A stretch of 43,404 nucleotides of DNA from Eledone cirrhosa (lineage: Eukaryota), in assembly GCA_964016885.1 (NCBI GenBank), contig CAXHJY010000806.1, positions 1 to 43,404 of the forward strand. Reading direction: 5' to 3'. The first letter of the stretch is position 1; the number at the start of each line of letters is the position of its first letter. The position numbers and the translations under genes were made by a program. This document shows, in pieces, positions 1 to 43,404 of the stretch. Below the pieces are notes generated by a model. The model had not been told where the DNA came from. It did not search any database and worked only from the letters and a program-made list of their open reading frames with translations.

Positions 1-355
1 CATGAAATATTGGAAAACAAATGAGTGATGATTTAAAGCAAATATAGTATAATATGATGAAATTATTGTATACAGTGCTCAGGTGCACGACAACTCGTCA
101 AGGGTGTATGTATAGTACATAGAATAATGTACAAATGTCAGGAAATTGAACATCATCATAATCTCTGTTTTACGTCTGTTCTTCCACGCTAGCATGGGTT
201 AGACGAGTTGTCCTGTTATTGGCAGTGTCTGGTCGGCTGACCATGCCTTGCTCCTACGGGAACCAATTCTGGCTTGATTTATACAGCTGGATGCCCTTCC
301 TAACACCAACCTCATTTACAGTGAGTGCTGGGTGCTTTTTTGCCGTGGAATGATA

Positions 356-505
356 GGGACTCATTTCTACAGCTGAGTAAACTGGAGCAATGTGAAATAA
401 AGTGTCTTGCTCAAGGAAACAACATATCACCCAGTCCGAGAATTGAACTCACAACCTTTCGATTGCAAGCCCAATGCTCTAACCACTAAGCCATGTGCCT
501 TCACA
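356..505 (-). mobile_element. tRNA-headed SINE fragment; same family as 27188-27445
   Basis: Reverse complement reads GAAGGCACATGGCTTAGTGGTTAGAGCATTGGGC...GAGTTCAATTCTC (A/B-box-like), then CCTTGAGCAAGACACTTTATTTCAC, matching 27188-27330. Confidence 0.75.
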
Positions 506-2863
506 GTGTATGAATATATATAAAGACCCCCTTTGGTCACAAATGACTATGGGTTTTGTACCTAGAAAGTTGTCCTCTGAAAGATGGAAATTGCTAGATA
601 AGAAATGCGAAAAAAGATACAAAATGTATGGAGGGAGATGATCAGGCACGGAGGATGGTTGCCTGAATGACTGAAGGGAGATAAAGTAGTGGACAACCAC
701 ATGAGAGGTTTGACAGTTTATTTCATATCACTGGTACCGTATTGTACTTCAGTACCCTTGGTGCATAAAGGCAGTAGCAACAAAGAGTGGCATGAGTTTA
801 GCAAAGTAGTAGAAGACAAATTAAGTAGGACAACAACAAACAGAGATGATGATTGGGATGGTACAGTTTGTGCAGCTTCAGTTGAAAATAGATAGATGTA
901 TGAGATGTGTTGATGATGAGGTTAGTAGCAGTGGGAGGGAACACACAAGAAAAGATTAGTTCCTTAATTGTATGGAATAGCAGTTGATTCTAGAGTATGT
1001 GATCTTTGGGTAACTTGTGATAGAAATTTGTATCACTGAGCTGTTTGAAAGCTTCCTCCTAGTAAAGCTAGGACCATTGTTGGGTGGTTTGATTCTGATG
1101 TCATTATTGCACCTGAAGTGCTGAAGTGTGCAGTGTTCATCAACAGGGATAAGTCATTTGAAATGCTTTTTAAAATTTAATACATTCAAATCTTGGCAAC
1201 ACTGAATAGGGTTGAACTGTCCCAAGTCAAGTGTCCATGTAGAGCAGCAATGTTAAACCTTGAAGTCAAAATAAACTAGCTTCAGTTTTTTTAATACACT
1301 ATAGTACAAGGTTCACTTTATCATGGCAACAACATTAGAGACACAAAAAGGTTTTCTCTACCCTATGTTGTCTCTGGCACCAGAAGATTATGTCACCCTC
1401 AGTAAATCTAAAAGGTGTTCTCTTTTCTATCTGCTGTCCCTATATATTTATTCAGATGGGGAGGGAGTCCGAGCAAGAGGGTGATAGAGAGTAACAGAAA
1501 AGAAGATTGAGGAAATGATAGATAGCTACATGAAGAGTATTGGTGAATAGAAACAGCATGAGTAGTGGGATAGGAATAGAGGGAGAGTGACAGGAAAGAA
1601 ACAGAGAGGGAATATTGCAAGTCTGAGAGAGTAACAATTGTCAACAATGAATGATAGAGTGTGGGGAGTAATATGAGTGAGTGACAGATAGCAATGGAAA
1701 TGGGTGATGGTAAGGGAATGATCAGTGTCAATCATGAGTGATAGGAAGGAAGTAATGGGAGAAAATGAAAGGGAGAGAGATTGATGGTTAGAAATAAGAA
1801 AAGGGATGATGATTAGTGGGGAATTGAATTAATTTAGAATCCAATATGATACCATCCCTCATTACACAGGCAGCATGAGGGCAGAGTGAGAACAGGGAAG
1901 GCAGAAGAGTGTGTGTGTGTATGGGGTGGGGGTGGGGGGATAAGAGACAATATGGATATTCAATACAGACTTAATAGTCAAGTGAGAGCAAAATATACAT
2001 ATTATACATTCTAAACTCCACCACCACCACCACCACCATCATTTTAAAGTCTATTTTTCCATGCTTGCATTGATTGGATAGGTCTTCTGCAACACAGTAC
2101 TTTGCTATGTATTACAATCCTTCATCAGTTCCTTTAAGATTAGTCTTTGCTACTTCATCCCACATCTTCCTTAGTCTTCCTCTCATTCACCAGGATGAGC
2201 ACTTCTTTAACACCCTACATCTGGTTTATCTTTATATTATAAATGCCATATAAAATGCTTTATATAAACCCTCTTCAGTGTATTTATATTATATAAATGA
2301 GTGTGTGTATGTATATATATATATATATATCTTCTTTAATTATGGTTGAATGCTCCATATTGGTGAAGACACACTGCTATAATAAGCATTGCCACCAACC
2401 CCAACCAGTCTACCACTGCTAATATCATTTGCTGATTGACTAGAAGTTAATGCCACATGTGGGATACCATCACCGACTTGAAAATTTAGTAGTAAGGTTG
2501 ATTTTTGAAATCCCTTCAAAGGACTATTGGCTAATGAGAATTGCCTTGTCCAGAATTTGCTGGTTATGGATTTATTATTAATCAATGACCAGTGGATTCT
2601 CCATGGAATTTGAAACAATACTGTACCAGCTTAGAAGTGGATTTTTTTTATTCTGACAGATTTTTATATGCTAAACTAGGAGGATGATGGCTGTTTCAAT
2701 TGTTGAAACGTGTTGATCTGTCGTTATAATAATTACAGTTTTCATAGCTTGTGCTTCTGACTTGGAATGTTGTCTTACAATTAATCCTATGCATGTGCTC
2801 CAAATGAATTTGTCGAGCAAATTGTAAAAGGGTCAAAATCCCTGGATATCAATTTAATTATAA

Positions 2864-3367
2864 ATCTTCAGCATGATGCTCAAGCAGGCCCCAGCAGATC
2901 TTGATGATGAGGATGGAGTCTATATCAACTACTGTCTTGATGGCAGCCTGTTTAATCTTTGTCAACTACAGGTTCAAACAAAGACCCTGGACTGATCCGA
3001 GACGTCCTCTTTGCCGACGATGTTGCTCTTGTTGCCCTCTTGTTGCATGGTTGAATGCTCCATATTGGTGAAGTCATGCTGCTATAATAAGCATTGCCAC
3101 CAACCCCAGCCAGTCTGCCACTGCTTTGTAGAGCATCACTTCCTGCTTCGCTTCAGCTTACACCTGAAGAAGGGTACCACCCTTCCTATATCACCATTGA
3201 TGAGTTCACCTACTGGGGGTAGATCGACAGGGAAATCAGTAACAGATTGGCAAAGGTGAGCAGTGCATTTGGTAGACAGTACAAATGTATGTGGAGCAAT
3301 AAACACCTAATGAAGGGTACCAAGATCAGAGTGTACAGAGCCATAGTCCTTACCACCCTCCTATATA
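2864..3367 (+). mobile_element. Degraded RTE-clade LINE reverse-transcriptase fragment
   Basis: Broken translation IFSMMLKQA..DLDDEDGVYINYCLDGSLFNL..LQ..TKT / IRDVLFADDVALVA / EISNRLAKVSSAFGR...W....L...TKIRVYRAIVLTTLLY, typical of RTE RT; frameshifts and deletions. Confidence 0.85.
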
Positions 3368-4408
3368 TACATATAAATATATATATAGATGATATATAGA
3401 TGATATATATATATATATATATATATAGTTTCATAACATTTCAAATAATTTGATGTACATTTCCCTTGAAACATGTGTAAGGAAATAAATATGATTTAAA
3501 AGATAATTTTTCCATCTATATACTTGTTTATATTTATTCTGTGTTATATCTGCATCTCCAAATCTTTCACTTCAAACTTATATTATAATATATAAACACA
3601 TCAAGCTAATTCTGAAAAGACATGCCTATTATATACTATCATATGTAATTCTCTACTTTCCTTTGAGCTTTGTATATATAGTTTTATCTTTGCTATATAT
3701 ACATATATAAATATAAACATACATATATATAAATATATATACAATAAAAAAACTAATACATATAAACAAAACTTCATCAATTTTGCAAGTTTTCTACAGC
3801 TTGATACTCTTCCTAACACCAATCACTTTATTGAATGTACTGAGTGCATTTTATTAGGCACCATCACTAGAGGTGTTGTCATGCCCTTGACATAATCTAA
3901 TAATCTTTATGAATAGTCATTGTTCTGTGATAAACAATGATTAATATATGATTACATAGAAAGAATATGTTAGATGGAAACTAATTAGTGTTATAGTTTA
4001 CATGAGTGGGTGTGTGTGTGAGAGTCTCTGTGTGTGGGTGTATGTGTGTGTGTGTGTAAGAGAGAGAGAGAGAGTCTGTTTGTGTGTGAGAGAGTCTCTG
4101 TTTGTGTGTGGGTGTATGTGTGTGTATCTAAACTCTGTTATATTTCTTACATTAGAACAAAGACACAGATTTGTAGGACAGGGATTCAGTCAATTGTGAG
4201 GTCTTTAGTATATAACCAACACCAGTTTTATCATCTCTGAAGGGAGGAAAAGCAAAGTGCAACCAAACATCATATATACATGTGTTTGAAGTAGAATGAT
4301 TCAACAGTGAAAGAATACATACATTTATATAACAAATATGTACATAGCTGGCAAGTTTATTTAGCCGTAAATTCACAAATTCTAGTTACATAACAACCTC
4401 CATAGAAA

Positions 4409-4444
<36 letters not shown>

Positions 4445-4445
<1 letters not shown>

Positions 4446-5081
4446 CAAAGGAATTGTGGTAAGGAACAAAATGGACCATAATGCACCAGAGTACTCAATA
4501 CTTAGGGTAGTAGAGTGGGAAATAGGAAAAAGTATGACCCCGACGGCAGAGCTCAAGCCGTTTCGACGGCTATTTCTGGACTAAATTAGAATTTTTAGCC
4601 TGGTGAATAAATAGCCGAACTTTTCAAGGGGGTACTTCCTTATATGGGAAGATTGTAGTTGTCAAGAGGATTGGTTAAAATTTGTTGTAAAAACAAATGA
4701 GTCTATTTGGTGGGTGGTAGGGGTGGCTGAACTTGCCTGTAGAACAATAGGGGAGTGAGTGGAGCGGTCAAGCAAGCGTTGAATGAAGTGGGGAGGGAGG
4801 TTATAGAATAGGTAAATCGAAAGAGAGTAGGAGACAATAAAAGATACTAGAAAGAAATTTAAAAAAAAAATAAATATATAAAATTAGATAGTAAGAAAAT
4901 GATAGACTTATTTGTGTTTACAACAAATTTTAACCAATCCTCTTGACAACTACAATCTTCCCATATAAAGAAGTACCCCCTTGAAAAGTTCGGCTATTTA
5001 TTCACTAGGCTAAAAATTCTAATTTAGTCCAGAAATAGCCATCAAAACGGCTTGAGCTCTGCCGTCGGGGTCATACTTTTT

Positions 5082-5086
<5 letters not shown>
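4445..5086. mobile_element. Penelope-like element remnant with inverted pseudo-LTRs (arms 4522-4706 and 4902-5086), inside a (TA)n tract
   Basis: 185-bp inverted repeat with about 6 mismatches and a 195-bp spacer; (TA)n on both flanks; each arm has a hammerhead fold. The Penelope assignment is inferred from this combination. Confidence 0.7.
4530..4637 (-). ncRNA. Type I hammerhead ribozyme motif with U3-A8 variant core
   Basis: Minus strand: AAGUACCCCC-[UUGAAAA]-GUU-CGGCUAUUU...AAAUAGCCG-UC-[GAA]-ACGGC-UUGAGCUCU-GCCGU-C/GGGG-UCA-UACUU. Helices I, II and III all pair; GUC cleavage triplet at plus 4542-4544. Confidence 0.75.
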
Positions 5087-5121
<35 letters not shown>

Positions 5122-5127
<6 letters not shown>

Positions 5128-5281
5128 GGTTGGCTGAAAAGTTCATAGGCTGACTATGTAGGATTGATGCTAGAGCTGTTGCATTGCTTCTTTCCAGGGA
5201 CTATGTTGCAAAATAAACCTCATTTGGTCATTTCATGAGAGTATCTTGGTCAGCCTATGAAATTTTCAGCTGAGCCTCATA
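5122..5281. mobile_element. Tc1/mariner-type MITE
   Basis: ~33-bp terminal inverted repeats TATGAGGGTTGGCTGAAAAGTTCATAGGCTGAC / GTCAGCCTATGAAATTTTCAGCTGAGCCTCATA, embedded in (TA)n. Confidence 0.8.
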
Positions 5282-5283
5282 TA

Positions 5284-5351
<68 letters not shown>

Positions 5352-5437
5352 CATATATATACATACACACATCTATTTGATGGATGATAGATTGCTAAGT
5401 GTTTACTCAACAACTTCCTTCCATATCTTAGATCAGT

Positions 5438-5848
5438 TTAACCATTTCAAAACCAACCCACATGAAACTGTCCCAATTCTATGATGACAAATCTCATTTT
5501 AATGTATATATATTTAAATAGAAAATAATGTTATAGAAGTATATCTTTATTAAAAATCCAAGCTTAATAATTTATTTTACTAAACTTCTTCAAACTGTTG
5601 ATTCATTATAAAATTAATTAAAAACACATAGATGGTGTGTTTGAAATAATTTTGAAAATAACCAAAATTTAGATACATTTAGTAATATAAGAATTTTTCT
5701 AATTATTAGACGTGTGTTTGGAACATAAACGTTTTTACATAAACTTATGATGGAAGGTTTTGGTTTATATATAGACTATATAAAATGAGAGATTTTTATG
5801 TCATAGAATCATGGGTGGTCTCAGGTGGGTTGATATTGAAAGAGTTAA
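5438..5848. mobile_element. TTAA-flanked (piggyBac-type) MITE; related partial copies at about 8310-8700, 9266-9460, 28071-28281 and 40647-40910
   Basis: TTAA at both ends; imperfect TIRs TTAACCATTTCAAAACCAACCCACATGAAAC / GTCTCAGGTGGGTTGATATTGAAAGAGTTAA; internal CCAGCTTAATAAT motif recurs elsewhere. Confidence 0.65.
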
Positions 5849-6653
5849 GCACAGATGACTCTAGACCTCAACAACAACAATATAGCAACTATATATCAAT
5901 TAGGGATTGATAGAAATAATTCAATGTATATGTTTGAAAAGTGTTCATCTCTTGTGAAACTAAAGTAATACAGAGAATAGTATTATTAAATTGGAAGCAG
6001 TGATTCATTGATAAAAAATCACATAATTTGTTTATCTAATGGGCTATAGAAAATACAATCATATTGTATTTTATTGATGAAATATATATATATATATATA
6101 CTAATGCAGTGACTTGACAGAGATATTAGAATGTCAGTTTGAATGCTTTGCAGCATCATCCCTTTGAGGTTGATATAAAAATACCAGTCTAGTACTGGAG
6201 TGTATTTTTTTTCTATATCCCTTTTTCACTTCCTCTTTATCACTCTCTCTCCTCTGGAAGAAATCAGTTGTGTTAAGAACAGCCCAGCTCTCCTGGCAAG
6301 GGCTTTCCTATGTAAATCATAAAAACTATATATATATTGTTTGTATGTATATATATATATATATCAAAAATAATACACAATATGCTTCAAATATCCTTTA
6401 TCACTGAAATACAATCTTCATTGTTAATTATATATTAACAATAATGATGAGAAAAGAGTTAAAATAATGAGAGGTAGACACTATGTTAGTATTGTGGTTT
6501 ATGCTCTCTATTAAGACATATATAATAGTTATATATAGAGATAATAAGCTACATATAATAACTATAAGATACATATAATAGTTATATATAGAGAGACAAG
6601 ATACATATCGTAGTTACTGTCATGTAGAAATAAAATTACTAAACAACAATTAC

Positions 6654-6748
6654 CTTGCTCAAGGTTAGAATTCAAACCTACAGTAGAAGACTTCAGAGGA
6701 ATATTCCTTACATTTTCAGCCTTCAGATTTCTCCGTTGATGTTCCGGA
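6654..6748 (-). CDS. PIKFYVE: PIKfyve exon: PEHQRRNLKAENVRNIPLKSSTVGLNSNLEQ
   Basis: TTTAACTTCAG acceptor, AAG/GTAATT donor, 95 nt, phase 2-1; last exon I can place confidently. Confidence 0.82.
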
Positions 6749-7073
6749 CTGAAGTTAAAATAACATAGATTTATGATAACAAAGCAATGTTGCAAATATT
6801 TTTAATAGTTTCTTGAAATAAAAAAATATATTTTCTACAACTTTCGGATCTGAATTGGTAACTCCAGCACCCCTTGTAGGATGTGATTAAATGAGCAGAT
6901 CTCCTCACACCTTTTTTTCTTATGGAAATATTTATATATAAAAAAAGAAAATTGTATATGAGCTAAAATATGCAACCACTGCCTGGGAAATACTTTAGTG
7001 CTGTAATTTGTTCCCCCAGCACAACATGGATATAGGGACATGATATATAATTTAGCAAGTGGCTTGAACTTAC

Positions 7074-7151
7074 CTTGCTGATGGAGAATCTCTTTGTACA
7101 GGACCAAGATGACTTTGAATTTCTTGGAGACGACTATGATAATCTCGAGAA
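7074..7151 (-). CDS. PIKFYVE: PIKfyve exon: SRDYHSRLQEIQSHLGPVQRDSPSA(S)
   Basis: CTTTTTATCACAG acceptor, AAG/GTAAGT donor, 78 nt, phase 2-2. Confidence 0.92.
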
Positions 7152-7456
7152 CTGTGATAAAAAGAAATGTGACAGTTATTTCAGCTTTTTGTCCTGATAT
7201 TAACATTTTATGTTCCATTAAAAGAAAATACCTGCAATCACTTGAATTAAAGCAATCTACTTGACTAATGAAAACCACAGCCTTACCATTAAAAAAAATA
7301 TTACACAGGATAAATGCAGTCATAAATACACACACATGAAAAACAAGTTGATCATGGCTGGAACACTGTTGATCAAAGGTTTGTTTGATAAGAGTTTACT
7401 AAGCAGTAAGCAAAAGAAAAAATATTTAAACAGAAGAAAAACGGCTGTGATCTTAC

Positions 7457-7552
7457 CTGAGAGCATACGCAATTATGGAGCTTGGTTCTGTATCATAGAC
7501 AATTACAGGAATACGTTCACATTTAGCCAGTAGAGGATGTTCATGGGCTTCA
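7457..7552 (-). CDS. PIKFYVE: PIKfyve exon: (F)EAHEHPLLAKCERIPVIVYDTEPSSIIAYAL(S)
   Basis: AATTGTAG acceptor, CAG/GTAAGA donor, 96 nt, phase 2-2; EPSSIIA(Y/F)ALS is a FAB1-family hallmark. Confidence 0.96.
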
Positions 7553-8383
7553 CTACAATTACACAGATTATGGGAAAATATGACTAGATATTCTTTCAAT
7601 ATATCTAGAAAGATACATTATGAAAAGAGTTGGTATGAAACTAAACACTTTAGTCTATTTCCTCCATCATTAATGCATAACACTTTAACAAGACATTCTT
7701 TATCATCATCATCATCATGCTAGCAAGAGTTGGACGGGTCCATACAGATCAAGTCAGTACTAAAGCAGAGTCCCTGATCTCACAGGTAGGCCAGAGATCT
7801 GTGTCTCGCTTATGTATGGTCTCATATTCCATTGAGTGCTCAGGAGAGGTTATCATGTCATTGAGACAACTGAGGGTCCTCCCAACACTGTTTGGCAAGA
7901 TTTCTATGGCTGGATGCCCATCCTATCACCAACCACTTCATAGCGTGTACTGGGTGTGTTTATCTTGTAAATCAGCAACACTAGGGAAGTTGTCATGTCC
8001 TTGACATGACTGAAGGGTCCTCCCGACAATCTTGAAAAGTAAAACATAGCACTAGGACTTCATAACATTAAAAAATAAAGTCTTTAATTTAGTTTACTGC
8101 AAACATTTTTGGAATGATCTCTCCATTAGTAAAGATTCTATAGACATTAGAATTAACAAACCTATCTTTAACTATTTTCATTACAGGATGTAATTACAGA
8201 CAGTAACATTTACAGGAGCATACTCTTCATATAAATTCTGCTAATTGATGTTAATTAGTTCAATTTTTCAATAGCAAAAATTGAATCATTATCAATTAAT
8301 CACCTACATTTTAAGTTGTTTTTTACAGATGTTTATCCTAATACGTTCATATTTATCTAAAAGCCTTTCATTATAATTTTATG

Positions 8384-8569
8384 TAGGGCGGTGAATTGGC
8401 AGTATCGGTAGAGAGTCAGATATGTTTTCCAACATAGAGTTACGTTCCTTTACGATCTGAGTTCAAATCCCGCTGAGGTTAACTTTGCCTTTCATCCATA
8501 CGGGGTCGATAAAATAAAGTACCAGTAATGTACTGGGTAATTGCTGGCCTTGTGCCAAAAGTAGAAACA
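8384..8569 (+). mobile_element. Full-length tRNA-derived SINE with 14-bp target-site duplication
   Basis: GGCGGTGAATTGGCAGTATCGGTAGAG (A box), GAGTTCAAATCCC (B box), body CTTTGCCTTTCATCC..GGGGTCGATAAAATAAAGTACCAGT; TSD ATTATAATTTTATG at 8370-8383 and 8570-8583. Confidence 0.9.
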
Positions 8570-9107
8570 ATTATAATTTTATGCATGAACCTTTGTTAAG
8601 TTATATTCCAAACACCAGCTTAATAATGGGAAAGTTTATTATATCATTAAATCCATTTAAATTCTTGAATAATTTCAAAATTATTTGAAAATCATAGACA
8701 ATGTTGTCTTCTTCTTATCCTCCTCCTCCTCCTTCTTCTCCTTTTCTTTCTTTCTCCTCCTCACCCTCCCATCCTCTTCCTTTCCCTTCACCTACTTACT
8801 TCTGAGAGGGCCACAGGGTGAGAGTCCTCAAGCATGGCTTCCAGCAGGTCCTGTAAGAAGCAACTGTCTCCTGTTGCTCCAGCTGGATTCCCAAGTGAGA
8901 TCAGCCAAGGTCATGGATATTATTAATTAGTTATAACTTTCAGGTTCATGAACCCTAGGCTAAGGTGATCAGTGTTGATATTACAGCTGTAATTCCACAA
9001 CTTCCACCACCAGTCCTCACAATAGACTCAATATATCAATTGTGCAAACCAAGACAAATCAAAAAAGAAAAGAATACTTTACCAAGAGATCTATATCTAC
9101 TACTTAC

Positions 9108-9219
9108 AAAGGCATTCTCAAGTTGGTTATATTTCCAGACGTTGTACGGAAGCCAGGTATTCGACTTAACACTGTCCGTTTCTTTTCTAGTTCTTCATTC
9201 CCAACATCATCGGAGTTAT
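9108..9219 (-). CDS. PIKFYVE: PIKfyve exon: (Y)NSDDVGNEELEKKRTVLSRIPGFRTTSGNITNLRMP(F)
   Basis: TTTACTCTCCACAG acceptor, GTAAGT donor, 112 nt, phase 1-2; only this frame is open and it yields the conserved PF junction. Confidence 0.85.
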
Positions 9220-9472
9220 CTGTGGAGAGTAAAGGTTTTGAATGACTGTTAGCTTTGCACACATCAACCTTTTCATACCAAACTGCCTGAAACTACCCCT
9301 TGTTTATGTGTTTACATTTATCTAAAACCACTTCTATCATAATGTTATGTAAGAACCTTTGTTAAATTATGTTCTGAACAGTAATTTAAGAAAGTTAGTT
9401 ATATCACTAAATCCTTTCAATTCATGATTATTTTGAAAATTATTTGAAAATTCTATGCACTTTCATCTATTA

Positions 9473-10278
9473 TCTATATATATAAAACTGAGAATGTCTG
9501 TCTGTGTGTGTGTGAGTTTGAATCCCTAAAACTAGAGAAGCACCCAACCGACTGTTTTCAAACTTTACACATGTAATACTTATGTTTCAGGGAGTGTTCT
9601 GAGCAAAAAGAATTTAAAATTTTCAATGCCCTAGTGACCACATTAGGCGATTTAGCGATCTCTCTCTATAATTCTTAGTCTTTCTCTTTTTAGATAGATA
9701 CATACATATAGCATTGCGCTGTCTGCATTACATCACTTCCCTGAGGATGTACCCAACCGATTTTTTTCAAACTTTCCATGTGTATTACTTATGTTTCAGG
9801 GAGTGTTATGCACATAAAAAATTCAACTTTTTGATCTCCTAGCGCCCGCATTAGGTGAAAAACTACGTTTTTAAAGCTTTTTAGGGTTTTTTTGAGGCAT
9901 TATGTCAGACCGATTTCCTTGAAATTATAACTCTGTATTAATCAGTCTCTTCTTCATACCGTGACCAAAGAAAATCCAACTTTTTTATGTCCTAGGGCCT
10001 GCATTAGGTGAAAAACTTCATTTTTTTTCAGCTTTTTAGGGTTTTTTGGAGGCGTTATGTCTAGCCGATTTTCCCGAAATTTCAAGGCATATTATGCACA
10101 TAAAAAAATTTATTTTCTAGATCCCCTAGGTGAAAACCTGCATTTTTCCTGCTTCATCGAGTATTCGGTTTATTTTCTTTACATATTATCCAGGCATGCA
10201 GTTTTTCTACAATTAGGTCTGTTGGTGGCTCGCGTTCCAAAATACCTTATCTCGTGCAACGCCGGGTACCACTGCTAG
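9473..10278 (+). mobile_element. Non-autonomous Helitron
   Basis: A/TC start (TCTATATATATAAAACTGAGAATGTCTGTCTG), subterminal hairpin CTCGTGCAACGCCGGG (10251-10266), CTAG/T end, no TSD, internal subrepeats (9541/9750; 9849/10001). Confidence 0.85.
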
Positions 10279-10664
10279 TATAATATAAAACAGAGATGTT
10301 TGTTGGTGTCTTCACGCATCACACAAAAACGAAAACTGACAATTGAAAAGTCATTTACTTTAAGTGTTCCAGTTGTTCAATCAACAGAACAGCCTGCTCA
10401 TGAAATTAATGTGTAAGTATTTAATCATTCTATAAGCACTTGTACCCATAACGTAATTCTCATGGAGATTCAACATGATACAATATGTGAGAAAGCTGGA
10501 CCTTTAAATTGCATGTACAGTCCATCTGGTGGGCTTCCAAACAGTTTTCATCTATATAATTGGTATCAAAAAGGTTTTTAAAAACAGCTGTATTTTAGGA
10601 GAGAAGAAAAGATAGAAATTAAATGTTCGATTAATTCTGAAAGATAGTTTGAAAAATGACTTAC

Positions 10665-10820
10665 ATTTTCTGTCTCTTATTACAACTCTCAATTTACCAT
10701 CCTTTTCATCTCGATTATTTCCAGGAGAGGAAGATTCTTGACTTCCAAATGCTACATCACTTTTAGGTGAGGAATTCATATTAGAGTCAAAATTACCAAC
10801 CAATAGAGTTTCTTTGGTTG
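10665..10820 (-). CDS. PIKFYVE: PIKfyve exon: TKETLLVGNFDSNMNSSPKSDVAFGSQESSSPGNNRDEKDGKLRVVIRDRK
   Basis: TCATCATCCAG acceptor, GTAAGT donor, 156 nt, phase 1-1. Confidence 0.8.
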
Positions 10821-11339
10821 CTGGATGATGATAAAGAAAGGTTTAAAAACAGTTAATCCATTGTGATAGTAAAAACAAAATAGCTACAATGGCATAGTTT
10901 AAAAAATTAAGAATGAAGAAAGTTAATAAATATTTATTAGCAAAACACTTAACTTTCCTTGAAGATATATGTCTGTATGGACCTGTAACTCTTGGTAGAG
11001 TCGTAGGGGCACCATAAGAAAATATAGCATATCGTTAAATTTAATGGAACCCATCCCCTCACTAAGTCTGGAGAGAGAGAATATATCCCAGTGCTGGACT
11101 GGACTTTTTTTTATAGACTTCGAAAGTATGAAAGGCAAAGTTGATCCCAACAGGATTTGAGCACAGAGAGCTGGAATGAATACTGCAAAGCATTCTATCT
11201 GAAATCCTGCCAAGTCTGATAAGAGGACATACATATGTCACCATACATGAAATGTAGTGAGAAAATAGTATCTCATGATATTAGAAAGAAAATGTATGAT
11301 GATAATAATATATCACGTATATTTGTATATTTACATATA

Positions 11340-12017
11340 TATATACGTGAACGGCAAAGCATAAACGAACTAAGGAAAAAATTAGAGATAAGAGGGATCA
11401 GATGTTGTTTACTCGAGAGAAGGCTACGTTGGTATGGACACGTGATGCGCATGAAAGTCGATAGCTGTATAACAAAGTGCAGGGCAATAAAGATAGACGG
11501 TAGCCACGGAATAGGCAGACCTAGAAAAACCTGGGACGAGCTGATAAACTCCGACCTCACACACTTACACCTCTCCAAGACAATGTCACTGGACCGAGAC
11601 CTTTGGCGGTACTCAGTAATACAGAAGACCCGCCTTACCTAAATATATAGTAAAACCTACTCCAACCAGTAGGCATCTCTAACAAAATACACCCCGTCCC
11701 ACCACCACCACCCCCACCCCATCCACACCACCCCGTTCTATGTAAAGTTATGTTGGTGCCGCGCCATAGGCCGAAACAAATGAGATCGTGTAGGTGTCAC
11801 GACAAAAAAACACACAGTCCACGCTGTAATGTGGCCGTGTAGGCAACACGGTAAAAACCTCCCAGCCCCACACTGTAAATGTGGTTGGTGTTAGGAAGGG
11901 CATCCAACTGTAGAAAACCTGCCAGACAGTCCTATGCGAGCAAGACAATCACTCTTGCCTCAAGTGGGACTACCCCCGTCCAAACCCATGCAAGCGTGGA
12001 ACACGGACGTTAAACGT

Positions 12018-12048
<31 letters not shown>
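11340..12048 (+). mobile_element. 5'-truncated RTE-clade LINE (ORF C-terminus, 3' UTR, (GAT)n tail)
   Basis: Encodes ERRLRWYGHVMRM...GIGRPRKTWDELINSDL...DRDLWR (RTE C-terminal signature); ends GGACGTTAAACGTT(GAT)n. Confidence 0.9.
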
Positions 12049-13233
12049 CTGTCTGTAATTTACACACACAATGCATTTTCTATCTCAGTCGTGTTGCTAC
12101 AATACAAAGTTCACTTTCCAATTACAAGGTCCTAGGTTCTAATCTTACATCTGTCCATGTAAATAGTTATTTCTCCAAATTTATTCATACATTTAATCAT
12201 GTATGTCATTTGTACATACATGCTGAACATTTATGTAATTATATCCTAGAAAAAATTATTAAGATAATATTTTTATCTTTAATCACCTCATGTCAGTAAT
12301 CAACATAAATTATATAGTTTCTCTTATGAAAACATTAATTTATCAGAACACAAATTTCCCAGTTTGTATTATTGTTGCTGTAATCCTGATATATATATAT
12401 GGCATACCAACTCTGAACTCTAAAAATTAAATGTATTAATCGATCTTGCTGTCACTGGTTCACCAAGAAGATATAATTTATTAATTTCATATCTACAAAA
12501 TCATACTGTAATCTCTAAATTAAAAAAACTTTTCAGAAATAACATCCACTATAACATATTTAAGTCAGTAGCATCTAGTATGTGTTAATTATTGTGTAGC
12601 ACAAGAAATGGTCTAAGAAAATATTTGACAAGAAAACTCATCAGTGACACTGAACTCTATGATCATCACTGTTTAACATCTGTTTTCTACGCTAGCATAG
12701 TTTAGACGGTTTGTCATGTTATAAGGCTAAACAGATCAGATGATCATGTCTAGCTCATATGCTTTATATTGGCTTAGTTTTTTTTGGCTGGATATGTTTC
12801 CTAATGCCAATCACAGTATGGACTAGGAGCATTTTTGTGTCACCAACACAACCACCTTACAGGGTGGAAAGGGTGCTTATCCCAAGTAGAAATTGTGAAG
12901 GTTTTTAGCAGTGTGTTGTTTCTAAAAATCTTATCTTCATCTATCTGTCTGACACTAAGAATTGGTTACCTCTCCAATCAAATTAAAGAACTCATTTTAT
13001 CTAGCATGTATCAGTTATTCACATTACATATTCATACTTGTGTAGTTATCTCTCTCTTGGATGGTTCTGCCAATACTTTTAACACACAGTCTCATTCGCC
13101 ACTCACCTGTATTCAAGCAATTTTGCAACAAGGAAACCTTTAAATGATCATTCAACTTGCTGAAATAGCAGCCAAACCACCCTCAAACCACACCTTACCA
13201 GCTTTAAAGAAAGTGAAATTCAGAGAACACTAC

Positions 13234-13641
13234 ATCATCATCATCGTTTAACGTCCATCTTCCATGCTAGCATGGGTTTGGACGGGAATTTTCCCACTTG
13301 AGGCAAGATTGGTTGTCTTGCTTGTATAGGACAGTCTGGCGGGTTTTCTACGGCTGGATACCCTTCCTAACACCAACCACATTTACAGTGTGGACTGGGA
13401 GGTTTTTACCGTGTTACCTACACGGCCACATTACAGTGTGGACTGTGTGTTTTTTTTTGTCGTGACACCTACACAACCTCATTTATTTAGGACTGGATGT
13501 TGTGGTACTAACATAACTTTACATCGAAAGGGGTGGTGTGGATGGGGTGGGGGTGGGGGGTGTATTTTGGTTAAGAGGTGCCTACTGACTGTAGGTTTCG
13601 CTTTGCACTTAGGCAAGGCGGGTCTTCTGTATTACTGCATA
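13234..13641 (-). mobile_element. RTE LINE 3' UTR fragment, same subfamily as 11340-12048, inverted
   Basis: Reverse complement aligns by eye over ~400 bp to 11615-12030 with high identity. Confidence 0.9.
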
Positions 13642-14328
13642 GCGCCACACACTAAATGGAAATATATTTCATGTAAGTGTTACAATGATTTGTAATTTAG
13701 GCACAAGACCAATAATTGAGGGGAAGGAATAAGTCGATTAAGTGACTGGTACTTTATTTTATTGATCTCGGAAGGATAAAGGCAAAGTTGACCTTTGCAA
13801 CAATTGAACCCAAAATGTAAAAAAACAGAACAAATGTTGCAAAGGATTTTGGCCAGTGCTGTAACAATTCTGCTAATCCACCATCCTATGTAGTGAAAAA
13901 TAAGAAAAAAAATGAGTCAGAAATAAAAAAAATAAAAACATACATACTCTCTTGATTACATGTTCCAGCAGGCAAAGCTAGTGTTGTCCTCTAAATATTT
14001 GTCCAGCGCCTAGGTTCCTGCATGCTAGACAGTGTCCCCCTTCCTCCACACTGTTCAAGCACATATCAATGAGGTAGCAATGTTTGATCACATTTTGGGG
14101 ATTTAAGGCAACTGTGATAACATATTCATAATGTTTGCATTTTCACAAAACTAGTTTAGACAGCCATTTTCAACCTACCTAAGCCCCCCCCCCCCACACA
14201 CACACACACCCACACCACCCTACACTCAACCTCTTCCTAATAATTTCTTCTTTTAGAAATCATGTAACATATTTATATATTTAGACCAGCTTGGTGTAGT
14301 AATTAAATATCAAATCAACAAAGCCTAC

Positions 14329-14409
14329 TTGATGTTCTGTCAGGAATATCCACTTCATTACTAGAAGCATCTTTATCATCTTGTGGAATTGGTAAAGGTG
14401 GTGAAGGGG
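14329..14409 (-). CDS. PIKFYVE: PIKfyve exon (Pro/acidic linker): (A)PSPPLPIPQDDKDASSNEVDIPDRTS
   Basis: CATTTTTTAG acceptor, GTAGGC donor, 81 nt, phase 1-1. Confidence 0.75.
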
Positions 14410-15677
14410 CTAAAAAATGAAAAGAAACAACAGCTATAAATAAGTGTACAAAATAAAGGATGTGTTATTATTATTTTTTTTTAATAAAAACTATATTGCT
14501 ATTGAAATATATGAGGATAGCTTTAACTCTTTAACATTTACATTACTCTATATTTACTATTGTATTTTCATGGTAAACATTTTATTTCATACAATTATCT
14601 CACATAATATCGAATTTATGACATGGTGATATTTATTTTGAGAACAATACCTTAACATAAGTATGAGCAGCCAGTTATGGCCAATTTGAACAGAAAAAGG
14701 TAAGAGAATTCTGACCAGATACGGCCAGTTTGAATAAAATTATAATTAAAGGAGTCTGATTATCCAATAAAAAAAACCCTTGTGAGTAAACAAAAGAGCC
14801 TCTACATGGTCACTTGACTAGCTAGAATTAGCAGCCAAATTCCCATCAGACACCACATTACTGTTTAGAAAAGGAGGAATACATCAGATAATGTGGTCCT
14901 GAATGAACGATGTCTGAAAATTAATTTCTAATTTAGGCACAAGGCCAGCAAATTTTTTGGGGAAAATAAAATAAAATTAATTAAATCAACCCCAGCACAT
15001 GACTCATATTTTATTTTATCTACACCCAGAAAGATGAAAGGCAATGTTGACATTGACAGGATTTGAACTCAGAATGTAAAGAGCTAGAACAAATACTGCC
15101 CTGGCATTTTATCTAATGGTCTACGAATTCTGCCAATCAACAACACCCTGCTATGTCTGAAATTTAAAGATGGGGTGTTCAAAGGTAGAACACTTTTGAT
15201 CAAAGATTTGCTCAATCAGGTTTGACCTGGAGGCTAAACAACAACAACAACAACAACAACTATTATTCAAAAGATTTTAGTAATGCTAATTCTCATTTTT
15301 TTCACTTTTCTTTCCCTACTTCCTAATCATCATCATTTTACATCCACTTTTCCTAATATTCACTATAATCTTCAACACGACTATTTCACAATATGTACAT
15401 GGCAATGCCTCTGACTATAGTAGGTGAAAAGGTATGATTGTTATCATTTAGCTTTGCCTTTCATCCTTATGGGGGTCGATAAAATAAAGTACCAGTAATG
15501 CACTGGGGTCGATTTAATCAACTTTCCCATTCCCCAAAATTGTTGGCCTTGTGCCTAAATCAGAAACCATTATTATTATGATCATCATTATTATTATTAA
15601 CAACAATAATAATGAAGACGATTCAAACATTGACTGAAAATCTTTGATAAATGTAAAAAGAAATGAAGTCTATATAC

Positions 15678-15837
15678 CAGCTGATATTGTAGTACCAATT
15701 GATTGAGAATCAACTGACTCATCGTCAATATATATGTCTGGTGTTTCAGCCTGAGCTGTACGATGAGGACTGCTTGAAGAATTGGAATTGTAACTACTAT
15801 CTGTAAGCGACTGGATAGATGCTGGGTAACTGTCCAT
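15678..15837 (-). CDS. PIKFYVE: PIKfyve exon (Ser-rich linker): MDSYPASIQSLTDSSYNSNSSSSPHRTAQAETPDIYIDDESVDSQSIGTTISA
   Basis: GTTTCTTGCAG acceptor, CTG/GTATAT donor, 160 nt, phase 0-1, open in the required frame. Confidence 0.82.
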
Positions 15838-16174
15838 CTGCAAGAAACATCAACCAAAAATCATACTGAACAAGATTGTTATATTTTAAACAAGGAAAGA
15901 AGAAACCCCAGACAAATAAACAAGGAGATAGCCTAATGTTATAGTGATGATACCATGATAAAATGCACCCAGTCAACCCAGTCAAATGATAGTAGGAATA
16001 CTTGACACCCACCATGAAGTGGTTGGCATTAAGAAGGGCATCTAGTTATAGAAACCATGCCAAAATGGAACGTATGAGCGAGACAGTCATCTGACATGTC
16101 TGGTCACAGAACATGACAACCTGTCCAAACTATCCAAGCATGGAAAATAAAAGTAAAATAATGGTGATAATAAT

Positions 16175-16360
16175 TGTTTCTACTTTTGGCACAAGGCCAG
16201 CAATTACCCAGTGTATTACTGGTACTTTATTTTATCAATCCCATAAGGATGAAAGGCAAAGTTAACCTCGGCGGGATTTGAACTCAAAGGCAAGGGCCGT
16301 AACTCTATACGTCAAAGCATGGTGTCCGACCCTCTACCGATACTGCCAATCCACCGCCCT
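16175..16360 (-). mobile_element. Full-length tRNA-derived SINE with 18-bp TSD (same family as 8384-8569)
   Basis: TSD AATAATGGTGATAATAAT at 16157-16174 and 16361-16378; A/B boxes on the minus strand. Other copies at about 11030-11220(-), 13697-13886(-), 14925-15140(-), 15452-15568(+), 19690-19902(+), 23110-23290(-), 25634-25830(-), 33196-33400(+). Confidence 0.9.
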
Positions 16361-17255
16361 AATAATGGTGATAATAATGATGATAAATTATAACTGTTCT
16401 AATTAATTCTATATTAGATATTTATAGATTTATTCTGAAACAATTTTAGAGTTATAACACCAAGAGGAAATATGCAGATCTTGTAAGTGAAGGATCTCAA
16501 TTTTAATTAGCTTCAGTGCAGTCAGTACTAAGTAAAATCCAAATAAGCAAATCCATAAATATATTCTTATAAAGAATTAACTAATTTACATTGTTATCAT
16601 TTAATTTCCATTTTCCTAGTTAGAAAGGGTTGAACAGGTTGTCACAGACCAAGTCAGTACTTACTCAAAGCTATTGACCTCTTCAACTGGCTGAGAGTCT
16701 GATTATTACTTACATTGTGCTTATTGTGACACCAGCACAAGGGAGATTGTTGTGACTTTGATACAACTGAAGAGTTCTTCTGACTCGTTGTTTGGCAGGT
16801 TTTCTATGGCAGGATGCTTTTTTTATTACCAACCACTTTACAGATTGTACTAGGTGAATTTCATCATGTAGATCACAAACTCTAGTAAAGTAGTCGTTCC
16901 TCTGACACAACTGATGAGTACTCATGTTCTTTCTGTGCTATATAATTTTTCTTAATAAATGTCTTAGCTATGTTATTAGAATGCTGACCAATTGTTGATC
17001 TATTTTTATTGAAGGAACCAGGGCCTTAATCAGAGGACCCATGTACAGCCAATATTTCTCTCAGAAGGTCTCAGATAACACATTTTTATTGTAGAGACAT
17101 GAGCCGAGTCGGAATCATTTATAGAAATGACTGAAGGTTTGATGTCTGAGTAGCAGTTAGACTGAAATGGTTCTATAATATTTTAACATTTACAAAAGAC
17201 ATGTACCTTTCAAAAATGGCAGCCAAATCTCAACCTAACATCTTAAAATTGAGTC

Positions 17256-18015
17256 ATCATCATCATCATCATCATCATCACCGTTTTACGTCCGTTCTTC
17301 CACGCTAGCATGGGTTAGACGGGTTGTCCTGTTGTGGGCAGTGCCTGGTCGGCTGACCATGCCTTGCTCATACAGGAACTGATTTGGGTTGATTTCTACA
17401 GCTGGATGCCCTTCCTAACACCAACCTCATTTACAGTGAGTGCTGGGTGCTTTTTCGTGGCGCCTACACACCACTTTACAGTGTGGGCTGGGTGCTTTTT
17501 TGCCGTGGCACCTCCACGACCACCTTGCAGTGGGGGGTGTGGGGGCATATTGTCTATATGCTTCAGCTTGAACCCATGAGAGGTGGGTACTCTGTATTAC
17601 TGCGTGACGCCAGAGGTGTAATTGGGTAAGGTCGGCTTTTATCACCTCATCCCAGATCATCTTGGGTCTCCCCACTCCGCGGTTTCCATCGACTTCTAGT
17701 GCTCTGCACCTTTTTATGCAGCTGTCATCCTTCATACGCATCACATGTCCATACCAGCGCAACCGCCTCTCCTGCACACAGCATTTGATTCCTCTTATGC
17801 TCAGTCGCTCTCTCAATTCATTTATGCTTTGTTGTTCACGTATATTACTGTTACACATCCATCGGAACATGCAGGCTTCGTTTCTCTCTAATCTACCTAA
17901 GTCTTCCACCTTCAGCGCCCAGGTCTCACTACCATGCAACATCGCTGTTCGGATACACGCATCATACAGTCTGCCTTTCATTTTGAGGGAGAAGCCTTTG
18001 GATAATAAGGGAGAG
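17256..18015 (-). mobile_element. 5'-truncated RTE-clade LINE with largely open ORF C-terminus
   Basis: PLLSKGFSLKMKGRLYDACIRTAMLHGSETWAL...RRLRWYGHVMRM...GRPKMIWDEVIKADL; (GAT)n tail; 3' UTR also matches 167-347. Confidence 0.92.
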
Positions 18016-19310
18016 TACATTGGATAATTCAGTCCAGCATAATGGTAAGGAAGAGTTAACTACAGTTTTTTAAATTATAAAGCTCATCGTAAAAAGGAAC
18101 AAATGTCAGACCATTTTTGTTTGCCAAGTGTATCTTTGTCATGTGAATCCGATTTTTAGAATAGTTATACAATATCTCTTTGTGTTGCAAGAGGCAACTA
18201 AAAGTGTTGGCACCAAGAAGGGTATCTGGCTGTAAGACATTGTCTCAAAACATTCTGCCCGATGCTCTCTAGCATGGAAAAGTAAACATAAAACAATGAC
18301 AATGATGAAACAAATATGCCTCATGCAAATTAGACTGGCTATTTCAGTTAAATTCTGCTTTGTGTTTGTTGTAAGCTCTAGGTGGAAGGACAGGGGTAGT
18401 TGTCTTCTGTTAAATAGTCAACTAGTTGTGAATCATGTAAAAGAAATCTTTTATATTTTCCTGTTCATGAAAAGAATAATAAAGCCTGTTTACACTTGCT
18501 CCTTTTCACAGTAATGCTTATAATTAAAAATCTGTAGTTGTATCTACATTAAATTCATCCTAGATTTCTAAATACATATTTTAATATATAATTGCATAAA
18601 TATTTGTTATTGAATGTAGTCAAGGTACACTATTCCTGAAAACTAAGAACAGAATGGGTCTGCTTCATTACTTATGCTATATGTCTGCTCAATTAGGGCT
18701 GACCTAAAGGTAAATCAATATCAAACAAATTCCTATAACTGGTGCAGCTAGTCATTGTGGTGCCACTCTAAATGTTTGACTGTGTCTATCATGGCATATC
18801 AGTGGACCTTGAAAATATTTAGAAGTGTCCATCTTTTCTCCAGGAGGGAGTAAACAGTAATACCAGCATATTAGAAGATATGTGATCCCCTCCTCCACCC
18901 ACTCACCCCCCAAAAAATCAAAAAAAAAAAAAAAAATACATGACGTGTGTCATTCTAACACTAAATATATAACCATACAGTTAGGGATGTATTCTGATTG
19001 AATAAATCAGACTAAGATATTTTCTCTTCAGGAACAACACAGTAATTGTTTAAAGGTTTGGACTGATAATATTGTAGCTAGTAGAAAAACATGGCTTTTA
19101 GTTCAGCTTATAATCAGATTACACTAAGGAAACAATGTTTCTATTAGTTTTTCCATCGTTGATACTATTTGCCAGTTGCAACTCTTGACACAAGGAACAA
19201 TGTAAAATAAAGAACACAACATACCACCTGGTCCAGGAATTGAACCAATGACCTTATGATCTTGAATTTAACACCCTAACCAATATGCCACATAATGAAA
19301 TAATACAAAC

Positions 19311-19395
19311 CACATCTGGAGATGACTGATATTCCTTCACAGCAGGGCTTTGTGTTTTTGACTTCTCTTTCTTTTGCACTAGAAAGTCTTGAATT
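19311..19395 (-). CDS. PIKFYVE: PIKfyve exon: IQDFLVQKKEKSKTQSPAVKEYQSSPDV
   Basis: TTTCTTTGAAG acceptor, GTG/GTTTGT donor (an alternative GT lies 3 nt earlier), 85 nt, phase 2-0; resembles the recalled LQD.FQQEK motif. Confidence 0.8.
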
Positions 19396-21241
19396 CTTCA
19401 AAGAAACAATTCAAATTATTATTACTATAGTAGTAGTAGTTTGAAATATTGATAGTAGGAATGAAGCAGGGTAGTTAAAAGAGAGAAAGGGAAAAAGAGA
19501 AAAAGAGAAACAGACAGAGATATACCATTTATATGTAGATGATACCACTATTCACTTCTCCATAACCTTTTGTATACAGACATTTTTCACATGCAAGGTA
19601 GACATGCAAGGTTAACTAGTGTACCATAGTTATAATGAAATATATTGTATTTGAATTAATTAATGAAGATATTTCATTATTATGATGGTAAGGGTGATTG
19701 GCATACTTGTCAGAGTGATGGATGAAATGCTTTGTGGTATTTAGTTATGGCTTTCTATGTTCTGAGTTCAAATCCTACTGAGGTAACATTCACCCTTCCA
19801 GGATCGATAAAATAAAGTAACAGTTAAATACTGGGGTTCAATATAATTGACTTTCCACTTCCCCCCAAAACTTCTGGTTTTGCACCAATGTTAGAAAGAA
19901 TTATTAAGATGCCTTTTTAAATAAAATTTAATAAAACATGCATAAGTCAAATCATATTGAAGGATTTTAATTTAAACAGGAATCCTTTTAAATGGGCTGT
20001 TTTATTTCATAGAACAAGCACCAGTTTTGGTGTTGAAAGCATTAACAGAGACTTCAGAAACCTTTTCCACTGAGAATACAACAATCTTGCCACTTTCAAC
20101 AACACACATCCATAATTACTGAATATGTGAAGAAAATAATCTTGTACCTCACCTTCTCTAGTTTTGGACAACACACGGTTAAAACCATTCAAAGTCACTA
20201 TAAATTTTAGGCCTCATAATTACTGGTGATCTTTTCAGGCAATCTCCTATACAAGATAGATAAGGGACCTATAAGCTACAGCAAATGTAGCTCATCTAGG
20301 GGAACACTTACACTAAATAAATAAGACTGCATCTGATATACAAGGCCTCCAAAAGCCATGGCAAAGACAGTCCATCTAAGAGAACAGTTATTCTGAATAA
20401 AATAAGACTGCATGGTCCCATAAGCCTTAGTGAAAGCAATCACTCTGAATAAAAACTAATAAAGAGTAGAGCGGTAGAGAGGACTTTTAAGTCCTATCAG
20501 ACAACCTCTCTAGTGCCGATGGCATGATAAAATGCACCCAGTTCATGCTGTAAAAAGGTTGGTGATGGGAAGAGCATTCAGCCAGAAAACTCTCCCAAAA
20601 ATTATGGAAAGCATAACATTATCATAATCATGTCCAAACCATGCAAGCTTGGAAGAGCAGATGTAAAAAGATGATGATAACAATAAAACTGCATTCTAAG
20701 GACTAGTCTTCCTTTTTAAGGACAGACAATATTTCAACTCCAATCAGCCACTGTCTACAAGACTCAAGTAAGATCCATAATTATATACTGCTCCCACCAT
20801 CCCAGGGATGGTGTTACTGCTACACAAGCAAACATACAAAATTCTATAAAAAAGTAATCCATTCAATTGATTGACAAAGAGTCACTCAATAACATTCTAC
20901 ATCCTCTGGCTCACAAATGTGCTGTCTCCTCTCTCTATCTATTCTAATGCTACTATCATGGCCTCTGCTCCTTGGGACAAGCTAGACAATGATCACACCT
21001 CCTTTTGTCAGTCCCCTGTAATGTATCTCATCCCAGTCTCTGCACTAATCCATATGCCAAATCCTTCCACCCCAGAACATCAACACTTTGGAATTCCCTC
21101 CCTGGTAATGTCTTTCCAGCAGGTGTCTACTTGTAAAAGTTTAACCAGAAAATTAATAGCATCAATCTGATCAGTGTCATGAAAAGGCAATTTGCATTGC
21201 TACTTCCTCCAGATCCAACAAATTAAAAAGAAAATACTTAC

Positions 21242-21332
21242 TTTGCATTCCAGTTCACCACAGCTTCTGCAACCATCTGCTTCAAACTGGTCAGACTGTC
21301 AGTAATTTGGTTGCACAACGAAAAACAAACTT
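21242..21332 (-). CDS. PIKFYVE: PIKfyve exon: (E)VCFSLCNQITDSLTSLKQMVAEAVVNWNA(K)
   Basis: TTTCCTTGGTAG acceptor, GTAAGT donor, 91 nt, phase 1-2; KQ...E....WN motif. Confidence 0.9.
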
Positions 21333-21955
21333 CTACCAAGGAAAGATAAAACAAAACATAATAAAGAGATTTTATCATCATCACCATTCAACATCTATTT
21401 TTCATGCTTGCTTGGGTTAGATGGGTTGTAATGTACTGAGATTAGACTGATCAGGTAACCATGTCCTGTTTGTACGCTCTGCTTTGGTTTCTATAGCTGG
21501 ATGCCCTTCCTAATGCCAAGCAATTTGCAAGATGTACTGGCTGCATTTTATCATAGCAACAACACTTATGAAGTTGTCATGCTCTGCATACAACTGAAAA
21601 GACCTCTCAACTCTTTATCAAGTTTTCTACCACAAACCATTTTACACAGTGTATTAGATACGTTTTTACCAACACTAAAGAGGTTGTTAAGTCCTTGACA
21701 CAACTGAAGAGCCCTCTTAACCCTTTTCTGGCAAGTTTTCTATGGTTGGATGGTCTTACTACCACCAACCATTTTACAGAGAGTACTGGCTGTATTTTTC
21801 ATGTCACCAACACTAGAGAAGTTGTGCCCTTGACACAACTGAATAGACCTTTCAACTCTATGTTGAGTTATTAGTCTTAGGGTATTCAGTTTTTTAATCA
21901 TGTTACTCATGCTAGAACGAAAACAGACAAAAATCTTCAAAAAAGATACACATAC

Positions 21956-22061
21956 CTTCATTTTCCAGTTTTCCATCACTAGTTTTCTTATATAATGACT
22001 CTAGTAACTGCAACTTCTGGTGGATTTCATCAGCATGTTTATTTAGGGCTGCCCGTTCACT
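21956..22061 (-). CDS. PIKFYVE: PIKfyve exon: SERAALNKHADEIHQKLQLLESLYKKTSDGKLENE
   Basis: ACTTGTAG acceptor, AAG/GTATGT donor, 106 nt, phase 0-1; helical linker. Confidence 0.87.
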
Positions 22062-22093
22062 CTACAAGTCATGAGAGCAAAACAATAATAATA

Positions 22094-22750
22094 ATTGTTT
22101 CTACTTTTTGGCACAAGGCCAGCAATTACCCAGTGTATTACTGGTACTTTATTTTATTGACCCCCGTAAGGATGAAAGGCAAAGTTAACCTCGGCGGGAT
22201 TTGAACAATAATAATAATGTTTTCTGATTTAGGCACAAGGCCAACAATTTCAGGAGAGGTGGAAGTCAACTAAATTGACCACAGTGTATTACTGCTACTT
22301 TATTTTGTTGAACCCGTAAGGATGAAAGGCAAAGTTAACCTCGACAGGATTTGAAATCAGAACACAGGGGGCCATAACTATGCCGCGAAGCATTAATAAT
22401 CATTTCTGATTTAGGCACAAGGTCAACAATTTTGGGGGAGGGGAATTCAATTAAATCGACCCCAGTGCATGACTGGTACTTTATCTTATTAACCCTGTAA
22501 GGATGAAATGCAAAGCTAACTTTGGCGGAATTTGAACTCAGAATGGAAAGGGCCATAACTATGCTGTGAAGCATTAATAATAGTTTTTAATTTAAGCACA
22601 TGGCCAGATATTTTCGGAAGAGGGATAAGTTGATTATATCATCTCCAGTACTTGACTGGCACTTATTTATAGAACTCAAAATGGTAAAGTCAACATTGGA
22701 GGGATTTCAACTCAGAATAAAACTGAACATTGTTGGCACTCTACTGATTC
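22094..22750 (-). mobile_element. Four head-to-tail 5'-truncated SINE copies
   Basis: GCACA(A/T)GG(C/T)CA...CTG(G/C)TACTTTA...AAAG(T/C)TAAC-like...GATTTGAA block repeated four times, separated by (AAT)n. Confidence 0.85.
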
Positions 22751-23474
22751 TAAAATAATCATTACCCTCATCATCATTTAATATCTGCTTTTCCTATTAG
22801 CAAAGGTTAGACAAGTTGTCACAAAGTCAGAACTTAATCAGAACTACTGATCCCTCCGACAGACTTGGGGATACATTTCACATGTTCCCACACTCTACAG
22901 AGTGTACTAGAAGTGTTTTATAGTGACACCTGCACTAGAGAGGTTTTTATACTTTTGACACAACTGAAATGTCCTCGGACCATTACTTGTCACGTTTTCT
23001 ACAGTTGGATGTTCTTTCTACCACCAACCACTCTACAGAGTGTACTCGATACGTTTTATCATGTCGCCTATACAAGCGAGGTTGTCATTGAACCCTAAAA
23101 ACAATGACAATAATTCTTTCTCACATTGGCACAAGGCCAGCAACTTGGGGCAAGTGGAAAGTCAATTATATCGACCCCAGTACTTGACTGGTACTTTATT
23201 TTATTGACCCAGAAGAATGAAAGGTAACCATGGTGGGATTTGAACTCAGAAGGTAGAAGGTCATTACAAAATAGTGTTTGATGCTCTAATTGCCTGGGAG
23301 GAAATGCCTTATAGTATTTTCTTACAACCTTCTACCTACTGAGTAATAACAATGTTTATGATGTTATTTTTTGTTTCTTTAGAGAATAGGAGAATTGTAA
23401 AGATGACATTTATCCTTTTCTCTGGAAGCAATATAAGGGAAATGGTGCCAATTGGAATTCAAAATCTGGAACCA

Positions 23475-23660
23475 GTCAACTACATTTTTCAGTCTATGCT
23501 ATTTGAGATATTCAAGGGAGATGGGCCTCTGACAATGAGGTTTCTGTCATTGTTGGCAGCACACCTTACTGAAATATCAAGGAATGTTTGGGAAAGTGCT
23601 TGGTTATTCCAACACCTTAGCATCACCTGTGGCAATGCTTGTCTCAAAAATATTTAGAGG
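23475..23660 (+). mobile_element. CRE-clade non-LTR retrotransposon remnant (C-terminal restriction-like endonuclease region)
   Basis: YIFQSMLFEIFKGDGPLTMRFLSLLAAHLTEISRNVWESAWLFQHLSITCGNA resembles the recalled CRE C-terminal consensus F.P..vET.G.wGP.A..FL..L...L...tG..Re..wL.QRlSia.qRGNA. Confidence 0.6.
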
Positions 23661-23869
23661 GAAACACCTGCATTCCCTGTTGACCATGTAATTGAGTGTG
23701 AACATCTCTCATTTTTTATTTAATATTTATTGATTTGTTATTTTGTAAATCATATTTATTATATTTTGAGGAGGAGGAGGAGATAGGGATAGGGATGGTG
23801 ATGGTGATGATGATGATGATTTGGAGATTTTTGAATATCAAAATTTGTGAAAATGCAAAGAGAGTTTAC

Positions 23870-23981
23870 CTTCTGAAAAGCCAGATAGTCAGTGAGTATT
23901 TTTGATTGGTTCTGTTGTAGAGAATAATCATTTTGTAGTTTGATAGTTTGCTCCCAGATGGCATTGTATAAATCCATACCT
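23870..23981 (-). CDS. PIKFYVE: PIKfyve exon: GMDLYNAIWEQTIKLQNDYSLQQNQSKILTDYLAFQK
   Basis: TTATCTTTAG acceptor, AAG/GTAAAC donor, 112 nt, phase 2-0. Confidence 0.88.
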
Positions 23982-25502
23982 CTAAAGATAAATACAAGTT
24001 TGAATTGATATTTCTTAAAATCAAAATATTACAAATACATAGCATTCTATATTTAGGTGAGTGTGTGTGTGTATGTGTGCGGGTAATTGGGTGTCACCAT
24101 ACATACATGTGTCATTATTTATTGTAAACAGTGTATTAAAAAAACATTTAGTTAAAAGTGAATAAAGTTAAACATACACACTCCTATAACAACAAGCGTT
24201 TTAAGGCAATTTTCCTTGCTAAAGCACGGATTAACCATGGCAACTTGAGAAAGTATATTCATTCTTCCATAACCTTGGATCAACCCAGGCCTTTTTGGAA
24301 ATTGTGTGGTACCCCATCAGATGGGCCATGGGGGGCTGCATCTCCCAGAGTGTACTGAGTGCATTTTATACTGGCACTAGGACCATGTCTTTGACATAAC
24401 TGAAGAGTCTTCTGAACCCTTTGTTAGGCAAGTTTTCTACAGCTGGGTGCCCTTCCTATTACCAACCACTTTATATAGTGTACTGGCTACATTTTATCAT
24501 GGCATCAACACTATAAAGATTATCATGTTTTTGACACAACTGAAGAGTCCTTCTCACCCTCTATTCGGCTAGCTTTCTATGGTTGGATGCCCTTCCTTTT
24601 ACCAACCACCTTACAGAGAGTACTGGGTGTTCTACAGAGTACATTTTATCATGCCACCAGCACTAGGAGTATTGTCATATCTTTGACACAGTTAAATAGT
24701 TCTCCCAACCCTTTGTTTGGCAAATTTTCTATGACTGAATGCCCTTGCTATCACCAACCACTTTACAAAGTGTACTGGTTGTTTTATCATGTTGCCAACA
24801 CTAAGGAATCTGACAAGTTGTAATTCCTCCTTCCTTTAACCTCACCAATCCCAAAGGTCCCATAAAAATCAATAATGTTGATGAGTGTTGCCCTTTCTCT
24901 TCTGAATAATCATCATCATCATCATTTTATCTCTACCTTTCCACACTAGCATAGGTTGGATGAGTTATTACAGTCTGAGTCAAGTCAGTTCTTATTCAGT
25001 TACTGTCGTCCTAGATGGGTCAGAGACCAAGTTTCATCTGTATGATCCATTTGTTAAGCCATAGAAACAACTCCCTTCATTTGTTAGTAATACTCAGGCA
25101 AAAATAGCAGTGTCTATTGAATATATCTAACAGTCCTTTTCTTCACTCATTCACTTTCCTGCTCCACCTTTATTGTAGGTTACCAATGAAATCCATAAAT
25201 ATAGACCAATCTAAACTCAACTTATTCTACCTCTACTCTCTGTAAATTCTCTGCTTTTAATGTCTAGGTTTTGTTGTCTACAGATTAGTTGCTGGTTTGT
25301 TATATTTTGATAATATTTTCCTTCTTAGTCTAAGTGTCGTTTAACTCCAGTTCAGCCTTAATTGAATAGTGCTAATCAATGATAAGTGTTTCAGTTGACT
25401 CACAAACTAAGTATTAATGTGAACAGCTGAAAATTTCACAATGAGCAGCTTACTGCAAAATTTTATTAGAAACTTACAAAGAATGGAGAAACTTTAACTT
25501 AC

Positions 25503-25616
25503 TTGTGACTAAGACTAATGGCTTTGTGGTTAAGTTCTGCAGGAAAACATGGCTGATGTTGATAATCAACAACAATAGAGGGCAGAGCAACCTCTCGAAG
25601 AGAAATAGTGCTGTAT
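25503..25616 (-). CDS. PIKFYVE: PIKfyve exon: YSTISLREVALPSIVVDYQHQPCFPAELNHKAISLSH(K)
   Basis: TCTCTGTTTCAG acceptor, GTAAGT donor, 114 nt, phase 2-2. Confidence 0.93.
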
Positions 25617-25918
25617 CTGAAACAGAGAAAACAAATAATGGTTCTTAACATAGGCACAAAGGCAAACATTTTTTGGGGGAGGGCGGTATATAAATTAATT
25701 ATATCAACTGGTACTTTATCTTAACTCCAGAAGGATGAAAGGGTTGGCAGAATTTGAAACCAGCACATAGAGGGTCATAATGAAATATTGTAATGTATTT
25801 CATCCACCACACTAATAATTCTGTCAATCCATAAAAAATGTAACAATGTTAAATAAATGTGATTTTATTTAGAAAGGTTGAGGGTGACACATAGGATATT
25901 CAGTTAATTTGTACTCAC

Positions 25919-26097
25919 TTGAAATAAGCTACAATATCTTTGTAGCCAAAATATTGGCAATGATCATGATGTAAAGAATGATTGCAAGGTTCAGCACTAA
26001 CTCTCCGTTTGTACATACTTCCATGAAATCTTAGCTCTAAGTATTTGGAGAAAGACATATTCCAACTATCCATTGTCATGCGCCCTAATGGGGTAAC
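25919..26097 (-). CDS. PIKFYVE: PIKfyve exon: VTPLGRMTMDSWNMSFSKYLELRFHGSMYKRRVSAEPCNHSLHHDHCQYFGYKDIVAYF(K)
   Basis: CTTTTCTTTCAG acceptor, GTGAGT donor, 179 nt, phase 0-2. Confidence 0.96.
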
Positions 26098-26611
26098 CTG
26101 AAAGAAAAGAATCACAGTAAGAGTGTAAAGTTTGATGCATCATCTCTATCTGATATATAGGGCATAAGAAGAATGTGTTCATTTTAGGGTGAAAAATTAA
26201 AACAAATATGGCGAACAATAAGCATATATGAAATAGAATAAAAAAAAGTGTCTTCAATGTACCAGACATTGGTCGTTCAGCAGGAAAGGAACAAAAGTGA
26301 AATAGGACAGACAAATTAAAGAAAAGTTAAAAACATTCCCTGGAGTCTCACCAGTCTGGTGCTTCTCCTAGTTTACTTGGTATTAAATGACAGTGAGTAC
26401 AAGCTACCAGTCCATCATAGAGGTAACCCCCTCCCCAGCTGCTGCTGGTACTCATTTTCAGCTGAATGGACTAGAGCAGCATGAAATTAAGTTAGTTCTC
26501 TCCTAGTTATGGTTTGATTCCTTGACTGGGTGATGCATAGTGTTCTTGAGCAACACACAGTCAAGGAATTAAACCCACAACATTATGATCATTAGTCAAA
26601 CATCCTAACCC

Positions 26612-26792
26612 AGTGTTTCTCAACCTTTTTACCCTTGTGGAACCCTTGAAATAGTTTTCATGTCTCAAGGAAAACCTGCATAAAACATTTATCCACAGTT
26701 CATGATTTTACCCACCATTCTACCCACAGTTCATGATTTTACCCAGCATTCTACCTACAGTTAATGCATTTACCCACCATTCTACCCACAAT
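26612..26792 (+). repeat. hAT/Charlie-like end followed by ~31-bp tandem repeat (about 3.3 copies)
   Basis: CAGTGTTTCTCAACC terminus at 26612; unit TACCCACAGTTCATGATTTTACCCACCATTC repeated at 26690-26790. Confidence 0.6.
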
Positions 26793-26956
26793 TCATATAT
26801 ACATTTGAATTTTTGATAAATTGATTTAAAAAGATGCTGAGAATTTTCAGTTTTTCATTCAGAATTATGTCTAACCCATGCCAGTATGGTAAAGTAGATA
26901 TAAAAGCAATGAAGATGATAGTTAAAATATAAAGTATAGAAATCAGTGTGCAGTAC

Positions 26957-27128
26957 CTGTTTGCATTTGCGGCATCGACTCCACATAAAAATATTCTTCT
27001 CAGCCCCAGGAATGATACGGTCAAGCTTGCGAAGATCCACTGTGATGCAACTATTTTCATGCACAAAACGCCTTACATGATCAATCATTGGAGTGTCACA
27101 GCACTTTGATGGGCAAACATAAGACTCT
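26957..27128 (-). CDS. PIKFYVE: PIKfyve exon: ESYVCPSKCCDTPMIDHVRRFVHENSCITVDLRKLDRIIPGAEKNIFMWSRCRKCKQ
   Basis: CCCTTTCTGTAG acceptor, CAG/GTACTG donor, 172 nt, phase 2-0; Cys/His-rich conserved region. Confidence 0.95.
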
Positions 27129-27187
27129 CTACAGAAAGGGAGAGAAAAAAGATAAAAAGCCATTTTTTAGACAGCTGAGTGTGATTG

Positions 27188-27445
27188 TGAAGGCACATGG
27201 CTTAGTGGTTAGAGCATTGGGCTTACAATCATCAGGTTGTTAGTTTGATTCCTGGACCAGGTGGTGTGTTGTGTCCTTATGCAATACACTTTATTTCACA
27301 TTAGTCCAGTTCACTCAGCTGTAGAAATGAGTTGCATGTCACTGATGCCAAGCTGTATTGGCCATTACCTTTCCCTTAGACAACATCGGTGGCATGGAGA
27401 GGAGCATGCATGGGCAACTACTGGTCTTCCACATCACCCATCATA
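27188..27445 (+). mobile_element. tRNA-headed SINE (second family)
   Basis: TGAAGGCACATGGCTTAGTGGTTAGAGC A box, GTTTGATTCCTGG B box, body CACTTTATTTCACATT..CACTCAGCTGTAGAAATGAG; minus copies at 356, about 19180, 26450 and 28600. Confidence 0.8.
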
Positions 27446-27491
27446 AACAATACAGAAACAAAACAAAAATAACATCAAACTATCAACTCAC

Positions 27492-27563
27492 CTGAAGCAA
27501 AATCGTTCAAGAAATCCTCCAAGAGTCACATCATTTTTACCATAAAATTCCATTGTCACAATC
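27492..27563 (-). CDS. PIKFYVE: PIKfyve exon: (W)IVTMEFYGKNDVTLGGFLERFCF(R)
   Basis: AATTTAG acceptor, GTGAGT donor, 72 nt, phase 2-2; highly conserved motif. Confidence 0.96.
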
Positions 27564-27682
27564 CTAAATTTCAAAATAACAAATTTATATTAAATCATTT
27601 GTAGAATTGAGGCAATGAATACAAATCTATACAATACAGAATAGCAGAAGAGTATCTAGGAAGTATGTACTAGCTTCTAAAG

Positions 27683-27967
27683 CAGGGGTCGCAAACCCAA
27701 GCACTCAAAAGGGCCTTTACAGGCAAAAAGTGAGACGAGGAGGGGGCTGGGTGTGATTCCCACCAGTTATAATGCTAATCTGCAATAAGCTGATAGACTG
27801 CTATATTTTTTCATCAAAATGAATACACATAATAGTAAGTGGGATATGTGAATTAGTACAAAATGTAGAGGGGCAAATTTTCAATATAAAATTTTCCTTA
27901 ATTAGCCACGAAAATTGTTCTGCTGCAGGCCACATGCAGTCAATGGGCCATGCGTTTGAGAGCCATG
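27683..27967. mobile_element. hAT/Charlie-type MITE
   Basis: TIRs CAGGGGTCGCAAAC / GTTTGAGAGCCATG; degenerate 8-bp TSD TTCTAAAG / ATCAAAAG. Confidence 0.65.
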
Positions 27968-28292
27968 ATCAAAAGTGATAAATAAACAGACTGTTTCATT
28001 AGTCAACAGAGTAGATTAACTTGATCATCACTCACAATTGAATATGACTCAGTAGTTGTAATATGTACATTTTAACCATATTTCTAATGAAATACAGTTT
28101 CAGATAATTTTAACAAATAATCAAGAATTCGGAAGTATCAATAATATAATTAACTTTCTCATTTTTAAGCTGATGTTTGGAACATAACTTAAAATTATGA
28201 TGGAAGGTTTTCAGATAACTCTAAATATTTTGAAACAAAAACCAAGGGTGGTTGCAGGTAGTTTGGTATCAAAAGAGTTAAACAATATTTAC

Positions 28293-28393
28293 CAGGGATT
28301 GACACATGGGTTGGGGGCATTTGAGGAATTGCTTGAGAAACTGCTGAACAAAACAGACAGATGTTGGTGGCTATAAAGATCTAAACAGTCACG
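28293..28393 (-). CDS. PIKFYVE: PIKfyve exon: RDCLDLYSHQHLSVLFSSFSSNSSNAPNPCVNP(W)
   Basis: TTCTGTTTCAG acceptor, GTAAAT donor, 101 nt, phase 0-2. Confidence 0.95.
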
Positions 28394-28636
28394 CTGAAAC
28401 AGAAAACAAAATTAAATACAGAAACCTTGATTAGTAAAACAAATAAATCAACATAGTTATAAGGAAGAGTTATCTAGGGTCTGTTTCAAGCTTGGGGGGT
28501 CGTTAGGCCAGTGCTTACCCTGGTTCTCGTGATGTGAAGCAACAGAGAGTACAAGACTTCCTTCTGGACAGGACACCAGTCTATTACAGGGTTAAACCTC
28601 CAGCTACTGCTGGTACTCATTTTTAGCTGAGTATAC

Positions 28637-31600
28637 TGCTAGAAATAACAGCTAAATAAGACAGCTACTTCAGCTAAATAGGGGAAACCTCATGGAGGTC
28701 CATAGGTGTGCTAGATATAGCAGCTGAATAAGGGCAACATCATGATGGTCCATAGGTGTGCTAGAAATACCAGCTAAATAGGGGCAACCTCATAATGGTC
28801 CATAGGGGTGCTAGAAATAGTAGCTAAATAAGGGGAACATCATGGTGGACTATAGGTGTGCTGAAAATAGCAGATAAATAAGAGAAAACTCGTGGTCCAT
28901 AGCTGTGCTAGAAACATCAGCTAACTTGTGGTAACCTCATGGTGGTTAATAGGTGTGCTGGAAATACTGGCTAAATAAGGGGAACATCATATGGTCTATA
29001 GGTGTGCTAGAAATAACAGCTAAATAGAGGGAACCTCAAAGTATTCTAAAGGTGTGCTAGAAATAGCAGTTAATAGGGGGAACCTCATGGTGGTCAATAG
29101 GTTGCTAAAGAAAGCAGATATATAGAGGGAACATCATTATGGTCCATAGGTATGCTAGAAACATCAGCTAAATAGGAGGAATCTCATGGTTGTCCATATG
29201 TGAGATAGAAACAGAAGCCAAATAGATGTAAACTCATGGTGGTCTATAGGTGTGTTAGAAATAGCAGCTAAATAGGGGGAACCTTATAGTGGTTCATAAG
29301 TGTTCTAGAAATAGCAGCCAATAGCAGGAACCTCAGCGTGCTCCATAGGTATGCTAGAAATAGCTGCATAATAGGGGGAACTCACAGTGGTCCATAGGTG
29401 TGCTAGAAATAGCAGTTAATAGAAGGAACCTCATGGTGGTCAATAGGTGAGCTAAAAAAAGCAGTTATATAGGGGGAACATCATGATGGTCCATAGGTGT
29501 TCTAGAAATAACAGCTAAATAGGAAGAACCTCATAGTGGTCCATAGGTGTGCTAGAAATAGCAGCTAAATAGGGGGAACCTCATGGAGGCCCATAGGTGT
29601 GCTAGAAATAGCAGCTGAATAGGAGGAACTTTATGATGGTCCATAGTTGAGTTAGAAATAGCAGCTAAATAGGGAGAACCTCATGGTAATCCACAGGTGT
29701 GTTAAAAATAGCAGCTAAATAGCGGCAACCTTATAGTGGTCCGTAGGTGTGCTAGAAATAGCAACTAAATAGAAGAAAACCTCATGGTGGTCTATAGGTG
29801 CGCTAGAAATAGCAGTTGAATAGAGGGAATCATGGTGGTCCATAGGTGCTAGAAATAGCAGCTATATTTTGGGAACCTCACGGTGGACTATAGTTGTGCT
29901 AGATATAGCAGCTAAATAGGAGGAGTCTCATGGTGGTCCATAAGTATGCTAGAAATAGCAGCTAAATAAGGGGAACATCATGATGGCCCATAGGTGAGCT
30001 AGAAATAGATGTAACCTCATTGTGGTCTACAGGTGTGTTAGAAATAACATCAAAATAGGGGGAACCTTATGGTGGTCCATAGGTGTGCTAGAAATAGCAG
30101 CTAAATAATTGGAACCATAAGCTGGTCAATAGATGTGCTAGAAATAGCAGTCAAATTCAGGAACCTCATGGTGTTCCATAGGTATGCTTGAAATAGCTCC
30201 AAAATAGGGAGAACTCACAGTGGTCCATAGGTGTGCTAGAAATAGCAGCTACACCAGCTAAACAGAGGAAAGCTCCTGTGGTCCATAGGTGTTCTAGAAA
30301 TAGCATCTAAATAGGGGGAACCTCATGGTGGTCTATAGGTGCTAGAAATAGCAGCTACTTCAGCTATGGGGAACATCATGGTGGACCATAGGTGAGCCAG
30401 AAATAACAGCTAACTAAGGGAACCTCATGGAGGCCCATAGGTGTGCTAGAAATAGCTCGATTATGGACCATCATAAGGGAGAACCTCATGGTAATCCATA
30501 GGTGTGTTAGAAATAGCAGCTAAATAGGGGCAAATTTAGAGTGGTCCGTAGGTGTGCTAGAAATAGCAGCTAAATAGAAGAAAACCTCATGGTAGTCTAT
30601 AGGTGTGCTAGAAATAGTAATTTAATAGGGGAATTCATGGTGGTCCATAGGTGTGCTAGAAATAGCAGCTAAATAGGAGGAACCTCATGGAGGTCTATAG
30701 GTGCATTAAAAATACTTGCTAAATAAAGGGAACATCATGATGGTCCATAGGTGTGCTAGAAGTAGTAGTTAAATAAGGGGAACCTCATGGTGGACTATAA
30801 ATGTGCTGAAAATAGCAGATAAATAAGAGAAAACTCATGGTGGTCCATAGCTGTGCTAGAAACATCAGCTAAATAGTGGGACTTCATGGTTGTCCATAGG
30901 TGAGCTAGAAATAGAAGCTAAATAGATCTAACCTCATGGTGGTCTATAGGTGTGTTAGAAATAGCATCAAAATAGGGTGGTCCATAGGTGTTTTAGTAAT
31001 AGCAGCTAAATCATTGGAACCTTAAGGTGGTCAATAAGTGTGCTAGAAGTAGCAGCCAAAATCAGGAACCTCATGGTACTCCATAGGTATGCTAGAAATA
31101 GCAGCTACACCAGCTAAACATAGGAAAGCTATTGTGGTCCATACGTTTTCTAGAAATAGCAGCTAAATAGGAGGAACCTCATAGTGGTCCATAGGAGTGC
31201 TAGTAATAGCAGCTACATTAGCTAAAGAGAAGGAACCTAATAGTGGTTCATAGGTTTGTTATAAATAGCAGCTAAATAGGGGGAATCTCATAGTGGTCCA
31301 TAGATGTGCTAGAAATTGCAGCTACTTCAGCTAGGGAGAACATCATGGTGTGCTGGAAATAGTAGCTAAATAGGAATAATCTCATGCTGGTCCATAGGTG
31401 TGCTAGAAATAATAGCTAAATTTTGGGAATGTCATGGTGGACTATAGGTGAGCCAGAAATAACAGCTAACTAGGGGAACCTCTTAGTGGCCCATAGTTGT
31501 GCTAGAAAAAGTAGCTGAATAGGAGGAACCTTATGATGGTCCATAGTTGAGCTAGAAATAGCAGCTAAATAGGGAGAACTGTAGGTGTGCTAGAAATAGC

Positions 31601-33085
31601 AGCTATATTTTGGGATGGGAACCTCATGGTGGTCCATAGTTGTGCTAGATATAGCAGCTAAATAGGAGGAACCTCGTGGTCTATAGGTGTGTTAGAAATA
31701 CTAGATAAATAAGAGGAACATCATGATGGTCCATAATTGTGCTAGAAATAGCAGCTAAATAGGGGGAACCTCAAAGTGGTCTAAAGGTGTGCTAGAAATA
31801 GCAGTTAATAGGGGGAACCTCATAATGGTCCATAGGGGAGCTAGAAATAACAGCTAAATAAAGGGATCCTTATGGTGGACTATAGGTGTGCTGAAAATAT
31901 CAGATAAATAAGAGAAAACTCATGGTGCTCCATTACTGTGCTAGAAACATCAGCTAAATAGTGCAAACCTCGTGGTAGTTAATAGGTGTGCTAAAAAAAG
32001 CAGTTATATGAGGAACATAATGATGGTCCATAGATGTGCTAGAAATTGCAGCTAAACAGGAGGAATCTCATGGTTGACCATAGGTGAGCTAGAAATAGAA
32101 GCTAAATAGATGTAACCTTAGGGTGGTCTATAGGTGTGTTAGAAATAGCATCAAAATAGGGGGAACCTTATGGTGATCGATAGATGTGCTAGAAATAGCT
32201 AAATAATTGGAACCTTAAGGTGGACAATAGGTGTGCTAGAAATAGCAGCCAAAAGCAGGAACCTCATGGTGCTCCCTAGATATGCTAGAAATAGCTGCAA
32301 AATATGGGGAACTCGCAATGGTCTATAGGTGTGCTAGAAATAGCAGCTACACCGGCTAAACAGAGGAAAGCTCTTGTGGTCCATAGGTGTTCTAGAAATA
32401 ACAGCTAAATATGAGGACATCATAGTGGTCCATAGGTGTGCTAGAAATAGAAGCTAAATGGGGGGGAACCTCATGGTGGTCGATAGATGTGCTAGAAATA
32501 GCAGCTACATCAGTTAGGGGGAAACTCATGGTGGTCCATAGGTGTGTTAAAAATAGTAGCTAAATTTGCAGAACCTCATGCTGATCCATATGTGAGCTAG
32601 AAATAATAGCTAAATTTTGGGACCGTCATGGTGGACCATAGTTGAGCCAGAAATAACAGCTAACTAGGGGAACCTCTTAGAAATAGCAGCTAAATATGGG
32701 AAACATCATGATGGTCCATAGGTGTGCCAGAAATAGCAGCTAAATAGGGGGAACCTCAAAGTGGTCTAAAGGTGTACTAGAAATAGCAGTTAATAGGGGG
32801 GACTCATAATGGTCCATAGGTGCGCTATATATAGCAGTTAAGTAGGGGGAACTTCATAGTGGCCCCTAGGTATTCTAGAAATAGCATCTAAATAGGGGGA
32901 ACCTTAATGGTGGTCCACAGGTGTGCTAGAAATAGCAGCTACATCAGCTAAACTGGGGGACCTTATAGTTATCCATAGGTGTGTTAGAAATAGCAGCTAA
33001 ATATGGGAAACACATGGTGGTCCATAGGTGTACCTGAAATAGCAGCTAATTAGGACGAATCTTATGGTGGTCCATAGGTGTACTA
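28637..33085 (+). repeat. Intronic satellite, ~50-bp unit, roughly 90 diverged copies
   Basis: Consensus GGTGGTCCATAGGTGTGCTAGAAATAGCAGCTAAATAGGGGGAACCTCAT. Confidence 0.97.
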
Positions 33086-33087
33086 CT

Positions 33088-33196
33088 AGGGCTAAATAAC
33101 ATCAGTCCTAGGTCTAAACTACATCAGTCCTGGGGCTATACATCTGTCCTGGGTTTAAACAACATCTGTCATTGGGCTAAACAACATCTGTCCTGG
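33088..33196 (+). repeat. Short ~21-bp tandem repeat (about 5 copies) capping the satellite
   Basis: GGGCTAAACAACATC(A/T)GTCCT-like units. Confidence 0.8.
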
Positions 33197-33767
33197 TGCA
33201 GTCGATTGGCAGTATCGGTAGAGCGTCATACACCATGCTTTTCAGCATATAGATATGGCCCTTTACAGCTTTAGTTCAAATCCTGCTGAGGGTTGCTTTG
33301 CCTTTAATCCTTACGAAGTCAATAAAATAAAGCACCAGTAATGCACTGGGGTTGATATAATCGACTTTCCTTTCCTCCAAATTGCTGGCCTTGTGCCTAA
33401 AAATCATTATTATTATTATCATCATTATTTTGTCCTAATATTTCGGGAATTAAAAATCACTCAATCAAAACGTTTCACTTTGATATTTGATTTAAATTTT
33501 TAATTTAGAAAATACTTTCAAGCGTTGTGTTTTCACATTTGCTGAAAGGACTTTTTATTCTCATCTTTGTAAATATTATATCACACTTTTTTTCTTTTAT
33601 GAAGCTTTATTTTTACTTTGAATTTATACACAACTAGTGAAATAAATGATAAGGAAAATTCCAGCAAAACATCTGCTTAGTAGACAGACTTCAACAGATC
33701 AATCCAAACCATTAAATATCTTTTATAAACATTTTACAAACCATAAATGCATCAATCAACAACTTAC

Positions 33768-33923
33768 CTTCTGATCATAATAAAATGACACATAGTTAAT
33801 ATCATTCTTCATATCTCCACTGCTTGACTTTTTCACAATCTCCTTGTCTCCATCGTGATAACAGCTCCCAGACTGGGTTGTTTTAATACGTCCACCTCGA
33901 GCACGAAAATCAGACAGAATATC
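33768..33923 (-). CDS. PIKFYVE: PIKfyve exon: DILSDFRARGGRIKTTQSG...FYYDQK
   Basis: AATTGTAG acceptor, AAG/GTAAGT donor, 156 nt, phase 0-0; D(F/Y)RARGGRI motif. Confidence 0.93.
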
Positions 33924-33966
33924 CTACAATTGGAATTTATATCATCAGCATCATCATCATCACTAT

Positions 33967-34193
33967 TTAACCCTATAGCATTTAAACCAGCCATATCTGG
34001 CCAGAATTCTCTCACCTCTTTCTGTTCAAACCGGCTGTAACCAGCCACTCATACTGATGTTAAGGTATTGTTCTCAAAATAAATAATATCAAAATCTCAG
34101 ATTCGATATTATGTGGGATAATTATATAAGATAAAGTGTTTATCATGAAATTTTAATAGTAAATATAGAGTAATGTAAATGCTAAAGTGTTAA
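33967..34193. mobile_element. TTAA-flanked MITE nested in the tail of an RTE-related repeat
   Basis: TIRs TTAACCCTATAGCATTTA / TAAATGCTAAAGTGTTAA; removal restores CATCATCACTAT-TTAA-CGTCCATTATTCCATGCTAGCATGGG. Confidence 0.75.
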
Positions 34194-34800
34194 CGTCCAT
34201 TATTCCATGCTAGCATGGGTTAGACAATTTGTCCCGTTGTGAGTCAAATCATGTCAGATGACCATGTCTTGCTCATGCAGAACTGTTTCTGGCTTGTTTT
34301 TTATGGCTGGACACCCTTCCTAATGCCAAACAAATTTAAAGCATGGACTTATACATATATATATATATCTTTTTAAGTTAAGCTCAATGAGACAAAATAT
34401 TCTTAACTTGAATTTGAAAACAGAATTGTGTTCATGCTCTACTCAGATAGAAAATATGGATAATGATGATAATGATGATAGTTATGATAATGGTGATTGA
34501 GTATCTTCTTTACCTGTTCACAGAGACACTACTTATAAACCCACTATTAACTAAGGTCTTAAGTAAATTGGATAGTCCAATTTGCATATATAATACATTC
34601 TTGGCAGCTAGTTTGATTAATAAATTAAATGTGTGTTAACATTGTTTTGTTTCAACGCTGCACTGTACTACAGAATATACCTGTAGATCAATACTGTATG
34701 TATAGACAGATATAAACATCTAGTCTTTATATACAATGTCTGCATAGAGAGAAAAATAGGGACCAATCTAACTAGTTTCAATGCTGTGTTAATATAGTGG

Positions 34801-35940
34801 ACAGTTAAAGAGGGTGCTAAAAATCTGATGACACTCCAACAAAAGGACAGAGGGTACTGAATCCCTGATGACACCCCAATACAGTTAAAGAGGGTACTGA
34901 ATGACTGATGACACCCCAATACAGTTAAAGAGGGTACTGAATGACTGATGACACCCCAATACAGTTAAAGAGGGTACTGAATCACTGATGACACCCCAAT
35001 ACAGTTAAAGAGGGTACTGAATGACTGATGACACCCCAATACAGTTAAAGATGGTACTGAATCACTGATGACACCCCAATACAGTTAAAGAGGGTACTGA
35101 ATGACTGATGACACCCCAATACAGTTAAAGATGGTACTGAATCACTGATGACACCCCAATACAGTTAAAGAGGGTACTGAATGACTGATGACACCCCAAT
35201 ACAGTTAAAGATGGTACAAAATCCCTGATGACACCCCAATACAGTTAAAGATGGTATTGAATCACTGATGACACCCCAATACAGTTAAAGATGGTACTGA
35301 ATCACTGATGACACCCCAATACAGTTAAAGAGGGTATTGAATCACTGATGACACCCCAATACAGTTAAAGAGGGTACTGAATCACTGATGACACCCCAAT
35401 ACAGTTAAAGATGGTACAAAATCCCTGATGACACCCCAATACAGTTAAAGATGGTATTGAATCACTGATGACACCCCAATACAGTTAAAGAGGGTATTGA
35501 ATCACTGATGACACCCCAATACAGTTAAAGATGGTACAAAATCCCTGATGACACCCCAATACAGTTAAAGAGGGTACTGAATGACTGATGACACCCCAAT
35601 ACAGTTAAAGATGGTACTGAATCACTGATGACACCCCAATACAGTTAAAGATGGTATTGAATCACTGATGACACCCCAATACAGTTAAAGATGGTACAAA
35701 ATCCCTGATGACACCCCAATACAGTTAAAGAGGGTACTGAATGACTGATGACACCCCAATACAGTTAAAGATGGTACTGAATCACTGATGACACCCCAAT
35801 ACAGTTAAAGAGGGTACTGAATCACTGATGACACCCCAATACAGTTAAAGATGGTACAAAATCCCTGATGACACCCCAATACAGTTAAAGATGGTATTGA
35901 ATCACTGATGACACCCCAGTACAGAAACAGAGGGTACTGA
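34801..35940 (+). repeat. 40-bp minisatellite, 28.5 copies
   Basis: Unit ACAGTTAAAGA(G/T)GGTA(C/T)TGAAT(G/C)ACTGATGACACCCCAAT, exact 40-bp phase with no indels. Confidence 0.98.
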
Positions 35941-36255
35941 GAAATTTGTTCTCTGTTAAATCATCACAAGATGTTATAAGTTAAATGCAGCAAATTTTCC
36001 CCAGAATCTGATCACAAGTAACAATAATATAAACATTTGAATTTACAAACCACATGAAACTACATTAGCAAAATATTCTTGAAAAGTACAAAACAGCACT
36101 ATGACCATATCACTTTAAAAATAGAGTATTTAACACTGCAAAATTTCACAAAGATTTATCCACAAGTAAAGATACTATAAACATTTGAATTAACAAACTT
36201 GTTTTTAGATACTTTCAGTTAAATCATTAGACTTTGTAAAATGTTAAATACTTAC

Positions 36256-37113
36256 CTGAACAGACGGGTCTTTCACTGGTTTTTCCAGTTTCCACATAAT
36301 AAAAGGGTGTGCTTCAGTAATCTCTACATTTTTTTTGTTACTGACACGCGATACAACATCAGTATCGAAATACTTAGGCCGATTGTCGATATTCTTTTCA
36401 CTTAATGCTGGAGAGAAGTACATTTCATCAGGGAAATATTTCCGCAAAGTTGACTTTAAGCCATTAGTAGTCTCTAAATAAGGTGGATCAATTTTTATGT
36501 AAGGTGATATAGATAAAACTAAGTCATCTAGTGCTTTCCGAATCTTCTGCTGTTGTGCAACTTTTTGTTCTTGTAGTGCAACAGAACTATGAAATATAGA
36601 GTCGTCCTTGGTGGTGAGATAGTTATGTAACGGATCAGAGAAATCAGTGAGTTCTTCTATGCCAGGTGGTTTCCTCCTGTTACATATGGTATCTTTACAA
36701 AGTTTGTTCCCATCACTGCTTTGACTAACTTCTGTCGAAATGTCCAGGGACCGATCATCTTCTTTACTTGAATCAATGTCTTTTTCTGAAGATTCACTAT
36801 CAACCATGTCCGTATCACCAACTTCCTCAACTAGTTGAAGAGACAAAGTCATTGAATTTGCCGTTTTAAAGGCATCTCTCCTTGATTGATTATTAAATAC
36901 ATGTCCCATGTTATCTATCACATCTTTCTTTTCATTATTTAAATCTTGTTGAGAATCTTTATGTTCAGAATGAACATCTGATGTGCCAGCGTCTAAATTG
37001 AGACCTACTTCATCTCCAGAGGGTGGAGGGAGACCAAATTCATCCATAATAAATGAAACTTCAAGTTGAGAATGATATGCTGCATAAATCATAAATTGCA
37101 TTATTTTTTTCAC
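36256..37113 (-). CDS. PIKFYVE: PIKfyve large exon (286 aa): VKKIMQFMIYAAYHSQLEVSFIMDEFGLPP...LVLSISPYIKIDPPYLET...KDPSVQ
   Basis: TTATTGTCAG acceptor, CAG/GTAAGT donor, 858 nt, phase 0-0; coincides with track ORF 36244..37113. Confidence 0.96.
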
Positions 37114-38699
37114 CTGACAATAAAAGAGAAGACATCAGTAAAATAATCACATTTCTACAATTTTTAAATATAGTAAAAACTAATCTGCTTGATCAAGCAA
37201 GCTTTTATTTTTGTTATTTTTTTTTTCATTATAAACGGTTGCTGGTCCCACTATTAAGAGCATTTGGAACACTTTATAAAATGATTGGCAATCAAATGGT
37301 AGCACCAACAGTAGAAAGCAGGGCCTATGAGGTGGAGTCCAGTCAGTACTTTGTTTCCCACAGCAACCAAGCAACATCCATTTTGAGAAAAATCTTTGTC
37401 TGCTTCGGGCCCCAAAGGGGTCTTGTACCACCTTGCAAAGTTTCTCTTGGAGGCCCTGGTAGAAAGGACTCTTCAGCCATGTCAAAAACATGATAACCTC
37501 TGAAGGGCTGGTGCCATGATAAAATGTACCCAGTAAACTTTGCAAGTAGTAGATATTAAAAAGAGTATCCAACTATAGAAACTATGACAAAATATGTGTT
37601 GAGAAAGACATGGTACCCTGACTCATCTAGAGGGACTGTAGTTTCATTTAAGTACTGACTTGATCTGTAAACAAGCCATCCAACCCAGGTTGACATAGAA
37701 AAATAAACAGAAAATTACAACAATTTTAATTGGTATAAACTTCAGTCAACCATGGTACAGTAAAAATACAGTATCATCATCATTTTATGTCTGCCCTCCA
37801 TGCAGGCATGTGTTGGATGGGTTGTCATGGCTTGAAATCGGACAGGTTGGAACGACTCATCTTGCTCATTACATTCCATATTTGGTATGGTTTCTACAAC
37901 TGGATGTCCTCCTTAATGCCAACCACCTTACAAGGTGTACTGGGTATATTTTTTGTGATGCCAGTACTTAACTTTACAGAGTAAACAGGGTTCATTTTAT
38001 TGCAGTAGCAACACCAACACTTTACAGGTGTAGTAGGTGCATTTTATTGTGGAACCAGTACTAAAGAGGCTGTTACATGGTAAACCTAACCTAACATTGT
38101 CTCCGTTTAGTTGCCAAACACTAGTCTCTGGTCTCTCATCATCTCTACTTTTAGTATTGCAGTGCTTATACTGGTGGATGGATCATTTGTATGATGGCAT
38201 ATCACTAATCAGTATCAAAATACAAATGAAGAATACAAGAATCTACTAATCTGAATAATCTTTACCACTGTAAAAAGGATGCAGCTAGTGTTTTAGGGTC
38301 ATTTTCTCGTGCTAAAGCAGAAGTTAGTCACAAAATACTTCATACTCATCATGGGGTCCTTTTAGAGTAAACATATTATGGCCAGATCTCCTGCCTGGTG
38401 TCAAACCTTTTAGTTGTATATTTAGTAACACTAACACACAAAGTAATAGAGGAGGAGGAGGATAAACTAAGATATACTTTAGACAAAAAAAAAGTCTATG
38501 AAGCTCAAAATAAAAATTAAAATTTCAATGCATGTGTTGCTATCATGCAAAGTATCACAATACATAAATTACCACCATACAATAGTTAAGAATAAATCAG
38601 GATGCATTTACTGCCATGAGGTGTGAAACAGTGGATAATTGTCTTTAGAATTGCACAACAATGCAAGAGCAAAATGTTAAGATCTTAATGTTTACTTAC

Positions 38700-38794
38700 T
38701 CTTTTCAATTCGCTGTTATGAGAGCCTCTCAGAGTTACTGTACAGGCAAGATTTTTGGCACAATCATCAAAATATAATAGTGTCTTCGTGTGAC
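38700..38794 (-). CDS. PIKFYVE: PIKfyve exon: (G)HTKTLLYFDDCAKNLACTVTLRGSHNSELKR
   Basis: TCCTTGCAG acceptor, GTAAGT donor, 95 nt, phase 1-0. Confidence 0.95.
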
Positions 38795-38894
38795 CTGCAA
38801 GGATAAATGAATATGTTTAAACAAAGAATGCATTAAATGTAACAACTAGGTGTTGAATATGGTTTGTGTCCAAATTATGAATAATGTTCGAAAC

Positions 38895-40185
38895 CTAAAA
38901 AGGAACAGGGCACTTAAAGTTGATGAAAACTGTGGAGTAGGAAGAACTAGGAAGACTTAGGATGAGGTGATAAAAGCTGAACTCATACAATTGCCCCTCT
39001 CAAACACAGTGACATAGGATAGAGATCTCTGACGTTTATGCAGTAACTAGCATTAAAGCCCGGTGTTGCTCGGGGTCATTAAGTTACCAAAGTTAGGTTG
39101 CACCACCCATTTTATGGCAGCACTTTTTTGTCTGCCAGGCACTGGGTGAATGAATTGCAGACCTGGAAGCATGAGCTGCGCCAGCAGTGACAATTGTAGT
39201 TTCGCCTATGGATATTATCTCTGTGCAAAAAAGTGTTGAAATTTATTGTTTCACAGTAGTTGCGCAACACGCGCGTAGACGATGCCAGCCGAACAACAGA
39301 GCTGTGATGGAGTTGTTCTGCATGGTTGTCTGTGTGTTTTCTAAATTTAAGATAGTAGGGAGGGTTGTGATATGAGGGAGAGTTAGCTGCTGTTTCTAGC
39401 AGGTTTAGTGACCTCATAGAAGATATGTTTTCTAAATTTAAGACAGTAGGGAGGGGTGTGATATGGGGGAGAGTTAGCTGCTGTTTCTAGCAGGTTTAGT
39501 AACCTCATAGAGGATATGTGTTTTCTAAATTTAAGACACTAGGGAGTGGTGTGAACGGACAGTATCACCATCAAGCTTGGAAAGAGAAAGTAGTAGAAAG
39601 TATGAAGTTGTATAGATTTTGAATGGTAGTAGAAAGAGTTCAGCAGTTTAAATGAGAGAGAAAAATCGTAAAATATTGAGTTTTATCTATTTTTTGCGTA
39701 ATTGTGGGTGAAATTGAAAAAATTATCTGCGTCAAGACGCAATCGAAGCTATTTCGAGTACTGAATTGTAAATTGCAATTGAAGAAATTCTATATCGTAG
39801 ATTTCTATAACGAAGGAGCATGACCACACACTGAGCTCTATAGATTATGATACAGAAGACCCACCTTCCCATGTAGCATGGGTTGAAGTCTTTTTTTAGT
39901 ATGCACCACCTTTCTCTTCATCCCCCTTCCATACACCTCCCATGTCCTGACACCCTACCCATGCCCTAACATTCCACCCTAAATCTACCTCTTCAATTCC
40001 AACGCAAAGGTCCCTATACATAGTTATTGTGGTTAGCATCAGGAAGAGCATCTAACCATAGAAAACCAAACCCCAAATTGGAGCATATGAGTATGACGTG
40101 GTCACCCAGCCTATCTGGCCTCAGAACATAACAGCCTGTTTAACACATGAAAGCATGGGAAATAGGTGTTAAATGTTGATGATTG
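38895..40185 (+). mobile_element. Old RTE LINE 3' fragment split by a Helitron
   Basis: 38895-39046 encodes decayed R.ALKVD.N.GVGR..KT(W)DEVIKA.L; resumes at 39851 with TACAGAAGACCCACC and ends in a GTTGATGAT tail. Confidence 0.75.
39047..39850 (-). mobile_element. Non-autonomous Helitron
   Basis: Minus strand A/TC start at 39850, hairpin CCCGAGCAACACCGGG near the 3' end, CTAG/T end at 39047; sits between A and T of the host with no TSD; internal ~92-bp tandem repeats at 39334-39552. Confidence 0.88.
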
Positions 40186-40991
40186 TATATATATATATAT
40201 ATATATATGACTAATAATATATATAAATAATTTTATATATATATATATATATAAATGAAACATGCTTTTAACAGTGACTCTTTAAGAACACTAGAAATGC
40301 ATGTCTGAAAATATATTTTGTGTATATATGTGTGTGTAGTTAAAATAAAATAAACAACACAATACTAATATATACACTAATGATAGCATATGTATTTACA
40401 AGGACTAAGATTAGAGAAAATAATTAAGAGATTATTGAAATGATTCATCATATGTATACCATCCTTATTCTTAGTATCATTAACAAAAGGATGGTGAACT
40501 GGAAGAAATGGTAGAGTAATGAACTAAATGCCAAACAACATTATATTTCATTTCTAATATAAATGGTGTATATATGGAAAAATAAGTTAAATTAACTCCT
40601 CTTTCTCTTCACAACTGTAAACTAATGCAGATGTTTGAAATCAGTTTTAACCCTTTTGACACAAAACCTTTTGTTACCAAACTGTCTGAAACTGCCCTTG
40701 TTTTTACAATACAAAGCTGTTTATTTTCAAGAGTTTATCTAAAAACTTATATCATAATTTCATGCAAGAACTTTTAAGCCATCCTCCAAACACCAGCTTA
40801 ATAACAAGAAAGTTATATTACTAAATATCAGTAAATTTTTGATTATTTTCCTAATTATTTGAAACACATAAACAGTTTCTTTTGTTAAAAATCTAGTAAG
40901 AATGGGATTAAAATATTACATAAAGCTAAACAGAAAGTATCTGAATTTGTTAAAACTCAAAAATATTTTAAAGAATTCCTGTTATATTTAC

Positions 40992-41118
40992 CATTTGGAA
41001 GCTGGAAGTTTTTTACTTTAAATGAATTGCAAAACCCTAATTTTGGTTTGTTTACCAATCCATCAATTGAACGGACAATTTCTGCCTGAGTACATCTTGA
41101 TAATCTTTGCATCACACT
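40992..41118 (-). CDS. PIKFYVE: PIKfyve exon: SVMQRLSRCTQAEIVRSIDGLVNKPKLGFCNSFKVKNFQLPN(G)
   Basis: CTTTTTCAG acceptor, GTAAAT donor, 127 nt, phase 0-1. Confidence 0.95.
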
Positions 41119-41146
41119 CTGAAAAAGGATATTAGAACATGTTCTC

Positions 41147-41222
41147 AAAAGTTTACACATTCAACTCATGAAAAGTTTACACATTCAACTCATCAAAAGT
41201 TTACACATTCAACTCATCAAAA
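41147..41222 (+). repeat. 24-bp tandem repeat x3
   Basis: AAAAGTTTACACATTCAACTCAT(G/C) three times. Confidence 0.95.
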
Positions 41223-42793
41223 CATGTAAAAGCAGGCATAAAACAATGACGATGATGACTCCAATAGCTGGTGCTATGATAAAATGTACCCAGTCCAGTC
41301 TGTAAAGTAGTAATGCTATTACCATGATAAAATGCACTCAGTTCATTCTGAAAAGTGGTAGCGCTGGTGCCATGAAAAAAAAAAAAACACTTAGTATACC
41401 CTGTAAAGTGGTTGGTGTGAGTAAGAGCATTCAGCTGTGGAAACCATGCCAGATATGGTACATATAAGATGAGGTTGCTCCAACCCATCTGGTCTTGAAC
41501 TGTGCCAACCCATTCAACCCATGCCAGCATGGAAGGTGGGCATGGAAACAATGATGATGATGTAAGAGTGGATAGCACATAGCTTTATGAAGTACTGCAG
41601 AATTAAGGGGAAAGCTGTTGGATAAGGTTAGTATAGTTTGGGAAGGGAAATACAGAGGGATAGAATGCCACAGATGAGGAACACCAACTGAACAATAATT
41701 GTTTGGTTGACTTATGAAACATTGGGAAATTTGAAAATATAGTTGTCATGCAGGCATCTCTGACCACATCTTTTTGGCTCCAGTGATATTTAAAGTACCA
41801 TACTTTGCCCGATTTATTCAACTAGTTGTTTTATAGTTATTTGCATTGTGGTAACTATATTTTCAAACTGATCAATAATTGTTGTTAGACAAGATAATGA
41901 ATGCAAGTTGACTTGAATATAACATAACCCTGTGCGCATGCACACACACAATCAAATAGAACATAACAGAATGAATAGTACAATAAGAAATTAGACTAAA
42001 ATATAACATATCAGATGTGCTGGATGTCAGGGTCACTTTCAAAATAAGAGAGAGGGAAACAAATGATAAGCTGCAGAGGATGATGAAAATAGAACCAGTG
42101 ATGAATTTTGAAAAGACAAATGGAATGATATGGTTGGGTCATGTGCTGAAGAAAGATAACGGTAACTTAGTGAGCTGAGTGTTGGAAATGAATGTGGAAG
42201 GGAGTAGAGGAAGGGGAAGACCAAGAAAGACACAAATGAGGAGAAAGGAGAATGAAATTAGACAATAAGACAAAATAGAGATATTTGTCATGGAGCTCTG
42301 AAGACTAATCCCTGCAGAGAATATGGCCTTAAAATGTTGATTGTTGTTGTGTGTGGCAGAACTGCTTGAGCAGACACAACTGACTGTAGCCGCACAACAA
42401 CAAACAAGAGAAATATGTTAATTAATTCCACATCATTTTCTACAGATATACACATCAGGTATGTTATATTTTAGTCTAATTTGTTATTGTATTATACATT
42501 GCAATCATCATCAGTTAAGCTACTGATCATCATCATCATTGTTTAACATCCATTTTCCCTGCTAGCAAAGGTTTGACAGGTCTTCACTGGCCGAATCAGT
42601 ACAGAAGCACGACTACTGTATCGTCGTTGTCGTTTAACAGCAACGTCATTTAACAGCAGGATGCCCTTCCTAACACCAACCACATTTACAGTGTGGACTA
42701 GGAGCCTTTTCACCGTGTCTCCTACACGGCCACCTTAATATCAATTTTCCCTACTAGCAATAATTCGATATACTAATTCAAAAGAATACTTAC

Positions 42794-42934
42794 AGTTTTT
42801 GTATTGAAAATCAGAATGATGCCAGCTTCCAGGAGAAACTCTTGAGCTAATCGACATACTGATTTCTCCACCACAACTACATCTGGCTTCAAAGCACACA
42901 CTTTAGCAACACTGTTTTTTAAAAACTCTCTTTC
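42794..42934 (-). CDS. PIKFYVE: PIKfyve exon, CCT/TCP1-like domain: EREFLKNSVAKVCALKPDVVVVEKSVCRLAQEFLLEAGIILIFNTKT
   Basis: TTTTTTAG acceptor, GTAAGT donor, 141 nt, phase 0-0; strong motif match. Confidence 0.95.
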
Positions 42935-43404
42935 CTAAAAAATAAAAACAATACAGACACATGTAAGAAGTTTAACTTGCAATCACAAAAGTGTAAATGA
43001 TATGTAGGAGGGGATCATACTTGGTTTTAAAAAAACTTTGGTATAAATACAAAAAACAGTGAATCTTCTTTAAGAAAATGTTCTATATCTTACAATTACA
43101 AAAGTATAGCAGATGAGTAAGGTTTCATTTACTTTTGTTTAATAAAATACAGTGGCAGAGATAAACTATTAACTGTAGAAATGAATCTTCTTTAGTTTAT
43201 CAATCAATGGCTAGAGAGATTAAGAAATTTGTTTCACAATAATGTAGTTCTGTGTTCAATCCCACAGCATAGTACCTTAGGCAAGTGTTTTTTAACATTG
43301 CTTGAGTTGACCATTGCCTTGTGGGAGAAATTTTGTAAAGCCACAGTAATGCCATAATAATGATAATTGTTTTTAATTTAAGTACAAGGCCAGAGATCTG
43401 GGGA

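Follow-up and report, generated by a model that had tools for sequence, protein, structure and literature searches.

A hammerhead motif at positions 4530-4637 (minus strand) of the window, the 43,404-nt stretch of Eledone cirrhosa DNA analyzed here, very probably belongs to the pseudo-LTR (pLTR) of a Hydra-clade Penelope-like element (PLE). The copy in the window is best explained as a truncated head-to-head insertion, the inverted arm of which is predicted to silence the ribozyme in the host transcript. The features of the insertion are listed below, with distances past the predicted cut given as positive numbers.

4412..4444, unstranded: (TA)n target microsatellite, left side
4442..4902, minus strand: long arm, comprising a 5'-truncated PLE 3'UTR, the hammerhead and an 80-nt tail, and ending at about +100 past the predicted cut
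4442..4521, minus strand: PLE tail between the preferred 3' ends at +20 and about +100
4530..4637, minus strand: type I hammerhead motif of the PLE (U3 at 4627, A8 at 4622, G12 at 4564, GUC at 4544-4542)
4899..5086, plus strand: short inverted arm, complementary to the long arm and ending at +20
4971..5078, plus strand: second hammerhead copy, damaged (G12 to A at 5044, helix II G to A at 5041)
5084..5124, unstranded: (TA)n target microsatellite, right side

Every structural element described in a first-pass annotation of this DNA was found in the sequence and fold. On the minus strand, helix I is formed by 4631-4628 paired with 4541-4538 (CCCC/GGGG), the core UUGAAAA (4627-4621) is followed by G10.1 (4620) paired with C11.1 (4565), and helix II stems of 9 bp and 7 bp, GAAA (4564-4561) and helix III were all located, with cleavage predicted between 4542 and 4541, just 3' of the GUC. 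The isolated motif is organized as a type I hammerhead, with three helices around the core and open at helix I. The core residues U4, G5, A6, N7, A9, G12, A13, A14 and H17 and the pairs A15.1-U16.1 and G10.1-C11.1 are all present, and positions 3 and 8 form a Watson-Crick pair (U3-A8). A search with a type I descriptor in which either C3-G8 or U3-A8 was permitted, as had been suggested with the original claim, matched a single site across the window (4530..4637) and none in 100 block-wise dinucleotide-shuffled windows. Because of the zero matches in shuffled windows, the fold is taken as real and not due to chance. The minimum free energy of the motif was -29.5 kcal/mol (z -2.6), with 2 of 200 shuffles equally good, and the hammerhead models of Rfam returned no match over 3500-5700 at E values up to 10. 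As had been anticipated, CUGANGA searches miss the UUGAAAA core; they miss thousands of motifs in this one genome.

The pairing probability of helix I was 0.51 in the isolated motif and 0.10-0.12 with native flanks. While the CCCC/GGGG part of this helix was present as described, the AAGUA/UACUU distal extension proved to be subfamily-specific and not conserved (53.6% of cells paired across 28 copies). The loop III palindrome, which had been linked to cleavage as a dimer, is kept in all lineages, and the dimer cofold was favored in silico (-72.9 versus -59.0); a dimer nevertheless does not appear to be needed, helix III being predicted as stable in the monomer (P 0.95).

The insertion occupies 4442-5086 as a truncated head-to-head copy inside (TA)n, without an RT/endonuclease ORF. 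Its inverted repeat arms (4522-4706 and 4902-5086) were 97% complementary over 185 nt, with 6/185 differences; the inverted copy at 4902-5086 was absent from the first-pass annotation. The short and long arms are joined through a 4-nt overlap at 4899-4902, and the G to A changes at 5044 and 5041 of the plus-strand hammerhead are both at CpG sites. No second copy of the insertion flank was found in the assembly, and there is therefore no empty site for comparison. A small inverted-repeat element (5125-5280, arms 5084-5154 and 5249-5319) adjoins the insertion between (TA)n runs.

Searching the genome with the arm yielded 950 candidates. Of these, 40 were scored, and each was 98-100% identical. 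At locus L031, which represents the window's own subfamily, two direct copies, separated by 3.1 kb, flank a broken ORF. In a sister lineage (B), intact frames of 784 aa (716 aa from the ATG) occur in arrays with a 3,531-bp period, and a hammerhead is present at every array junction. PLE units are 3.1-3.5 kb long, the ORF starts about 195 nt downstream of the hammerhead, and in tandem arrays the tail region continues into the ORF 5' region. The earlier pointer to Penelope elements was correct, in that the motif is linked to PLE ORFs in these arrays.

The sister copies encode a single ORF with motifs of RT (YRDD) and, at the C-terminus, of a GIY-YIG endonuclease (VIY...YIG). As in other PLEs, tandem units form pLTRs, inverted copies are 5'-truncated, and a tail is present. 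The intact frames contain DKT, CxCX5C, CxxC and CxH, without CCHH, in agreement with the Hydra clade, RWR replacing RWK, and (TA)n, the target of that clade, is where 106 of 127 copies end. Two general, non-diagnostic Hydra traits, a canonical C3-G8 hammerhead and a length <3 kb, were not seen. For the PLE protein, 851 relatives were recovered at E values up to 1e-30, the two best of them with identities of 54% and 44%. Pfam gave no family for the 716-aa protein, and the putative RT/GIY-YIG and Hydra-clade assignments rest on motifs.

Several related elements were also observed. At L067-L071 (G000:C1:437199000-437208500 and others) lineage B is very young, with intact 716-aa ORFs and copies 99-100% identical, and it is probably still active there. 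A second Hydra-like PLE family (L036:497 and 3944, L073:3217, L074:3226) has canonical CUGAUGA hammerheads and an endonuclease about 40-47% identical. A more diverged relative of the 3' half of the motif, in which CCGGAG or CUGGAG replaces CUUGAG in loop III, was found at L006, L017, L152 and L193; this relative could root the family.

Among 127 de-duplicated copies, 3' ends were distributed as 58 at +20, 48 at about +100, 8 into the ORF and 13 elsewhere, and no pile of 3' ends was found at the predicted cut. At both fixed ends, which lie upstream of the ATG, the element stops on TAT and (TA)n follows, and 14 of 24 head-to-head pairs consist of one short and one long arm, like the window copy. 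Since these 3' ends lie beyond the cut, the template must have carried an uncut or re-ligated ribozyme.

By analogy with other PLEs, the hammerhead would cut multimeric RNA into units of 3.1-3.5 kb, probably slowly or with the assistance of protein, and transposition would likely be independent of this cleavage. Insertion likely starts with GIY-YIG nicking of (TA)n, after which internal priming of reverse transcription would occur at two UAU sites that lie +20 and about +100 beyond the cut. With each strand primed once, two truncated arms would be left head to head, a proposed mechanism for end positions that were observed directly. We infer two-site priming here as for the PLE of Frangieh et al. 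(2024).

One near-full unit (L200:1684, G000:C2:40828400-40831000) has its 5' end at the predicted cut, continues into the ORF and is joined to a 25-nt inverted short arm. The chance of such a start was estimated at about 5%, given approximately 38 true 5' ends spread over 1,700 nt; the start is only a hint of cleavage, and may instead stem from a fold-back joint. At several loci, 5' ends of ORF-containing units were absent from +1 to +221, one N-bounded case aside, and clustered from +221 to +326, just past the ATG. Such a cluster may correspond to the start of an RNA or to a block bound by protein.

The states of positions 3 and 8 were counted as exact genome-wide pattern matches, which are lower bounds (4,774 matches summed). 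U3-A8 was the majority state, with at least 4,155 matches and thus more than 4,000 motif copies in the genome, followed by the C3·A8 mismatch (at least 575, with 93 among the 100 listed carrying one lineage signature), the U3·G8 wobble (at least 37) and C3-G8 (at least 7). Of 38 matches in the older lineage D, 32 had U3·G8 and the other 6 had U3-A8. A G8A change in a hammerhead is rescued by C3U. The first-pass annotation had read U3-A8 as compensatory. The majority state agrees with that reading, while the C3·A8 matches, the separate U3·G8 lineage and the missing helix covariation described below do not.

A motif-independent tree was built from DNA coding for the endonuclease (37 rows, with 19 lineage-A rows left out). 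Lineage D was followed by an A grade and then by C (100/99), with B nested in C (support for B 100/100, and for C2 plus B 99/95). Lineage B has the shortest branches and intact frames, and in it the U3-A8 pair is regained. Whatever the root, which is unproven, position 3 changed twice, the pair being either broken and then restored or gained twice. The 3-8 pair is thus favored; it is not required for amplification, since the C3·A8 lineage amplified. Rooting with the second Hydra family was rejected as a long-branch join. C3-G8 was also considered as an ancestral covarying state; 6 of the 7 copies, placed in a motif-region tree, were scattered within lineage C, and this state was read as sporadic.

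Of the 15 core positions, 12 were invariant in all five lineages, and only 3, 7 and 8 varied; U4, G5, A6, A9, G12-A14 and C17 were fixed while N7 was A, C, G or T. Variable positions were tallied by hand in lineages A, C1, C2 and B, with the lineage-D flank and tail columns left out. The core and stems (5/62) were less variable than the upstream flank (16/40, p 2.6e-4) and indistinguishable from the tail (7/75, p 1.0). A family alignment, which had been proposed as a check, confirmed conservation of the core and helices among relatives and gave no support for helix covariation: in 28 copies picked by lineage, 2 pairs had double changes versus 4.0 in shuffles, a comparison of low power given that the lineages are only 80-90% diverged. 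Because the motif is no more conserved than the tail and the helices lack covariation, conservation is not necessarily catalytic and may reflect priming or protein binding.

The family hammerhead might accordingly be a catalytically poor vestige, in a region kept as a priming, promoter or protein-binding signal while positions 3 and 8 drift, a possibility that we consider real and somewhat doubtful. The amplified C3·A8 lineage, the prevalence of U3·G8 in lineage D, the lack of covariation and the absence of 3' ends at the cut are all consistent with it. So is the consensus fold, which favors a slipped helix I in which Y3, U4 and G5 pair with G, G and C17; position 3 was paired in this way in 28/28 copies, and the slipped helix would trap positions 3-5. 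Against a vestige stand the unpaired catalytic residues, fixed while N7 varies, the regained 3-8 pair in the youngest intact lineage, and the near-full L200 unit that begins at the predicted cut.

A joint reading of the PLE hammerhead is put forward tentatively, as one that may well prove wrong. The core would have evolved from U3·G8 to U3-A8, then to a broken C3·A8 in hundreds of copies, and back to U3-A8 in the youngest intact lineage. Cleavage would be tunable and selected, and non-essential to PLE replication, and twin-ended insertion would supply each copy with a built-in antisense silencer. If this were true, active ribozymes would be harmless in host introns, and long double-stranded editing substrates would be seeded. 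The family includes natural lineages with different 3-8 states on nearly identical backbones, together with intact young copies. Cleavage rate can thus be compared with transposition history, and the lineages form a natural series in which to ask if cleavage has any bearing on PLE transposition.

The host gene was examined through its two nearest upstream exons.

7457..7604, minus strand: preceding PIKfyve-like exon, with the EPSSIIAYAL motif
7074..7151, minus strand: last recognizable upstream exon of the PIKfyve-like host (AG...GT, phase 2 to 2, no stop; identity putative)

The gene is likely PIKfyve, judging from a weak Pfam match to Cpn60_TCP1 (E 1.3e-5, below cut-off) and from the EPSSIIAYAL motif, which we take to be that of PIKfyve/Fab1. 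Pfam gave no family for most host exons, and a PDB search, a protein search and the ESM Atlas did not confirm the identity. Because each of the two exons (7604-7457, 7151-7074) has an open GT donor at its end and no PIP5K (kinase) domain was matched on the contig, the insertion is probably intronic. The hammerhead lies about 2.4 kb beyond the open donor at 7073, in the host-sense direction.

On the minus strand the antisense (short) arm is transcribed before the ribozyme arm. The insertion region was predicted to fold as a duplex (-353 kcal/mol, z -41.8), and with the inverted arm included, the predicted probability of all five motif helices fell to 0.000. In partial transcripts, 35/38, 77/78 and 107/108 motif bases were predicted to pair with the inverted arm. 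These are equilibrium predictions, and RNA-binding proteins or editing could open the duplex. In the pre-mRNA, the antisense arm would emerge first and capture the ribozyme strand, and the outcome would be a long intronic duplex instead of a ribozyme. Such a duplex is a plausible substrate for A-to-I editing.

An active intronic ribozyme that cuts PIKfyve pre-mRNA, possibly in a regulatory role, had been the central proposal of the first-pass annotation, and the intact core and helices of the long arm and its host-sense orientation are in line with it. We regard it as very unlikely. The motif is one of thousands of retrotransposon copies, and this copy is recent (arms differing at only 6/185 positions), with no sign of locus-specific conservation; helix I is weak even without the arm. 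Cleavage of the likely PIKfyve pre-mRNA is improbable because the earlier-made arm is predicted to bury the ribozyme completely in a duplex of about 185 bp. The locus is predicted to be silent on both strands, because the minus-strand copy would be sequestered and G12 is missing from the plus-strand one. The insertion is most likely of little consequence to PIKfyve itself.

Elsewhere in the window, tandem repeats were found inside the gene at 28600-33100 and 34680-36060 (units of about 50 nt and 40 nt). Putative RT fragments at 11223-11639 (plus), 17430-18059 (minus) and 3223-3396 (plus), which presumably derive from RTE-type LINE reverse transcriptase, were seen together with many SINE-like repeats. 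Short plus-strand frames at 483-892 and 1305-1481 read like protein and had no Pfam or Atlas match.

A MITE with 185-bp terminal inverted repeats and a chance hammerhead fold, which the long, TA-flanked inverted arms might suggest, has next to no probability: it is refuted by the linkage of the motif to a PLE ORF, and the spacers between paired arms range from 138 to >6,000 nt and often contain RT/EN coding sequence instead of being non-coding and of fixed length, the two arms end at different fixed sites, and the descriptor found no match in shuffles. A retrozyme was likewise rejected, as the motif belongs to an autonomous PLE family and not to a short tandem monomer.

The preferred assignment, a hammerhead in a Hydra-clade PLE, was compared with published systems. 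In Craig et al. (2021, PMC8557442), Hydra-clade PLEs (including Hydra-1_Obim) have, like the Eledone family, a single RT-EN ORF with DKT, RW(K/R), CxCX5C and CxxC/CxH and no CCHH, (TA)n targets, a sense hammerhead near the 3' end, and tailed insertions in tandem and inverted arrangements. In File S2, each of the 26 Hydra rows shows a C3-G8 core, a short helix II and a loop III of 1-3 nt, unlike the Eledone family, in which the core is U3-A8, C3·A8 or U3·G8, the helix II arm is 56 nt and the palindromic loop III is 9 nt. Eledone units of 3.1-3.5 kb with a tail of 80 nt also set the family apart, and the Hydra-1_oBim motif given there is a different sequence from the Eledone motif.

The U3-A8 core is already published, by Cervera and de la Pena (2014, PMC4209133), for the Cercyon PLEs of Schistosoma mansoni, with approximately 1,300 matches in that genome. 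Those hammerheads occur in PLE pLTRs and in opposite-strand pairs, and have low activity in vitro. Cercyon elements resemble the Eledone family in the U3-A8 core inside pLTRs, the mostly truncated copies and the dual motifs on opposite strands (spaced 100-700 bp in Cercyon). Cercyon motifs are minimal, with little or no helix III, and need dimers, whereas helix III of the Eledone motif is 5 bp long and predicted to be stable in the monomer.

Frangieh et al. (2024, PMC11167929) describe, for the Poseidon element PAc of Anolis, two internal priming sites, the interval between them forming the tail, hammerhead mutants with unaffected insertion in vitro, and a hammerhead that needs protein for cleavage. 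The Eledone family is similar in its two-site tail, AT-rich targets and hammerhead at the pLTR-ORF junction. It differs in its core (C3-G8 in PAc) and in its ends, where TAT matches (TA)n upstream of the ATG, whereas PAc priming is not homologous to the target and falls inside the ORF. Both Craig et al. (2021, PMC8557442) and Frangieh et al. (2024, PMC11167929) call the role of PLE hammerheads unclear. Intronic ribozymes conserved in hosts and non-LTR retrozymes (bioRxiv 10.64898/2026.07.22.740005) are also type I hammerheads in animal genomes; the Eledone motif, unlike these, belongs to an autonomous PLE family and is neither a conserved single-copy sequence nor a short tandem monomer.

A literature search on hammerhead U3-A8, C3U/G8A and octopus, with subscription papers, Repbase and some supplements outside its scope, found no report of the Eledone family. 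Relative to the systems above, the family is modestly new in two respects: it represents a Hydra-clade hammerhead with a non-canonical core, a long helix II and a helix III predicted to be stable in the monomer, and its lineages span all four states of positions 3 and 8 within one family.

Follow-up and report, generated by a model that had tools for sequence, protein, structure and literature searches.

Head-to-head ends of a Hydra-type Penelope-like element with a predicted hammerhead motif in a probable PIKfyve intron of Eledone cirrhosa

The closest described relatives of the element reported here are the Penelope-like retrotransposons (PLEs) of the Hydra clade (Craig et al. 2021, PMC8557442); comparisons with this and the other papers cited refer to their accessible portions. 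The layout in which a 5'-truncated PLE copy lies next to an inverted 5'-truncated copy has already been published there, with Penelope-13_HM in File S1 as a Hydra-clade case, and the same paper names the formation of tandem and inverted PLE structures as unresolved. It also lists Hydra-1_Obim from Octopus bimaculoides. The family studied here resembles the Hydra clade in its putative C-terminal GIY-YIG domain without CCHH, its DKT and CxCX5C motifs, the CxxC and CxH motifs near the end, its (TA)n targets, and the presence of a predicted 3' hammerhead. It differs from the clade in several respects. The Hydra-clade hammerheads in File S2 all have a C3-G8 pair, whereas our family has U3-A8, combined with a stem II that is long and two-tiered and a stem III of 5 bp capped by a 9-nt loop. 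This hammerhead is also unlike the one listed for Hydra-1_Obim. Furthermore, the clade's RWK motif reads RWR in the parent element, the unit measures 3.1 kb compared with generally <3 kb, and the tail has 77 nt compared with the 30-40 given in PMC8557442.

Hammerheads of metazoan PLEs, including Cercyon of Schistosoma, were described by Cervera and De la Pena 2014 (PMC4209133). Our motif is likewise a predicted type I hammerhead located in the pLTR, and two of its features have precedents in that work: the U3-A8 covariant, described for a Schistosoma PLE, and dual hammerhead motifs on opposite strands, ~100-700 bp apart. According to the same source, metazoan PLE hammerheads are mostly minimal and require dimers, whereas stem III of the motif reported here is computed to form as a monomer (pairing 0.94-0.98).

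In vitro evidence comes from Poseidon of Anolis carolinensis (Frangieh et al. 2024, PMC11167929), which belongs to a different clade and shares the preference for AT-rich targets. The purified protein of this element cuts and extends the two strands of the target, and the tail is accounted for by a pair of internal start sites on the RNA, which bound it. The Poseidon hammerhead cleaves only with protein and is dispensable for insertion. The count of one tail per pair and the stop within stem II that we describe below come from genomic copies of our family; the accessible part of PMC11167929 gives no such counts for Poseidon. Finally, animal non-LTR retrozymes (10.64898/2026.07.22.740005) have in common with our element a type I hammerhead and a link to PLEs. 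They consist of tandem non-coding units, whereas the locus described here contains a truncated piece of a coding PLE.

Our literature search for inverted Penelope insertions formed by twin priming on both strands found no paper, and a second search, for an intronic hammerhead with an antisense inverted repeat, found none on the idea by title; most subscription papers were outside the coverage of both.

Here, we analyzed the whole of a 43,404-nt contig from Eledone cirrhosa (GenBank CAXHJY010000806.1; "the window," contig C833), in which a sequence-only reading had noted an inverted repeat that could act as a built-in antisense lock on a ribozyme. Our preferred reading, to which we give a probability of roughly 0.8, is that two 5'-truncated 3' ends of a Hydra-type PLE stand back to back in (TA)n, that they were likely primed from both target ends on the same RNA, and that the predicted silencing of the hammerhead probably arose as a side effect, without selection. 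The locus itself is ordinary, and the family data are modestly useful for understanding how tandem and inverted PLE structures form.

Anatomy of the insertion and its parent element

The repeat is the first listed of 397 inverted pairs in the window and consists of two 185-nt arms (4522-4706 and 4902-5086), which are 97% complementary and separated by 195 nt. The sequence-only reading gave a repeat of ~185 bp with about six mismatches; this is confirmed, the exact count being six (4564/5044, 4567/5041, 4602/5006, 4639/4969, 4692/4916, and 4699/4909). Its span of 4522..5086 is right for the repeat but misses the left end of the element, because the 77-nt tail is part of it. Compared with the family majority, the left arm carries two private changes and the right arm four, at 4969, 5006, 5041, and 5044.

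Judged by sequence comparison, the repeat is a single insertion of a Hydra-type PLE, made up of a 5'-truncated copy and an inverted 5'-truncated copy (Table 1). The whole insertion maps by blastn onto the 3' end and tail of one parent element, L047. From left to right it reads (TA)n, the tail, a minus-strand copy of parent positions 2694-3101, an abutting plus-strand inverted copy of parent positions 2914-3101, and (TA)n. The tail corresponds to parent sequence beyond the short 3' end, leading towards the ORF. The left copy has a short deletion at the junction (7 deletion-form vs 86 full-form matches in the examined loci, duplicates counted), and the length of the microhomology at this point is uncertain.

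Two other classes of element were considered and rejected. The arms derive from the 3' end of a parent that encodes an RT, are truncated to varying extents, and have unequal outer ends, which excludes a MITE or fold-back DNA transposon. The locus contains no tandem array and its sequence maps to a coding PLE, which excludes a non-LTR retrozyme. A separate 71-nt inverted pair, 5084-5154/5249-5319, which is partly (TA)n, adjoins the element.

Table 1. Features of the insertion and the nearest PIKfyve exons in the window
Feature	Position	Strand	Basis
(TA)n target microsatellite, left side	4412..4444	.	Tandem repeat scan; family copies finish in (TA)n
77-nt PLE tail, left arm only	4445..4521	-	93% identity to parent
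5'-truncated PLE 3' end (pLTR part; left arm and spacer), parent 2694-3101	4522..4902	-	blastn to L047:6900-10000, 85% with indels; genome search
Type I hammerhead-like motif, U3-A8 core, long stem II with second hairpin	4526..4640	-	MFE fold, positions, 63-copy comparison
Inversion junction, microhomology 1-4 nt	4899..4902	.	Comparison of junction with parent
Inverted 5'-truncated copy, parent 2914-3101, tailless, hammerhead core broken (G12>A, 5044)	4902..5086	+	97% to parent
(TA)n target microsatellite, right side	5084..5124	.	Tandem repeat scan
Probable extra PIKfyve exon	7074..7150	-	AG/GT borders, in-phase reading; tblastn weak, E 0.27-1.9
Nearest well-supported upstream PIKfyve exon	7459..7560	-	tblastn with P0001, 65% identity, E 2.8e-6; GT donor after

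The parent L047 is located at C3:359.491-359.495 Mb and has a period of 3,096 bp between its pLTRs. It runs from a partial pLTR (6605-6904) through the ribozyme, the tail, and a broken ORF to a second pLTR (to 10000), and it thus displays the PLE hallmark of an RT ORF between direct pLTRs. Two further hallmarks are present in the window, namely 5' truncation with a neighboring inverted 5'-truncated copy and an optional tail at a single end (77 nt, left arm).

The frames of L047 encode RWR, DKT, YRDD, a CxCX5C linker, VIY..YIG without CCHH, CxxC, and CxH. Its N-terminal frame has 347 homologues, of which the best 120 are ~520-970 aa long, many with PF26215. At the RWK position, the aligned homologues have RWK, RWR, or RWT. 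The VIY..YIG motif is in place, and the Pfam match to PF01541 is weak (E 0.022, 15.5 bits, below the cut-off of 22.6). Among the features of the Hydra clade, L047 has DKT, CxCX5C, no CCHH between GIY and YIG, and CxxC plus CxH around a conserved E and N; insertion into (TA)n, another trait of the clade, is seen at both ends of the window element and in most family 3' flanks. The element is likely a Hydra-type PLE, a placement that stops short of proven clade membership, and it is a new PLE family member carrying a putative U3-A8 hammerhead.

A second, much younger Hydra-type PLE family was first met in L042:5304-6710 and includes L213 (C2:65979159-65983568), L214, L231, L234, L235, and L239. 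It yielded 91 scored matches with 97-100% identity (the query's own locus counted). Its members have 821-aa open frames, a CUGAUGA hammerhead near the 3' end, and (TA)n ends, and head-to-head pairs occur among the matches listed.

Frequency and form of the inverted arm in the family

Genome-wide counts of exact 30-mers gave 13,298 matches for the 3' half of the ribozyme and 531 for its 5' core, compared with 0 for the reversed-pattern controls. Family copies finish in (TA)n either at the short end (17/30) or after the 77-nt tail (13/30). Two samples of loci were assembled. The insertion sample comprises the 85 consecutive loci represented by the first 100 listed matches of the 3'-half 30-mer, in the first 29.4 Mb of C1; the whole-ribozyme sample comprises the first 40 consecutive loci listed among the 531 5'-core matches, also on C1. 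Both are restricted to C1 and anchored on exact 30-mers, which favors young or unmutated copies, and two-armed insertions were drawn with double chance in both, so that the rates given here are somewhat high.

Of the 85 insertions, 68 have an inverted piece of the family directly adjoining the 5' end, and 2 have one downstream. Both arms reach the 3' end in 48 pairs; one tail is present in 45 of these, none in 2, and two in 1. Arms consisting of tail only were found on tailless partners in all 12 cases. At the 40 5'-core loci, the upstream inverted piece covers the whole ribozyme at 17, part of it at 9, and other parts of the element at 4, and it is absent at 10; full cover from the downstream side occurs at 1 of the 40. 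Two of the 17 fully covered loci, L177 and L188, look like separate older insertions. Extrapolation from 17/40 and the 531 exact matches indicates that the genome likely has a hundred or more comparable whole-ribozyme pairs.

Most copies are shorter. Seventy-one of the 85 anchored copies break off within stem II and have no 5' core, and 154 of 192 arms (loci L080-L164) stop at parent positions 3030-3049, inside stem II of the ribozyme. The catalytic 5' half is thus missing from most family copies, and reverse transcription likely halts at the stem II hairpin. The outcome of these stops is thousands of palindromic mini-insertions of ~120-200 bp without the 5' catalytic core (13,298 vs 531 exact matches).

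The two window arms are 3.2% apart, compared with a median of 5.0% over 19 pairs, and 7 of the 19 pairs are at <=3.3%, which places the window pair towards the lower end of the range. The nucleotide at N7 is concordant in 17 of these 19 pairs; the two discordant pairs are non-abutting and 14-18% different. An additional N7-discordant pair was noticed among the 5'-core matches listed (C2:3798646/3798948). L178, L177, and L188 represent a diverged and older subfamily that has G at N7; in one L178 pair, the arms differ from the majority at 19 shared positions but from each other by 0.8%.

The predicted hammerhead, its antisense arm, and PIKfyve

Read on the minus strand, the left arm has U3 at 4627, G12 at 4564, and C17 at 4542, and cleavage is predicted to fall between 4542 and 4541. 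The core sequence, UUGANAA (U3-A8), departs from the canonical CUGANGA and is followed by GAAA and GUC. The MFE fold is a three-way junction (z -2.4), and 5 of 200 shuffles folded equally well. In this predicted fold, the left arm has the features of a type I hammerhead: a 3-8 pair, G12 A13 A14, A15.1-U16.1, H17, and three helices. Stem I is weak, with a computed pairing of 0.11-0.56. An Rfam scan of the window (E<=1) returned no hammerhead; it returned low-complexity microRNA matches and a tRNA-like repeat instead. The tRNA-like match (432-495, minus strand, 30.8 bits) is part of a dispersed repeat that recurs at 27186-27332 and is likely a tRNA-derived SINE head.

G12 is the general base of the hammerhead, and the right arm lacks it. 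The sequence-only reading ascribed this loss to two CpG-type transitions. Both CpG-site G>A changes are indeed present in the right arm, but the one at 5044 alone removes G12, and the one at 5041 breaks a stem II pair. In the family, G12 is altered in 8 of 63 long copies, and copies differ at 6.4% of CpG sites compared with 3.7% of other sites. Polymorphism of at least 15% in the 63 long copies is limited to N7 and one loop column, and in a sister family the corresponding position is occupied by a canonical CUGAUGA core. Both observations favor a real ribozyme, with putative activity, in the source elements. Copies starting at the predicted cut gave 219 matches, compared with 24 and 34 at two control positions, an excess of at most about twofold, because a five-G slippage form makes up ~2/3 of the 100 listed.

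The host gene was identified as PIKfyve through a PDB match for one of two exons tried, through homologues, and through tblastn; a Pfam search of 42 window ORFs detected no PIKfyve domain. With three PIKfyve homologues as queries, tblastn located minus-strand exons in the window, spanning 42943 to 7459. A search of the segment that separates the element from the end of the contig detected no credible PIKfyve exon. The gene is split over three contigs, with the N-terminal exons on C1657, those of the window on C833, and the kinase exons on C3 (104.146-104.156 Mb, 7-17 kb from a 200-N gap). The exon preceding the kinase exons lies near C3:104,156,130-104,156,215, ~7 kb from the gap. The window and C3 have only repeats in common, and their arrangement is suggested by gene order, which would place C833 and C1657 in the gap at C3:104,162,967. 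The element is likely intronic in PIKfyve, in sense orientation, as judged from gene order and the gap rather than from continuous sequence. Within C1657 and the C3 part of PIKfyve, no other ribozyme-bearing family copy was found. One tail-only family fragment, in L033, lies beyond the gap. The minus-strand segment 6187-6307 of the window is bordered by AG/GT and has a faint similarity to PIKfyve (E 0.057) and an in-frame stop; it is perhaps a chance match or an exon with an assembly error.

In computed folds, forcing the hammerhead costs 1.2-2.3 kcal/mol when the partner arm is absent, and the cost rises to about 130 kcal/mol when it is present. The earlier proposal that the duplex would sequester the hammerhead thus holds in calculation, and transcription of the stretch as part of a PIKfyve intron is predicted to let the arms pair and to leave the ribozyme unable to fold. 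It is also correct that, in the direction in which PIKfyve is transcribed, the antisense arm precedes the ribozyme arm. However, in a head-to-head geometry the antisense arm comes first from either direction, so this order is uninformative about PIKfyve.

The further suggestion, that such a lock may explain the tolerance of a sense-strand ribozyme, is not supported. The partner arm is the family's normal insertion product (68/85, with whole-ribozyme cover at 17/40), the window arms diverge like those of other pairs, and G12 is lost in 8 of the 63 long copies. The antisense lock is likely a by-product of the element's insertion and not a safety lock evolved for the host gene. Protection of the host intron may not even be needed: according to PMC2995048, which cites Dye 2006 and Fong 2009, introns cleaved by a hammerhead are reportedly still spliced efficiently, and PLE hammerheads are described as weak (PMC4209133) or protein-dependent (PMC11167929).

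Selection might nevertheless act as a sieve on insertions whose geometry is purely mechanical, such that working sense-intronic ribozymes persist mainly when silenced by an inverted arm, with the window locus as a survivor. If this were true, insertion geometry would decide which ribozyme insertions genes tolerate. We regard such a sieve as improbable. It is consistent with the computed abolition of the fold by the duplex, with the intact core of the window copy, which is read in sense and fully covered, and with the apparent constraint on the core in family source elements. Also in its favor, vertebrate retrozymes are reported to be under-represented in introns once size-normalized, although ~43% of copies are intronic (10.64898/2026.07.22.740005). 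Against a sieve, full cover is common anyway among the 5'-core loci, and the core is intact at 8 of 17 fully partnered compared with 5 of 10 unpartnered loci, a weak comparison of loci unsorted by genic status. The reported compatibility of intronic cleavage with splicing and the weak or protein-assisted action of PLE hammerheads, cited above, also argue against it. Because the sampled loci are unsorted into intronic and intergenic, selection limited to sense-intronic copies would be invisible in them. Support for the sieve here goes no further than the computed fold.

Origin of the two arms and the question of editing

If the insertion was primed from both target ends, as we prefer, the GIY-YIG domain would cut both (TA)n strands. 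One cDNA would begin at a distal RNA site, producing the tail, and the other at a proximal site; both would end early and then join via microhomology. The arms would drift afterwards, with CpG decay striking G12 in one of them. The 45 of 48 pairs with one tail, together with the shared subfamily of the two arms and the many non-nested arms, fit a model in which synthesis is primed from both ends of the target and begins at two fixed sites on the RNA. In several pairs (L127, L184, L198, L203, and L209), neither arm is nested in its partner. The tailed arm is often the shorter one; in such pairs neither arm can have been copied from the other, and both need RNA.

The same element could have arrived at this form by another route, in which the cDNA folds back at a microhomology and copies its own 3' part, or in which an arm is duplicated after insertion. 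At the window locus, the right arm is nested in the span of the left copy, so that fold-back copying is possible for this locus taken alone, and the two arms share N7 and meet through 1-4 nt of microhomology. Family-wide, however, the often shorter tailed arm is not derivable from its partner, and the tailless arm stops at the same fixed site as solo copies. In addition, PLE protein in purified form has been shown to cut the two strands and extend both, starting from two sites on the RNA (PMC11167929). A fold-back or a later duplication therefore appears quite improbable to us.

The sequence-only reading had also raised the possibility that editing or unwinding gates cleavage. In animals, A-to-I editing mainly targets young inverted repeats, and a 185-bp duplex of a young repeat is a typical ADAR substrate (10.1101/2020.01.19.911685); ADAR editing of the arms is plausible, as for any such duplex. 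That the duplex serves as a regulated switch, opened by ADAR editing or unwinding so that the ribozyme can cut the PIKfyve pre-mRNA, is a different matter and seems to us very improbable. Such a switch would have to bridge a gap of ~130 kcal/mol, and editing would presumably also strike the core adenosines. The duplex is unexceptional, as five more inverted pairs (>=100 nt, within 3 kb, 70-84% identity) occur in introns of the same gene. A search for fossil A>G editing in 157 family alignments found 0 skewed copies.

That the inverted repeat is an assembly artefact from a fold-back read, an idea encouraged by the unplaced contig and the division of the gene among three contigs, has next to no probability, given that both arms bear private changes relative to the family majority, that the outer ends are unequal with unrelated flanks and (TA)n at either end, and that dozens of the loci sampled on a chromosome-scale scaffold have the same layout.

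Other repeats were noted in the PIKfyve region. A further inverted pair, 11604-12028/13233-13647, spans 431 nt at 84% identity, with its arms ~1.2 kb apart. PIKfyve introns also contain two minisatellites: a diverged array with a 50-bp unit, repeated ~80-88 times and showing higher-order structure, at 28671-33085 and a 40-bp array of 28.5 units with a 91% match at 34801-35940.
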